Shown piece after piece: positions 1 through 56,791 of a stretch of 56,791 bases of DNA. Position 1 is the first letter of the stretch. Each line of letters begins with the position of its first letter. A model generated the notes under the pieces. That model searched no databases. It worked only from the letters and a program-made list of their open reading frames with translations, and had not been told where the DNA came from. The position numbers and the translations under genes are program-made. Source of the DNA: a virus (lineage: Duplodnaviria > Caudoviricetes); IMG/VR virus record IMGVR_UViG_3300030060_005193, positions 1 through 56,791 of that record. One strand, given 5' to 3'.

Positions 1-404
1 AACTAATTATTTAAGTTTATCTGATATACTATTTTTATGTATAAACTGAAAAACTATCTATTAAGTATGCAATCACATTGGATGATTAACCATACAACTT
101 ATCAAGCGGTTCAAGATACCTTGCCGCATATAGTTAAATACAAAGCAGCTATGGGTTTGAAAGATATGGAACAAACGCCAGCGCACGATATAGTAAAAAA
201 AATATATCCAGATATTTATAAAGTGCCTTTGTTTCGCAGACATTTCTGTACGATGTTGTTAAGAGAAATAGAACAAATGAAAAAAGAAATAAAGTTTGCT
301 GGCAATGATGATGAGGACACTTTAAGACAGATACCAGAAATTGTTTTAAAAGAACAAGTGCCTGAACTATATAGGACCATGTGGTTTGTAGTTCAATCTG
401 TTTT
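1..404. repeat. Terminal redundancy, left copy (direct repeat of 56388-56791)
   Basis: Manual alignment: 1-404 matches 56388-56791 colinearly with 11 substitutions and no indels. Confidence 0.95.
22..30 (+). promoter_or_regulatory. Extended -10 promoter (TG-A-TATACT), probably leaderless for the ORF at 37
   Basis: TGATATACT followed by 6 nt then ATG; no Shine-Dalgarno. Confidence 0.5.
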
Positions 405-750
405 AAATCCTATCTTTAATGCAATATGGCAAAGAGATTGCAGAGACCCTGCGTCTATACAAATAGCAAACTATAATCTTAAAGATAAAAAACAAGGTGC
501 CTGGCATCACGATGAATCAGCAGATATATCTGTTGTAGTCCCATTGAATACTGGTAAGTATGAAGGTGGTGGCACTGCATTTCATAATTACGGTGAGGTC
601 CCGCCTTTACCTACAGGACATGCGCTCATGTTTCCTAGCTTTAATAATCTACATAAAGGCCTACCAGTAGAAAGTGGAGACAGATACTTATTGGTTTTCT
701 GGCTATGCGATAAGCAAAAAACTGTGGATTTATACCATTCCTTAGACTAA
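37..750 (+). CDS. 2OG-Fe(II) oxygenase (prolyl/lysyl-hydroxylase-like)
   Basis: HHD...H...R triad (WHHDES, NLHKG, GDRYLLVFW), YEGGGT. Confidence 0.85.
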   Translation: MYKLKNYLLSMQSHWMINHTTYQAVQDTLPHIVKYKAAMGLKDMEQTPAHDIVKKIYPDIYKVPLFRRHFCTMLLREIEQMKKEIKFAGNDDEDTLRQIPEIVLKEQVPELYRTMWFVVQSVLNPIFNAIWQRDCRDPASIQIANYNLKDKKQGAWHHDESADISVVVPLNTGKYEGGGTAFHNYGEVPPLPTGHALMFPSFNNLHKGLPVESGDRYLLVFWLCDKQKTVDLYHSLD

Positions 751-769
751 AAAAACTTGTTATTATTGT

Positions 770-845
770 GTGTAAATAGTTGCAATTAGTTGCAACTTAT
801 GGCATTATATCTATGTGGGAAATTTAATTAATAACAAAAAGGAGG
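770..845 (+). promoter_or_regulatory. Early-island promoter module A: 10-bp-periodic TTGYAA array, sigma70-like promoter and RBS
   Basis: GTGTAA(770), TTGCAA(780), TTGCAA(790); TTGCAA-N17-CATTAT; GGGAAATTTAATT leader and AGGAGG; closely resembles 37270-37346. Confidence 0.7.
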
Positions 846-852
846 GTGAATA

Positions 853-1167
853 ATGAGCAGTATCACAACATATAGCATAGATAAGGCTACTAGATTTTTA
901 ATAAAAGAAGTTGAGTATGACGCCGATACAGTGTGGACAGAAAAAACTGTTATTGAAGATTTGGGTGGCAATCACGATTTGACAAGAATATATATAAAAC
1001 TTGCACTTCAAATATGGAAACCAGAAGAAATAGGTTTTTCTGATTTAATAGAAAAAGAAAAAAACAAGGGTTTTACGGCTTGGGAGGTTTTCTTGAAACA
1101 ACATGTTGAGGGCACATGGCAACCCTCAATAACCAGTGAAATTATTAACGACAAGGCAGGTAAATAA
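853..1167 (+). CDS. Hypothetical early protein
   Basis: ORF with strong RBS (AGGAGG) after promoter module. Confidence 0.75.
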   Translation: MSSITTYSIDKATRFLIKEVEYDADTVWTEKTVIEDLGGNHDLTRIYIKLALQIWKPEEIGFSDLIEKEKNKGFTAWEVFLKQHVEGTWQPSITSEIINDKAGK

Positions 1168-1376
1168 TGTTTGATGTAATTAGTTATGACGAGCATGGCA
1201 ACGAAGATAAAGCCATGGCAAAGAAACTCAAAAACGGATTTGCAAAGGTGTATGACAACATATGCAAAGACTGTCTAGGTACTGGAAAAAGAAAGATTAC
1301 TTTTGAGGATTGCTTTGGCAATCCAGTGCCAGAGAAAACTGTTTATTTAAAATGCAACTGCAAGGAGGTGGCGTAG
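1167..1376 (+). CDS. Small zinc-finger-like protein
   Basis: CKDCLGTG...CNC; coupled to upstream ORF by TAATG. Confidence 0.65.
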   Translation: MFDVISYDEHGNEDKAMAKKLKNGFAKVYDNICKDCLGTGKRKITFEDCFGNPVPEKTVYLKCNCKEVA

Positions 1377-1612
1377 TGAGATACTTAAACAAAAAAGTTA
1401 CAGGCTATTGGGGTGCTGGCATCCCATTAGACTTTGGCAAAGTAGACGCGACACATGCTGACGGACATATCACTATTAAGTGGGATGACGGCAGAAGAGT
1501 GAAACATAACCCTGCCAACATACAAGTTGGTAATATTAACGACGGTATTGGTGTTTATTGGGGTGTAGACGAACAAGCCATACCATTTTCAAATTACTGG
1601 AGGGTAACATGA
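1376..1612 (+). CDS. Hypothetical protein
   Basis: GTG start at 1376 after AGGAGGT; the ORF track start at 1310 is probably too early. Confidence 0.65.
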   Translation: MRYLNKKVTGYWGAGIPLDFGKVDATHADGHITIKWDDGRRVKHNPANIQVGNINDGIGVYWGVDEQAIPFSNYWRVT

Positions 1613-1752
1613 AAAAGAAAACTTATAGAGAAATTATTGCTGAGCTTGATGCAATAGCAAATGACGAAAGCAAATCAAAAAAAGAAAGAGACGCTGCGTG
1701 GAAAAAAAGAAACGACATCGTTGCTGAATTAACATTAAAAGCTTACGGCTAG
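1609..1752 (+). CDS. Small hypothetical protein
   Basis: ATGA overlap with previous stop, GGAGG RBS. Confidence 0.6.
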   Translation: MKKKTYREIIAELDAIANDESKSKKERDAAWKKRNDIVAELTLKAYG

Positions 1753-1763
1753 GAGGTAAGATT

Positions 1764-2042
1764 ATGAATGTTAAAGATAAATTGAAACAAATTGAAAACA
1801 TGGACAAGTCTATTAATACAGAACTAAGTAAACTTGTTGATGAGGTTAATAATTGTTGCTATGTAGATGGCTACGATGCTACAACTGAGGAATGTATTGG
1901 TAAGGTGGTATCAAGGTTTTTAGGTTGGGATGGCAATGCAATTATGAAGATAGCATTTAACGCTCTTGAAGATGCAAACTTTCACGGTTTAAATGTTGAA
2001 TTACAAAAAACCTACAACGATTGGTTGAAGACAGTCAGCTAA
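1764..2042 (+). CDS. Hypothetical protein
   Basis: AGGAGGT RBS; contains ALEDANFH. Confidence 0.7.
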   Translation: MNVKDKLKQIENMDKSINTELSKLVDEVNNCCYVDGYDATTEECIGKVVSRFLGWDGNAIMKIAFNALEDANFHGLNVELQKTYNDWLKTVS

Positions 2043-2806
2043 TATAAATCTGAAATTTCTACAACCTGGACACCATCTAGGTTGTAGGGTTTAAAATCAT
2101 CTTGTTCTTTACATCTTAACAACAGCTCTAGTGCTTGTTCGTTTCTTGCTCTGGCATATTCCAATGCCTCATCGGATAAAGTATAAACACCAAATGGATA
2201 TGGATGTGCTTTTTCTTGTGCTAAGAAATTAAAACCATCTGCTCTTAATCCAGAGGCTCTACAACCGTCAACATATAGTGCTGCTTGCATGTGATAGTTA
2301 AAGTTATTAATAGCCGCTCTAAAACCTCTAGGTGAGGCATCACGGCATGTTTTAAGGTCCCAAACTCTTTCATTATCATACCAGTCCAATCTACATTTGA
2401 AAGGGTGGCCATGCCACTCAAACACAAGCGTTAGTTCTGCTCGGTCATTTTTTTTTGGCACATAGTCTTTTACAACATCACGTCTTTCAATACAGGTATC
2501 AAACATATCTTGTGTAACGGCTGTTCTATTACCTATGCTGGCCATAAAATCTTCATACTCTTCTTTGCCTGCTTTTGTTCTGCGGTCAATCTTTGGTTGT
2601 ATTACAAACTCATCATCAAACTTATGCAGCTCTAAAAAAACAGTGTGTTGCACTCGCCCTTCCAGCAGAGCTGGGGTCTGGACCATTTCTTTTTGATGTT
2701 TCCAGCTGTATGGGCATTTAATGACCGCTGTTAGGTCGTGAGACCTAAAGGCTGGTATCTCTGCATATTGTTCATAGGGTATGTCTTCATATATTCCTGG
2801 TTTCAT
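2039..2806 (-). CDS. RecE/exonuclease VIII-like PD-(D/E)XK nuclease (DUF3799-like)
   Basis: KCRLD...DLKT, YHMQAALY; start moved to MKPGIY after GAGGAG. Confidence 0.85.
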   Translation of the reverse strand: MKPGIYEDIPYEQYAEIPAFRSHDLTAVIKCPYSWKHQKEMVQTPALLEGRVQHTVFLELHKFDDEFVIQPKIDRRTKAGKEEYEDFMASIGNRTAVTQDMFDTCIERRDVVKDYVPKKNDRAELTLVFEWHGHPFKCRLDWYDNERVWDLKTCRDASPRGFRAAINNFNYHMQAALYVDGCRASGLRADGFNFLAQEKAHPYPFGVYTLSDEALEYARARNEQALELLLRCKEQDDFKPYNLDGVQVVEISDLY

Positions 2807-3509
2807 TTTGTATCTCCTCAAATTCATTTTTGGTTATGCTGTGGCAATTAAGATTGCCAGCAACGGTTCTTCTTTCACCCTCACCCTTAAACGGATAGAC
2901 GCAGTGTTGCATCCAAGAGGGAAATAATAATAGTTTGCCTACCCCTGGTTTAATCATAACTTGTTGAGGTGGTCTTAATCGCTCTGGGTCCTTGCTTTGG
3001 TTTAAACCATAGGTAAAATTTATAAAGCCGTCTATGGCTCCAGAGCTGTCGTATAAACTTATATTTGTGTCATCATCTAGCTCGCCGATTTGTGGTGGCA
3101 CTTTGGTCCAGCAAGTAAAAGATATGCCCATCGGTGATGTCGTTAAGTGGTCGTGAATTGGATTGTAGTCGCCTGCAAAACTATGAACGGACCATAACTT
3201 ATCCACGTCAATTTTCTTGGAGACTAGAGGAGTTTTAGTTTGTTCCACAAAATGTCGTAGATAAGCAAGGCCCAAGCTTTCTACTATACTAACAAAAGGT
3301 TTGAGTATAGGCGATTGATAATCCATTATTATTTGTTCGCCTTGGTGTATTTGGCCTACCAAGTCAGGACCAGCCGATGTTCTGGAAGTATCATTTCTTA
3401 ATACATCTAAGTAGTTGTTTAGTCGCAGCACAGTATCATCATCAAGAATGTGTTGCATCATTAGTGCTGCTGGCAAAACCTGTAGTTCATATTCTATTTC
3501 GTTAGTCAT
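2787..3509 (-). CDS. 2OG-Fe(II) oxygenase (TIGR02466-like), paralogue of 20439-21146
   Basis: GDYNPIHDH, FPSWMQHCVYP, ERRT. Confidence 0.85.
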   Translation of the reverse strand: MTNEIEYELQVLPAALMMQHILDDDTVLRLNNYLDVLRNDTSRTSAGPDLVGQIHQGEQIIMDYQSPILKPFVSIVESLGLAYLRHFVEQTKTPLVSKKIDVDKLWSVHSFAGDYNPIHDHLTTSPMGISFTCWTKVPPQIGELDDDTNISLYDSSGAIDGFINFTYGLNQSKDPERLRPPQQVMIKPGVGKLLLFPSWMQHCVYPFKGEGERRTVAGNLNCHSITKNEFEEIQNETRNI

Positions 3510-3771
3510 GCTTTTGTGTTTTTACTAGCTCAGTTAGTATCAAACTATATCCTACCATGTCATCAGCTGAGTCTTGATGGTTTGGATTGTTGACTATCCT
3601 GCAAGCTTTAAAAGCCAACATCATGGCGCAACATTGGCTTGGTGTAAGGTTGGCACCAAGCATGCTGTTCCAGGTGTTTGCTAATTGTTCAAAGAAAACA
3701 TCTGGACTTGCATAAGCCTCGCCCTTAATGTCTAAGAGTTCTGCTATTTCTATTGCTTTATCTTTATACAT
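3502..3771 (-). CDS. DUF6378-like phage protein
   Basis: FEQLANTW...MLAFKACR...HQDSADDMVGY pattern. Confidence 0.6.
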   Translation of the reverse strand: MYKDKAIEIAELLDIKGEAYASPDVFFEQLANTWNSMLGANLTPSQCCAMMLAFKACRIVNNPNHQDSADDMVGYSLILTELVKTQKHD

Positions 3772-3782
3772 AGTATTGGGTT

Positions 3783-3844
3783 GGTAAGCGACGCTTGTTC
3801 TCTTGGAGTAAGAAGAGAATTTGTGCGGAGGGTCGTCGCCTACC
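3783..3844 (-). other. Intergenic two-stem RNA hairpin with anti-SD-like loops
   Basis: Outer 11-bp stem with a G-U pair only on the minus (transcribed) strand; inner TTCTCTT/AAGAGAA stem; loop CUUACUCC. Confidence 0.55.
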
Positions 3845-3851
3845 TGTAAAC

Positions 3852-4604
3852 CTAAAAAGGGATGTCGTCGTCCGTTAAACCTTTTTTATTTTCGCTCTCG
3901 TCAAAATCAGGACTGTTCATCTTTGCAGCATCATCTGTCAATTTAGATAAGTCCTCTGACATAGACGGTTCATCTGATTCACCCACAGCTGATTTGTATT
4001 CATAACTAGATTCAATATCTTCTTGTTGCCAGGGTGGTAGTGAATCAAAAATATCACACATAGCTTTGCTATCGGCTGATTGCTTACCTCTAAAATCATC
4101 TAGGTAAACATCTAAGTCAAACGATTGTTTTTCATTATGTGTTTCTACAACTTGGATGCCGCCATCTGGTCTTTGCAGATTTAGTATCTTTGGATTACCG
4201 CCAACTGAATTTTCTGTCGGTGCAGTATGACCCACTTCTATTCTTGCGGTACAACCAAGTAATTTACTAATATCAAAGCCACCGAGTTCTTCTTCGGTAA
4301 AACTTTTACCACGCCAGCTCTCTAAATCTTTACGCAATGCCGCTGCCTCAAATAAAGATGCAGTGTACGTTTTGGAAACTGCGAAAGGTCTACCGTCTTC
4401 CATTTTGGAAGTATTACTATCTGGGTCCAACGCCTCTGTTACTTCAAAGGTTATGTGTACTCTAGTCTTTTTACTTTTTACGCCTTTGTATTCTTGGTCT
4501 GTAGTGCCCAAGTCAATTATGCGGAAACAAGTTCCAAGATAGATTCCCTTTTGTAATTTTGGTAGACTTTCGCCGCTACCGTCGCTACTTATTGTTAAGC
4601 TCAT
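3852..4604 (-). CDS. Putative ssDNA-binding/replication protein (NGO0469-like)
   Basis: GIYLGTCFRIIDLGT, LRKDLESWRG, acidic C-terminal tail DDDIPF. Confidence 0.7.
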   Translation of the reverse strand: MSLTISSDGSGESLPKLQKGIYLGTCFRIIDLGTTDQEYKGVKSKKTRVHITFEVTEALDPDSNTSKMEDGRPFAVSKTYTASLFEAAALRKDLESWRGKSFTEEELGGFDISKLLGCTARIEVGHTAPTENSVGGNPKILNLQRPDGGIQVVETHNEKQSFDLDVYLDDFRGKQSADSKAMCDIFDSLPPWQQEDIESSYEYKSAVGESDEPSMSEDLSKLTDDAAKMNSPDFDESENKKGLTDDDIPF

Positions 4605-4624
4605 AAATATCTCCTCTAATGTGT

Positions 4625-4680
4625 TTGCAAATTATAATAAACTTGGGTATTATTCTATAACCTTTTACAAAAGAAGTAAA
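4625..4680. promoter_or_regulatory. Bidirectional sigma70-like promoters with overlapping -10 boxes
   Basis: Plus: TTGCAA(4625)-N17-TATTAT(4648); minus: TTTACT(4680)-N17-TAGAAT(4657); lies between divergent operons. Confidence 0.6.
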
Positions 4681-4702
4681 CACATAAAAAAGCGATGGAT
4701 TG

Positions 4703-6859
4703 ATGTCATTAAAAATAAAACGACCTAACAAGAATTTTAACACACCCTTTACCAAAGATTACGTTTCACAATTTCAAGATTTCTTAGCCACCAATGGCTA
4801 TGAACCAGACCCTAAGAAGGGTTTGATTACTGATGGCTCAATAGGTCGGGCCTACATCAATATTGGTAATCAAAGGAAGCTGGTAGGTTGGTATCAAGCC
4901 TGGCTAGACCAATCCTCCCCCTACGGTCGTATTGGCGATTATCGTGTCAGCACGGACCAACCTACAGCAACCTGGAAACCTGAGAATAGTAAAAGATACC
5001 GCATGACTAAAGAACAGAAGGCGGAGATTGCAGAGCTACGACGCCAGGCAGAGGTCAAGACAGCAGAAAAATATACGCAGGCCGCACAGCGAGCACAGTC
5101 CATTTGGGATAAATGTGAGGATTGTGTTAAGCATGAATATTTAGAAAAGAAACAGGTCTTATCCTATGGATTAAAAAAAGATAACAATAATAATTTGGTT
5201 ATCTGTATGAAGGATGGTCAGGGCACTATCGTTGGCCTACAGTATATCGGTCCCGATGGCACCAAGCGTTTTCTTACTGGTTCTAAAAAAAGCGGTAGCT
5301 TTTTTCTTCTCGGCAGAGAAATATTTAATAGCTCAGATACCCTTAATTACGCAGAGGGTTATGCAACAGCTGCCTCTATATACGCTGACCGCTCCCAGCC
5401 AGTTGTCGTCGCCTTTGATGCTTACAATCTGATTAAAGTAGCAGAGGTTATGTATCAATACTTCCCAAGTCATAAGCACGTCTTTGTCGCCGATAATGAC
5501 GAAAGTCAGACAGGCGAAAAAGAGGCAAAGAAAGCGGCAGCTTGGGTCAATAAAGCAGGCGGTTACGCCGAAGTACAAATGCCAGAAACGACAGGCGATT
5601 ACAACGACCATAAGAACGAAGTTACGGTAGCCGAAGGCGAGGTGGTCTTGCAGAAAATAGATGTGCCTGTTGAATACGATTTTGTGCGTTCAGCAAGCGG
5701 ACGCTTCTTAAATACTAAAGACAATATTGACGGTGTATTAAAGACGCACAATGTTGATGTGCGCTACAACGTGATTAAGAAGAAGATGGAGATAGACATA
5801 CCCAACATGACTTTTATTGCAGACATGCATGAGGAGGCTAGCCTAATTGAAATAGAGCATCGTTGTATTAACATGGGCATACCTCATTCAAAGGTACGCG
5901 ACTATCTCAAAGTATTGGCGCGCGAATATAATCCTGTAAAAGAATGGATAGATAGTGAGCCGTGGGATGGACAGGACCGATTGCCAGACTTTCTCAATTC
6001 GCTGACTACAGAGGAATCCGCACAGCTTAGAGATATGTTACTAAAGAAGTGGTTAATCAGTTGTGTGGCCGCCGCTTACGAAGTTAAGGGTGTTGAATTA
6101 GAAGGCATACTGGTATTACAAGGAGCACAAGGACTCGGTAAAACCTTATGGTTTAAACGCCTATGTGATTACAATAATGGCTGGCTCTTGGAGGGTGCAA
6201 CGCTTAACCCTTCTGACAAGGACTCTGTAAAGCGAGCCGTTAGTCATTGGATTGTAGAATTAGGCGAAATAGAGTCTACCTTTAAAAAATCGGATATAGA
6301 CCAGCTGAAAGCCTTTGTAACATCACGCACGGATGAGCTAAGGCTACCCTATGACCGTGCTTTTACGACTTATCAGCGCCGTACGGCGTTTTATGCATCG
6401 GTCAACGCACGCGAGTTCTTGACGGACACAAGTGGCAATCGTAGATTCTGGGTACTCGCGGTTAAAGACATCAATGTCAATCACGGCATCAATATGCAAC
6501 AGCTTTGGGCCCAGGTAAAAGAAACTATGTATGTGCAGGGACAAAAGAACTGGTTTTTATCACCAGATGAGCGTGAATTACTGCAAGATAGCAACGAATT
6601 GTATAGAACTCAGTCTAGTGTTGAAGATTTGATACTAGAACACGTTAATTTTGACAGTGAAGATGGAAAGCCAGTGCAAATGACCAAATTGTTGCGCGAT
6701 TTGGGAATTAAATCCCCCAGGATGCCTGATTTCAAAGAGGCAAGTCGTGTTTTACACGAAAAGGGCATCATGCCGCGCAGAAGTAATGGTAAGAAGATAT
6801 TTGACTTAGATTATTCGGCGATAGACGAAGAATTTAGTAACTATACGGATAAATTTTAG
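4703..6859 (+). CDS. Toprim primase fused to VapE/VirE-family P-loop ATPase (primase-helicase)
   Basis: AEGYATA and ADND toprim motifs, GDYND; Walker A GAQGLGKT, WIVELGE, SGNRRFW. Confidence 0.9.
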   Translation: MSLKIKRPNKNFNTPFTKDYVSQFQDFLATNGYEPDPKKGLITDGSIGRAYINIGNQRKLVGWYQAWLDQSSPYGRIGDYRVSTDQPTATWKPENSKRYRMTKEQKAEIAELRRQAEVKTAEKYTQAAQRAQSIWDKCEDCVKHEYLEKKQVLSYGLKKDNNNNLVICMKDGQGTIVGLQYIGPDGTKRFLTGSKKSGSFFLLGREIFNSSDTLNYAEGYATAASIYADRSQPVVVAFDAYNLIKVAEVMYQYFPSHKHVFVADNDESQTGEKEAKKAAAWVNKAGGYAEVQMPETTGDYNDHKNEVTVAEGEVVLQKIDVPVEYDFVRSASGRFLNTKDNIDGVLKTHNVDVRYNVIKKKMEIDIPNMTFIADMHEEASLIEIEHRCINMGIPHSKVRDYLKVLAREYNPVKEWIDSEPWDGQDRLPDFLNSLTTEESAQLRDMLLKKWLISCVAAAYEVKGVELEGILVLQGAQGLGKTLWFKRLCDYNNGWLLEGATLNPSDKDSVKRAVSHWIVELGEIESTFKKSDIDQLKAFVTSRTDELRLPYDRAFTTYQRRTAFYASVNAREFLTDTSGNRRFWVLAVKDINVNHGINMQQLWAQVKETMYVQGQKNWFLSPDERELLQDSNELYRTQSSVEDLILEHVNFDSEDGKPVQMTKLLRDLGIKSPRMPDFKEASRVLHEKGIMPRRSNGKKIFDLDYSAIDEEFSNYTDKF

Positions 6860-6861
6860 AC

Positions 6862-7965
6862 ATGATTAAGCAAATGAAAAAAATAGGCAACGCAACCCTA
6901 TATTGTGCTGATTGCAAAGACGTTTTGCCTTTATTAAAAGATATAGACGCTTGTGTAACAGACCCGCCCTATGGTCTATCGTTTATGGGCAAGAAATGGG
7001 ATTATGATGTGCCTGACGTGGATATTTGGACGCAAGTACATGATGTATTAAAGCCTGGTGCACATCTTTTATCATTTTTTGGCTCTCGCACTTATCACAG
7101 AGGAACTATACCGATTGAGGACGCAGGATTTGAAATCCGCGACCAAATTATGTGGCTTTATGGTAGTGGTTTTCCAAAGTCCTATAACATAGCTAAAGGC
7201 ATTGAGGGCAAGTTAAAACACGGAACAGCAAATTGGAAAGATTGGAATAAATTAGACGGAGATTTGGTAGATAGCAAAATAGGCTACAGTAAAATGCAAC
7301 ATAAACAAGGTTACAGAGATAAAGACTATTCTGAAAAAAAACATATTCAGAATGTAAAATTTCACACCAAAGAAGCACAACAATACGAGGGTTGGGGTAC
7401 GGCTTTAAAGCCAGCACATGAGCCGATTGTTATGGCGAGGAAACAATTTAAAGGCAGTGTTGCTGAGAACGTGTTAGAGCATGGTACTGGTGGAATTAAT
7501 ATAGATGAGTGTCGGGTTGGCACAGATGATAATTTATCTGGTGGTAGTGGTAGGATTGGTGGTTTTGCAGGTAAAACGCAAGGCGGTGAGTTATCAGATT
7601 ATAAAGTATCAGGTAACGAGCAAGGCAGATTCCCAGCCAATGTCATGCACGATGGTTCTGAGGAAGTGCAGGAGATATTTGAGGACAAAGCACGATATTT
7701 TTATTGTGCGAAAGCAAACAAAAAAGATAGAGATGAGGGTAATGAACACCCTACAGTTAAGCCAACGGAGTTGATGAAATATTTATGTCGCCTGGTAACA
7801 CCGAAAGGTGGTGTTGTGCTTGACCCATTTATGGGTAGTGGTAGCACAGGTAAGGCGGCGGTTATGTCGGGTTTTAAATTTGTAGGTATAGAAATGGACG
7901 AGGAATATTTTGAGATAGCATGTGCTAGGATTAAGAAAGCACAAGAACAGAGAAAATTATTCTGA
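6862..7965 (+). CDS. N6-adenine/N4-cytosine DNA methyltransferase (beta class)
   Basis: DPPY motif before LDPFMGSGSTG; HPTVKP. Confidence 0.93.
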   Translation: MIKQMKKIGNATLYCADCKDVLPLLKDIDACVTDPPYGLSFMGKKWDYDVPDVDIWTQVHDVLKPGAHLLSFFGSRTYHRGTIPIEDAGFEIRDQIMWLYGSGFPKSYNIAKGIEGKLKHGTANWKDWNKLDGDLVDSKIGYSKMQHKQGYRDKDYSEKKHIQNVKFHTKEAQQYEGWGTALKPAHEPIVMARKQFKGSVAENVLEHGTGGINIDECRVGTDDNLSGGSGRIGGFAGKTQGGELSDYKVSGNEQGRFPANVMHDGSEEVQEIFEDKARYFYCAKANKKDRDEGNEHPTVKPTELMKYLCRLVTPKGGVVLDPFMGSGSTGKAAVMSGFKFVGIEMDEEYFEIACARIKKAQEQRKLF

Positions 7966-8090
7966 TGATTGAGCTGCTAAAAGAGATAATTTGCATATCA
8001 GCTGTTACCTTTCTCTCAGTGCTGGCCGCATCAATATTATTAGTCGGCTTGGCTGTCTTAATTGCGGATAGGAACATAAATGACAAATAA
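7965..8090 (+). CDS. Small single-TM peptide (41 aa, not in the ORF track)
   Basis: TGATG coupling; MIELLKEIICISAVTFLSVLAASILLVGLAVLIADRNINDK. Confidence 0.5.
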   Translation: MIELLKEIICISAVTFLSVLAASILLVGLAVLIADRNINDK

Positions 8091-8099
8091 GGCGTTAAA

Positions 8100-8210
8100 A
8101 GGGTATAGCACAGGGTATAGTAAAAAAAGCTGTACCCTTGCTGAAAGCCTTACTAATACTGGGTTAATACTATATAAGGGTATAGTGTATTATATATATA
8201 TATATTACTT
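8100..8210. other. Candidate replication origin
   Basis: AGGGTATAG three times (8100, 8112, 8177), related inverted TGTACCCT, (TA)n run at 8191-8205, downstream of the primase operon. Confidence 0.45.
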
Positions 8211-8287
8211 AACTAGCGTAAGATTACATTCTTACGGGTTACATAATAGGTATAATAGAAGTGCTATGCACTCTACACTGTGCACTT

Positions 8288-8443
8288 ATGGGTAAGGGTT
8301 CTAAAAGAAGACCAGGTAAGCAATCGGTTTATAATCGTGAGTGGGATAAAATATTTAAACGCAAGAAAGTTAAAGCAAAGTGTGAGAAATGTGGAAAGTA
8401 TATTGCGATACAAGATATTAAGACACATGAGTGCAAGGAATAG
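8288..8443 (+). CDS. Small basic protein with CxxC...HxC zinc motif
   Basis: MGKGSKRRP...WDKIF...CEKC...HEC. Confidence 0.6.
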   Translation: MGKGSKRRPGKQSVYNREWDKIFKRKKVKAKCEKCGKYIAIQDIKTHECKE

Positions 8444-8445
8444 AT

Positions 8446-8952
8446 ATGCCAAAGAAGATTAAGAAACAACCAATCGCCGATGCGCCATTGCAATTTGATA
8501 AAGACAAGGAGCATGGCTTAACCGAAATGCAGGCCAGCTTTGTTTGGCATTACACCGAAGGTGCATGCGGTATGACCGAGGCAGCCAGAAAAGCTGGTTA
8601 TGAATTTCCAAGTCAGTCGGCGAATAAACTATTGAACGGCAAGACATATCCAAATGTGGTTAAAGCAATAAGAATAAAACAAGATGAGCTAGCAGAAAAG
8701 TATGCAATCACACCACAGAAGACTGGCACTATGTTGTGGAAAGTAATGGAGAGTGCATTTGAAAAAGGACAATACAATGCTGCGGTATCAGCAATCAAAG
8801 AGCTTAATCAACTCGCTGGTTTATCTATCAATCGGTCGCAGAATATAAACATCAACGCTAACCTAGAGAAGATGAGCAGGGAGCAAATCAAGGAGCGATT
8901 AGGAAGATTACTCGGCGCAGATGTTGAGGATTATTCGCCTAAAGATAAATAG
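8446..8952 (+). CDS. terS: Terminase small subunit
   Basis: LTEMQASFV...TEAARKAGY HTH pattern typical of the Terminase_2 family. Confidence 0.8.
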   Translation: MPKKIKKQPIADAPLQFDKDKEHGLTEMQASFVWHYTEGACGMTEAARKAGYEFPSQSANKLLNGKTYPNVVKAIRIKQDELAEKYAITPQKTGTMLWKVMESAFEKGQYNAAVSAIKELNQLAGLSINRSQNININANLEKMSREQIKERLGRLLGADVEDYSPKDK

Positions 8953-8964
8953 AAATAAAACTAA

Positions 8965-8999
8965 CTCTGGCGCCCGCGCCCAGAGAAAAGTTTTTTTTT
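8965..8999 (+). terminator. Possible intrinsic terminator after terS
   Basis: CTCTGG/CCAGAG stem, T9 run 5 nt downstream (atypical spacing). Confidence 0.35.
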
Positions 9000-9286
9000 A
9001 AGGAAAAAAAGGCATGCTCCAAAAAAGCACGGCATATCAACAACTTACGACAGATATTTAGAGTTATACTTTAGTGCAACTATGTGCAACATGTGAGCAC
9101 AGCAGTAACGCCAGTAATATTGGAGTCCCTAGAGACCGCTTTTTTCTGGGGAAAAACCGATTAAGGGACCCCTACCACCCCAAATATCGGCAAGGCCTTT
9201 GCAGTTGTAGCTATAACTAGGTTTGATACATTGAATCACTAGAAAAACTCAACGCAAAAAAATTTTAAAATAATTTTTATAATCGT

Positions 9287-9315
9287 TTGCAATTTTTTAT
9301 AAGTTTTGGCAGACT
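9287..9315 (+). promoter_or_regulatory. Sigma70-like promoter, leaderless for the ORF at 9322
   Basis: TTGCAA-N17-CAGACT, 6 nt to ATG. Confidence 0.45.
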
Positions 9316-9321
9316 TATACC

Positions 9322-9741
9322 ATGCCGATTAACTCCAGAAATAAAGGCGCACAATTTGAACGCGACATAGCAAAAATTTTAAATAATTTTTTTTCTGAAA
9401 ATAATATTGATTTTAAAACAAAACGTAACTTGGACCAGTACCAAGAAAAAGATTTATGTGATTTAGATATACCCTTTCATGCGGTTGAGTGTAAATTCTA
9501 TAAAGAAGGCGAATGGCTGAAACAAGCCTGGTGGAATCAAGTTTGCAGCTCCAGTAATGGTAGGATTCCAGCCTTGATATTTAAGTTCAACCGCAGACCC
9601 ATCCGAGTTTGCATACCCTTGTATGCTATGAACCTAGACTGGCCACAAGAAGATGACAAAATTTGCGTCATGTCTATTGAGGACTGGTTAGATGTTCTAA
9701 AAAAGAACTGGAGAAACTATGACAGCTACTTTAAAACCTAA
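9322..9741 (+). CDS. Holliday-junction-resolvase-like PD-(D/E)XK nuclease
   Basis: NSRNKGAQFER, CDL, AVECK, WWNQ. Confidence 0.75.
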   Translation: MPINSRNKGAQFERDIAKILNNFFSENNIDFKTKRNLDQYQEKDLCDLDIPFHAVECKFYKEGEWLKQAWWNQVCSSSNGRIPALIFKFNRRPIRVCIPLYAMNLDWPQEDDKICVMSIEDWLDVLKKNWRNYDSYFKT

Positions 9742-10273
9742 TCACGGCGTAACTGGACTATCTATCACTCAAGATGAAGTAGATTTATTCTTAGATTACC
9801 TGGTTGAATCTGAACCTGTGCAGGCAAAAGTGCACGAAAGCGCTAAGGAAACAGCAAATACTGATATTCGTGATGCTGAAATACATTATATTGATGCTAA
9901 AGAGGACAGATTGTATAGAATCCTCAATAAAATAGCGGTTTCTGCTAACAAATACTTCAATTATGAGATAGATGGCATAGAAACAGCACAAATTATCCAC
10001 TATAAAGCACCGAGTAACGGCTATGGCTATCATATTGACATAGGACCCGACGGTACAGCTGCTACTCGCAAGATAAGTATGACACTTGCCCTTAATAATG
10101 AGTATGATGGCGGCGAATTATGCTTTAGGACTAGCGATAATGCTAGTTGCACGCGACCGCAGATAGGTGAAATAGTTGCTTTTAGCTCTTTTATCTCGCA
10201 CCAGGTCAAGCCTGTAACCAAAGGCGACCGATATGTCGTTGTTGCTTGGTTTACTGGCCCGCCGTTTCGCTAG
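9719..10273 (+). CDS. 2OG-Fe(II) oxygenase (PKHD/prolyl-hydroxylase type)
   Basis: YHID, RKISMT, YDGGEL, HQVKPVTKGDRY. Confidence 0.9.
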   Translation: MTATLKPNHGVTGLSITQDEVDLFLDYLVESEPVQAKVHESAKETANTDIRDAEIHYIDAKEDRLYRILNKIAVSANKYFNYEIDGIETAQIIHYKAPSNGYGYHIDIGPDGTAATRKISMTLALNNEYDGGELCFRTSDNASCTRPQIGEIVAFSSFISHQVKPVTKGDRYVVVAWFTGPPFR

Positions 10274-10365
10274 AAAGCAGGCGTAAATAGTTTAATTAAA
10301 TTTTTTAAAGCATTATCGCTTAGATGCCTTAAATGTTCTGGTATTTTTCTTCTATCTACTTTCAT
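10270..10365 (-). CDS. Small hypothetical peptide (31 aa, not in the ORF track)
   Basis: MKVDRRKIPEHLRHLSDNALKNLIKLFTPAF; ATGA coupling with upstream gene; stop overlaps the convergent gene stop in CTAG. Confidence 0.45.
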   Translation of the reverse strand: MKVDRRKIPEHLRHLSDNALKNLIKLFTPAF

Positions 10366-10580
10366 TCCTTCTCCTTATAATATTTTTCTACTATAAAAAC
10401 CGCTTGTCTGTTTGCCTCGTCTGCCATTTCGTGCAAAGCATCAATTTCTTTTAAAATACTATCACGCTCAAAAAGATTTGTAACATTTGGCAAGCTATCC
10501 TCTAGCTTTTCAACCTCGTCGTTACACAAATCACGCAACCTTTGCGCTACCTTTTCTATCTGGACAACCTTATCTGTCAT
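10362..10580 (-). CDS. Hypothetical protein
   Basis: ORF with GGAG RBS in leftward operon. Confidence 0.7.
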   Translation of the reverse strand: MTDKVVQIEKVAQRLRDLCNDEVEKLEDSLPNVTNLFERDSILKEIDALHEMADEANRQAVFIVEKYYKEKE

Positions 10581-10597
10581 TTTGTTTCTCCAAGTAT

Positions 10598-10897
10598 TTA
10601 TAATCCAGCGTCTTTTAATTTTTTTACAAGTTTTGCCATAATGGTATAACTTAGCTCTTCTTCAAATATAAATTTATACAGGCTGCCCCAAAAAATTTTA
10701 TATTTTTCTGCAACCTTTCTAATAATTTTTATATTTTCTTTTTTGTTATCTATATATTGACGACCATTTTTTTCTTGAACTAAATATGGTTGCATAATTT
10801 TTTGTATTTTATTTTGGTAAATATGTATTTCATCAATAGTTACTGGCACACAATCGTCAATATTAAACTTTTTTTTAGAAAAACAATTAAGCTTCAT
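10598..10897 (-). CDS. Hypothetical protein
   Basis: ORF in operon; VAEKYKIFWGSL motif. Confidence 0.6.
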   Translation of the reverse strand: MKLNCFSKKKFNIDDCVPVTIDEIHIYQNKIQKIMQPYLVQEKNGRQYIDNKKENIKIIRKVAEKYKIFWGSLYKFIFEEELSYTIMAKLVKKLKDAGL

Positions 10898-11111
10898 TTT
10901 GTTTCTCCAATATTTTTTCTGCTGTTTCTACAGACTTTTTAATACTTTTTAAACTTTGATTTGATAATTGTTGTAATGCTCCCCAATAACAATTATATTT
11001 TTTAGATAAATATCTACAGGTAGCAATTTCACCTATACCTTGACTTGTATAAGATTTTATTTCTTCTGCAATAATCTCTCTTGCTTTTTTTATATCATCA
11101 GCATCAATCAT
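10887..11111 (-). CDS. Hypothetical protein (possible HTH)
   Basis: Start moved to MIDADD after GGAG; LSKKYNCYWGAL motif. Confidence 0.6.
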   Translation of the reverse strand: MIDADDIKKAREIIAEEIKSYTSQGIGEIATCRYLSKKYNCYWGALQQLSNQSLKSIKKSVETAEKILEKQNEA

Positions 11112-11322
11112 TTTCTTTCTCCAATATTTCTGCTTTCTTATTTTTAAATGCCTGGATAATTTTTGCATGTAACTTTGCATCGGTACCCTTAATGACATCC
11201 AGCTGCGACTTGTTACGCAAATAATAGCTCTCCAAACATTCAACGCTTTTGTTGCCATCCATAAAAGTTATAAATGCCTCAGTAAGATATTCTGCAAAGT
11301 CTTGTTTCATTTTTTTATTCAT
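11104..11322 (-). CDS. Hypothetical protein
   Basis: ORF in tightly packed operon. Confidence 0.65.
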   Translation of the reverse strand: MNKKMKQDFAEYLTEAFITFMDGNKSVECLESYYLRNKSQLDVIKGTDAKLHAKIIQAFKNKKAEILEKEND

Positions 11323-11725
11323 ATCTAGTTAGAGTAATTTTTGTTTGGCCATCAACTGTTTTAGCAACTCTTAAAACTCTGTACCCGCATCTGCGAGTTG
11401 CCTGGTAAAAATTTGCTGCATCTTTTGGACAAGCAAATATAGCGCTATCACCAACTTTTAATTGTCTTGCCTCATTACCCCATCCTGCATAAAATTTACC
11501 CTTTGTATAATCATAAGCGATAGCACCTTCAATTAATTTACCGAATTGCGCGTTGTATTTTATTTCTTGAGCTATCTGATTTTTGGATGGCTTTGGATTA
11601 GAAAAAGCATCTATCTTCATTTGCAGCAAATCTAGCCTAGCGTTCAGTTCAATAAACTCAACTCGCATATCATGCACAATCGCTGCAATTTCTGTTGCGT
11701 CTTTTATTAATTCTTTTTTATCCAT
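11315..11725 (-). CDS. Hypothetical protein (coiled coil plus small C-terminal domain)
   Basis: ORF in operon, TAATG coupling. Confidence 0.65.
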   Translation of the reverse strand: MDKKELIKDATEIAAIVHDMRVEFIELNARLDLLQMKIDAFSNPKPSKNQIAQEIKYNAQFGKLIEGAIAYDYTKGKFYAGWGNEARQLKVGDSAIFACPKDAANFYQATRRCGYRVLRVAKTVDGQTKITLTRYE

Positions 11726-11928
11726 TAGTGCAACCTGTTCTTAAAACTAATGCCGACTATGTTGCCGTTCATAGCCTCTATCTCTTTCCACAACTCAATC
11801 TCTTTTTCTGTCATATCCTTGGGTGATATATCGCCATAAGGTTTGTTGTGTTTGTTTGCCAGGTATCTCATAAAGATACCTTTCATTAAAGGTCCTACCC
11901 AATTCTTTACATGTTTTGGTTCGCTCAT
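11725..11928 (-). CDS. Hypothetical protein
   Basis: First gene of leftward operon, GGAG RBS. Confidence 0.65.
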   Translation of the reverse strand: MSEPKHVKNWVGPLMKGIFMRYLANKHNKPYGDISPKDMTEKEIELWKEIEAMNGNIVGISFKNRLH

Positions 11929-11959
11929 AATTTACTCCAATTAATTAATTACAAAAAAG

Positions 11960-12010
11960 ATTATATAATAATGTATAAATAGTTGCAAATATTTATGAAA
12001 CTGTTATTAT
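11960..12010. promoter_or_regulatory. Divergent promoters sharing one palindromic -35 hexamer (TTGCAA, 11983-11988)
   Basis: Minus: TTGCAA-N17-TATAAT; plus: TTGCAA-N16-TATTAT with TG extension. Confidence 0.65.
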
Positions 12011-12045
12011 TGTATTGTGAGTAACAAATTAAATAAGGAGGAAAT

Positions 12046-12207
12046 ATGGAAGATAACGAATCAGTAAAAATAACTTGCGAAGAATGTCATGGTAGCGGAG
12101 TATCAAGAACTATGAATGGAGATATGGGAGTTGATAGTTGTTGGTGTTGTGATGGTTATGGATATTACAGAGAATACTACACTGTTGAAAAAATAAATAA
12201 GGAGTAA
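12046..12207 (+). CDS. Small DnaJ-type zinc-finger protein (53 aa, not in the ORF track)
   Basis: CEECHGSG...CWCCDGYG; AAGGAGG RBS. Confidence 0.65.
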   Translation: MEDNESVKITCEECHGSGVSRTMNGDMGVDSCWCCDGYGYYREYYTVEKINKE

Positions 12208-12209
12208 AT

Positions 12210-12395
12210 ATGGAAAACCTAGAACAATTAAAACAGGAAAGGACCAAATATATCAAAGCATATAGAAACTGCACACCTTATAAAAATCAAACACTGCAAG
12301 AATTTGCAGAAATGAGAAAAGGTTTTGGTAGAAAGCACCAAGAGCTAGATAAGCAAATTAAAAAAATTCAAAGAAACATAAGGAGTAAAGCATGA
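12210..12395 (+). CDS. Hypothetical protein
   Basis: AAGGAG RBS. Confidence 0.65.
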   Translation: MENLEQLKQERTKYIKAYRNCTPYKNQTLQEFAEMRKGFGRKHQELDKQIKKIQRNIRSKA

Positions 12396-12682
12396 ACAAT
12401 GAAGACAAAGTTTGGTATATAAAAGTTGATGGCAAAGATGTGCCTATTTCTAAAAAGGGGGGTTGGGTAAAAATTGATGGTGAAGATGTATGGACACATA
12501 ACGAATTATTACCAAACGATACATATAATCAAAAAAGAGTAGATAACTTTACTAAAAATATGAACGAAGCGATTGAAAGTTACGAAAAGGAAATAAAAGA
12601 CCTAGAACAACAAAGAGATAGAATAAAAATTATGTATCAGGATTTAATAAGAAAAGAAGAAGCAAAATTAAACAAGGAGTAA
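12392..12682 (+). CDS. Hypothetical protein
   Basis: AAGGAG RBS; internal WYIKVDG/WVKIDG repeat and coiled coil. Confidence 0.65.
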   Translation: MNNEDKVWYIKVDGKDVPISKKGGWVKIDGEDVWTHNELLPNDTYNQKRVDNFTKNMNEAIESYEKEIKDLEQQRDRIKIMYQDLIRKEEAKLNKE

Positions 12683-12685
12683 ATA

Positions 12686-12895
12686 ATGGCAATAAATAGA
12701 AACTTTAAAGATATTGAGGAGGCAAGAGATTGCATAAGGCAAATTGCTGCGACACTCAATCCGCATAAAGCTGTGATAAAACAAAAACGCGTTGACATAG
12801 TTGTTGGCAACGATAACGACTATGACCTGTTGACCAAAGGGTTGGTTGGCATGAAGAACGTAAAATGGATTGGCATAGAAAAGGAGGAAATGTGA
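12686..12895 (+). CDS. Hypothetical protein
   Basis: AAGGAG RBS. Confidence 0.6.
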   Translation: MAINRNFKDIEEARDCIRQIAATLNPHKAVIKQKRVDIVVGNDNDYDLLTKGLVGMKNVKWIGIEKEEM

Positions 12896-13554
12896 AAATA
12901 TTAATAGCCTGTGAAACCAGTGGAATTGTTCGTGAGGCTTTTCTTGCAGCTGGCCACAACGCTTGGTCGTGCGATATATTAAAATCAGACACATCAACAA
13001 ACAGACATATCCAGGACGATGTTAGAAACGTTCTTGTTATGGATGATTGGGATATGTTGATGGTTGCCCACCCGCCGTGCACTAGACTTTGTTTGTCGGG
13101 CGCTAGGTGGTATAAGGTTCCTCCACCAGGTAAAACATTAGAACAAATGGAGCAAGAACTAATAGATGGTTGCAAGTTGCTGTCTGACCTTTGGAACGCA
13201 GATGTGCCCAAAATTGCTATTGAAAATCCAATAATGTTATCCAGAGCAAGAAAAAAAATCCAAGAAATATCTGATAGAGAGTTTCCCTGGAACCCTACAC
13301 AATATGTTCAACCCTACGAATTTGCAGAAAGCATAGATGCAGAAGACAACATAACAAAGAAAACAAGTCTTTGGCTAAAGAACCTGCCGCCACTAATACC
13401 GACAGGAACGCTTACAAAAGAAACAGCTAGGGACGATATACACAAAGCACCTCCAGGACCAGATAGATGGAAAGTAAGAAGTAAGTTTCATCATGGCATG
13501 GCTAAAGCTATGGCAGAACAATGGGGTGGCAATTTAATTAAGGAGGCAGCATGA
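12892..13554 (+). CDS. DNA cytosine-5 methyltransferase-like protein
   Basis: ILIACETSG (motif I variant), HPPC catalytic motif, ENP, AKAMAEQWG; GTG start after AGGAGG. Confidence 0.8.
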   Translation: MKILIACETSGIVREAFLAAGHNAWSCDILKSDTSTNRHIQDDVRNVLVMDDWDMLMVAHPPCTRLCLSGARWYKVPPPGKTLEQMEQELIDGCKLLSDLWNADVPKIAIENPIMLSRARKKIQEISDREFPWNPTQYVQPYEFAESIDAEDNITKKTSLWLKNLPPLIPTGTLTKETARDDIHKAPPGPDRWKVRSKFHHGMAKAMAEQWGGNLIKEAA

Positions 13555-14339
13555 TTGAACCAAGAAAGCAAGTAAACAATATCTATGGCTATATCAGAGT
13601 ATCATCTGAGCAACAGGCCAAAGACGGCTCTTCACTTGAGGAGCAAAAGAAATCTATTGAGCAGTTTGTTGCAAGCAAATACAACGGTCGCAAGGTAGAT
13701 AAGTTTTTTACTGACGCTGGCATTAGCGGCATGAAGCCTTTACTAGAAAGACCAGGCTCCAGAGAGTTGACCGATGTCATGGACAAGCATGATGTAATAA
13801 TAGCAACCAAACTAGACAGACTTGCTAGGTCTTTTTTAGAAATGGTTAATATGATACCAACGCTTGAAGAGTCAGGCATCACACTTTATTTTTGTGATAT
13901 GTTTGGTGATATACCAGTTGTTTTGCCCAAAGAGACAGAAAAGACAGGTCTTGAGGCCAAAATGGATATGACCAGAATTGCAAACCAACAACTGATAACT
14001 AATATGGCTATGTTTGCCGAGATAGAAAGAGAAACGATTATGTCCAGGCTAAACGGTGGCAAGTTAGTTTATGCGGAAAAAGGCTACTCAATCGGTGGTC
14101 AAACACCCTTTGGCTATAAGAAAGAGTATGATAACTCTGGTAGCAGACGCAGAACTAAGCTAGTACCGATACCAGAAGAGCAAGCGGTGTTAAAACATAT
14201 CTATGCTTTACGAGCTAAAGGACTAGGAGCTAGAAAGATAGCGAAACAGATACAAAGCTTACATCCAGGCTATGAGGAGTTTCCGTATCACAAGGTCCAC
14301 AGGATTTTACAAAGAAAATTCCAAGGCCTGCACGAATAG
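13551..14339 (+). CDS. Serine recombinase (resolvase domain plus short recombinase-like domain)
   Basis: YIRVSS catalytic Ser, DAGISG, KLDRLARS, FAEIERETI, GGQTPFGY. Confidence 0.9.
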   Translation: MIEPRKQVNNIYGYIRVSSEQQAKDGSSLEEQKKSIEQFVASKYNGRKVDKFFTDAGISGMKPLLERPGSRELTDVMDKHDVIIATKLDRLARSFLEMVNMIPTLEESGITLYFCDMFGDIPVVLPKETEKTGLEAKMDMTRIANQQLITNMAMFAEIERETIMSRLNGGKLVYAEKGYSIGGQTPFGYKKEYDNSGSRRRTKLVPIPEEQAVLKHIYALRAKGLGARKIAKQIQSLHPGYEEFPYHKVHRILQRKFQGLHE

Positions 14340-14370
14340 ATTAATCTGACAATTTAGTTATAATCAGTTT

Positions 14371-16116
14371 ATGCAATCAATTAGTGGCATAAACATTTTT
14401 GAATCTTTGTCCCCAGAGGACATGCAAGATATTTTATTGCGCCCACAAACCGATATATCACAATACATCAAACCTGATGATAGAGATATTTTAGATAGAG
14501 GTATTGAAGAGTTTGAAGAAAATGTGCCTCTTGTAGCTCAAATAGGCTACGGCTTTACTCCGCCTGGAATGGCCCACGATGTTATCACAGCTGGCAAATA
14601 CGGTCGTGATGCTTTCAGAGACTTTGGCGAGGGACAAGTTAAAGCTGGTTTAATGAACACAGGCATAGCTGGACTATCAGCGCTAGGAGCTATACCGCTT
14701 TTAGGCGACCTAGCAAGAGGACCCAAGTCTGCACTTAAAAAAGGAATAAAATCACTTGATGAAAAACCAATAAAAGTAAACAGAGATATAATTAGGATGC
14801 ATCAAGCAGATTTGAACACAGGCAATCCACTAGCTGATGCTTATAAAATGCGCGCTAGAGCAGAAAGATTAAGTCCAGAGTTTCAAGAGTTTACGCAAAA
14901 TATGGCAAGAAGTTTAAATCTTGAAACAACACTACCAGAACTATCTGGTAAGTTAGGCAGTGTCGGAGAACCTTTCGGTACTTTAAAAGGCATACCAAGA
15001 ATGGTAGAAAAGACTAGAGATAAATACAAAGGCAACATTTCTGGCTTAACCGACCCAATGAGAAAGAGAGTTGTGGTAAATACACCTGCCGAAGAGGAGG
15101 CTTTTGTAAAGCTTTTAGGCGACAGCGGCTATCAATTTTTTGACAAAGGAAGAGTTGTAAAGCCAGAGGGTTTTGTTGACAGAAAAATAAACCTCGCATT
15201 TACTGGCTCAAACGGTGAGCCTCTTGTAGCCGAAATAGGTTTAATAACAGCTCCCATGTGGCGCGCCTCTACAAAACAACACGATTTTTATGAAGAATTT
15301 AGAGCTATATTACCTGACGGTATGCCAACTACAGCAGCACAAAGACGCATGATTAATGATGAAACCTTCGCAAAAGCAAAAGAGCTTGATGATAAAATGA
15401 AACAAATTTTTTCTGATGCTAAAAATCAGATAGACCCAGCTTTTTATGATGTTGTTGGGTCTTCAAAAAAAGGCATAGCGAACTTAGATGTTGCGTCAAA
15501 AGACCTTTTAGAAGAATTTAATTTAAGAGGCGGTGCAAAATTAGATTCACAGAATAACGTCACTCTATATCATAGAACAAACAAAGAGTCAGCTGACAAA
15601 ATCAAAAAAACTGGCAAGATGGTTGGCAAAGAAGACAGAATATATTTTTCAACAAAACCAAGCGGAGCAATTAAAGGATATGGAGACGAGCTAGTAGAAG
15701 TAAAGATACCTATAAAAGATTTGAATATTGAAGACATATTTTCCGATGAAGTGCATGTAACGCTTAAATCTAACTTTAAGCCAACAGATGTGGTTGTTAA
15801 AAAGTTTGCTAGTGGTGGTTATGTTACATCTGGAAGTTCTGGTAAATCTGCACCGATAACACCAAACTTACTTTCAAAGGCTTCTTTTGACATTTTTGAA
15901 CCGTCCAGCAAAAAATCTGCAAATTGTTTTGGCGTAGCCACAGACCAATCTGACTCGTTTTCTGCTATGAAAAAACCATCCCTACCATCATCGTATGATT
16001 CAATGACGGCTGGCCCTTCTTCCCATGTAAAATATAATCTTTCCATCAACCCTAGTTTACAAAAATTTACAAATAATTACAACCTAAACGATGTAAGTAT
16101 TTTTGAGGTAGAATAA
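14371..16116 (+). CDS. Polymorphic-toxin-like polyvalent protein: pre-toxin-TG-like helix, RelA/SpoT-like synthetase, ADP-ribosyltransferase-like domain
   Basis: ALGAIPLLGD; LKGIPRMVEK/TDPMRKR/GFVD/AEIGL/HDFYE; VTLYHRT/IYFST/GYG/EVH. Confidence 0.65.
   Translation: MQSISGINIFESLSPEDMQDILLRPQTDISQYIKPDDRDILDRGIEEFEENVPLVAQIGYGFTPPGMAHDVITAGKYGRDAFRDFGEGQVKAGLMNTGIAGLSALGAIPLLGDLARGPKSALKKGIKSLDEKPIKVNRDIIRMHQADLNTGNPLADAYKMRARAERLSPEFQEFTQNMARSLNLETTLPELSGKLGSVGEPFGTLKGIPRMVEKTRDKYKGNISGLTDPMRKRVVVNTPAEEEAFVKLLGDSGYQFFDKGRVVKPEGFVDRKINLAFTGSNGEPLVAEIGLITAPMWRASTKQHDFYEEFRAILPDGMPTTAAQRRMINDETFAKAKELDDKMKQIFSDAKNQIDPAFYDVVGSSKKGIANLDVASKDLLEEFNLRGGAKLDSQNNVTLYHRTNKESADKIKKTGKMVGKEDRIYFSTKPSGAIKGYGDELVEVKIPIKDLNIEDIFSDEVHVTLKSNFKPTDVVVKKFASGGYVTSGSSGKSAPITPNLLSKASFDIFEPSSKKSANCFGVATDQSDSFSAMKKPSLPSSYDSMTAGPSSHVKYNLSINPSLQKFTNNYNLNDVSIFEVE
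15819..16046 (-). CDS. Acidic 75-aa protein antisense within the toxin 3' end; candidate immunity protein
   Basis: Globular-looking acidic/aromatic sequence; the opposite frame is Ser-rich low complexity; own promoter 7 nt upstream. Confidence 0.65.
   Translation of the reverse strand: MERLYFTWEEGPAVIESYDDGRDGFFIAENESDWSVATPKQFADFLLDGSKMSKEAFESKFGVIGADLPELPDVT
16054..16082 (-). promoter_or_regulatory. Promoter of the antisense gene with a three-copy TTGTAA array
   Basis: Minus strand TTGTAA(16082)-N17-TAAACT(16059); TTGTAA at 16082, 16072, 16062. Confidence 0.65.
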
Positions 16117-16120
16117 CACA

Positions 16121-16261
16121 ATGACCGATAAAGAAAAAATAATAAGCGCTATAGCTACGATTGACTCTATGCTTTCGCTTGATTTTATGACGGACCCTGT
16201 GCGAGCAGACCTCACATCAATCAAGACTTTATTAGAGCAAGTTCGCGATAACTTAAGCTAA
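16121..16261 (+). CDS. Small helical protein (46 aa, not in the ORF track)
   Basis: MTDKEKIISAIATIDSMLSLDFMTDPVRADLTSIKTLLEQVRDNLS; TAGAAT 6 nt upstream; TAATG coupling to next gene. Confidence 0.6.
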   Translation: MTDKEKIISAIATIDSMLSLDFMTDPVRADLTSIKTLLEQVRDNLS

Positions 16262-16848
16262 TGGCTAATATCAACGGCTGGGGTAGAGGTGCCTGGGACG
16301 AAGGTGCGTGGGGAACCGCGCTACCAGTAAACCTTACCACCGTTGGAGCAATCACATCTGGTCTTGGCTCTGTAAGCGTAGTTGCAAAAGCAAACGTAAC
16401 CCCAGCAACACAAGTTATAACATCAGCACTAGGAACTACATCTGTAGTGGCTGGAGCTGTAGTAAGTGTTACAGGTCAAGCAGCCACATCAGCTCTTGGC
16501 ACACCTACCACAGATGCAAAAGCAAATGTAAGCGTTGGAACTTTAGTTACTACCTCAGCATTAGGTTCTGTAATTGTTCACGAAAACGAGGTTATTAACC
16601 TTACTGGTCAAAGTATTACAGCAGGATTAAGCGATGTAACACCACAAGCTGCGGCTATAGTAAGCCTTATTGGAGTAAGCGCTACGGCCTCTCCAGGCTT
16701 TATTATGGTGTATGGTTTGATAGATACCGACCAAACACCAAGTTATTCAGAAGTATCTACGACACAAACTGCTGGCTATTCAGAGGTTGCGACAACGCAA
16801 TCTCCAAACTATACTACAATAGATGCAGGTAGAGACGAGGCAGCATAA
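16261..16848 (+). CDS. Putative tail/fibre-associated structural protein
   Basis: GWGRGAWDEGAWG N-terminus (similar motif in 45131 ORF); Thr/Ser/Val-rich repeats; precedes tail fibre. Confidence 0.55.
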   Translation: MANINGWGRGAWDEGAWGTALPVNLTTVGAITSGLGSVSVVAKANVTPATQVITSALGTTSVVAGAVVSVTGQAATSALGTPTTDAKANVSVGTLVTTSALGSVIVHENEVINLTGQSITAGLSDVTPQAAAIVSLIGVSATASPGFIMVYGLIDTDQTPSYSEVSTTQTAGYSEVATTQSPNYTTIDAGRDEAA

Positions 16849-16868
16849 AATTATTGAGGAAATAAAAT

Positions 16869-19800
16869 ATGGCAACCTATGTAAACGATTTAAGACTTAA
16901 AGAAATAGGCACAGGTGAGTCTAGCGGTACCTGGGGAACAGAAACCAATACTAACCTAGAGCTTATAGCGGAGGCCTTTAGTTTTGGCACCGAGGCGATT
17001 ACTACCAATGCAGACACTCATACCACAACAATAGCAGACGGGTCTACTGACCCTGGACGTTCACTTTATTTAAAATATACAGGTACTCTTGATAGTGCTT
17101 GTACTATTACTATTGGACCAAACACAGTATCTAAACTTTGGTTTATAGAAAACGGAACATCTGGCTCACAAAACATTATTATTTCACAAGGCAGTGGTGC
17201 AAGCATAACCATACCCGCTGGCCATGTAAAAGCTATATATTCAGACGGAGCTGGTTCTGGTGCAGCTATGGTAGATGCCTTTACTGATTTAAACTTAGCA
17301 GGAACCACTACAGTTGACGCTTTAAATGTAAGCGGAGCATTGACAGGTTCAAGCACCATACAAGGTACAACTATTACTGCAACTACAGCATTTGTTCCAG
17401 ATGCTAGTGACGGAGCTGCTTTAGGTACAACATCATTAGAATTTAGTGATTTATTTTTAGCAGACGGTGCAGTTATAAATTTAGGTGATGACCAAGACAC
17501 CACCCTTACTCATGTTGCAGATACAGGCATACTTTTAAATAGCACAAGACAATTACAGTTTGGTGATTCTGGAACTTATATACATCAATCAGCAGATGGA
17601 GTATTAGACTTAGTATCTGATACTGAAATAGAGATTAACGCTACAACTATTGATATGAATGGTGCAGCAGATGTATCTGGTGCTTTAACTGCTGGAACTA
17701 TAAATGGCGTAGGTATATCTTCTAATATATCTAACTTTTCACAAAGTATTCTTATTAGTCAAGATGCGGGTACGGGTACTTTATCTACAGCCTCTAATAA
17801 TACAGGCTTAGGGTATGAAGTTTTTAATGTGCTTACTTCTGGTGATGATAATACTGGTCTTGGTCGTAAAGCATTTTTAAATTTAACAACTGGTACTGAT
17901 AATGTTGCTATTGGTTCTGGAGCTATGGCAGACACTACAACAGGTTCTTCTAATACTACTGTAGGAAAAAATGCTGGTTCAGGCATAACCACAGCAGATA
18001 ATAATACAGCAGTTGGAGCTAGTGCTTTAGCAGTAAACACCACAGGTGTAAAAAATACAGCCTTCGGTGCTTTTGCGTTAGATGCTAACACCACAGCTGA
18101 AGAAAACACAGCAGTTGGATATAACGCATTAACAGACAACACTACAGGACACTCTAATGTTGCTATAGGTTCAGATACTTTAGCAAATAATACTACTGCC
18201 AACCACAACACAGCAGTTGGTAGAGAAGCTATGATAACTAATACCACAGGTGCTAGTAACACAGCTTTGGGCAGACAGGCTTTACAAGCAAATACAACAG
18301 CAAGTAATAACACAGCAGTTGGTTATCAATCTTTATACGCAAACACTACAGGCACAGAAAATGTTGCAGTTGGTAAAGGTGCTATGGACGCAACAACAAC
18401 TGGTGGTTACAACACAGCCGTAGGAACAGATGCACTAGGAGCTAATACCACAGCAACTTTTAATACAGCCATAGGCAGAAACGCTTTATTAGTTAATACC
18501 ACAGGTGCTTCTAATGTTGCTGTTGGTGGTCAAGCACTAGATGCTAATACGACTGCTTCAAATAACACAGCCGTTGGAACATCTGCTCTCGGTGCAAATA
18601 CCACAGGAGCATCAAATGTAGCTGTTGGAACAGATAGTTTACAACAAAATACTACTGCAGATAACAACACAGCAGTAGGTAAAGATGCTTTAAAAACAAA
18701 CACTACAGGTGCTTCAAACACGGCAGTTGGAGCTGTAGCTTTAGCATCTCACACCACAGCAAACAGTTGTACTGCAGTTGGTTATAATGCTCTAAACGCT
18801 AATACAACTGGTGCTAACAATACCGCTATTGGAGCAGGTGCATTAGATTTAAACACTACGGGAGCAAGAAATGTAGCAGTTGGTACAGCTGCTTTAGATG
18901 CTTTAACAACAGAAAATGACAATACTGCTATTGGTTATAATGCTTTAGGTGCAGAAACAACAGGATTCAGAAATGTTGCGGTTGGTTCAAATGCAGGTGC
19001 TACACAAAATACTGGAACAAATAACACCTTAGTTGGTTATAATTCTGGTACAGCAATTACAACTGCTGATGCAAACACTATTATAGGTTCAGATGCGGGT
19101 GATGCTTTAACAACTGGAGCAGATAATGTAGCTGTAGGACAAAATTCTTTAGGTGCAGCTACAACTTCCTCAAATAATACAGCAATCGGACATGATGCTA
19201 TGACTGCTAATACTGGCGGTTTTGATGGGGTTGCCGTAGGTAGTAATTCTTTATACAGTAATACAGGTGGAGAAAGATGTACTGCTGTTGGTATGTCATC
19301 TTTATATTCAAATTCAACTGCTAGTTATAATACAGCGTTAGGTGCATACTCTGGTTATAGCACAACTACAGGAGCACAAAATGTAGCATTAGGTTATGTT
19401 GCTCACTATGCTAATACTACGGGTGTAAGTAATGTAGCCATTGGTTATGCTGCATTAGACGCAGCGAATTCTAATGATAATGTTTGTGTTGGGCATAATG
19501 CTGGAACTGGTATTACCACAGGAGGTTCAAATACTTGTATAGGTTCTGCAGCAGGAGATGCGATTCAATCAGGAGCTTCTAATATAATTATTGGTGTAAG
19601 TTCAGATTGTCCACATGACGGCACAAATTGTATAGCTTTAGGTATTAATGTTGTAAATACTACTAATGACCAATTTAGCTTCGGTAAAGCCAGTAATGTT
19701 GTTTCTAATGTATTTACCTCTAACGCTAGTTTTTCAAGAAGTTCGGATTTACATAAAAAAACTAATATAAAAGATACAGATTTAGGTTTAAATTTTATTA

Positions 19801-20102
19801 ATGAATTAAAACCTGTCACATTTAATTGGAGACCTAATAGCGAGTTTCCAACACATTACAAAGATTATTCTGAAACAGAAAATCACATGGACACAGAAAC
19901 AAATCTGTATGGAATGATTGCACAAGATGTAGAAAAAGCATTAGATAAAGTAGGACATAAAAACTTTGGAGGTTGGTCAGAGGAAGAAGATGGTTCTCAA
20001 AGACTTTCACAAGAAATGTTTATATATCCTCTTATTAATGCAGTAAAAGAACTTTCTACGCAAGTAGAAGAATTAAAAGCTAAATTAAACAAAGGAGAAT
20101 AA
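16869..20102 (+). CDS. Tail fibre with YadA-head-like repeats and C-terminal intramolecular chaperone (peptidase S74)
   Basis: Dozens of NTAVG/NVAVG 14-aa repeats; SSDLHKKTNI, GMIAQDV, LINAVKEL. Confidence 0.9.
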   Translation: MATYVNDLRLKEIGTGESSGTWGTETNTNLELIAEAFSFGTEAITTNADTHTTTIADGSTDPGRSLYLKYTGTLDSACTITIGPNTVSKLWFIENGTSGSQNIIISQGSGASITIPAGHVKAIYSDGAGSGAAMVDAFTDLNLAGTTTVDALNVSGALTGSSTIQGTTITATTAFVPDASDGAALGTTSLEFSDLFLADGAVINLGDDQDTTLTHVADTGILLNSTRQLQFGDSGTYIHQSADGVLDLVSDTEIEINATTIDMNGAADVSGALTAGTINGVGISSNISNFSQSILISQDAGTGTLSTASNNTGLGYEVFNVLTSGDDNTGLGRKAFLNLTTGTDNVAIGSGAMADTTTGSSNTTVGKNAGSGITTADNNTAVGASALAVNTTGVKNTAFGAFALDANTTAEENTAVGYNALTDNTTGHSNVAIGSDTLANNTTANHNTAVGREAMITNTTGASNTALGRQALQANTTASNNTAVGYQSLYANTTGTENVAVGKGAMDATTTGGYNTAVGTDALGANTTATFNTAIGRNALLVNTTGASNVAVGGQALDANTTASNNTAVGTSALGANTTGASNVAVGTDSLQQNTTADNNTAVGKDALKTNTTGASNTAVGAVALASHTTANSCTAVGYNALNANTTGANNTAIGAGALDLNTTGARNVAVGTAALDALTTENDNTAIGYNALGAETTGFRNVAVGSNAGATQNTGTNNTLVGYNSGTAITTADANTIIGSDAGDALTTGADNVAVGQNSLGAATTSSNNTAIGHDAMTANTGGFDGVAVGSNSLYSNTGGERCTAVGMSSLYSNSTASYNTALGAYSGYSTTTGAQNVALGYVAHYANTTGVSNVAIGYAALDAANSNDNVCVGHNAGTGITTGGSNTCIGSAAGDAIQSGASNIIIGVSSDCPHDGTNCIALGINVVNTTNDQFSFGKASNVVSNVFTSNASFSRSSDLHKKTNIKDTDLGLNFINELKPVTFNWRPNSEFPTHYKDYSETENHMDTETNLYGMIAQDVEKALDKVGHKNFGGWSEEEDGSQRLSQEMFIYPLINAVKELSTQVEELKAKLNKGE
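17790..19645 (+). repeat. In-frame degenerate 42-bp (14-aa) tandem repeat region of the tail fibre
   Basis: Repeating N(T/V)A(V/I)GxxA(L/M)xxNTT(G/A). Confidence 0.85.
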
Positions 20103-20103
20103 T

Positions 20104-20436
20104 ATGGCAGTAACAAAAACAATAACAGCTTGTACACCTTATGAAAACTCATCTAGTAAAGTAGATAAGTGGAATATAGATATGAAGTATGAAAATGATA
20201 GTGAGGGTGATAGCACTTACTATACTTCTACTTTTAATACTACAGTTAATCAACTTGATGATGATGGAAACGCTAATTTTACATTAAAAGCTAAAAGCAG
20301 CTGGTCTAATTCTGACTTAGTGGCAATATGCCCTGTATCACAATGGGATACAGTATTTGCTAGTCAAGTAGATAGCGTTATAACTAACCCACCAGTAGAA
20401 AGCACACCAGACCAAGCATTTAACGTACCTAGTTAA
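20104..20436 (+). CDS. Hypothetical protein, probably tail-fibre associated
   Basis: Directly follows the fibre gene, AGGAG RBS. Confidence 0.6.
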   Translation: MAVTKTITACTPYENSSSKVDKWNIDMKYENDSEGDSTYYTSTFNTTVNQLDDDGNANFTLKAKSSWSNSDLVAICPVSQWDTVFASQVDSVITNPPVESTPDQAFNVPS

Positions 20437-20438
20437 GT

Positions 20439-21146
20439 ATGAATGAAGGTGAATTTCAAATTCATACTATGCCTGCGGTATATGTGCTAGAAACACAAAT
20501 GCCACAGCAAATGATTGATGATGTTAATGATTATATGGACGAGTATAGAGAAGATAAAAATAAAGAATCATTAGCAAAAACTTTAGTAGGACAAATAGAT
20601 AAAGGAGAACAATTACTGTTAGACCACAATGATAAAAGAATGGTTGAATATAATAATTTTATCTGTCAGCTTGGTGTTGAGTATATTAATCATTTTGGTA
20701 AGTCAGGCAATACTGTTAAAGGACCCAAACAAGTTCAGATAGATGAAACTTGGTCAGTACATAGTTACGATGGTGATTACAACCCCATACATGACCACGG
20801 CACTAAAACATTAATGGGCATATCTACTACAGCCTGGACTAAAGTACCACCACAAATAGGTAATGTTAATGCACAATCACCAACTTACTCTTTATATAAC
20901 GAAAGCGGACACTCAGACGGCTGTATAGCATTTCAATACGGACAAGTATCAGTTATAGACGGTGAAAGATTAAAACCAGCTCAATCATTTGTTATGACCC
21001 CAGAAGTAGGAAAACTATTAGTGTTTCCTTCTTGGTTACAACACATGGTCTATCCCTTTAAAGGTAAAGGAGAAAGACGAACTATAGCGTCAAACCTTAA
21101 TTGTTTTGATATAATAAATGAAAATGCTAGTAGCGAGGTAAACTAA
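20439..21146 (+). CDS. 2OG-Fe(II) oxygenase (TIGR02466-like)
   Basis: GDYNPIHDH, FPSWLQHMVYP, ERRT. Confidence 0.85.
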   Translation: MNEGEFQIHTMPAVYVLETQMPQQMIDDVNDYMDEYREDKNKESLAKTLVGQIDKGEQLLLDHNDKRMVEYNNFICQLGVEYINHFGKSGNTVKGPKQVQIDETWSVHSYDGDYNPIHDHGTKTLMGISTTAWTKVPPQIGNVNAQSPTYSLYNESGHSDGCIAFQYGQVSVIDGERLKPAQSFVMTPEVGKLLVFPSWLQHMVYPFKGKGERRTIASNLNCFDIINENASSEVN

Positions 21147-21362
21147 ATGGCGACGAAAAATAAAGAAACAAAGCCTGTAGAAATTGAATTAACGATTGAA
21201 CAACAGAATATGCAAGCTCATATCAACAGCTTGACAAAAAAAATACAAGCACATCAATTTGAAATTGAAGAACTTGTACCAAGTTTGCGAACTTATGAAC
21301 AAACATTGGCTAATAGTTTGCAAAACAATGCCAATGATAATCCAAAGGAGGATGAAAAATGA
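21147..21362 (+). CDS. Coiled-coil hypothetical protein
   Basis: ORF with GAGG RBS. Confidence 0.6.
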   Translation: MATKNKETKPVEIELTIEQQNMQAHINSLTKKIQAHQFEIEELVPSLRTYEQTLANSLQNNANDNPKEDEK

Positions 21363-21520
21363 TTGTAGATATAATAATGTGGGTAACAGCTATTGTTACA
21401 ATAAGCAGTTTGATAGCTGCTAGTACACCAACGCCAAAGGACGACGTTTGGATTGGTAAATTATACAAATTTATTGACATGTTAGCTTTAAACATAGGCA
21501 AAGCCAAGGATAAATCGTGA
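21359..21520 (+). CDS. Small membrane protein, holin-like (53 aa, not in the ORF track)
   Basis: Hydrophobic N-terminus, TPTPKDD, LALNIGKAK; AGGAGG RBS. Confidence 0.6.
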   Translation: MIVDIIMWVTAIVTISSLIAASTPTPKDDVWIGKLYKFIDMLALNIGKAKDKS

Positions 21521-21669
21521 GTTGGTGGAAAAAATTAGTAGACAAGGTCACTGGCACTAAAAGAGTTGAAGTAAGAGCTAGAAATAAAAAAGGACATTAT
21601 GTTGCTGATGACAAATCAACACCAGATGTAAATGAGGCTTACACAACCAAAAGAGTTAAAAAATCTTAA
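21517..21669 (+). CDS. Small basic protein (50 aa, not in the ORF track)
   Basis: GTGA coupling; RARNKKGHYVADDKSTPDVNEAY. Confidence 0.55.
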   Translation: MSWWKKLVDKVTGTKRVEVRARNKKGHYVADDKSTPDVNEAYTTKRVKKS

Positions 21670-21671
21670 TA

Positions 21672-21854
21672 ATGGCTACAGCAAAAGACGCTTTAAACAA
21701 AATAGAATCTCACGAAAGAGAGTGCAAAGCTTTATACAAAAGCATAGACAAGCGTCTTGAGGATGGCTCAAAAAGATTTGATAAATTAGAAAATATGATT
21801 TGGGCCGTATATCCTTTTATAGTAGCAAGCATAGTTTTAGCCAGGTTTATATAA
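21672..21854 (+). CDS. Coiled-coil plus C-terminal TM protein (lysis-associated type)
   Basis: HERECK...RLEDGSKRFDKLE then a hydrophobic tail. Confidence 0.6.
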   Translation: MATAKDALNKIESHERECKALYKSIDKRLEDGSKRFDKLENMIWAVYPFIVASIVLARFI

Positions 21855-22240
21855 TGAACGATACTAGCGGCAGATTTGGTGGCGACATGGATAGAAATGA
21901 AGTAGAAATGGACTTAAATAAGTTTATGGCTATGATTCAAGAAATATCAGAACTTAAAGATAAAATAAGAGATTTAGAAGCAGACGATAAAGTTAATCCT
22001 CACCAAAAATGGATTCACTTAGCAAAAGCAGTAGATTCTTGGAGAATATTCCCAAGAATGTTTTTAACAGTTTATATAGTTCTTCTTTATAAATGCACTA
22101 TATGGTTTATGGCTTTGCCAGAGCCAAGTTTTGAACAATCAGGCCTTATATCTATTGTTGTAGGCGCAGGCGCAGCTTGGTTTGGTTTATATGCAGGAAC
22201 CACAAACTCATCAAAAGGTTTTAAAGGCGAAGATACCTAA
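21854..22240 (+). CDS. Two-TM membrane protein, holin-like
   Basis: DSWRIFPR followed by two hydrophobic helices; start moved to MNDT. Confidence 0.55.
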   Translation: MNDTSGRFGGDMDRNEVEMDLNKFMAMIQEISELKDKIRDLEADDKVNPHQKWIHLAKAVDSWRIFPRMFLTVYIVLLYKCTIWFMALPEPSFEQSGLISIVVGAGAAWFGLYAGTTNSSKGFKGEDT

Positions 22241-22533
22241 TGGATGCTTTTGACCTTATAGAAAAGGTCGGATTACCAATAGCAAGCGGTTTAATAATGG
22301 GATATTTTATATTCCTAATTATGAAACAAATGATGACAGGCCTTGTCAACAAAATTAAAACAGTAGAAGGAATAGCAAAGATGCTTATTACTAGAGCATC
22401 AATAATGAATAACGATATGATTCGTATAGATACAAGCGTTTCTAGCGCTTTAAATTTAGCACCTGATTTAGATAGAATAGCCAGAGCAGAAAACTTTGTA
22501 GAAGATGGAAAGATAGACGCCAGAAGAGACTAA
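22240..22533 (+). CDS. N-terminal-TM coiled-coil protein A (curli-cassette associated)
   Basis: LIEKVG-TM-...NDMIRI; paralogous to next ORF. Confidence 0.65.
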   Translation: MDAFDLIEKVGLPIASGLIMGYFIFLIMKQMMTGLVNKIKTVEGIAKMLITRASIMNNDMIRIDTSVSSALNLAPDLDRIARAENFVEDGKIDARRD

Positions 22534-22799
22534 TGGATGTAGTGGCGTTAATTGAAAAGTTTGGTTTTGCTACTGTAATGGTAGTAGGCTTAGGATATTT
22601 TGTTTATTACGTATGGGTTACAGTTACTAAAACAGTAGAGCCTGCTGTAAGTGAAATGCAAAAAACCATTATAAGACTTACTGACCAACTTCGCCTGTTA
22701 GACCAAGATATGATACGATTACAACAGAAAGTTAATACTGTATTAGAATTAAATGAAAAGCAAAAAGACAAAAAAAGAACTTCATCAAGAAGAAGCTGA
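22533..22799 (+). CDS. N-terminal-TM coiled-coil protein B (curli-cassette associated)
   Basis: LIEKFG-TM-...QDMIRL. Confidence 0.65.
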   Translation: MDVVALIEKFGFATVMVVGLGYFVYYVWVTVTKTVEPAVSEMQKTIIRLTDQLRLLDQDMIRLQQKVNTVLELNEKQKDKKRTSSRRS

Positions 22800-23265
22800 A
22801 AAAACTTTAATAATGAGGTTGTTAGTAGTTTTTGGTATTGCTATGTTTTTTGGTATATTTGCACAAAATTTATGGTCTGACCAAATAGTACATAAATTTA
22901 AGTCGCCTAGTTTTAATGGCGTAGGAACATCATCTCATTACTTAACCATAGAAAACCAAGAACACACTCGCAAACTTACTCTTAAAGAAGAGATAAAAGC
23001 ATTACAAGATGAAATAAAAAGAGAGAAAGAAAACTCTACACTTGCAAGATTTATGCGTAACCTTGAATCAAGAGTCTATGCAGAGTTGTCCAGGCAACTG
23101 GTTAATAATCTGTTTGGAGAAACACCGCAAAGCTCAGGTACAATAACACTTGAAGGCAACACCATTGAATACACAAGCGATGGCGTAACATTAACCCTAA
23201 TTATAACCGAGCAAGATGGAACAATTACTCAAATCGTTATCCCTATTGGTACTTTTACTTTCTAG
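22753..23265 (+). CDS. csgF: Curli assembly protein CsgF-like
   Basis: Signal/TM segment then HKFKSPSFNG (CsgF FxNPxFGG-like), FMRNLESRVYAELSRQL, C-terminal GTITQIVIP; adjacent to csgG. Confidence 0.8.
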   Translation: MKSKKTKKELHQEEAEKTLIMRLLVVFGIAMFFGIFAQNLWSDQIVHKFKSPSFNGVGTSSHYLTIENQEHTRKLTLKEEIKALQDEIKREKENSTLARFMRNLESRVYAELSRQLVNNLFGETPQSSGTITLEGNTIEYTSDGVTLTLIITEQDGTITQIVIPIGTFTF

Positions 23266-24121
23266 TTGCTCTACGTTTGACCAACTTGAAGACACTTATG
23301 AACATAGGTTTTCTGCTCATAATGTTGTAAATATTCAAGATTTACAATCTACAGAACTTCAAAATGTACCAATTCCAGAAGTTAGTCCAGTTGTAGCTGT
23401 ATATCCGACAGCTTTTACCGACCAAACTGGACAAAGAAAAAGCAACAGTGAGTTTGCTTTGTTTAGTACCGCAATAACTCAACAGCCTAATGCTCTACTT
23501 ATCAGAGCTTTAAAACACGCTGGTAATGGCCAGTTTTTTAGAGTAGTAGAGCGAGTAGGACTAGATAACTTAACCAAAGAACGACAGCTTATAAGGTCTG
23601 CAAGAGAGCAAACCGCTAGTGAAGATGAAAAAAAGAAAGCACTTAGACCATTGTTGTTTGCTGGTATTTTGATAGAAGGTGCCGTAATTTCTTATGAATC
23701 TAATTTAGAAAGTGGGGGTTCTGGTGCCAGGTATCTAGGAATAGGTAAGAGCGTTCAATACAGAGAAGACAACATAACTGTAAGTTTGCGCATGGTGTCA
23801 GTAGCCACAGGAGAAGTGTTATTAGAAGTATTAAGCCAAAAAACTATATTTAGCTACGGAAAATCTGAGGATATATTTAGGTTTATTGAGGCTGGGACCG
23901 AGCTAGTGGAAGTAGAAATGGGTAATGCAAGAAATGAATCATCAACCATAGCTTTAATGAAAGCTATAGAAGGAGGTGTGCTAGAAATCGTAAATGATGG
24001 TTATGAAAAGGGTTTCTGGATTTTACAAAACAATAACCAAGGAGTAGAATTAAATGATGAAGAAATTAAAATTGATAAGCCTGATTGTGATGCTGACTGC
24101 GTTGACAACATACGCGGCTGA
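23216..24121 (+). CDS. csgG: Curli secretion channel lipoprotein CsgG
   Basis: Lipobox LSSC; VAVY..FTDQTGQRK, FSTAITQ, FRVVERVGLDNLTKERQLIRS, GARYLGIG. Confidence 0.92.
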   Translation: MEQLLKSLSLLVLLLSSCSTFDQLEDTYEHRFSAHNVVNIQDLQSTELQNVPIPEVSPVVAVYPTAFTDQTGQRKSNSEFALFSTAITQQPNALLIRALKHAGNGQFFRVVERVGLDNLTKERQLIRSAREQTASEDEKKKALRPLLFAGILIEGAVISYESNLESGGSGARYLGIGKSVQYREDNITVSLRMVSVATGEVLLEVLSQKTIFSYGKSEDIFRFIEAGTELVEVEMGNARNESSTIALMKAIEGGVLEIVNDGYEKGFWILQNNNQGVELNDEEIKIDKPDCDADCVDNIRG

Positions 24122-24788
24122 TAATGAAATATATGTAGACCAATCTGGTACTGGAGCAAATATAGACCTAGAACAACTAGGTATATCTAATATTATTGGT
24201 GGGTTAAATTCAACGGCTGGTAGTTTAAATGCCTTTGATTTAGATGGTAACAGCATGACACTTGATATAAACATGATAGGTGCAACTAACAAGTTTCTTG
24301 GTGATATATTTGCTGATAATTTTACAGGATTTTATGAATTTGATGGCGGTACAAATTCATTTACTATCCAGGTTGACCCAACAGATACTTACAGCTCAGA
24401 TGGCTCTAATCAAAATGTAGATGTTACAGGAAGCGGAAATACTTTTACTTTAAATCAAGGTACCTCAGCACTTGCATCACAGCTTGATTTAGATTGGATT
24501 ATTCAAGGCTCTAACAACACAATAACTTCAAACATAAACATAGATGGAGCTACAAATTATATGGACATAGACGGGTCCGATAATAATGTTACATATACTG
24601 GAACTGGAGTATCAGCTAGTGCGGGTGGATATTTCTACCTTGACCACACAGGAGGTTCAAGAACGTTTAATATCCAACAACTTAGCACACAAGACAATGA
24701 CTGGCTTAAAATCATATCCATTTCTGGTACTGCTGCTTCTACTGTTTGCGTCGTTCAAAACGACCAAGGTACAAGCACAAGCTGTTGA
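24054..24788 (+). CDS. Secreted curlin-like repeat protein (CsgA/CsgB-like)
   Basis: Signal peptide ending TYA; repeated beta-arc motifs (NEIYVDQSG, IDLEQLG.SN, IIQGSNN, IDGSDN). Confidence 0.65.
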   Translation: MMKKLKLISLIVMLTALTTYAADNEIYVDQSGTGANIDLEQLGISNIIGGLNSTAGSLNAFDLDGNSMTLDINMIGATNKFLGDIFADNFTGFYEFDGGTNSFTIQVDPTDTYSSDGSNQNVDVTGSGNTFTLNQGTSALASQLDLDWIIQGSNNTITSNINIDGATNYMDIDGSDNNVTYTGTGVSASAGGYFYLDHTGGSRTFNIQQLSTQDNDWLKIISISGTAASTVCVVQNDQGTSTSC

Positions 24789-25815
24789 TATTGGAGACAT
24801 ATCTGAATTAAATGGTACGGCACAAATTGTCAGAGATAAGCCATACGATGCAGATTTAAAGTTTGCGATACAAAGCAATGATGAGGCGATAACCAAAGAT
24901 GGTCGTATGGCTATTACCTTTCTTGATGATTCAACCGTAAAGCTAACTGAGCACTCGCAACTTTTAATAGATGAATACATTTATGACCCCGACCCAAGCA
25001 AATCTAAAATGGCCCTTACCTTTGGTCTTGGTACAGCAAGATTTATTACTGGTAACCTAAACCGTATAGATAAACAAAACATCACACTTAAAACACCTAC
25101 AGCCAACATAGCTATTCGTGGTACTGACTTTACTGCAACCGTTGATGAACTTGGGCGTAGTCTAATTATTCTTTTGCCAGATGCTTTTGGTTTATCTAGT
25201 GGCGAAATAGAAGTAGTTACTGCCATGGGAACTGTTTTGTTAAATAAACCTTATGAAGCTACGACAGTAAGTGTATTTGAGTCAGCTCCCACGAAACCAG
25301 TTATATTAGATTTAACTTTAGATGTTATTGATAACATGCTTATTGTTACACCACCGAAAGAAGAAGCAGTAATTGAAGAAGAGACAACAAGCACGCAAAC
25401 TGAAAGCGTGTTAGATTTTAATGACCTAGATATAGACTATTTAGCAGAAGATTATTTAAAAGATGATAGTTTAGAATTTACAGAGCTTGATATTAATTAC
25501 TTAGATGTAAACTATCTTGAAGATTTGCTAAATGTATTAGATGCTTTGGCTATAGACGAAGATGAAGACGCTTTAGCGCAAGCCACTAGCACACAAATAT
25601 CTGGCACTTTACTAGGACGGGACCCTGATACACAAATAACAACTCTTATAACAGGCAATTTGATTAGTATGCGAAGACAGGTCAATGAAAGCGTAAGGGT
25701 TGACTTAAACGGCTCTAACGCTTATACAGTAATATTAATACAAGATGGTATATCTAATGTTATTAAAATTAATGGAGGCAGCGATAGTATTATTACTATC
25801 ACTCAAAGTGATTAA
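24697..25815 (+). CDS. Periplasmic FecR-domain protein with acidic linker and curlin-like C-terminus
   Basis: Signal peptide from M at 24697; ITFLDDSTVKL, TPTANIAIRGTDF. Confidence 0.8.
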   Translation: MTGLKSYPFLVLLLLLFASFKTTKVQAQAVDIGDISELNGTAQIVRDKPYDADLKFAIQSNDEAITKDGRMAITFLDDSTVKLTEHSQLLIDEYIYDPDPSKSKMALTFGLGTARFITGNLNRIDKQNITLKTPTANIAIRGTDFTATVDELGRSLIILLPDAFGLSSGEIEVVTAMGTVLLNKPYEATTVSVFESAPTKPVILDLTLDVIDNMLIVTPPKEEAVIEEETTSTQTESVLDFNDLDIDYLAEDYLKDDSLEFTELDINYLDVNYLEDLLNVLDALAIDEDEDALAQATSTQISGTLLGRDPDTQITTLITGNLISMRRQVNESVRVDLNGSNAYTVILIQDGISNVIKINGGSDSIITITQSD

Positions 25816-27567
25816 ATGAAACGACTATTATTACCTGTGCTTATAATACTGTCTTTACCATTACTATTTCAAAGCACGCCAACAGAAATATTAAAACTCA
25901 AAACTTTTGATGCTTTAATACAAACACCAGAAGAATCAAGTAACTTTGTCATACTTAACATAACAGAAGAAGATGTAGAACGTGAAGGGGGTTGGCCCTT
26001 ACCTAGACAAAGATTAGCTGAAATACAACTGCAAATATTAGGTAAAGGTGCTGTTGGCGTTGGCTGGGTTATTAGTTTTCCACAAGCGGATAGGATGGGA
26101 GGTGATGAAGATTTTGGAAGGTCTTTAGGCTACGCTCCATCCGTAATAGCTATGTTTGAAGACGGTCAGGGTAAATATCCAGAATCAACTGGCACAGTTG
26201 TCATGGGTAATGATAATGGTGGTATAGTATCAATGGGAGTTAAGGAAAATCTTAACACTCTTAAAAATAATACATTACAAGGTTTAGCCGTTGCTCCCAC
26301 TGACTTAGACCAACTTGTCAGAAGAATACCTTTATTAGTAAAAACCCCTGAAAACGAGTGGATTCCTAGTTTTGGCACACAAATATATAAAGCTTTATTT
26401 AATGTTAAAACTTATATTATAAAAACTAATGATAATGGAATATCAGAAATATCAATAAGAGGAATACCACCTGTTAAAACAGATAGTCTTGGTCGCAAAT
26501 GGATTAGTTGGGTAGATACGCCACAAACAGATTTACAAGAAATGGCAGTAAATGGCAAGTTTGTGTTTGTTGGTGTTACTGCAAATGGCGTGATGCCACA
26601 AGTAGCTACTCCAGTTGGATTGCTAGAGCCACACAAGATTCAAGCAGCACTTGCAGAATCAATATTAATACAAGATAGTCCTTTTATACCTGATTGGGCA
26701 ATAGCGGTAGAGCTTGTTATATTTTTAGTTACAGTAAGTCTTATATGGCTTGTTTTAATACGCTTTGGGATTACATGGGGAATTATATTAGGCTTGGGAA
26801 TTATGGTTTCTACTGGCTATCTTGGATATTATCTTATAAAAACAAATTTGCTTGTTGATGTAACCTGGTCTTTAATTTCACAGTTTATTACAGGAACTAC
26901 AGCATTTTACATAAGATTTAGAGAGCAGTTTAAGTTAAGACTGCAAATTAAAAAACAGTTTGAACATTATCTTGACCCACGACAAGTTAAAAAATTACAA
27001 GATAATCCTGATTTGTTAAAACTTGGCGGCGAAAAAAAATACTGCACGTTCTTGTTCACCGACGTTAGGGGGTTTACAAATTTGTCCGAGAAGTTAGAGC
27101 CTGAACAGGTAACAGACATAATGAATAAAGTATTAACTGCACAAGTCACTTGCATACAGGCACATAAAGGAATGGTAGATAAATTTATAGGTGATTCATG
27201 TATGGCAATATTTGGAGCACCATTAGATTTAGACGAACACGAAAAAAGAGCAGTAGCTTGCGCCCAAGATATGCGTACTGCAATTACACAGCTACAAAAA
27301 GAATTGCCAGAGCCAGTAGCTATTGGTATAGGTGTAAACTCTGGCGAGGCAGTAGTGGGTAACATGGGTTCTAATACAAGGTTTGATTTTTCTGCTATTG
27401 GCGATGCAGTAAATGTTGCTGCAAGACTAGAGTCTGCAACAAAAGAAGCTGGTGTTGACATCTTAATTGGTAAAAATACTGCAAAAAATTGTAAAAATGT
27501 ATTAAAATTACCAAAACCTATTAAAGTAAAAGGTAAAACGAAGGCTTTACAAATATGGACAGTTTAA
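25816..27567 (+). CDS. CHASE2-domain membrane adenylate/guanylate cyclase (class III)
   Basis: GGWPLPR and DQLVRRIPL (CHASE2), three TMs, FTDVRGFT, DKFIGD, SAIGDAVNVAARLE. Confidence 0.92.
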   Translation: MKRLLLPVLIILSLPLLFQSTPTEILKLKTFDALIQTPEESSNFVILNITEEDVEREGGWPLPRQRLAEIQLQILGKGAVGVGWVISFPQADRMGGDEDFGRSLGYAPSVIAMFEDGQGKYPESTGTVVMGNDNGGIVSMGVKENLNTLKNNTLQGLAVAPTDLDQLVRRIPLLVKTPENEWIPSFGTQIYKALFNVKTYIIKTNDNGISEISIRGIPPVKTDSLGRKWISWVDTPQTDLQEMAVNGKFVFVGVTANGVMPQVATPVGLLEPHKIQAALAESILIQDSPFIPDWAIAVELVIFLVTVSLIWLVLIRFGITWGIILGLGIMVSTGYLGYYLIKTNLLVDVTWSLISQFITGTTAFYIRFREQFKLRLQIKKQFEHYLDPRQVKKLQDNPDLLKLGGEKKYCTFLFTDVRGFTNLSEKLEPEQVTDIMNKVLTAQVTCIQAHKGMVDKFIGDSCMAIFGAPLDLDEHEKRAVACAQDMRTAITQLQKELPEPVAIGIGVNSGEAVVGNMGSNTRFDFSAIGDAVNVAARLESATKEAGVDILIGKNTAKNCKNVLKLPKPIKVKGKTKALQIWTV

Positions 27568-27568
27568 A

Positions 27569-27967
27569 ATGATGCAACAAATATTTATAGGCATAATTTT
27601 AGTTTTAGGATTGGGTTGTTATTGGCTGTACCAAGAAAACTCAACTCTTAAAGCTAACAACCAAGCTTTAGAAGGTGCTATAGCTACACAGGAAGCAACA
27701 ATTAAATCAATTCAAGCTGACTTTGAGCTACAAACGAAACAGATGAATGAACTATCAATTAAAAGCCAAGAGGCACAAAGAGAACTTAGTAGATACACAC
27801 AATTTATACAAAACTATGAATTATCTACAAAAATACTGGCAGACCCAGTAGAAATGCAAAGGAAGATAAATAATGGTACAAAACATATCATGGAAAACAT
27901 TGAGGAAATTAGCAGTGATGTTGATGGCCTTGATGATGGTTTACAGTTGCAGCCTGATACCGACTAG
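27569..27967 (+). CDS. Putative inner-membrane spanin (Rz-like)
   Basis: N-terminal TM plus long coiled coil; overlapped by a lipoprotein gene. Confidence 0.6.
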   Translation: MMQQIFIGIILVLGLGCYWLYQENSTLKANNQALEGAIATQEATIKSIQADFELQTKQMNELSIKSQEAQRELSRYTQFIQNYELSTKILADPVEMQRKINNGTKHIMENIEEISSDVDGLDDGLQLQPDTD

Positions 27968-28262
27968 GCAAATAGAAGTATCAGCAAAACCCATAGATAG
28001 GAAAATAGTACAACCTATTATGCCTAGAGAAATAGACTTACAAGAACCTTTATGGATTGTGGTAACTCCTGAAAACTATGAACAACAACTAGCCTTTATA
28101 GAAGAACAAGAAGGAGAGTTAGTATTTCTTGCTATGACAATTCCTGACTACGAAGTTATGGCATATAACATGCAAGAAATTAAAAGGTACATAACTGAAC
28201 TTAAAGATGTGGTGGTGTATTATAGAAAAGTAACAACAACACAGGAGAAAGAAAATGAGTAA
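27873..28262 (+). CDS. Putative outer-membrane spanin lipoprotein (Rz1-like); true start probably 27900-27918
   Basis: Lipobox-like VYSC, Pro-rich segment, overlap with the i-spanin 3' end. Confidence 0.6.
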   Translation: MVQNISWKTLRKLAVMLMALMMVYSCSLIPTRQIEVSAKPIDRKIVQPIMPREIDLQEPLWIVVTPENYEQQLAFIEEQEGELVFLAMTIPDYEVMAYNMQEIKRYITELKDVVVYYRKVTTTQEKENE

Positions 28263-28650
28263 TTCACCAGAGGCATTTGTATATAAATGTAAACTTAAGT
28301 CTGTAACTGACGGCGATACAGTAAGACTACAAACTATTGATTTAGGCTTTTCTGTTCAATTACATAATAAGGCTGTCAGAATAAATGGTATTGACACACC
28401 AGAAAGCCGTATAAATATAAAAAAATACCCAGAACGAACAAAAGAAAAAGAACTAGGCTTATTAGCTAAACAAAAATTGAAAGAATGGCTGGTAGGTGAT
28501 ATAACACTAAAATCTTATGGGACAGATAAATATGGAAGAGTTTTAGGTGACATATTCTGCGATAAAGGAAATATTGCTGAATTGCTTGAAAAAGAGAATC
28601 TTGCCGTACCTTATTTCGGTGGGACAAAAACAAAAAAATGGGGAGAATAA
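28255..28650 (+). CDS. Thermonuclease (SNase-like)
   Basis: DGDT, RINGIDTPE, DKYGRVLG. Confidence 0.88.
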   Translation: MSNSPEAFVYKCKLKSVTDGDTVRLQTIDLGFSVQLHNKAVRINGIDTPESRINIKKYPERTKEKELGLLAKQKLKEWLVGDITLKSYGTDKYGRVLGDIFCDKGNIAELLEKENLAVPYFGGTKTKKWGE

Positions 28651-28651
28651 T

Positions 28652-29101
28652 ATGAATATTTCACAAGAAGGGTTAGCACTAATTAAAAAATTTGAAGGGT
28701 GTGAACTTGATGCCTACAAATGTGCGGCTGGGGTATGGACAATCGGCTACGGCTCAACTAAAGGAGTCAAAGATGGTGACAGCATCACACAAGAAGAAGC
28801 AGACAACTTATTACTGCACGAAATGGAAGAGTATGAAGGCTACATAAACGACATGGTTGAAAATAAATTAAAACAAAATGAATTTGATGCTTTAGTTTCG
28901 TGGGTTTTTAATCTTGGTCCAGCAAACTTAAAAAGCTCAACTCTATTAAAAGTTTTAAATAGTTCACATCCAGATTGGAATGATATTCCTGCACAAATAA
29001 AAAGATGGAACAAAGCTGGTGGTAAAGTTTTACAAGGTCTTATAAGAAGAAGAGAGGCAGAGGCCTTACTATTTGAAGGTAAAGAATGGCACGACGTTTG
29101 A
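28652..29101 (+). CDS. Endolysin (GH24 phage lysozyme)
   Basis: IKKFEG, WTIGYG, FDALVSW.FNLG, GLIRRREAE; start moved to MNISQEG. Confidence 0.93.
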   Translation: MNISQEGLALIKKFEGCELDAYKCAAGVWTIGYGSTKGVKDGDSITQEEADNLLLHEMEEYEGYINDMVENKLKQNEFDALVSWVFNLGPANLKSSTLLKVLNSSHPDWNDIPAQIKRWNKAGGKVLQGLIRRREAEALLFEGKEWHDV

Positions 29102-29136
29102 CGATGTGTAATACTAGCATAAGGCGTTTACGCTTA

Positions 29137-29181
29137 GAGCTAGGTTGCAAAAGTTATCGTCGCTACCTTGTGACTTAGCTC
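29137..29181 (+). other. RNA hairpin directly upstream of the terL start
   Basis: 14-bp stem GAGCTAGGTTGCAA/TTGTGACTTAGCTC with three G-U pairs. Confidence 0.5.
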
Positions 29182-29185
29182 GTTT

Positions 29186-30670
29186 ATGAAAGATGTCTCA
29201 TTTAAAGATTTTGATATTCTTTCTGAACAGGATAAATCAGAAGCCGTAGCTTTATTACAAAGATACGACCAGCTTGAAAAACAAGACGACTGTCAAAATG
29301 ATTTTATAAGTTTTCTAAATCACATGTGGCCTGATTTTATTGAAGGCAGACATCATAAAATAATTGCAGACAAATTTAATCGTATAGCAGAAGGCAAACT
29401 AAAACGTTTAATTGTATGCTTACCACCCAGACACTCTAAATCTGAATTTGCATCAACATTTTTTCCTGCATGGATGATGGGGAGACGTGGCAACTTAAAA
29501 ATTATACAAACAACACACACAGCTGAATTAGCTGTTAGGTTCGGTCGTAAGGTAAGAAATATTATAGATAGCACAGAGTATCAACACATATTTCCAGATT
29601 TAAAACTACAAGCAGATAACAAATCAGCTGGTCGTTGGACAAGTAACCAAGAGGGTGAGTTTTTCGCAGCTGGTGTTGGTGGTGCAATTACAGGTCGTGG
29701 TGCTGATTTATTAATAATTGATGACCCTCATAGTGAACAAGATGCTTTGTCACCTAAATCTTTGGAATCAGCTTATGAATGGTACACATCTGGTCCTAGA
29801 CAGCGTTTACAGCCTGGAGGCATCATAGTTATAGTTATGACTAGATGGAGTACAAAAGACTTGGTTGGAAAAGTTTTAAAAAAACAAGGCGATGAAAATG
29901 CAGATAAATGGGAGGTAGTAGAGTTTCCTGCAATCATGCCAGAATCAGATAAACCTCTTTGGCCAGAGTTTTGGAAAAAAGAAGAGTTGTTAGGGGTAAA
30001 AGCATCACTGCCCATATCTAAATGGAATAGCCAATGGATGCAAAACCCAACAGCAGAAGAAGGCTCTATAGTAAAAAGGGAGTGGTGGAATAGATGGGAG
30101 GATGAAGATGTACCACCATATAGTTATGTAATACAAAGTTATGATACTGCTTTTTCTAAAAAAGAAACTGCGGACTACTCAGCTATTACAACTTGGGCAA
30201 TTTTTAATCGTGGCGACGAAAACAACGACGAAATAATTTTATTAGATGCAAAAAGACTAAGATGTGATTTTCCTGAATTAAAAAAACTTGCATTAGAAGA
30301 ATATAGATATTGGGAACCAGATTGTGTTTTGATTGAGGCTAAAGCCTCTGGAACACCTCTTACACATGAACTAAGGCGTATGGGCATACCAGTTACATCT
30401 TACTCACCCAGTAGAGGACAGGATAAAATAGCACGTATGAATAGTGTTGCACCTATATTTGAGTCTGGAATGGTTTGGGCACCCGAAGATGATTTTGCAG
30501 ATGATGTTATAGAGGAAATGGCATCTTTTCCATTTGGTGATTATGACGATTTTTGTGATAGTGCTACAATGGCTTTAATGAGATTTCGTCAAGGCGGTTT
30601 TATATCTTTATATGAAGATTATCAAGACGAAGTAAAATTACTAAGTAAAAATAGGACGGTTTACTATTGA
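29186..30670 (+). CDS. terL: Terminase large subunit
   Basis: PPRHSKS Walker A variant, LLIIDDP Walker B, YDTA and DDFCDS nuclease residues. Confidence 0.95.
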   Translation: MKDVSFKDFDILSEQDKSEAVALLQRYDQLEKQDDCQNDFISFLNHMWPDFIEGRHHKIIADKFNRIAEGKLKRLIVCLPPRHSKSEFASTFFPAWMMGRRGNLKIIQTTHTAELAVRFGRKVRNIIDSTEYQHIFPDLKLQADNKSAGRWTSNQEGEFFAAGVGGAITGRGADLLIIDDPHSEQDALSPKSLESAYEWYTSGPRQRLQPGGIIVIVMTRWSTKDLVGKVLKKQGDENADKWEVVEFPAIMPESDKPLWPEFWKKEELLGVKASLPISKWNSQWMQNPTAEEGSIVKREWWNRWEDEDVPPYSYVIQSYDTAFSKKETADYSAITTWAIFNRGDENNDEIILLDAKRLRCDFPELKKLALEEYRYWEPDCVLIEAKASGTPLTHELRRMGIPVTSYSPSRGQDKIARMNSVAPIFESGMVWAPEDDFADDVIEEMASFPFGDYDDFCDSATMALMRFRQGGFISLYEDYQDEVKLLSKNRTVYY

Positions 30671-30858
30671 AGACTTTTGCAACTACTTTTGAATGGGATG
30701 GCGTTCTACATGCGGGTCCACTAATACATGCAGAAAATTTTGAACAAGCAAAATTAATAGCAGAGTATCATGGCCTTTTGATTGATGGTGAATTAGAGGC
30801 TATCATAGGAAGTGAAATTGGTTTGGAATCAAGAACAAACAAAAGGGTAATACATTAA
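30667..30858 (+). CDS. Hypothetical protein
   Basis: TTG start overlapping the terL stop; fills the gap to the portal. Confidence 0.5.
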   Translation: MKTFATTFEWDGVLHAGPLIHAENFEQAKLIAEYHGLLIDGELEAIIGSEIGLESRTNKRVIH

Positions 30859-30860
30859 TT

Positions 30861-33350
30861 ATGGCTATAGACAAACAATTAGGAACACAAAACGACCCAG
30901 ATATTAGAAGAACTGGGTCTGCTGTTGAAATAGTACCAGAAACAACTAGAGACGAACAAATTGCTGCTGCCGCACAAATATTGGTTGACGAGGAACAGGT
31001 TTTAATAGACGAAGAAATAGCTCCAGAAGTGCAACCAGAAATGAGCTTTGATGCTAACCTGGTTGATTTTATAGATGAAAATACTTTAGAAAAAATATCA
31101 AGTGATTTATTAGATTCTATTAGCGGAGATAAAGAATCAAGAAGTGAATGGGAAAAGACATACACTGATGGTCTAAAATATTTAGGTATGAAGTTTGACG
31201 AAACCAGGTCGCAACCTTTTGAGGGTAGTTCTGGCGTAGTTCATCCGATTTTGGCAGAGGCGGTTACACAGTTTCAAGCACAAGCTTATAAAGAAATGTT
31301 ACCAGCCAAAGGCCCAGTTAAAACTGAAATAGTAGGCGCTAGAACTATAGAAACAGAAAATCAAGCTGAAAGAGTCCAAGAATTTATGAATTATTATATT
31401 CTTAATAGAATGGAAGAGTACGACCCTGAGCTTGACCAAATGCTTTTTTACTTACCTCTTGCTGGTTCTTGTTTTAAAAAAATATATTTTGATTTTGTTT
31501 TAAACAGAGCAGTTGCTAAATTTATTGCACCAGAAGATTTAATAGTGCCATACGAGGCTACAGACATAAGTTCAGCTGAAAGAATTACACATGTAATAAG
31601 CATGTCATCCAATGAAATTAAAAAACAACAAGTTACTGGTTTTTATGCGAACGTAGACATCGGCTCTGGCAGTTATAGTGAAGATATGTCAGATATATCA
31701 GAGGCTATAGATGAGATACAAGGTGTTTCTTCTTCATATAAAGAAAATAGAAATAGAACCGTATATGAAGTACATACAGTATTGGATGTAGAGGGTTTTG
31801 AAGATACAAACCAAGATGGCTCAGAAACAGGACTAAAGTTACCATATATTGTAACTATTGAAGAAGACTCACAGCAAATACTATCAATTAGAAGAAACTA
31901 CCAACAAAACGACCCACTTAAAAATAAAATAAATTATTTCGTGCAGTACAAGTTTTTACCTGGTCTTGGATTTTATGGTCTTGGGTTATCTCACATGATT
32001 GGTGGACTATCAAAAGCTTCAACATCTATACTAAGACAACTTATTGACGCTGGTACTCTTGCTAATTTACCTGCTGGTTTTAAAGCTAGAGGTATGAGAA
32101 TAAGAGATGAGGACGACCCATTACAACCAGGTGAGTTTAGAGATATTGATACCACTGGCGGCTCTTTAAGAGAAAACCTAATACCACTGCCAATAAAAGA
32201 ACCAAGTAACGTTTTGATGCAACTTTTAGGCATTTTGGTTGACTCTGGTAAGCGTTTTGCAGCAATAGCTGATATGAATGTTGGTGATATGAACCAAGCT
32301 ATGCCAGTTGGAACAACTGTTGCTTTATTAGAGCGTGGCACAAAAGTAATGAGCGCAATCCATAAAAGATTACATTACGCTCAAAGAATTGAGTTTGGGT
32401 TGCTTGCAAAAGTTTTTAGCGAGTACCTACCTCCAGTTTATAACTATCAAGTTGGCTCTGGGCCACAAGAAGTAAAACAAATGGACTTTGATGACAGAGT
32501 TGACATCATACCTATATCTGACCCAAACATATTTTCACAAAGCCAAAGAGTTACATTAGCACAAGAATTATTGCAAATGGTACAGTCTAATCCAGAAATA
32601 CATGGACCTATGGGTGTTTATGAAGCATATAAAAGAATGTACTCAGCTTTAGGTGTTGATAACGTAGATGCTTTGTTACAACCACCTCCAGATATGACAC
32701 CTAAACCAGTTGATGCTGGGCAAGAAAATGCTGGCTTACTTTTAGGTCAACCTGCTCAAGCTTTTCCAGAACAAAACCATGAGGCGCATTTAGAGGCACA
32801 TAAAAGCCTATTTTTAACAGAAATAGTAAAACAAAGTCCACAAGTGCAAGCTTTGATAATAAGTCACTGTATGCAACATTTACAATTTTTAGCAGGACAA
32901 ATGGCACAAGAACAAATGCCTCCAGAAGTCCAACAAAGAATACAAGAAATTCAGGCACAAATGCAGCAAGTAAGTCCAGAAGAGGCCGCACAAATACAGC
33001 AGCAAATACAAATGATTGTTGAACAATATAGTTCATCTATCATGGCTGAATTAACAAGCGAATTTTTACAATCAATAGGCGTAGGTGGCAGCGAAGACCC
33101 ATTAGTTGATATAAGAAAAAGAGAACTTGACCTAAAAGATAAAGAGTTAGATATGGAATCTGACCAATTTGATGTAAAACAAAATCAAAGACAACAAGAA
33201 AAAATGATGGATAGCCAATACCAACAGCAAAGACTAGATGTGCAAAAACAAATAGCAGATGATAAACTTGATGTGGCTATTAATAGACTTAAACAAAATG
33301 CTGACTTAAAATTATTAGAGTTAGAAAATAAAATACGGGGAATACAATGA
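30861..33350 (+). CDS. Portal protein (P22-like, long Q-rich C-terminus)
   Basis: Follows terL; size; GFYGLGL, RQLIDAGTLAN, PVGTTVALLE. Confidence 0.85.
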   Translation: MAIDKQLGTQNDPDIRRTGSAVEIVPETTRDEQIAAAAQILVDEEQVLIDEEIAPEVQPEMSFDANLVDFIDENTLEKISSDLLDSISGDKESRSEWEKTYTDGLKYLGMKFDETRSQPFEGSSGVVHPILAEAVTQFQAQAYKEMLPAKGPVKTEIVGARTIETENQAERVQEFMNYYILNRMEEYDPELDQMLFYLPLAGSCFKKIYFDFVLNRAVAKFIAPEDLIVPYEATDISSAERITHVISMSSNEIKKQQVTGFYANVDIGSGSYSEDMSDISEAIDEIQGVSSSYKENRNRTVYEVHTVLDVEGFEDTNQDGSETGLKLPYIVTIEEDSQQILSIRRNYQQNDPLKNKINYFVQYKFLPGLGFYGLGLSHMIGGLSKASTSILRQLIDAGTLANLPAGFKARGMRIRDEDDPLQPGEFRDIDTTGGSLRENLIPLPIKEPSNVLMQLLGILVDSGKRFAAIADMNVGDMNQAMPVGTTVALLERGTKVMSAIHKRLHYAQRIEFGLLAKVFSEYLPPVYNYQVGSGPQEVKQMDFDDRVDIIPISDPNIFSQSQRVTLAQELLQMVQSNPEIHGPMGVYEAYKRMYSALGVDNVDALLQPPPDMTPKPVDAGQENAGLLLGQPAQAFPEQNHEAHLEAHKSLFLTEIVKQSPQVQALIISHCMQHLQFLAGQMAQEQMPPEVQQRIQEIQAQMQQVSPEEAAQIQQQIQMIVEQYSSSIMAELTSEFLQSIGVGGSEDPLVDIRKRELDLKDKELDMESDQFDVKQNQRQQEKMMDSQYQQQRLDVQKQIADDKLDVAINRLKQNADLKLLELENKIRGIQ

Positions 33351-33625
33351 CAACATCATATAAATTAGAAGCTATAGCAAAATTAAAAGCTGAAAAAAAA
33401 CAAATGCGCCAGCAAGAAGCTATAGAGTTAAAACAACAACAAGAGGCAGAAGATAAGGCACATCAAGAAAATATGTCTAGGATTGCAAAAAAAATGGCTA
33501 TAATTAATGGTGAACAAGTTGTTGAAGAAAAACCTAAAAAACAGGTTAAAAAATCGCAACCAAAAAAAACTACTGCAAAAAAACCAGCAGCAAAAAAAAG
33601 AGGTAGGCCAAAAAAAAGCAAATAA
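33347..33625 (+). CDS. Lys-rich hypothetical protein
   Basis: Ends with AT-hook-like KKRGRPKK. Confidence 0.6.
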   Translation: MTTSYKLEAIAKLKAEKKQMRQQEAIELKQQQEAEDKAHQENMSRIAKKMAIINGEQVVEEKPKKQVKKSQPKKTTAKKPAAKKRGRPKKSK

Positions 33626-33808
33626 ATGGACGATATACAACTAATTGAAAAAATAAAAAGAACTATATCTGAAAGAGAAGAGCAAATACAAGAAACATTA
33701 ATGTCTGGTGGATTAAAAGATATTGAACATTATAAGTATTTGCAAGGAGAGCTTTCTGCTTTATACTATATTGCAAACGCAATAAGTGACATAGGCAAAG
33801 ATATATGA
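33626..33808 (+). CDS. Small head-module protein
   Basis: YKYLQG motif; between portal and GroES-like gene. Confidence 0.6.
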   Translation: MDDIQLIEKIKRTISEREEQIQETLMSGGLKDIEHYKYLQGELSALYYIANAISDIGKDI

Positions 33809-34245
33809 CAGATGTGCAAAAAAATAACGTAATGGCAAAAAAATTAGCAGAGGCTTACGTTGAACCAGATGCAATAGTGTTGGACCCAGAAAAATTAGAT
33901 AAATCAATTTTAGATAGGATGCCACAACCAACAGGTTGGAGAATGTTAGTTTTACCTTATGCTGGTAAAGCAAAAACAGAAGGTGGTATTTTACTTACAA
34001 AACAAACAACAGACCGTGAAGCGCTAGCTACAGTTGTAGCTTATGTGGTTAAAAAAGGCCCGCTTTGCTACAATAATAAAAACCGTTACGGAGATAGTCC
34101 GTGGTGTGAAGAAAAACAATGGGTTTTAATAGGGCGTTACTCTGGCTCTAGGTTTAAACTTGAAGATGGTGCAGAGGTTAGAATTATCAATGATGATGAG
34201 GTTATAGCCACCATTCTCAATCCAGATGATATAGTGAGCTTATGA
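33805..34245 (+). CDS. groES: Co-chaperonin GroES-like protein
   Basis: PTGWRMLV, TEGGILL, GRYSG, RIINDDEVIA. Confidence 0.8.
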   Translation: MTDVQKNNVMAKKLAEAYVEPDAIVLDPEKLDKSILDRMPQPTGWRMLVLPYAGKAKTEGGILLTKQTTDREALATVVAYVVKKGPLCYNNKNRYGDSPWCEEKQWVLIGRYSGSRFKLEDGAEVRIINDDEVIATILNPDDIVSL

Positions 34246-35159
34246 CGATAGAAAATGAAAACAAAGAAATTCAACCAGAGGTTGAAGAAATACAGGTAGA
34301 GGTTACTGATTCTGAATCACAGGAGGTATCTCAAAATGCTTCTAGTGAAGATGAACTTGAAAATTACACAAAAGGTGTATCTAAAAGAATTAATAAATTA
34401 AATGCTAGAAAAAGAGCTGCTGAGGAAAAAGCACAAGTTTTAGAGCAAGCATTACAGCAAAAAGAGGCTGAGGTACATAATTATTATCAGCACGCGGTTC
34501 ATGCACAACAAAATTCTCTTGCTAAAGATGAAGAATTAATGTCTATAAAAGAACGTCAGGCAAATGAATTATTTAAAAAAGCACATGAGTCTGGTGATGC
34601 TGAAATGATTTCTAAGGCAGATAGTCTTAAAAATGAAGTTTCTATACAAAAAGAAAAAGTAAGAATAGCAAAACAAAGACAGGAAGAATCATATAATCAA
34701 ACACAAGCACAACCACAAGTACAAGCGCAACCGCGGCCACAAGAACAACCAAGCCCAACACAAGAAGCTTTAGATTGGGCATCTGAAAACAAATGGTTCG
34801 GTGAAAATGCAGAAGCAACACAATATGCGCAATTTACTCATGTAAATTTAGTTAATGAAGGATTTGAACCAGATTCAAATGAGTATTACAATGAATTAAA
34901 CCAAAGAATTAATAAAGTTTATCCCGATTTAAAATCGGATAATGCTGAACAAAGTGAGGGCAGACCCGCTGTGCAAAGAGTCGCCTCAGCCTCCGTAGGA
35001 GGTCGGCAAAAAACACAAGGCAAAAAGAACGGTGTGCAATTTTCAAAAACAGAAGTTGACAGACTCCGTGGATTAAAGCCATACGGCATGACAGAAGACG
35101 TTTGGTTAAAATCCGTTGCTAAAGAAAAACAACGAATTGCATCTAGGGAGGCAAAATGA
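34242..35159 (+). CDS. Putative scaffolding protein
   Basis: Acidic coiled coil, KRINKL, WASENKWF; upstream of capsid genes. Confidence 0.65.
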   Translation: MTIENENKEIQPEVEEIQVEVTDSESQEVSQNASSEDELENYTKGVSKRINKLNARKRAAEEKAQVLEQALQQKEAEVHNYYQHAVHAQQNSLAKDEELMSIKERQANELFKKAHESGDAEMISKADSLKNEVSIQKEKVRIAKQRQEESYNQTQAQPQVQAQPRPQEQPSPTQEALDWASENKWFGENAEATQYAQFTHVNLVNEGFEPDSNEYYNELNQRINKVYPDLKSDNAEQSEGRPAVQRVASASVGGRQKTQGKKNGVQFSKTEVDRLRGLKPYGMTEDVWLKSVAKEKQRIASREAK

Positions 35160-35638
35160 CAACAGAAGAAAATAATGAAATGACACATTCCAGAAATTCC
35201 CGTGAATCCGAGCAGCACGCTAAAAATACTCGTAGACAACCATGGCGACCAGTAAGAAAACTTGAAACTCCTCCGCCACCAGAAGGGTACGAATATCGTT
35301 GGATAAGAGAATCCATGCTAGGGCAAGAGGACAAAGCAAATGTAAGTAGAAGAATTAGAGAAGGATGGGAACTCGTAAGGGGAACAGACTTACCTAGTGA
35401 ATATGCTTATCCTACTGCTGATGAAGGTGCACATGCTGGTCTTGTTTATAGTGAAGGACTTTTATTAGCAAAAATACCTATTGAAACAAAGGAACAACGT
35501 AACGAATATTACGAGGACCAAACCCGTCTTAAAAAAGAGGCTTTAGATAACAATATGTTTTCTGATGCTAAAAAAGATGGTAGATATGTTAAGTATGATG
35601 CTGATAGAAGGTCTAATGTTACTTTTGGGAAAAAGTAA
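35156..35638 (+). CDS. Head-module protein
   Basis: PPEGYEYRWIR, REGWELV. Confidence 0.65.
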   Translation: MTTEENNEMTHSRNSRESEQHAKNTRRQPWRPVRKLETPPPPEGYEYRWIRESMLGQEDKANVSRRIREGWELVRGTDLPSEYAYPTADEGAHAGLVYSEGLLLAKIPIETKEQRNEYYEDQTRLKKEALDNNMFSDAKKDGRYVKYDADRRSNVTFGKK

Positions 35639-35661
35639 TAATCATATAGGAGAATATAAAA

Positions 35662-36249
35662 ATGGCTAATAAAGATAGCGCATTTGGATGTAAACCTGTT
35701 CGTATGATGGGCGGAGCACCTTATTCTGGCGGTCAAAGCCGATATAGGATTGCTAGTGGAGCTACAACACCTATCTTCCAAGGCGACTTGGTAAATCAGC
35801 TTACAGCTGGGGTTATAGGTAGACACACCGCAACTGGAACCGTTCCGATTGTTGGAGTGTTTAATGGTGTTCAGTACACTGACCCAACCACAGGCGAACA
35901 AGTGTTTAAAAACTATTATCCTGGAAGCATCGCTGCTTCTGATATAATAGCAAGCGTCGTTGATGACCCTAATGTTGTTTTTGAAATACAAGGAGACGCA
36001 GCAATGCCTGTAGCCGACTTGTTTGGAAATTTTGACATTGTTGATGGTTCACCAGTTGGCGATACTTCATCTGGGATTTCTAACATGGAAATTGCAGTCA
36101 GCACTGGTAATACCACTGCTTCTCTGCCTTTGAAAGCGTTAGACATATCTCAGGACCCTGATAACGATGATGTTTCATCATCAAATACTAATGTCCTTTG
36201 TGTCATACAGAATCATATCTGTGGACAAAAAGGTGCTGGTTTAGCATAA
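35662..36249 (+). CDS. Putative capsid decoration/cement protein
   Basis: IFQGDLV, VGVFNG, DDPNVVFEIQ; directly before the major capsid gene. Confidence 0.6.
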   Translation: MANKDSAFGCKPVRMMGGAPYSGGQSRYRIASGATTPIFQGDLVNQLTAGVIGRHTATGTVPIVGVFNGVQYTDPTTGEQVFKNYYPGSIAASDIIASVVDDPNVVFEIQGDAAMPVADLFGNFDIVDGSPVGDTSSGISNMEIAVSTGNTTASLPLKALDISQDPDNDDVSSSNTNVLCVIQNHICGQKGAGLA

Positions 36250-36260
36250 GGAGATAAATA

Positions 36261-37178
36261 ATGGCAATTTCAAGAGCACAATTAGCGAAAGAGCTAGAGC
36301 CTGGTCTAAACGCACTTTTTGGGATGTCCTATGATGAATATAACGAGGAATATAAAGATATTTTCGTTATTGAAGATTCTAATAGAGCATTTGAAGAAGA
36401 GGTCTTGGTAACAGGGTTTGGTTCCGCACCACTTAAGTCCGAAGGACAAGGGGTTCAATTTGACAACGCATCTGAAAGTTACAGTGCACGTTATACACAC
36501 GATACAGTGGCGTTAGCGTTTGCTTTAACAGAAGAAAGTGTTGAAGATAACCTCTATGACTCACTCGGAAAAAGATATGTTAAAGCATTAGCAAAATCAA
36601 TGGCTAACACTAAGGAAGTCAAAGGTGCTGATGTTTTAAATAATGCTTTCTCATCTAGCTTCACAGGAGGCGATGGTGTATCACTTATTAACACTGCACA
36701 CCCACTTTCAGGTGGTGGTACAGCTGCGAACAGAGCTACTACTATGGCTGACTTAAATGAGGCTTCATTAGAAGACGCATTAATAGATATTTCAACCTTT
36801 ACAGATGATAGAGGTTTAACAATTTCTGTGCAGGCGGACAAACTTGTGGTTCCACCACAATTAGTGTTTGTAGCTGACAGAATTTTAAACTCTCAGCAAA
36901 GGTCTGGAACAGCTGATAATGACATTAACGCAATTAAAAACACAGGTGTATTACCTGGTGGTTATGCAGTTAATCATTATCTTTCTGACCCAGATGCTTT
37001 CTTCATCCTTACATCTGTTAATAGCTCAGGCGAAGGTCTAAAAATGTTCCAAAGGTCTCCAATGGAAACCTCTATGGAACCAGACTTTTCTACTGGCAAT
37101 ATCAGATATAAAGCAAGGGAAAGATATAGCTTCGGTTTCTCTGATTGGAGAGGAATCTACGGCTCACAAGGTGCATAG
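36261..37178 (+). CDS. Major capsid protein (Mu gpT-like, HK97 fold)
   Basis: LVVPPQL, NHYLSDPDAFF, YKARERYSFGFSDWRG; strong RBS and downstream terminator. Confidence 0.88.
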   Translation: MAISRAQLAKELEPGLNALFGMSYDEYNEEYKDIFVIEDSNRAFEEEVLVTGFGSAPLKSEGQGVQFDNASESYSARYTHDTVALAFALTEESVEDNLYDSLGKRYVKALAKSMANTKEVKGADVLNNAFSSSFTGGDGVSLINTAHPLSGGGTAANRATTMADLNEASLEDALIDISTFTDDRGLTISVQADKLVVPPQLVFVADRILNSQQRSGTADNDINAIKNTGVLPGGYAVNHYLSDPDAFFILTSVNSSGEGLKMFQRSPMETSMEPDFSTGNIRYKARERYSFGFSDWRGIYGSQGA

Positions 37179-37218
37179 TTAGAAGTTCGTAATACACTTT
37201 TTTACTCAGTATTACAAT

Positions 37219-37245
37219 AAAAGGGCCAGTTAGGCCCTTTTTTTT
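37219..37245 (+). terminator. Rho-independent terminator after the major capsid gene
   Basis: AAAAGGGCC-AGTTA-GGCCC followed by T8. Confidence 0.88.
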
Positions 37246-37269
37246 GTCCAAAAAAAGTTAAATTAATTG

Positions 37270-37346
37270 TTGTAAATAGTTGTAAATAGTTGCAAATAAG
37301 TGTAATATAAAGATATGGGAAATTTAATTGTTAATGAAAAAGGAGG
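37270..37346 (+). promoter_or_regulatory. Early-island promoter module B
   Basis: TTGTAA(37270), TTGTAA(37280), TTGCAA(37290), GTGTAA(37300); TTGTAA-N17-TAATAT; GGGAAATTTAATT...AGGAGG as in module A. Confidence 0.7.
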
Positions 37347-37350
37347 CAGT

Positions 37351-37662
37351 ATGAAATTAATAACTAAAAAAATTATGGATAAGCTTAAAGCAAATCCTAG
37401 AGGGCATGATAATAACAAACCATGGCTTAAGTTATTTAATCCAGTTGGTGCAGCAACTTGGTTAATATCAGAAATTGGAGACGATGGAGATACTTTATTT
37501 GGACTATGTGATTTAGGATTTGGTCATCCTGAGCTGGGTTCTGTAAGTTTGAGTGAAATAAAAAATGTTGATTTACCTTTTGGTATGAAGATTGAAAGAG
37601 ATACCAGTTGGGAACCAACTAAAACAGTGGTTGAATATGCAAATGAATGGAGGGCAATATGA
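37351..37662 (+). CDS. DUF2958-like protein
   Basis: KLFNPVGAATWLISE, FGLCDLGFGHPELGSVSLSE, IERD. Confidence 0.8.
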   Translation: MKLITKKIMDKLKANPRGHDNNKPWLKLFNPVGAATWLISEIGDDGDTLFGLCDLGFGHPELGSVSLSEIKNVDLPFGMKIERDTSWEPTKTVVEYANEWRAI

Positions 37663-37856
37663 CATTTGATAATAGAGAATATCTAAACAACGAACTTAAA
37701 AAAGCAAGAGCGGTATTAAGAGGTTTGGTGGCTGATACAGTAGCTAATGATGGTGATTTAAAGTCTGCTATGATTGTTAGACAGGAAGAAACTGTAATTA
37801 GATTTGCTGATGCTGTAAATAAAATTGATGAAGAAAGAAAATATGGGGGTGAGTAA
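37659..37856 (+). CDS. Hypothetical protein
   Basis: ATGA coupling, GGAGG RBS. Confidence 0.6.
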   Translation: MTFDNREYLNNELKKARAVLRGLVADTVANDGDLKSAMIVRQEETVIRFADAVNKIDEERKYGGE

Positions 37857-38240
37857 ATGGATTTAGAAAAAATGATAAATGAGGCATCTACAGCTGCACA
37901 AAAAGCGCACGACGAATGTGTGCCTTGTCCTGTTAATTTTCAAAGCTGTGATACTTTAGATGGCGGTTTTGATGAAAACAAACCTTTTAATACTGAGTTA
38001 GAGGGTAATTGTGGAGGTGCTTATATTAAAGTGCCAGGTCCAGGTAAAAACAAAATAAGTAGAGCGCTTAAAAAAGTAGGACTTATAGATGGCGATACAA
38101 GACTTGGATATAGAATAAAAATTAATTTAGATAGAAAAGGGAGCCAAAGCGCCGACAGAGCAGAGGCAGCTATGGATGCAGCTAGCAATGTTTTAGAAAT
38201 GCATGGCTTACCCAACTATGTGCATACTTATTTAACATGA
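37857..38240 (+). CDS. Hypothetical protein
   Basis: EGNCGGAYI...QSADRAEA. Confidence 0.65.
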   Translation: MDLEKMINEASTAAQKAHDECVPCPVNFQSCDTLDGGFDENKPFNTELEGNCGGAYIKVPGPGKNKISRALKKVGLIDGDTRLGYRIKINLDRKGSQSADRAEAAMDAASNVLEMHGLPNYVHTYLT

Positions 38241-38746
38241 AAACAATAACTAAAATATTTGTAGACATGGATGGTGTTCTCGCTGACTTTGTAAGAGGAG
38301 TGCAAGGGCCTAAATACTTAAATGGTCCCTTAGTCAACGAGAATACTTATGATGATAGAAAGGTTGAGCTATCTAATAAAGGTCTTTTTGCAGATTTACC
38401 ACCTATGGCAGATATGTATTCTTTAATTAAATATGTAAAAAACTTTGGAGTAGATTGGGAAATACTTACCGCATCTGGTGTACTTAACAGAACCAAAGTA
38501 GTGCAAGACAAAATCTATTGGATTAGAAAATATGTAGATAAAGATGTTTTTATTACAGCAACATTAAAAGGTAAGCATAAAGCTGTTTATGCTAGGCCTG
38601 ATTATGTGTTAATTGACGATAGAAAGGATAACATAGAGGCCTGGACCAATGCAGGCGGTATAGGAATATTGCATACCAGCGCAGCTGATACTATAAAACA
38701 ACTTAGAAATTACCAAGACACTTTGGTTGCACAAAATACAGCCTAG
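38237..38746 (+). CDS. HAD-family 5'(3')-nucleotidase-like protein
   Basis: FVDMDGVLADF, ILTAS, K, LIDD motifs. Confidence 0.85.
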   Translation: MKTITKIFVDMDGVLADFVRGVQGPKYLNGPLVNENTYDDRKVELSNKGLFADLPPMADMYSLIKYVKNFGVDWEILTASGVLNRTKVVQDKIYWIRKYVDKDVFITATLKGKHKAVYARPDYVLIDDRKDNIEAWTNAGGIGILHTSAADTIKQLRNYQDTLVAQNTA

Positions 38747-38755
38747 TAGTATTAT
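38727..38755 (+). promoter_or_regulatory. Sigma70-like promoter restarting the structural operon
   Basis: TTGCAC-N17-TATTAT; followed by a G-U hairpin (38776-38796) and AGGAGG. Confidence 0.6.
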
Positions 38756-38820
38756 TTAAGATGTTGAACTAATTGTTGCGGGCATGGTGCTCGTAATGGC
38801 TAAATTATAGGAGGCTGATT

Positions 38821-39531
38821 ATGACAACGCATTTTACTTCGGGTGTTACCAATGTTTCTGGAGACGGTACATTAGGTAAATTAAAATCTCCCGCACCACA
38901 TAAGTATCATTCATATTTTAACGATTTTGATACTTACCTAGCGTCCGATTGGACAATAACTACAACTGAGGATGGGACTGGTTCCGCAACAGAGGCATTA
39001 GCCGATGGTGATGGCGGACTTTTATTAGTAACAAACGCCGCTGGCGATAACGACCATGACTTTTTTCAACTTGTAAAAGAAGGTTTTAAATATGAATCTG
39101 GCAAACAATTAGGGTTTCACATTAGATTTAAAACTAATGATGCAACACAATCTGATATTGTTGCTGGTTTGCAGCTAACTGATACTTCACCGTTAGATGT
39201 AACAGATGGTATTTTCTTTTTAAAATCAGATGGAGCTGCAACAATAAGCTTTATCGTTGAAAAAGACAGCACACAATCTACATTGACTTTGCCTAATTCA
39301 TTGGCAGATGATACTTTTATGACTTTAGGTTTTATTTATGACCCTAAAGACCAAAAGTTTCATGTGTTTCAAAACAATGTATTAGCAGGCACAGTGGTTA
39401 GCACAAATGTTCCAGATAACGAAGAACTTACAGTTTCTTTTGGTATTCAAAATGGCGCTGCTGCTGCAAAAACCATGAGCGTTGATTACATTGGTGCTTA
39501 CAAAGAACGTACAGCTGTAACTGAGCTGTAA
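38821..39531 (+). CDS. Putative virion structural protein (beta-sandwich-like)
   Basis: MTTHF N-terminus, beta-rich composition, position after capsid genes. Confidence 0.55.
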   Translation: MTTHFTSGVTNVSGDGTLGKLKSPAPHKYHSYFNDFDTYLASDWTITTTEDGTGSATEALADGDGGLLLVTNAAGDNDHDFFQLVKEGFKYESGKQLGFHIRFKTNDATQSDIVAGLQLTDTSPLDVTDGIFFLKSDGAATISFIVEKDSTQSTLTLPNSLADDTFMTLGFIYDPKDQKFHVFQNNVLAGTVVSTNVPDNEELTVSFGIQNGAAAAKTMSVDYIGAYKERTAVTEL

Positions 39532-39541
39532 GGAGTAAATA

Positions 39542-39943
39542 ATGGCTGATGCAGTAACTTCACAAACCATACAAGATGGTGAAAAGACCGCAATCTTAAA
39601 ATTTACCAACGTGTCAGATGGCACTGGTGAGTCAGCTGTAAAAAAAGTAGATGTCTCTGCGCTAGCAACAAATAGCGCAGGACAAACTTGTACTTCTGTT
39701 GCTGTGTCAAGAATTTATTGGGCAACATTTGGTATGAGCGTTAAACTTGAGTTTGATGCAACTTCAAATGTGCTTTTGGTTCATTTACCAGCAGACAGCA
39801 CAGGCGATGAGTATTACGATTTATTTACAGGTATTCCAAACAACGCAGGCAGCGGTGTTACAGGTGATATTGACTTAACCACAGTTGGGCATAGTAGCGG
39901 AGACGCTTATACGATAATTTTAGTTTTAACTAAAAATTATTAA
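39542..39943 (+). CDS. Putative virion protein
   Basis: DGTGESAVKKVDVS, GVTGDI. Confidence 0.55.
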   Translation: MADAVTSQTIQDGEKTAILKFTNVSDGTGESAVKKVDVSALATNSAGQTCTSVAVSRIYWATFGMSVKLEFDATSNVLLVHLPADSTGDEYYDLFTGIPNNAGSGVTGDIDLTTVGHSSGDAYTIILVLTKNY

Positions 39944-39948
39944 TACTG

Positions 39949-40257
39949 ATGGCGGTAAAAAAGCCTAAAAGAAAAGCTAAAACAATAGCTAAGACAGTAG
40001 GCAAAGGCGGTAATTACCGCTCCACCAAAAGTGGAGCGGGCATGACCAAAAAAGGTGTTGCTGCTTATCGCAAAAAAAATCCAGGCTCAAAACTAAAAAC
40101 TGCTGTAACAGGTAAAGTAAAAAAAGGTAGCAAAGCTGCAAAAAGGCGTAAGTCTTATTGTGCAAGGTCGCTTGGACAATTAAAGAAAAGCTCTGCTAAA
40201 ACAAGAAACAATCCTAATTCAAGAATTAGGCAAGCAAGAAGAAGGTGGAAATGTTAA
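39949..40257 (+). CDS. Highly basic protein (DUF6321-like)
   Basis: NPGSKLKTAV, RRKSYCARS, ARRRWKC. Confidence 0.65.
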   Translation: MAVKKPKRKAKTIAKTVGKGGNYRSTKSGAGMTKKGVAAYRKKNPGSKLKTAVTGKVKKGSKAAKRRKSYCARSLGQLKKSSAKTRNNPNSRIRQARRRWKC

Positions 40258-40722
40258 ATGGCAAAAAAGAAATTAAATAAAGTTATTAAAGGATTGAAAA
40301 AAGCAAGCAAAACTCATGCAAGTCAAGCTAAAACGCTTGCATCAATCAAGATGAAAAAAGGTGGTGGTGCTAAATCAAAAACACCAGCTAACGTAGCAAA
40401 TCCATCTATCTATGCAAGAGCTAAATCTAAAGCAAAAGCAAAGTTTGACGTATATCCGTCGGCTTATGCAAATGCCTACATGGTTTCTGAATACAAAAAA
40501 ATGGGTGGTAAATACAAAGGTGCTAAGAAAAAAGCAGCTGGTGGTGAAATGAGTTTGAAACCTATCCCATCTGCAAACAAAGGTTTACCCAAACTACCAA
40601 AAAAAGTAAGAAACAAAATGGGTTTCATGCAAGCTGGTGGTGCTGTTAAAATGGTTCAAGGCAGAGGTTGTGGAGCTATGATGCAAAGTAAACGTAAAAA
40701 AACTAGAGTGCCTAGCAGTTAA
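40258..40722 (+). CDS. Highly basic protein
   Basis: KFDVYPSAYAN, YKKMGG, GRGCGA. Confidence 0.65.
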   Translation: MAKKKLNKVIKGLKKASKTHASQAKTLASIKMKKGGGAKSKTPANVANPSIYARAKSKAKAKFDVYPSAYANAYMVSEYKKMGGKYKGAKKKAAGGEMSLKPIPSANKGLPKLPKKVRNKMGFMQAGGAVKMVQGRGCGAMMQSKRKKTRVPSS

Positions 40723-40724
40723 AA

Positions 40725-41024
40725 ATGAGTTTGACCAAATGGTTTAAAGAAGATTGGGTTGATATTGGCTCGCCAAAAAAAGGTGGCGGCTTTAATAAAT
40801 GTGGCAGGTCAAAACAAAAAAAAGACGCTAAAAGAAAATACCCAAAGTGTGTGCCAGCTGCCAAAGCTGCACGCATGACTAAATCAGAAAAAAAATCAGC
40901 AGTAAGTCGTAAACGAGCTAAAAAACAAGGCGTTGGTGGCAAGCCTACTAACGTTAAAACATTTGCAAAAAAAGGTGGTATGATAACTAAAAATTCAAAC
41001 ATGGGATTGTTTGGAAGGAGATAA
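40725..41024 (+). CDS. Highly basic protein (DUF5872-like)
   Basis: LTKWFKEDWVD, CGR, YPKCVP. Confidence 0.65.
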   Translation: MSLTKWFKEDWVDIGSPKKGGGFNKCGRSKQKKDAKRKYPKCVPAAKAARMTKSEKKSAVSRKRAKKQGVGGKPTNVKTFAKKGGMITKNSNMGLFGRR

Positions 41025-41025
41025 T

Positions 41026-41331
41026 ATGAAAGGAACTAAATATATGGCGAATGGTGGTGCTATGAAAGGCACTAAGTATATGTCTAAAGGCGGTGCAGCA
41101 AAATCAGAAATGAAAGCTAATCCAGGCATGGGTAAAATGCCTAAATCAGTTGTTAAGGCGCTTGAAAGAACAGGTAAAGTTGCTTTGACGTTTGCAGGCG
41201 GGCCTATAGGTATGGCAGCAAAAGGCGTGCTTATGAGAGACAAACTTAAACCAAAAGGACCAGTAAGCGGTAGAGCTGGCGGTGGTGGTATGAAAGGCAC
41301 CAAGTACAAAGCAAAAGGTGGAAAAAGGTAA
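41026..41331 (+). CDS. Basic Gly/Met/Lys-rich protein with MKGTKY repeats
   Basis: MKGTKY three times, each followed by an xxxGG motif; AGGAG RBS. Confidence 0.65.
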   Translation: MKGTKYMANGGAMKGTKYMSKGGAAKSEMKANPGMGKMPKSVVKALERTGKVALTFAGGPIGMAAKGVLMRDKLKPKGPVSGRAGGGGMKGTKYKAKGGKR

Positions 41332-41349
41332 AATTTTTTATTAAATAAA

Positions 41350-42039
41350 GTGGCGTATTTAATATCAAATATCCCGCAGTTTAAATGCTGGGTAAGAAAA
41401 GAGTTTACAACTAATCATCAACACGGACACGGTGAATATCTGCATGCTTTAGCATTTGCAGTAAATACAATTCCAGATAGGTCTCTTTCCTTTCAAGTGG
41501 TCTTTACAGGCTGCGAGACCGACTTTGAAAATTATCCAGATAAAAACGTGCATGGTGGCGCTATGTGGGCCCGTATGCCCATACAGGCTTTAATAGCAGA
41601 TGTTCCTTTACAAGAGTGGCCAAACCCAATGCAAGACCATTTAGCACAACCTTGGGATTGTCTAAGTCATCATCATAGTGTGGTTACTTTAGATAGGGTC
41701 AGTTCAAGTCCTTGGTATTGTAAAATTGATGGTGAGTTTTATTTAGGTAAATATATGTTTACTGTAGATTATACCGAACATTCAATAGCTGACGACTCAG
41801 CTCAACACAAACAATCACACGTGCTATACTTAACTGACGCTGGTGACTATACTGGTAATTTTGTTGCTTTGCCAAATAACAGAGTAAGAGCAACAAATCC
41901 AGCTTTATGGAGAACAGGTGAAGGTGCTCCAGATTTTGCGCCATCACAATGGGTACATTCAGCCGAGGCACATGAAAGCTACACAGACCCAGTGATTACA
42001 TTTGACAATTTGTATGCCTCAGACGAAGATAGAGAGTAA
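41350..42039 (+). CDS. Hypothetical protein
   Basis: GTG start; GGAMWARMPI, QPWDC, HKQSH, PNNR. Confidence 0.7.
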   Translation: MAYLISNIPQFKCWVRKEFTTNHQHGHGEYLHALAFAVNTIPDRSLSFQVVFTGCETDFENYPDKNVHGGAMWARMPIQALIADVPLQEWPNPMQDHLAQPWDCLSHHHSVVTLDRVSSSPWYCKIDGEFYLGKYMFTVDYTEHSIADDSAQHKQSHVLYLTDAGDYTGNFVALPNNRVRATNPALWRTGEGAPDFAPSQWVHSAEAHESYTDPVITFDNLYASDEDRE

Positions 42040-42041
42040 TT

Positions 42042-42737
42042 ATGGCATTATCTGGAAGCAAAGACTTTGAATTAGACGTAGCAGACTACGTTGAAGAAGC
42101 GTTTGAGCGTTGTGGTTTAGAGCTTCGCACTGGTTACGATTTAAAAAGTGCTACAAGAAGCCTTAATTTAATGCTTGCAGAGTGGGCCAACAGAGGTTTA
42201 AACCAATGGACAGTCAAAGAAAAAACTGTTGCTATGGTTAAAGATACAGGCACATATAACATTGATAGCACCAATGCCACAGCACCAATAGATGTGCTTG
42301 ATGTCTATATTAGAGAAACAGAAGGCACTGAAACTACTGACTTACCTATGACAAGGTTAAGCAGAGCTGAATATTCACACATAACAACCAAATCAAGTAC
42401 AGGTAAGCCAAATCAGTTTCTTATTGATAAACAATCTACTCCAACTATTACTGTTTGGCCAGTGCCAGATAAGTCAAGCACTTACACTGTTTATATGAAT
42501 GTTTTAACAAGAATGGATGATGCCGATGCTGGCGCAAATACTTTGGATATGCCTTTTAGGTTCTATCCTTGTTTGGCAGCAGGATTAGCTTACTACATGT
42601 CTTTAAAAAGAGCTCCAGACAGAACACAAATGTTGAAAGCTTTGTACGAGGAAGAGTTCCAAAGAGCCTTGTCTACAGATGAAGACCGAGCCTCTTTTAA
42701 AATATCACCTAATTTAAGGAGTTACAACAACGCATAA
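42042..42737 (+). CDS. Putative head-tail adaptor/neck protein
   Basis: EEAFERCG, RSLNLMLAEWANRGLN, YEEEFQRA; position. Confidence 0.65.
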   Translation: MALSGSKDFELDVADYVEEAFERCGLELRTGYDLKSATRSLNLMLAEWANRGLNQWTVKEKTVAMVKDTGTYNIDSTNATAPIDVLDVYIRETEGTETTDLPMTRLSRAEYSHITTKSSTGKPNQFLIDKQSTPTITVWPVPDKSSTYTVYMNVLTRMDDADAGANTLDMPFRFYPCLAAGLAYYMSLKRAPDRTQMLKALYEEEFQRALSTDEDRASFKISPNLRSYNNA

Positions 42738-43048
42738 TGTCTTTTGCATCAGGTAAACATTCATACGGAATCTGTGATATATCTGGTTTTAGATATAAGT
42801 TACATGATATGCGTAAAACATGGGATGGTTTATTGGTTGGACCAGACATGTGGGATGCAAAACATCCACAATTAGAGCCAAAACCAGCTCCAGAAGACCC
42901 ACAAGCTGTTAAAAATGCAAGACCAGATAAAGCAGACGATAATAGAAAATTTTTAGTCTATACGAATGTTGGTGATGGTAAGTTAGGTAGTGTATTATCT
43001 ACATTTGAGGTTTCATCAGGTGTTGGTGAGGTAACGGTGACAACATGA
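42737..43048 (+). CDS. Hypothetical neck-module protein
   Basis: CDISGFRY, KHPQL. Confidence 0.6.
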   Translation: MSFASGKHSYGICDISGFRYKLHDMRKTWDGLLVGPDMWDAKHPQLEPKPAPEDPQAVKNARPDKADDNRKFLVYTNVGDGKLGSVLSTFEVSSGVGEVTVTT

Positions 43049-43689
43049 GTTTTACATACAGTACATTAAAAACAGCCATACAAGATTACTTACAGGTTTC
43101 TGAATCTACATTTACAACACAACTTCCAACATTTATAACAGAAGCAGAAGACCGTATATTTTCTTTTGTGCAGTTGCCAGAACAACGTAAAAATGTTCAA
43201 GGAACTGTAACAACAGGTAATAGATTTTTAGCAACACCTACAGATTTTTATGCACCTATGAGTTTGGCTGTCATAAGCTCAAGCACATACGACTATTTAG
43301 ATTTCAAACATCCATCATTCATAAAGGAATATTCATCTGGAACTACACGTTCTAAACCGAAATATTACTCTTTGTTTGATGATGCGGCATTTGAAGTATC
43401 GCCTATACCTGATTCGGATTATACGGTTGAGCTTCATTATTTACATAAACCAGTCTCTTTGACTGCTGGTAGCGACTCTGGCACAACATTTTTGTCAACT
43501 GATTATTCAGATGCTTTGTTGTATGGCTCTTTAATAGAAGGAGCAATATTTTTAAAAGAACCGCCTGACGTTATCGCTCAACTAGAGGGACGTTTTAAGG
43601 AGGCGGTAGCCAGAATGAAAAACACATCAGAAGGTCGTGGAACACGCGACGAATACAGGTATGATTCAGTCCGCTCTAGCGTGAGCTGA
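43045..43689 (+). CDS. Putative head-tail adaptor protein
   Basis: YSTLKTAIQDY, PIPD..YTVELHY, DALLYGSL. Confidence 0.65.
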   Translation: MSFTYSTLKTAIQDYLQVSESTFTTQLPTFITEAEDRIFSFVQLPEQRKNVQGTVTTGNRFLATPTDFYAPMSLAVISSSTYDYLDFKHPSFIKEYSSGTTRSKPKYYSLFDDAAFEVSPIPDSDYTVELHYLHKPVSLTAGSDSGTTFLSTDYSDALLYGSLIEGAIFLKEPPDVIAQLEGRFKEAVARMKNTSEGRGTRDEYRYDSVRSSVS

Positions 43690-44408
43690 TGGACAGAATA
43701 GAAAATTTAGAAGGCAAAAAAATTGCCCTAGTGGGACTTGGTATATCACAAGTTGATTTTGCAATAGGGTTACAAAACGGCAGAGAGTGGGATGAGGTTT
43801 GGTGTATAAACTCAACTGCCTCTACTTATCCATGCGACCGTATTTTTATGTTAGACCCTGCAAGTAGGTTTTTTGATACTGACGATGCAGGTAAACAAAC
43901 ATCGGTTATGTGTCGTGTTTTAGAACAAACAGAAACACCTGTTTATACCTGTGAGTTAGACCATAGAATTAAAAATCCTGTTATGTACCCAATAGAAGAG
44001 GTTTGTAACGCAACAAAATGTGCTTATCTTAACAATACTGTTGCTTACGCTATAGCTTTTGCTTTGTGGAACAAGGTTGGTAGACTAGATTTATTCGGCA
44101 TAGATTTTTCATACAAAGAAAATATGCACTTTGCAGAGGCAGGTAGAGCCTGTGTTGAGTTTTGGATAAGCAAATGTATGAGTGAAGATATATTAATTGG
44201 TATAAGCGGCAGGTCAACAGTTTTAGATTCTAATGTGCCAGCTACAGAAAAACTTTATGGTTTTCACAGATTGAACAAACCATTAGTAGCAGTTCCACAT
44301 GAGGGTAAGTTTATTATTGGACCTTATCAAGATATAAACAAACAATTAGAACAGCATGGTTTAAAAATAGATGAGGATGTAGTTCCGCCAGAACCATACA
44401 AAGGATGA
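43689..44408 (+). CDS. Rossmann-like glycosyltransferase/MptE-like protein
   Basis: IALVGLG, WCIN, NTVAYAIAFA, LFGIDFSY. Confidence 0.5.
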   Translation: MDRIENLEGKKIALVGLGISQVDFAIGLQNGREWDEVWCINSTASTYPCDRIFMLDPASRFFDTDDAGKQTSVMCRVLEQTETPVYTCELDHRIKNPVMYPIEEVCNATKCAYLNNTVAYAIAFALWNKVGRLDLFGIDFSYKENMHFAEAGRACVEFWISKCMSEDILIGISGRSTVLDSNVPATEKLYGFHRLNKPLVAVPHEGKFIIGPYQDINKQLEQHGLKIDEDVVPPEPYKG

Positions 44409-44692
44409 GCGTAGGAAGCGATTTTGTTTTAGGTCAAGTTGGTATTACAACAACAGATGGCAAAGGACATGACCCAGAATTTTGGGCAGCACAGGCAACG
44501 AAAAAAATTTGCGACATTTCTAACGATGCACCTGAGCATATAAAACAGCAGGCTTTGGCTTTTCAAAATCAAGTTTATACTGTAATCTTACATAGTATGA
44601 AAAATGCAATAAAGTCACAGAACACGACTTATGCAAATTTATTAAAAAAACAGGGCCACAGCGACATGGCTAAAATATTGAAGGAGCTATAA
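44405..44692 (+). CDS. Hypothetical protein
   Basis: TTDGKGH, APEHIKQQA. Confidence 0.6.
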   Translation: MSVGSDFVLGQVGITTTDGKGHDPEFWAAQATKKICDISNDAPEHIKQQALAFQNQVYTVILHSMKNAIKSQNTTYANLLKKQGHSDMAKILKEL

Positions 44693-45120
44693 TGGCAATA
44701 ACATCAGCGATATGTACGAGTTTCAAGCAAGAGTTGCTTGTTGGCACGCATAATTTTACAGCAACAAGTGGTAACAGTTTTAAATTAGCCTTGTATAGCA
44801 GTTCTGCAACACTAGGAGCTGGCACAACTGCTTACGTAACAACAGGTGAGGCTACAGGCACAAACTATACTACTGCTGGCTCTGCACTTACGTCAGTAAC
44901 ACCAACAACATCTGGCACTACTGCTATTTGTGATTTTGCAGACTTAACATTTAGTAACGCTACGGTAACAGCTAGAGGTTGTTTAATTTACAATGACACA
45001 CAATCTGACAAGGCTGTTGCTGCAATAGATTTTGGTGGAGACAAAACTTCTACTGCTGGAGATTTTACTATTGTTTTTCCAAGCGCTACTGCAACAGGCG
45101 CGATAATTAGGTTAGCGTAA
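44692..45120 (+). CDS. Putative tail structural protein
   Basis: SFKQELL, FKLALY, DFGGDKTST. Confidence 0.6.
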   Translation: MAITSAICTSFKQELLVGTHNFTATSGNSFKLALYSSSATLGAGTTAYVTTGEATGTNYTTAGSALTSVTPTTSGTTAICDFADLTFSNATVTARGCLIYNDTQSDKAVAAIDFGGDKTSTAGDFTIVFPSATATGAIIRLA

Positions 45121-45130
45121 ATGTCGTGTT

Positions 45131-47023
45131 ATGCCGCTATCAAAACTTAATTTTAAGCCTGGAATAAACAAAGAGGAAACCGACTATTCAAATGAAGGTG
45201 GTTGGGTTGACGGCGATAAAATTCGTTTCAGAAAAGGTCGCGTAGAAAAAATCGGCGGTTGGGAAAAGCTTAATACAAATTCAATTATAGGCTCTGCTAG
45301 AGCTTTGCACTCATGGATTTCATTAGGTGGTAATAAATATTTAGGTGTAGGCACAACTAATAAATATTACATAGAAGAGGGCAACACTTATAACGATATA
45401 ACGCCTATAAGAAAAAACACCACAAACGCCGCTACTTTTGCTGCTACTAATGGTTCTGCTACGCTTACTGTAACCGATAGTAGTCATGGTGCTGTAACTG
45501 GAGATTTTGTTACTTTTTCAAGCGCTGTTAGTTTAGGTGGTAATGTTACTGCTGCTGTTATAAACCAGGAATACCAAATTAGTTTAGTTACTGGCACAAA
45601 CACTTATGAAATTTCAGCTAAAGATACAAGCGGCGCAACAGTTACCGCAAATGCAAGTGATAGTGGCAATGGAGGCTCTGCTACCGATGCAGCTTATCAA
45701 GTAAACTCAGGGTTAGAGTTTTATGTTGAATCAACAGGATGGGGTGTTGGCACTTGGGGTGCTGGCGCTTGGGGTTCGTCTACTGCATTAAGCGACACTA
45801 ACCAACTAAGATTATGGACACATGATAATTATGGCGAAGATTTAATGATAAATCCTCGCGGCGGTAGTATTTATAGGTGGGTAGAAAATAACGGCCTTAC
45901 AACAAGAGCAGTACAGCTTTCTGCCGTATCTGGCGCAAACTTAGTGCCAACCCGTGGCTTACAAGTATTAACGTCAGAAACCGATAGGCATTTGATAGTT
46001 TTAGGCGCAGACCCAATAAGTAGTGGTTCAAGGACAGGAACTTTAGACCCTATGTTGATTGCATTTAGCGACCAAGAAAATCCTTTAGAGTTTGAGCCAC
46101 TTGCAACAAATACCGCAGGTTCTTTGAGATTATCTTCTGGCTCTTCTATTGTAGGCGGCTTAAAAGCAAGACAAGAGGTTTTAATATGGACAGACACATC
46201 TTTGTATTCAATGAATTTTATTGGACCACCTCTTACATTTGCTGTAAACCTAATTAATGAGGGTGCAGGACTAATTGGCCCTAAAGCTGCTGCAAATTCA
46301 CCAAAAGGTGTTTTTTATATGTCCAAGAAAGGTTTTTATTTTTACAATGGCGCTGTGCAAAAGTTACCATGCTCAGTGCAGGACTATGTTTTTTCTGACT
46401 TAGATGAAAGCCAAGCGTTTAAATGTTTTGCTGGCCTAAACGAAGAGTTTAGCGAAGTTTGGTTTTTCTACCCTTCAACGACTGATAATGAAACAGAAAT
46501 ATCTAGGTATGTAATTTACAACTATGAGGAAAACTCTTGGAGCATAGGCTCATTAGAAAGGTATAGCTGGTTAGCAGCTGGTGTACTAAACAAGCCTCTA
46601 GCAGCAGGTGAGGCAAGCTCAACCAAATACGTTTATGAGCATGAGAAAGGTTTTAACAATGATAGCGATTCAATGGATGGTGTTTTTATAGAATCAGCTG
46701 ACATAGATATTGCAGATGGTGAAAATTTTGTATTTCTTAAAAAAATACTTCCAGATATATTGTTTGTAAATCAAGTAGGGACAAGTCAAAACCCTTGTAT
46801 AAATGTGGTTGTTAAAAGACGTGATTTTGCAAATCAAACCTTAACCACTGATTCTACAACACAGATTACATCAAGCTCTACTTTTGGCTCATTACGTTCG
46901 CGTGCTAGACAATTTGTTTTAAGGTTTGAGTCCGATGATGACACCTCTGAAACAGATAGAAAAAATTATAAGTGGAGGCTAGGAAGCACAAGAGTAGAAG
47001 TTCAACCGTCAGGACGTAGATAA
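45131..47023 (+). CDS. Tail hub/DNA-stabilisation protein (P22 gp10-like)
   Basis: FKPGINK, beta-propeller-like composition, FSDQEN, position before internal proteins. Confidence 0.65.
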   Translation: MPLSKLNFKPGINKEETDYSNEGGWVDGDKIRFRKGRVEKIGGWEKLNTNSIIGSARALHSWISLGGNKYLGVGTTNKYYIEEGNTYNDITPIRKNTTNAATFAATNGSATLTVTDSSHGAVTGDFVTFSSAVSLGGNVTAAVINQEYQISLVTGTNTYEISAKDTSGATVTANASDSGNGGSATDAAYQVNSGLEFYVESTGWGVGTWGAGAWGSSTALSDTNQLRLWTHDNYGEDLMINPRGGSIYRWVENNGLTTRAVQLSAVSGANLVPTRGLQVLTSETDRHLIVLGADPISSGSRTGTLDPMLIAFSDQENPLEFEPLATNTAGSLRLSSGSSIVGGLKARQEVLIWTDTSLYSMNFIGPPLTFAVNLINEGAGLIGPKAAANSPKGVFYMSKKGFYFYNGAVQKLPCSVQDYVFSDLDESQAFKCFAGLNEEFSEVWFFYPSTTDNETEISRYVIYNYEENSWSIGSLERYSWLAAGVLNKPLAAGEASSTKYVYEHEKGFNNDSDSMDGVFIESADIDIADGENFVFLKKILPDILFVNQVGTSQNPCINVVVKRRDFANQTLTTDSTTQITSSSTFGSLRSRARQFVLRFESDDDTSETDRKNYKWRLGSTRVEVQPSGRR

Positions 47024-47334
47024 TGAGTAAATTACTACCAACTCAGTTGCCTTTTGCTCAGGGTGAAACAGTTTCAGCAGATACTTTTAACAGATTAATT
47101 AGAATATTAGAAATTAACCTTAGTTCTGTAGACCCAGACGCAATTAAATCATATAACTCCACAGACATTAGCGAGTTGCAATTTGCTACAGGTGCTATTA
47201 TATTTAACTCAACGACAGAGGTTCATCAAGCCTTTGATGGCACACAGTTTAGAAACCTGTATGAACATCAAACTTATTTGACTGGACTTTCTGCTACAAT
47301 GAGTTTAGGAACAGTAACAGTGAGTACGCCATAA
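47023..47334 (+). CDS. Hypothetical tail-associated protein
   Basis: TAATG coupling; RLIRILE. Confidence 0.6.
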   Translation: MSKLLPTQLPFAQGETVSADTFNRLIRILEINLSSVDPDAIKSYNSTDISELQFATGAIIFNSTTEVHQAFDGTQFRNLYEHQTYLTGLSATMSLGTVTVSTP

Positions 47335-49580
47335 TGATAAATGAACTATTAAGACAAAGAATACTAGGACTAACAGGCGACGCTTCTATGTTGCCTCCAG
47401 AGCGTTTAGAAGGTGATGGCGACGCTTTTGGGCCTGGTGTCTTGTCTGACCAAGACAAAGCAATAGCAGAGCAATTAGGCATAAATCCTGATACGGCTCA
47501 GGTGGTGGGTGACCAGCAACTTCAAGAACAAATAGAAATGGCTAAAAGAATGTTAAATCGGCAATATCAAGAGGAAATGAAAATGCTTGAAAGCACTATG
47601 CCTATAAAAACGATGCCGTCACCTGCGGTAGAGGCACCAACGAATCCACGCGATTTAATTACAAATCTACCTGCTTCAGCAGTGCCGATGGCTGAGAATC
47701 CACGCGATTTAATTCAAAATCTGCCTGCTCCAGCGAGGCCGATGGCTGAGAATCCACGCGATTTAATACAGTTGTTTAAAGGTGCAGAAAACATGTCGCC
47801 AGAAGAACAAGCATCTATACAAAACCTCATGCAGCGTGGTCTAGTGCAAGAGCAAGCGCCAATGATGGGTATAGCACAAGAAATTGCTGCTCAAGGCGAA
47901 GGTGAAGATACTCAACTTGCTCATTTAAAACCAGGTGAAGTAGTTTTACCACCAGAGTTTTTTGAAGATGATAGATTTGAGGCGATGGTTGAGAGTAAAT
48001 TTAAAGAAATTGGAGTAAACCCAGAAGAGGCTGTTGTTGGCACAGGTATAGCTACACTAAACCCAATCACAGGATTAGAACAATTTGGATTTTTCAAAAA
48101 GATAGGCAAAAGTCTTAAAAAAGTAGTTAAAAAAGTAGCGCCTATCGCTGCATTTATACCTGGAGTTGGTACAGCTTTAGGAGGAGTATTGGGTGGTATT
48201 GGTGGCTTGGCCTCAAAGATACCTGTCATTGGAGGCACCTTGGGTAAAATTGGAAGCACTGTTGCAGGAGGTATTGCTAAAGCAGGCATACCTGGTCTTT
48301 CATCTATTGCAGGTGGGACAGCTGGTGGTTTTAGCGGTATTGTACCTGGTTTAACAAATCCTTTAGCTGGCGGTATGTTTGGAAAAACAGGCTCTACTTT
48401 CGCAGGTGGTCCAGCAGCAGGACAAGGTTTAGCAAATAAATTTGGTTTAGGTAGCGGTACACCAAGTCAAGTTGCGTCTTCAAACTTAGCAACAAATGCA
48501 CAAAATGCTTTAAATAGCATGACACCAACACAATTAGCTTCAATGCCACCTGCACAGCTACAACAGTTACAACAATTAGCTGCTGGAGGCAGTGGCGGTT
48601 TTCTCAGTAATCTAACAGGCGGCGGTGGCGGTAGCGGTGGAGGCGGAGGCTTTTTGGGAGGTCTTGGTAATTTTGCAAAGACAGCTGGTATCGGAGCCTT
48701 AGCTGCTGGTTTGGGTAAACTAGCTTATGAAGACGCTAAAAAACAAACAGGAGTTCCTTTAACCCCATTAACAACCATGAGTCCAACTGGTAGATACAAT
48801 ATTGAAGCTGAAATAGCTAGAAGAATGGGACAAGAGACACCAAACCCAGTTGAGTTTGGTTTATTACCCGCAAACACTTTTCCAGAGTTATCTGGTGGCA
48901 AGCCAGCAGGTATGATGTATGGCGGTGCTGTAGAAGATTTAACAGGCGGTATGGCTATGGGCATGCAAGAAGGTGGGGGTATTATGGCCTTTGCTCAGGG
49001 CGGAGCAGTACAAATGCAAGATGGTGGTGGCATTGATAGTTTGTCTCAAGATAAAATTAATAAATATTTAGATGAATTAAGCCAAAAAAAACAAGATATG
49101 TTTTTTCATAATAAATTTCCTACAACCTTAGTAAGTAAACAAAAATTTAAAACAGCAAAAGAAAACTATGACAACGCGGCAAGATATGTAACGCCAGAAA
49201 ACCTTGCTAAATATGAGGAAGGTGGTATGGATGCAATTTCATCAAAAGCAGCAAAAAAAAGTTTGAAAAAATATTTAAACTCTATAAATGCAAAAAAAAT
49301 GTCAGAGGGTGGTGGTATGAATCCAGGTGAGTTTCCAAGAATGGATGGCGATATAAATGGTCCAGGTACAGAAACCAGTGATGACATACCAGCTATGTTA
49401 AGCGATGGTGAGTTTGTAATGACAGGACAAGCCGTAAGAGGTGCTGGCTCATACGAAATGCAATCAGACCCAAGCGGTATTATTAGTTTAATGCCAACTA
49501 TGGATGAAAACAGAGAAAGAGGCATGGATAATATGTATGCAATGATGGACACTTTTGCAAGCAAAGCTAAGGAATCATAA
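47334..49580 (+). CDS. Putative internal virion/ejection protein
   Basis: DTQLAH, NPITGLEQF, Gly-rich hydrophobic segment, GPGTETSDDIPAMLSDGEFV, six xxxGG motifs. Confidence 0.6.
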   Translation: MINELLRQRILGLTGDASMLPPERLEGDGDAFGPGVLSDQDKAIAEQLGINPDTAQVVGDQQLQEQIEMAKRMLNRQYQEEMKMLESTMPIKTMPSPAVEAPTNPRDLITNLPASAVPMAENPRDLIQNLPAPARPMAENPRDLIQLFKGAENMSPEEQASIQNLMQRGLVQEQAPMMGIAQEIAAQGEGEDTQLAHLKPGEVVLPPEFFEDDRFEAMVESKFKEIGVNPEEAVVGTGIATLNPITGLEQFGFFKKIGKSLKKVVKKVAPIAAFIPGVGTALGGVLGGIGGLASKIPVIGGTLGKIGSTVAGGIAKAGIPGLSSIAGGTAGGFSGIVPGLTNPLAGGMFGKTGSTFAGGPAAGQGLANKFGLGSGTPSQVASSNLATNAQNALNSMTPTQLASMPPAQLQQLQQLAAGGSGGFLSNLTGGGGGSGGGGGFLGGLGNFAKTAGIGALAAGLGKLAYEDAKKQTGVPLTPLTTMSPTGRYNIEAEIARRMGQETPNPVEFGLLPANTFPELSGGKPAGMMYGGAVEDLTGGMAMGMQEGGGIMAFAQGGAVQMQDGGGIDSLSQDKINKYLDELSQKKQDMFFHNKFPTTLVSKQKFKTAKENYDNAARYVTPENLAKYEEGGMDAISSKAAKKSLKKYLNSINAKKMSEGGGMNPGEFPRMDGDINGPGTETSDDIPAMLSDGEFVMTGQAVRGAGSYEMQSDPSGIISLMPTMDENRERGMDNMYAMMDTFASKAKES
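47642..47770 (+). repeat. In-frame 54-bp tandem repeat (NPRDLI three times)
   Basis: GAATCCACGCGATTTAAT at 47642, 47696, 47750. Confidence 0.85.
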
Positions 49581-52114
49581 TGGGTTTGTTTAAAAATTTA
49601 ATTAGAGGTGTTAACGACATAAAAGCGCCTACATTCAACCGTGGTTTAAGGCAGCCGATAAGAAATATAAATTTTCCACCTATAAGACGTATGCCAATGC
49701 CTCAACCTATGCCTGTTGTTCCACCAAGTCCATTGGTGCCGCCGCGAACTATTGGTGATATAAACAGATTAATACCTTCATTAGATGGATTGCCTCCTAC
49801 AATAGCACCACCTCCAACCAATGTGCCTGGTGCACCAATTCCAAGTAGTGGTAGAGGAGGATTAAAAGGAGCATTTGATAATTTTCAAAAATTTATTGCA
49901 CAAAATCCTGACAAAACAAGACAAGGTGGAGGTATTTTAGGTGGAGTAGATTTAACTGGTGAAAGCCTTAGAAATGCTTTGCCTCCAGTAGTAGGTGGTC
50001 CACCTTTAGATACATCTTTAATACCTGAAAGAGAAATATTACAAAGACCTATTATTCCACCAAAACGTAATGATTTTATGTCTATAGAAAGAATAGATAA
50101 GCCAATAAATGAACTTATACCTCGTATGCCTAATGAAGCATCTATACCTTTTGTACCCCCTGTGCCAGCACCTTTGCAAAGACAACCACAGCCAAATCTT
50201 GCAACAGGAATTATAGACCCTGTAAGTCAACCAATACAGCAGTTGCCACAAGGTCCTCAACCAATACCGCAGGTACCTAATCCATTTGAAAAACCAATCA
50301 TGCCTCCCAAGCGTGATGATTTCATGTCTATAGATAGAATTGGTAATTATGATTTAGAGAGACAGAATCGTGGCATCGTTGCAAACCCAGCACCAGTACC
50401 AGTTACATCGCCTGTAATACCTCAACAACCTACTTTTACTCCAATATCAGAAAGAACAGATATATATGGTGCAGGTAAAGATTACGACCCAGCAAATTTA
50501 CCAGAAGGGTACACTTTTGACCAATCTCAAGTTCCAGGTAAAGTTATGACCACAGTTATGCCTCAACCTGGTTTTGTGTATGCCTATGGTCCAGATGGCG
50601 ATAGAATAAGTGTGCCAAGTGGAGCACCAGGAGCAGAAGCTCAACGTGAGCAAGGTGCGGCTAGAGACCAAGCATTTCGTGATTTTCAAAAAACTAATCC
50701 TGGAGAGGCTTTTGGTGTAACACCACCTTCACCACCTATATCTACTCCAGTACCAGAGCCAGTTACAACCCCTGCTCCAGTTACACCACCAGAGCCAGTA
50801 ACTCCACCAGCATCTACAACAGTTGCAGCTAATCAACCAGCTCCAGCTCCAGTAGTAGAGCCTACCACCACTGACGACCCTGTTGTGGTAGAACCTCCTG
50901 TAGAGCCAGCTGCTACAACTACTACTACAAACGCAGGACAAGCGGTAAATAATCCTTTTGCTGCATCAGTAACACAAAGACAAACCACATTAGACCCAGT
51001 CACACAACAATTATTATTTGGTCTTGATGGACAAGGCGGTTTTATACCTGGTGCTATGAGAGCTGCTGAAAAAACTTTTTACGATGACCAAGGCAATCCT
51101 ATAGTTATAGATGAACAAGTAGCAGGATTTAGTCCTGACCAGCTTGCAGCAATGCAAATGCAAAGACAATCAGTAGGACAACAAGACCCATACCTAGGAA
51201 CAGCAGCAGACGCTTATGGCGCTGGTACTCAAGCTTTAGAAGAAGGCTTACAAAGAGGTCGTACAGCTGCAATAGGCTCGTTAGCGGCCACTAGAGGCGG
51301 TCTAGGCTCGTTACGTCAAGGACTGGGTGAGTCGGCCGATATTTTACGTGGAACTGTTGGTGGTTATGACCCTAGCATGACTGAAAGATTTTATGACCCA
51401 TACGAAGACAGAGTAGTACAGCAAACCATACAAGATGTTATGGAACAAGGAGCAAAGTCAGATATAGGAGCAAGAGCTGGTGATATTGCAAGAGGTGGTG
51501 AATCTGCTTTTGGTTCCAGAGCTCGTCTCGGCGCCTCTGAGCGTCAAAGAGCTATTGGTAGGGGTTTGGCTGAGGCATTGGGCGGTATTCGCTCTCAAGG
51601 CTTTAGACAGGCACAACAAACTGGTTTAGGTGAGTTTGCTCGTCAAAAAGCAGCAGAAAGAGCTGCAAGCTCTGGGTTAGCTGGGTTAGCTGGTCAAGGA
51701 TTCACAGGACAACAAGCTTTAGCTGGTGCTTTAAGTGGGTTGGGTCAAACAGAACAAAACATAGGACAACAAAGATATAGTGGGCAATTTGGTCTTGGAA
51801 GCAGTTTACAAGGCCTCGGAGCGCAAGCAGCAGGCGCATCCGCATCTGACATAGCTGCACTTTATGGCATGGGCGCACAACAACAAGGACAAACCCAGCA
51901 AATGTTAGATGCACAACGTAGAAACTTACAACAAAGACAAATGACACCGTTGTTACAGTATCAGGCATTACAACCATTTGTAAGCATGGCTCCAGCTGGA
52001 CAGTTCCAAACAGATACACAGTTTGTTCCAGCGCCTAGTCCAGTTCAAGCTGGCATGGGTGTAGGATTATCAGCCTTCGGTGCTTTGGGACAACTATATG
52101 GTGGCAAAGATTAA
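49580..52114 (+). CDS. Putative internal virion/ejection protein with a long Pro-rich N-terminal half
   Basis: About 450 aa Pro/Gln/Thr-rich then Gln/Gly/Ala-rich helical region (VAGFSPDQ, FYDPY, AFGSR). Confidence 0.6.
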   Translation: MGLFKNLIRGVNDIKAPTFNRGLRQPIRNINFPPIRRMPMPQPMPVVPPSPLVPPRTIGDINRLIPSLDGLPPTIAPPPTNVPGAPIPSSGRGGLKGAFDNFQKFIAQNPDKTRQGGGILGGVDLTGESLRNALPPVVGGPPLDTSLIPEREILQRPIIPPKRNDFMSIERIDKPINELIPRMPNEASIPFVPPVPAPLQRQPQPNLATGIIDPVSQPIQQLPQGPQPIPQVPNPFEKPIMPPKRDDFMSIDRIGNYDLERQNRGIVANPAPVPVTSPVIPQQPTFTPISERTDIYGAGKDYDPANLPEGYTFDQSQVPGKVMTTVMPQPGFVYAYGPDGDRISVPSGAPGAEAQREQGAARDQAFRDFQKTNPGEAFGVTPPSPPISTPVPEPVTTPAPVTPPEPVTPPASTTVAANQPAPAPVVEPTTTDDPVVVEPPVEPAATTTTTNAGQAVNNPFAASVTQRQTTLDPVTQQLLFGLDGQGGFIPGAMRAAEKTFYDDQGNPIVIDEQVAGFSPDQLAAMQMQRQSVGQQDPYLGTAADAYGAGTQALEEGLQRGRTAAIGSLAATRGGLGSLRQGLGESADILRGTVGGYDPSMTERFYDPYEDRVVQQTIQDVMEQGAKSDIGARAGDIARGGESAFGSRARLGASERQRAIGRGLAEALGGIRSQGFRQAQQTGLGEFARQKAAERAASSGLAGLAGQGFTGQQALAGALSGLGQTEQNIGQQRYSGQFGLGSSLQGLGAQAAGASASDIAALYGMGAQQQGQTQQMLDAQRRNLQQRQMTPLLQYQALQPFVSMAPAGQFQTDTQFVPAPSPVQAGMGVGLSAFGALGQLYGGKD

Positions 52115-52116
52115 CT

Positions 52117-53562
52117 ATGGCAATATCAAGAGCGCAAATACCAGAACAAATAGATATATTTAATCAAGGCGGTGCTGCAAGCACTAGCACTATGAATACT
52201 CTATCTCAACAACTTATGGATATGCCAAGTTACGAAGAAAGCTATCAAAAATATTACGACAGACTTTCACAAGTAACTCCACCTAGAAAAAAAATGAACA
52301 TATATGAAGTTGCATCTGAACTAGGCGCAGGTTTGTTGTCTACACCAAACACAGGTGTAGGTTCGGCTTACACAGGTCTTGGAGCTGGTTTTACAAGAGT
52401 GTCTGATAGATTGCGCGCTGCTAAAGAAGAAGATGCAAAAATGCGCCAACAAATTGGTTTTCAAGCCGCACAGATGGCTATGCAAAGTGAAGAAAAAGCA
52501 TTAGATTTTTTGCGTGAATATGAAACCGAAGTTTTAAAATACAAAAACAAACGTGGCGATTTATTAACGTTTCAAAAAGAAATGCCAGATGGAAAGTTTG
52601 ATATTAAAACTATTAGAGATAATTATGCTAATGATACGGCTATAAATGATTTACTAAAAGATGGATATTTTGAAAGAGGTTCTGGCTCAAAAATATCTGT
52701 AAGCACAGGACCCCAGTTTAGTAAAAGGGATGAAGAGGCAGTAAAGGCACAAATTAAAGCAGAAGAAGAAATATTAGAAAAATATAGAGCTGGTAATAGT
52801 TCTGTTGCAAATCTTAACGAAGCAGAGGCTATTGCAAATAGATTAGGACCACAAAATTTTGGTACAGTATCAAAATTTACTTTATTTCCAAGACAAATTT
52901 TGGATGGACTAGGAGTTAATAGTCAAACCGAATCAGATGTTATAGGTGACCAAATACTTTTAAGTCAAATATCTCTCGGCTTTACTATGGATATTGTTAG
53001 CAGAACAAAAGGTGCTATATCTAACCGTGAAATGGAAATGTTTGAAAGAGCCTCACCTGGACTTGGCTCAAACTATAATGGTTTTTTAAAACAAGTAGAG
53101 TATTTGAAAAGAGTAGCGCAAAGAGACGTAGATTTTTTTAATGCTTATACAGCAAAGGCTGATGAGCTTGAGGCTCAAGAATTAAAAGGCGAAATAACAG
53201 CAAGCAAAGTGCGAAGAGAGCTTGCAAAGTTTGAAGGCGATTGGTATGACAAAAACTTACTATTTAGTGATGAAGAGTTTGATGAATTAGAAAAAATAGC
53301 TGCGGGCGATTATACGGATGTAACAGGAAATGTTTACACAACACCAGAAGACTTTAACACAGATGAGTGGAGAAAAAGTTATCGTGAAGGACAAGAAAAA
53401 GGCGATAACTTAAAGTCTACTTATTCAGAGGGTAAACCACCAATAGTGGCTTCATACGAAAGAAAAATACAAGAAATAGAAAATGATGCAAACTTATCCG
53501 ATGACAAAAAAACAGAGTTAATTGCAATAATTAACCAAAAAATAAAAGATGCTACACCATGA
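52117..53562 (+). CDS. Putative internal virion/ejection protein
   Basis: N-terminal MAISRAQ, KGAISNREM, helical. Confidence 0.6.
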   Translation: MAISRAQIPEQIDIFNQGGAASTSTMNTLSQQLMDMPSYEESYQKYYDRLSQVTPPRKKMNIYEVASELGAGLLSTPNTGVGSAYTGLGAGFTRVSDRLRAAKEEDAKMRQQIGFQAAQMAMQSEEKALDFLREYETEVLKYKNKRGDLLTFQKEMPDGKFDIKTIRDNYANDTAINDLLKDGYFERGSGSKISVSTGPQFSKRDEEAVKAQIKAEEEILEKYRAGNSSVANLNEAEAIANRLGPQNFGTVSKFTLFPRQILDGLGVNSQTESDVIGDQILLSQISLGFTMDIVSRTKGAISNREMEMFERASPGLGSNYNGFLKQVEYLKRVAQRDVDFFNAYTAKADELEAQELKGEITASKVRRELAKFEGDWYDKNLLFSDEEFDELEKIAAGDYTDVTGNVYTTPEDFNTDEWRKSYREGQEKGDNLKSTYSEGKPPIVASYERKIQEIENDANLSDDKKTELIAIINQKIKDATP

Positions 53563-55925
53563 GCAAAGATTACAACGACTATCTTACAGACATAGATAAT
53601 ATTGACAAAGTTGGATTACAGTATCAACAAGAACAAGACAATTACACTATGCGAAAAGCAAAATCATATTTGTTTTTTGATGATGATGTTAGGATTGACT
53701 TTTTAGCATCAGAGCGTTTTCCTAATGACCCACGCGGCTCAGAAAAATATGTCAATATAGATGGAGAGCTTTATTACGAAGACACACGCGGTGAAAAAGT
53801 ATATAACAATAAAAAATATACAAGGGAGTTTCCAGACAACGAATCGGTTGGTTTTTTTGCAGATAAGATAGTGCCTAATTTAGCACCCGCAGCAACCTTT
53901 GCAGCAGATGTTGGTGGTGGTATGGCTGGTGCTAGGTATGGGTTCAAAACGGGTCTAGGACAATTAGCAACAGGAGCCAATCCTCTTGCAAAAGCAGCAC
54001 AAAAAAATGTTTATGCTGCTGGAGCTTATTTATTAGGCTCTACTGCTATTGGAGGTTTTGGCGGTAATCTAGTCGCTGGAGCTGTTCCAAGAACAGGTAG
54101 ACAAATTGCTATTGACCAGTTTTATAGTTTGCCCGCGGAAGAAATAGCGGCTGCATCAAAAGACTTAATGATTTCTTCTTCGTTTTCATTAATACCTTTT
54201 GGGCAAGGTAGTGTTGGTACAGGGAGCGTGGTAAGCCTGTTTCGCAGAGACCCAGATACTTTAACGTATTTGATGAATTTAAGAAAAGATGCAGATACAG
54301 TTATGCGAGAAGCAAAAAAGTTTGGTTTTGATTTAACGCCAGCACAAGCAAAAAATATAAATAAAAGAGCAGCAAACATACAATATTATTTAAGCCAACA
54401 ACCTGATAATAGAGCGGTTATGGAGTTTTATGATAGCCAAGCATCACAAATAGCTGAGGCTATAAACGTCTATGCAGATGCTATTGGTTCACAGACAGGA
54501 AGAGTAACTGGCGATGTAAACCAAAGACTTGTTGATACAAGCAAGGACGTGTTAGAAGAGCTTACAAGAAGAAGAAAAGCAAGAGCTACTAAAATTTACA
54601 ATTCATTAAAAAATACACCAGATGGCATTGAGGTTGGCGGTATGCAAGGTGTAATAGATTTAATTGACAGCAAAATTGCTGGCGAGGTATTAGATGGTTC
54701 TGGCAATCTTATAAGAGTTATTGAGCCTGCGCCAAGCACGGTAAAAAATTTAGAAAAGTTTAAAAAAATATTCTATAAAGAAGATGGAACTCTTGTAACT
54801 GATTTGATGGAGCTAGATGCTAGACGTACTACCGAAATGAAAGCACTTGCTTTTAAGTTGCAAGGTAAAGGCACTGGCGACGCAGGACAAATTTACGGCA
54901 TTATGGATAACATGACAGCCTTAATGGACGAGGCACATCCTGATTATGCCTTAGCAAGAAGGGTTTATGACCCAAACAAACCTGCATTACAAATAATTGA
55001 AAGAAGCGCTATCGGTAGATTTGGCAAAATAATGACAGATAAACAAACGGCTAATGCAATGAAAGAGCTGTTTAATCCCAATGTTTCATTACAATCTCTA
55101 AGAAACTCAAAAAGAATATTGCAAACAGCTGACCCAGAGTTGTTTAAAGATATTAAAAAACAATACATGATTGATGTTTACGATAGGTTTTACAGGGCCC
55201 AAGATTTACAAAAAGGCATGCCACAACTGCAAAAACATTTTATGCAAGAAAAAAACCGAAAGATGATGCAAATTATGTTAGAGCCAGAAGAATTTAAAAA
55301 CTTTTACAATATGAATGAGCTTATGGGAATGGCCTTTAGCATATCACCTGGTGGTTCGCAAACGCAGCCATTGACAGAAATGGCAAGCAAAATGTTAAAT
55401 GAGGCCTTAAGCGGCAATATCAAAGCAATAAATTTTGGACAACTTCTTTTAAACACTCCAGGTAGATTCGTAAGTGGTAGGCTTGGTGATGATATGATTA
55501 ATAGAATATCAAAAGAACAACAATACAAGTATCAAGAAGTTCTTACAGATATATTGCTTGCAGACCCAGATGCAGGAAAAACGTTGGATGAGGTTTATAG
55601 ATTTTTCTCCACCAATGATTTTATAGCAAAGCAGTCTGCTTTGAGAGGCGGTGTTGAGGGTTATCAAAGTATCACAGAGCCTTCGGTTCAAGAGTTTCAA
55701 AGCGAGGATATTAGAAATCAAGAGCCTAGAGAGGGGATTATTTATGACCAGTATTTAGAAGATATTAAGAATATATCACCTGACAGCGGAGCTATGAATA
55801 TACCAGCTCCAAGTGCGCCAACAGATTTAAGTCCACCACAAATGTTATCTCCGACTATATTGCCAGATGAGAAAGATAGAGAGATTGCAATGCGCCGAGT
55901 TGGCGGTTTAGGTTCTTTAGTCTAA
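53559..55925 (+). CDS. Putative large internal virion/ejection protein
   Basis: Gly-rich hydrophobic segment, LTPAQA, helical, C-terminal GGLGSLV. Confidence 0.6.
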   Translation: MSKDYNDYLTDIDNIDKVGLQYQQEQDNYTMRKAKSYLFFDDDVRIDFLASERFPNDPRGSEKYVNIDGELYYEDTRGEKVYNNKKYTREFPDNESVGFFADKIVPNLAPAATFAADVGGGMAGARYGFKTGLGQLATGANPLAKAAQKNVYAAGAYLLGSTAIGGFGGNLVAGAVPRTGRQIAIDQFYSLPAEEIAAASKDLMISSSFSLIPFGQGSVGTGSVVSLFRRDPDTLTYLMNLRKDADTVMREAKKFGFDLTPAQAKNINKRAANIQYYLSQQPDNRAVMEFYDSQASQIAEAINVYADAIGSQTGRVTGDVNQRLVDTSKDVLEELTRRRKARATKIYNSLKNTPDGIEVGGMQGVIDLIDSKIAGEVLDGSGNLIRVIEPAPSTVKNLEKFKKIFYKEDGTLVTDLMELDARRTTEMKALAFKLQGKGTGDAGQIYGIMDNMTALMDEAHPDYALARRVYDPNKPALQIIERSAIGRFGKIMTDKQTANAMKELFNPNVSLQSLRNSKRILQTADPELFKDIKKQYMIDVYDRFYRAQDLQKGMPQLQKHFMQEKNRKMMQIMLEPEEFKNFYNMNELMGMAFSISPGGSQTQPLTEMASKMLNEALSGNIKAINFGQLLLNTPGRFVSGRLGDDMINRISKEQQYKYQEVLTDILLADPDAGKTLDEVYRFFSTNDFIAKQSALRGGVEGYQSITEPSVQEFQSEDIRNQEPREGIIYDQYLEDIKNISPDSGAMNIPAPSAPTDLSPPQMLSPTILPDEKDREIAMRRVGGLGSLV

Positions 55926-56171
55926 AGAATTGAAAGCTTTGATAACGGCACCAACCACTTCGTAATCTAGTTCATAACCCATAACGGTTTCTCCGTTTAT
56001 ATCAAATTCTAAGTTTCTTGATATAAGACGTATTAGAGCTGCTTGCTGGTGCATAGTTAATCTACTAAACACATCAATAACCTCTTGTGCTTCCATAACA
56101 GGTTTGTAGGATTGTGGTATTGGCTTATTATTTTTTGACATAATATTTTTAAACAACTGCTTCATCTGCAT
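55917..56171 (-). CDS. Hypothetical protein (start may be 56165)
   Basis: ORF downstream of the RHH gene, convergent with the virion operon. Confidence 0.6.
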   Translation of the reverse strand: MQMKQLFKNIMSKNNKPIPQSYKPVMEAQEVIDVFSRLTMHQQAALIRLISRNLEFDINGETVMGYELDYEVVGAVIKAFNSLD

Positions 56172-56322
56172 TGGCCGTAGCTAATCTTTTATGTTCTTTT
56201 TGGATTAAAACTTTTAATTGGTCAATTTTGGAACGATGTTCCATTTGACATATTTCATCCAATAAATTGTATGTAGCTGGGTCTACTGCTAAACTTTTTC
56301 TTATCTCTTTGCCTTCATTCAT
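56149..56322 (-). CDS. Ribbon-helix-helix (Arc/MetJ/CopG-like) DNA-binding protein (57 aa, not in the ORF track)
   Basis: MNEGKEIRKSLAVDPATYNLLDEICQMEHRSKIDQLKVLIQKEHKRL...; strand-helix-RS-helix pattern; upstream TTGTAT-N17-TAGAAT. Confidence 0.65.
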   Translation of the reverse strand: MNEGKEIRKSLAVDPATYNLLDEICQMEHRSKIDQLKVLIQKEHKRLATANADEAVV

Positions 56323-56387
56323 ATTGGTTCCATATAATAAATATATTTTTAGTTTGGTATATTCTATAAAAATTTGGACAAATATAC

Positions 56388-56791
56388 AACTAATTATTTA
56401 AGTTTATCTGATATACTATTTTTATGTATAAACTGAAAAACTATCTATTAAGTATGCAATCACACTGGATGATTAACCATAAGACTTATCAAGCGGTCCA
56501 AGATACCTTGCCACATATAGTTAAATACAAAGCAGCTATGGGTTTGAAAGATATGGAACAAACACCAGCGCACGATATAGTAAAAAAAATATATCCAGAT
56601 ATTTATAAAGTGCCCTTGTTTCGCAGACATTTTTGTACGATGTTGTTAAGAGAAATAGAACAAATGAAAAAAGAAATAAAGTTTGCGGGCAATGATGATG
56701 AGGACACTTTAAGACAGATACCAGAAATTGTTTTAAAAGAACAAGTACCTGAGCTATATAGGACCATGTGGTTTGTAGTTCAATCTGTTTT
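56388..56791. repeat. Terminal redundancy, right copy; contains the truncated 5' part of the first oxygenase gene (ATG at 56424)
   Basis: Matches 1-404. Confidence 0.95.

Follow-up and report, generated by a model that had tools for sequence, protein, structure and literature searches.

We identified a seven-gene cassette in a marine pelagiphage that encodes the parts of a curli-type export apparatus alongside a FecR-fold protein and a CHASE2 cyclase. We favor, with modest confidence, the reading that this block couples a T8SS export arm to a periplasm-to-cAMP signalling arm and is inherited as one unit. The lipoprotein CsgG and CsgF would together give the infected cell an outer-membrane channel of the curli type, and this channel would export a CsgA-like beta-solenoid that bears a signal peptide. 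On the signalling side, a FecR-fold protein, soluble in the periplasm, and a membrane cyclase with a CHASE2 sensor would form a relay from periplasm to cytoplasm, with FecR signalling to CHASE2, cAMP as the probable product, and cAMP action as the presumed output. That the phage may install an amyloid and turn its state into cAMP, as originally predicted, stays at the level of inference.

The window, meaning the entire 56,791-nucleotide stretch that was analyzed, is a complete HTVC023P-type pelagiphage, a podovirus of the marine SAR11 type, which agrees with the podovirus-like carrier originally proposed. Positions 22240–27567 hold seven overlapping or abutting ORFs, all on the + strand; the ORF list places them exactly where the original prediction did, and their content is as it claimed. 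This cassette is the 'T8SS module' of pelagiphages, already known from Wittmers et al. 2022 (PMC9599517), who described it in HTVC023P-type phages and pelagimyophages; myophage versions were described by Buchholz et al. 2022 and Zaragoza-Solas et al. 2020. Our analysis adds the identity of the cyclase sensor as CHASE2, a term that does not occur in the main text of Wittmers et al., the finding that FecR lacks an anti-sigma domain, the failure of a histidine kinase label, a bacterial FecR–CHASE2 pair, and a related block in Caulobacteraceae. Overall, the original interpretation was partly supported. Profile searches placed CsgG, CsgF, FecR, CHASE2, and Guanylate_cyc above their Pfam cut-offs; the Curlin_rpt signal fell below its own.

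The channel components were the most readily recognized. The CsgF-like T8SS protein (22753–23265) matched Pfam PF10614 (E 2.3e-14; score 54.1 bits, cut-off 25.8) and phrog_35372 (E 1.6e-42); a sequence search found no relative of it in the PDB. A scan of candidate starts revealed a hydrophobic N-terminus, and the true start is most likely the ATG at 22813, which would yield a signal peptide. The next gene (23216–24121) encodes a CsgG-like outer-membrane lipoprotein channel that matched PF03783 (E 6.7e-46) and phrog_20175 (E 2.3e-65). Its residues 46–275 align to E. coli CsgG structures (E 3.5e-49), and a lipobox-like motif, L-S-S-C, stands at the end of its N-terminus. A search of the phage genome found neither CsgE nor CsgC, in line with the earlier claim that neither is recognizable, and CsgD was reported lacking by Wittmers et al.

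The presumed substrate of this channel is a curlin-like secreted protein (24054–24788) that, as anticipated, has a signal-peptide-like N-terminus and a predicted beta-solenoid fold. The AF2 model is all-beta (pLDDT 79.3, pTM 0.77), and its best match by VIA-align among 48,161 chains was the solved CsgA structure 8c50_A (Z 17.4, 191 aligned residues, rmsd 9.0, 21% identity). Generic solenoids came next, with Z 15–17 and 4–7% identity. A Foldseek search of the PDB gave nothing significant, its best E being 0.38. No Pfam family scored above its cut-off within the ORF; a Curlin_rpt signal at 24120–24182 reached 15 bits, under the cut-off of 20.7, and was the only such signal in the genome. The protein has 3062 homologues at E<=1e-3, none of the 120 matches listed among them carries a Pfam domain, and it has no PHROG match.

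The periplasmic FecR-fold protein (24697–25815) matched PF04773 with E 3.9e-9 (score 37.3 bits, cut-off 24). Its ORF is open from 24586, and the start is most likely the ATG at 24697 instead, which would give the protein a signal peptide. This is followed by the FecR domain, an acidic linker of low confidence, and, at the C-terminus, a small beta unit whose last residues are I-T-I-T-Q-S-D, a motif kept in 12/12 cassette-type FecR proteins. The AF2 model has a pLDDT of 54.6 overall, with values of ~70–80 in the N-domain (residues 35–191) and low confidence elsewhere. The predicted N-domain resembles the C-terminal cell-surface signalling domain of PupR (6ovm_R; Z 15.4, rmsd 2.7, 136 aligned residues); the second match, 4m0h_A, scored Z 14.2, and the third was down to Z 4.8. 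Because the protein has no anti-sigma domain, and neither an ECF sigma factor of the FecI type nor a TonB-dependent receptor or transducer was found in the phage, a reading of FecR as an iron regulator is unsupported.

The last gene (25816–27567) encodes a class III nucleotide cyclase with a CHASE2 sensor (residues 12–306, E 8e-27) and a Guanylate_cyc domain (residues 408–578, E 2.3e-21). Its layout comprises an N-terminal transmembrane segment, a periplasmic CHASE2 domain, a transmembrane bundle, and a cytoplasmic catalytic domain, with TM-like windows at residues 1–22, 296–314, and 323–341. The protein matched phrog_35576 (E 3.9e-113) and also Pycsar PycC models, as might any class III cyclase, and its nearest solved relatives are the adenylate/guanylate cyclase domains 6fht and 2w01. 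Residues D416, K456, D460, and R537 are invariant in 19/19 aligned CHASE2 cyclases; N533 was read separately from this count. Lys456 aligns with the lysine of the adenylate-cyclase form 6fht, and the enzyme is predicted from its sequence to be an adenylate cyclase producing cAMP. No cNMP-binding domain or effector was found in the phage genome, so cAMP would have to act on a protein of the host or on one that went unrecognized. The output path is thus missing, which counts against the two-arm reading. Further points against it are the below-cut-off Curlin_rpt score and loose CsgA superposition, the low confidence of the FecR model beyond its N-domain, a nucleotide specificity read from sequence, the rarity of the chromosomal version, and the absence of clumping in Melnitz infections, for which Buchholz et al. 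prefer a role in lysis.

Two small proteins open the cassette, each with a single hydrophobic segment: TMa (22240–22533; 97 aa), in which this segment is N-terminal and precedes a helical tail, and its paralogue TMb (22533–22799; 88 aa), the A-type and B-type members of a conserved pair. Both matched phrog_18771 (E 2.6e-23 and 4.8e-25, respectively). Lysine and arginine are richer on the C-terminal flank of the sole TM-like window of TMa, which is 45–47% identical to its positional counterparts in HTVC008M and Melnitz; TMb can likewise be aligned with its counterparts in related cassettes. The neighbors of TMa in the Atlas were virus-only clusters, and relaxing the threshold to E<=5 still brought up no Pfam match for it. 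Wittmers et al. 2022 labelled these small TM proteins 'histidine kinase', an identity that we rejected for TMa and TMb: these proteins matched no histidine kinase model (0/6 at E<=5), and HisKA, HAMP, and HATPase_c are all absent from TMa. Neither protein matched any defence model. Upstream sequence sufficed for a comparison in 48 viral loci, of which 13 carry both TMa and TMb and 35 carry TMa alone. With the exception of two Caulobacteraceae contigs, all assessable cassette copies contain one or two small TM proteins.

The order of the block is conserved. The cyclase gene follows FecR in 72/72 viral loci long enough to judge, and at least 584 viral FecR matches were found. In the pelagimyophages HTVC008M and Melnitz the entire cassette is present with the gene order of the window, which confirms the original statement that csgF and csgG occur in T4-like marine myophages. 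The proposed linkage of FecR and the cyclase to csgFG held across these loci, both myophages, and two bacterial contigs. The block is not a chimera: its flanks recur in the 80 independent viral contigs, as far as the length of each allows. The two bacterial contigs are chromosomal and come from Caulobacteraceae, where a discrete six-gene block (CsgF-CsgG-Curl-Curl-FecR-CHASE2 cyclase) is all that they share, at 87% nucleotide identity, with differing cellular flanks. Such chromosomal blocks are rare, occurring in 2/201 Caulobacteraceae genomes.

FecR-domain proteins and CHASE2 cyclases also make up a signalling pair of bacteria in general, one for which no connection to iron is stated. A CHASE2 cyclase lies in 16 of 70 bacterial FecR loci, none of which contains CsgG or CsgF, and in both bacterial loci examined a TPR protein is encoded between the two genes. 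Campylobacterota CHASE2 cyclases cluster with genes for FecR-domain proteins, TPR proteins, and PDEs, and S. meliloti CHASE2 cyclases raise cAMP when a protein is sensed via outer-membrane NsrA. Literature and bacterial neighborhoods thus back the originally suggested analogy to CHASE2 cyclases with FecR-domain and outer-membrane partners. In many bacteria the pair has a TPR or outer-membrane partner; the phage cassette has CsgG/CsgF and the curlin-like protein in that slot, and these would fill the role of outer-membrane partner.

Several other accounts of the cassette have been put forward. Wittmers et al. 2022 and Zaragoza-Solas et al. 2020 proposed that curli amyloid fibres on infected Pelagibacter hold cells together in 'sibling capture' or serve as a shield from other phages, with FecR, the cyclase, and the 'HK' as upstream regulators of the T8SS. 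The presence and conservation of CsgG, CsgF, and a CsgA-like solenoid fit this idea, and Wittmers et al. found the module at all 65 GOV2.0 stations, calling it ubiquitous, with transcripts from every module gene in metatranscriptomes. However, the sensor domain of the cyclase faces the periplasm, so information would flow inward, the opposite of a cytoplasmic regulator acting on the T8SS. The supposed regulators also fit poorly, given the failed kinase label, the FecR protein without anti-sigma, ECF sigma, or TonB-dependent partners, and the lack of a cNMP-binding regulator, a recognizable CsgE, and, according to Wittmers et al., CsgD. Buchholz et al. 2022 moreover saw no clumping in Melnitz-infected cultures, and we regard this account as rather unlikely. 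An import role, suggested in the discussion of Wittmers et al., strikes us as highly improbable: here a CsgG pore left ungated by the lack of CsgE would admit cofactors or iron compounds to the periplasm for phage replication, and FecR would report iron status. A FecR-family domain is indeed present, but the partners needed for iron signalling are not, the FecR-domain/CHASE2 neighborhoods are those of the general bacterial pair, and the conserved secreted solenoid is left unexplained.

Buchholz et al. 2022 argued from structure models and synteny for a repurposed CsgG, alone or with CsgF, that acts as a gated pore of the outer membrane or in the manner of a pinholin and helps to time progeny release; on this reading the cyclase arm would set the timing. 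In the podovirus lineage the block, which is flanked by small TM proteins, always lies within or beside lysis genes: an endolysin is encoded <=2.5 kb downstream of the cyclase in 40/48 loci, and spanins directly follow it in 17/48 and in the window. The boundary between tail-fibre and lysis modules is, however, a usual place for accessory genes to insert. In HTVC008M and Melnitz the block instead sits between replication and baseplate genes, and the two bacterial copies lie among metabolic or glycosyltransferase genes. An outer-membrane pore cannot depolarize the inner membrane, and needs neither a conserved secreted solenoid nor a cyclase. We consider a lysis timer quite improbable. We give a similarly low chance to an envelope-sensing cyclic-nucleotide alarm, in which a surface event, such as a second phage or a neighbor cell touching the solenoid, raises a cyclic nucleotide that triggers an effector in the membrane or alters the course of the infection. 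The inward-facing signalling logic and the near-universal small TM proteins suit this idea. In one bacterial copy (L090), moreover, a PycTM-type Pycsar effector directly follows the cyclase (Pfam E 8.8e-25, PADLOC E 9.6e-18), and in another bacterial locus an MscS channel bearing a cNMP-binding domain comes after the FecR–CHASE2 pair. PycTM was nevertheless found in just one of all loci fetched and is absent from the window, a TetR-like gene stands in its place in the sister copy L089, and TMa and TMb match no defence model. If the alarm reading were true, the cassette would bring about superinfection exclusion or an effect analogous to lysis inhibition.

The stretch from 22240 to 27567 carries seven open reading frames, all on the + strand and overlapping or abutting, with Pfam assignments and topology in agreement, so that the seven-gene block of the original prediction was borne out after correction of two start codons. 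Four of the seven exceed the curated Pfam cut-offs. We could rule out that the block is a bacterial chimera, because 80 independent viral contigs share the flanks of the window wherever these contigs reach far enough. Logan contigs of 200–870 bases, from four runs in three studies, cover all 30 bins; among the pieces listed, only one bridges a junction (X1 record 5, 26981–27601). We regard the block as genuine and as rightly interpreted, in a group of phages that is very abundant. The window represents an entire virus record of 56,791 bases with an estimated completeness of 100%, and its TerL is 58–62% identical to those of 023Pt_psg01, HTVC027P, and HTVC023P, which identifies the phage as an HTVC023P-type pelagiphage.

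The cassette is already known, as Wittmers et al. (2022, mSystems; PMC9599517) describe it in their main text in nine HTVC023P-type podovirus genomes and in myophages. Their gene list consists of 'HK' (at times two), CsgF, CsgG, CsgA/B, FecR, often a second CsgA/B, and adenylate cyclase. The same main text reports viral curli proteins at 65/65 GOV2.0 stations, accounting for about 0.1% of assembled viral proteins, along with metatranscriptomic transcripts of every module gene, phylogenies in which the viral module genes adjoin alphaproteobacterial ones, and transfer of the module between phage families. Zaragoza-Solas et al. (2020; PMC7029224) also cover the cassette, according to the two later papers, and Buchholz et al. 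(2022; PMC9004378) presented CsgGF in phage Melnitz as a possible lysis-timing pore, with no mention of the cyclase or FecR in the main text. Our literature search on the phage cassette returned nothing later than these three papers. Set against the viral type VIII secretion module in the main text of Wittmers et al., the window has the same lineage, genes, and order, and nothing essential differs: it carries two small transmembrane (TM) genes, one curlin-like gene, and the cyclase. The labels do differ, as the 'HK' proteins match no histidine-kinase model, the sensor of the cyclase is CHASE2 (a word absent from that main text), and FecR is without iron-regulatory or anti-sigma parts. To the published description we add the CHASE2 sensor, a FecR adaptor lacking anti-sigma parts, evidence that histidine kinase is the wrong label for the small TM proteins, a structural similarity between the putative substrate and CsgA, the pairing of FecR with CHASE2 cyclases in bacteria, and a chromosomal counterpart of the fused block.

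Among the proteins expected to act in export, CsgF (22753–23265, + strand, likely ATG at 22813) has a signal-peptide-like N-terminus and scored 54.1 bits against PF10614 (cut-off 25.8; E 2.3e-14); comparison with PDB sequences yielded nothing useful, the best match being a myosin light chain at E 0.99. CsgG (23216–24121, + strand) matches PF03783 (E 6.7e-46) and carries a lipobox-like L-S-S-C, and its residues 46–275 align to E. coli CsgG structures at E 3.5e-49. Relative to these structures the FSTA motif is conserved, whereas the residues immediately preceding it, which we take to be the channel constriction loop, differ. In line with the original prediction, csgE and csgC were not recognisable: PF10627 (CsgE) and PF10610 (CsgC) had no matches in the complete phage genome, and the positive controls were matched in E. 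coli. Both genes are likewise missing from the alphaproteobacterial modules in the main text of Wittmers et al. (2022; PMC9599517).

The putative substrate is the curlin-like protein (24054–24788, + strand), for which we retrieved 3062 homologues at E≤1e-3. The 120 homologues listed all lack Pfam domains and are at least 80% identical, apart from one at 70%; Q-x-G-x-x-N motifs are repeated in more distant copies from MAG contigs. At the sequence level, the window protein does not belong to the curlin-repeat family. It has no Pfam or PHROG family, and the single genome-wide Curlin_rpt (PF07012) signal, which lies inside this gene, reaches 15 bits where 20.7 are required. When 16 homologues were combined into a profile and compared with PDB sequences, CsgA was not recovered, the best match being unrelated (E 0.015). 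An AlphaFold model based on the same number of aligned sequences was all-beta (pLDDT 79.3, pTM 0.77). Foldseek found no PDB match to this model at E≤0.001 (best E 0.38), with beta-helix proteins in the weak rows. In a VIA-align search of 48,161 chains, the top match was CsgA of Pontibacter korlensis (8c50_A; Z 17.4, 191 aligned, rmsd 9.0, 21% identity), followed by SufD-type and other unrelated solenoids at 4–7% identity. The model thus predicts a CsgA-type beta-solenoid fold for the curlin-like protein, with unrelated solenoids scoring nearly as high (Z 15–17). Together with a signal-peptide-like N-terminus, the all-beta model and its top structural match agree with the secreted beta-solenoid originally proposed for this gene. 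Like the E. coli curli system (csgBAC/csgDEFG), the window therefore has a CsgG lipoprotein channel, CsgF, and a predicted secreted beta-solenoid subunit. It departs from that system in lacking CsgE and CsgC, in a subunit under the Curlin_rpt cut-off, and in the residues before FSTA, and it adds a FecR-CHASE2 cyclase arm and small TM proteins.

The sixth gene (ORF 24586–25815, + strand, likely ATG at 24697) encodes a protein with a signal-peptide-like N-terminus and a FecR domain (PF04773, E 3.9e-9). In an alignment of 12 cassette-type copies, the signal-peptide-like segment leads straight into the FecR domain, which is followed by an acidic D/E/L-rich linker and then a small C-terminal unit. 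The AlphaFold model had a pLDDT of 54.6 overall and 70–80 in the N-domain. This domain matched the periplasmic cell-surface-signalling domain of PupR (6ovm_R; Z 15.4, rmsd 2.7, 136 aligned) and 4m0h_A (Z 14.2), with the next match at only Z 4.8. The fold is therefore shared with the FecIRA and PupIRB systems, but other parts of those systems are missing. The cytoplasmic anti-sigma domain and membrane anchor are absent from the window protein and its 11 aligned relatives, and the complete phage genome has no matches to an ECF sigma factor (Sigma70_r2) or a TonB-dependent receptor (TonB_dep_Rec_b-barrel). Because the anti-sigma domain, a phage ECF sigma factor, and a TonB-dependent receptor are all lacking, we rejected the reading of this protein as a FecR-type iron regulator; it is a FecR-fold periplasmic protein. 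Its C-terminal motif, G-G-x-x-x-I-T-I-T-Q (window 25770–25815), is kept in 12/12 cassette-type copies and resembles the last repeat of several curlin-like proteins. A profile comparison of the C-terminal unit with the curlin-like proteins was weak (hhalign probability 14%, E 0.0019, 42 columns), so that a curlin-repeat reading of this unit is no more than a lead.

The cyclase gene (25816–27567, + strand) abuts the FecR stop at 25815. Its product contains a CHASE2 domain (PF05226, E 8e-27; residues 12–306) and a class III cyclase domain (E 2.3e-21), with TM-like windows at 1–22, 296–314, and 323–341. These simple topology features suggest that CHASE2 follows an N-terminal TM segment and lies in the periplasm, with more TM segments after it and the catalytic domain in the cytoplasm. 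The closest solved relatives are the bacterial class III domains 6fht (E 5e-35) and 2w01 (E 2e-30). Residues D416, K456, D460, and R537 are invariant in 19/19 aligned CHASE2 cyclases, and N533 is present in the window protein; in class III enzymes we take the two Asp to be metal-binding, the Lys to be purine-specifying, and the Asn and Arg to act on the transition state. K456 aligns with a Lys in 6fht and with a Glu in 2w01, and a Lys at this position goes with adenine. From these residues we infer that the product would be cAMP. No cNMP-binding domain was found in the phage. A complex prediction of CHASE2 (23–295) with the FecR N-domain (30–215), run without controls, scored 0.00 against a mark of 0.32 and weighs neither for nor against a contact. 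The window cyclase also matches PycC models (2e-28). We rejected a Pycsar reading of the window, as such matches are expected of any class III cyclase and no PycTM-like ORF is present in the window at E≤1.

The two small proteins at the start of the block, TMa (22240–22533) and TMb (22533–22799), are encoded on the + strand, have one hydrophobic segment each, and fall into phrog_18771. They form a pair of A and B paralogues conserved in the podovirus and both myophages, with the A-type proteins 45–47% identical and all proteins from the window, HTVC008M, and Melnitz 88–115 amino acids long. None of the six matched the histidine-kinase-related Pfam families (HisKA/DHp, HATPase_c) at E≤5, and we therefore rejected the published 'HK' label. 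Their Atlas neighbours are virus-only clusters; the nearest Pfam-bearing clusters, YvrJ (0.87) and Holin_BhlA (0.85), lie under the reliable level, and defence models gave no match to either protein. In two of the bacterial-scan loci considered below (L092 and L094), TMa and TMb do not precede CsgF; they are encoded on the opposite strand, downstream of the cyclase.

The gene order in the window runs from a tail fibre through a 2OG-Fe(II) oxygenase, several small TM proteins, and the cassette to Rz-like and Rz1-like spanins, an SNase-type nuclease, a Phage_lysozyme endolysin (E 7e-47), and TerL. To survey relatives, we scanned viral contigs with the FecR protein, obtaining at least 584 confirmed matches, and kept the best 80 (82–97% identity), all of which are near relatives of the window. 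Among these best 80, the cyclase follows FecR in every one of the 72 loci that leave at least 1.8 kb of room; the remaining eight are too short. Of the 48 best-80 loci that leave at least 2 kb of room, 40 have an endolysin no more than 2.5 kb downstream of the cyclase and 17 have a recognisable Rz directly after the cyclase, indicating that the podovirus-lineage block sits in or beside the lysis genes. All 48 best-80 loci with at least 700 bases upstream of CsgF carry a small TM gene on that side, 35 of them a single one and 13 a pair. No cassette was present in the 25 kb around TerL of cultured HTVC023P, HTVC027P, or 023Pt_psg01, nor did tblastn with the cyclase match them.

Outside the podoviruses, tblastn with the cyclase matched Pelagibacter phage HTVC008M and four records of Methylophilales phage Melnitz at 32–33% identity over 96% of its length. 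These Kyanoviridae myophages share the gene order of the window and, like it, keep the cassette on one strand, with two TM genes (of about 90–115 amino acids) ahead of CsgF, CsgG, a curlin-like gene, FecR, and the CHASE2 cyclase. They differ in an extra curlin-like gene between FecR and the cyclase, in cyclase and FecR proteins just 32–37% identical to those of the window, and in the position of the cassette, which lies between ssDNA-binding and baseplate/tape-measure genes rather than beside lysis genes as in the podoviruses.

Several neighbouring genes also recur or shift among these phages. The 2OG-Fe(II) oxygenase gene of the window (20439–21146) lies about 1.1 kb upstream of the cassette, and in HTVC008M a phytanoyl-CoA dioxygenase-like gene (L001:1225–1845) is directly upstream, with a homologue in the cassette locus L092 (10722–11279); a dioxygenase-type gene of this kind may be a recurrent neighbour of the cassette. 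A 60-amino-acid protein with a C-terminal TM segment, a holin candidate, is encoded upstream of the cassette in the window (21672–21854), whereas in several related podovirus loci its homologue separates the cyclase from the spanins, so the position of the cassette relative to the lysis genes varies. The SNase-type gene (28255–28650; Pfam SNase, E 3.6e-10) is found between the spanins and the endolysin, unlike in most related loci, where it is upstream of the small TM gene. Over most of its middle part, the tail-fibre-like protein (16869–20102, 1077 amino acids) repeats a short N-T-A-(V/I)-G-type unit many times.

To look for bacterial counterparts, we scanned one genome per species with the FecR alignment, which gave 392 confirmed matches, kept 80, and annotated these 80 loci with HMMs built from the phage proteins. 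A whole or partial cassette was present in ten loci on nine contigs. Two of the ten (L086 and L088) are the two ends of a single 60,834-base contig labelled as a Neomarinimicrobiota MAG, with the cassette split and a podovirus gene order; this contig probably represents a circular pelagiphage genome that was placed in a bacterial MAG during binning. When the cassette-bearing MAG contigs L091–L095 were compared with the flank proteins of HTVC008M and Melnitz, only L092 matched, via its dioxygenase, and one of seven flanking ORFs of L094 had a PHROG assignment.

Two further loci, L089 and L090, are on contigs (82 kb and 32 kb, respectively) of two Caulobacteraceae MAGs. Both hold Pfam-confirmed CsgF, CsgG, two curlin-like genes, FecR, and CHASE2 cyclase (L089:7155–13093 and L090:7139–13093), in the window order and with the same FecR C-terminal motif. 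In contrast to the window, they have two curlin-like genes before FecR, TMa and TMb were not detected with the phage HMMs, the FecR proteins are 37–38% identical to that of the window, the flanks are cellular, and the GC content of the cassette is 51%, compared to about 36% in the window. The flanks comprise methylmalonyl-CoA mutase, acyl-CoA dehydrogenase, amidohydrolase, and TetR-like genes in L089, whose flanks have a GC content of 55–57%, and glycosyltransferases, a peptidase, and a TonB-dependent receptor in L090. As the cassette is the sole part the two loci have in common (87% nucleotide identity) and their cellular flanks differ, the fused block exists in cells as a discrete, apparently mobile unit. 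Its FecR type occurred in only these two of 201 sampled Caulobacteraceae genomes. According to the abstract of Wittmers et al. (2022; PMC9599517), bacterial T8SS operons include neither FecR nor the cyclase, a statement that these two loci qualify.

The other 70 bacterial FecR loci had a CHASE2 cyclase nearby in 16 cases and CsgG or CsgF in none. In both of these cyclase-bearing loci that were Pfam-scanned (L144 and the Methylocapsa acidiphila locus L165), a gene for a TPR protein separates the cyclase from FecR; the order is CHASE2 cyclase, TPR protein (weakly similar to the Slam N-terminal TPR), and FecR-domain protein (L165:5921–10810; L144:5982–11179). The 16 of 70 loci and the TPR loci agree with the accessible text of two earlier reports, one describing Campylobacterota in which CHASE2 cyclase genes cluster with genes for FecR-domain, TPR, and phosphodiesterase proteins (PMC9239204) and the other the S. 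meliloti CHASE2 cyclases CyaD1, CyaD2, and CyaK, with which cAMP rises upon sensing of a plant protein via outer-membrane NsrA (PMC13001267). Like the clusters in those texts, the window pairs a CHASE2 class III cyclase with an adjacent FecR-domain gene. It differs in that TPR and phosphodiesterase families are absent from the seven cassette proteins and three neighbours scanned, its outer-membrane part is CsgG/CsgF with a secreted solenoid, and its FecR has an extra acidic linker and C-terminal unit.

Two bacterial loci have membrane proteins next to the sensor pair. In L130 (9788–15018), the FecR-CHASE2 pair precedes a gene for an MscS channel that carries a cNMP-binding domain. In L090, a 197-amino-acid PycTM-type Pycsar effector (13536–14129; Pfam PF18967, E 8.8e-25; PADLOC PycTM, E 9.6e-18) directly follows the CHASE2 cyclase, at the place where L089 has its TetR-like gene; this is the only PycTM among all fetched loci and the window. 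These two cases hint that FecR-CHASE2 sensor arms can be wired to membrane effectors.

On balance, we favor a reading in which the block consists of two arms that travel together, a T8SS export arm and a periplasm-to-cytoplasm signalling arm, and we hold this reading with somewhat better than even confidence. The export arm would comprise CsgG, CsgF, and the curlin-like solenoid, and the signalling arm the FecR-fold protein and the CHASE2 cyclase, with the CsgG/F-solenoid apparatus filling the slot occupied by a TPR or outer-membrane partner in other bacteria. The signal would run inward, because the sensor of the cyclase faces the periplasm, and we think it more likely that the cyclase arm reports on the state of the envelope than that it acts upstream to regulate curli genes. 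The stimulus sensed, a contact of FecR with CHASE2, CsgG, or the solenoid, the cAMP product, and the target of the nucleotide are all inferred steps of this scheme.

Other readings of the same genes put the weight elsewhere. That the block makes aggregation fibres, with the remaining genes as their regulators, draws on the predicted CsgA-type fold of the substrate; the cyclase, with its periplasmic sensor, reads more readily as an output, and we judge this reading unlikely. A lysis-timing pore, as suggested for CsgGF in the main text of Buchholz et al. (2022; PMC9004378), is less probable again; the block adjoins lysis genes in podoviruses but not in HTVC008M and Melnitz. We would give similarly little weight to a surface-triggered cyclic-nucleotide alarm, for which the cyclase is at hand and a PycTM-like partner in the window is not. 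An import channel seems to us very improbable.

The two-arm reading can also be carried further, at a strength that we consider quite doubtful. The block could be a phage-borne trans-envelope sensor in which a curlin-like filament on CsgG/CsgF serves as an antenna and FecR informs the CHASE2 cyclase of the state of the filament, for example when a second phage or another cell touches it. The nucleotide would then act on membrane proteins (e.g., TMa and TMb) or host factors, excluding superinfection or retiming lysis. If true, this would make the block a surface-triggered relative of cyclic-nucleotide defence systems, with the same sensor arm joined to a Pycsar-type effector in the Caulobacteraceae locus L090.

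What has been loosely annotated as a regulated curli operon can now be framed as a sharper hypothesis of two coupled arms, which is open to testing both in laboratory strains of E. coli and with the cultured phages HTVC008M and Melnitz. SAR11 rank among the ocean's most abundant bacteria and, to our knowledge, have no curli genes of their own. Any activity of the block on infected cells, whether as fibres, a pore, or an envelope-to-cAMP signal, would thus play out on a very large scale, with possible consequences for aggregation, carbon export, competition between phages, or the timing of lysis.
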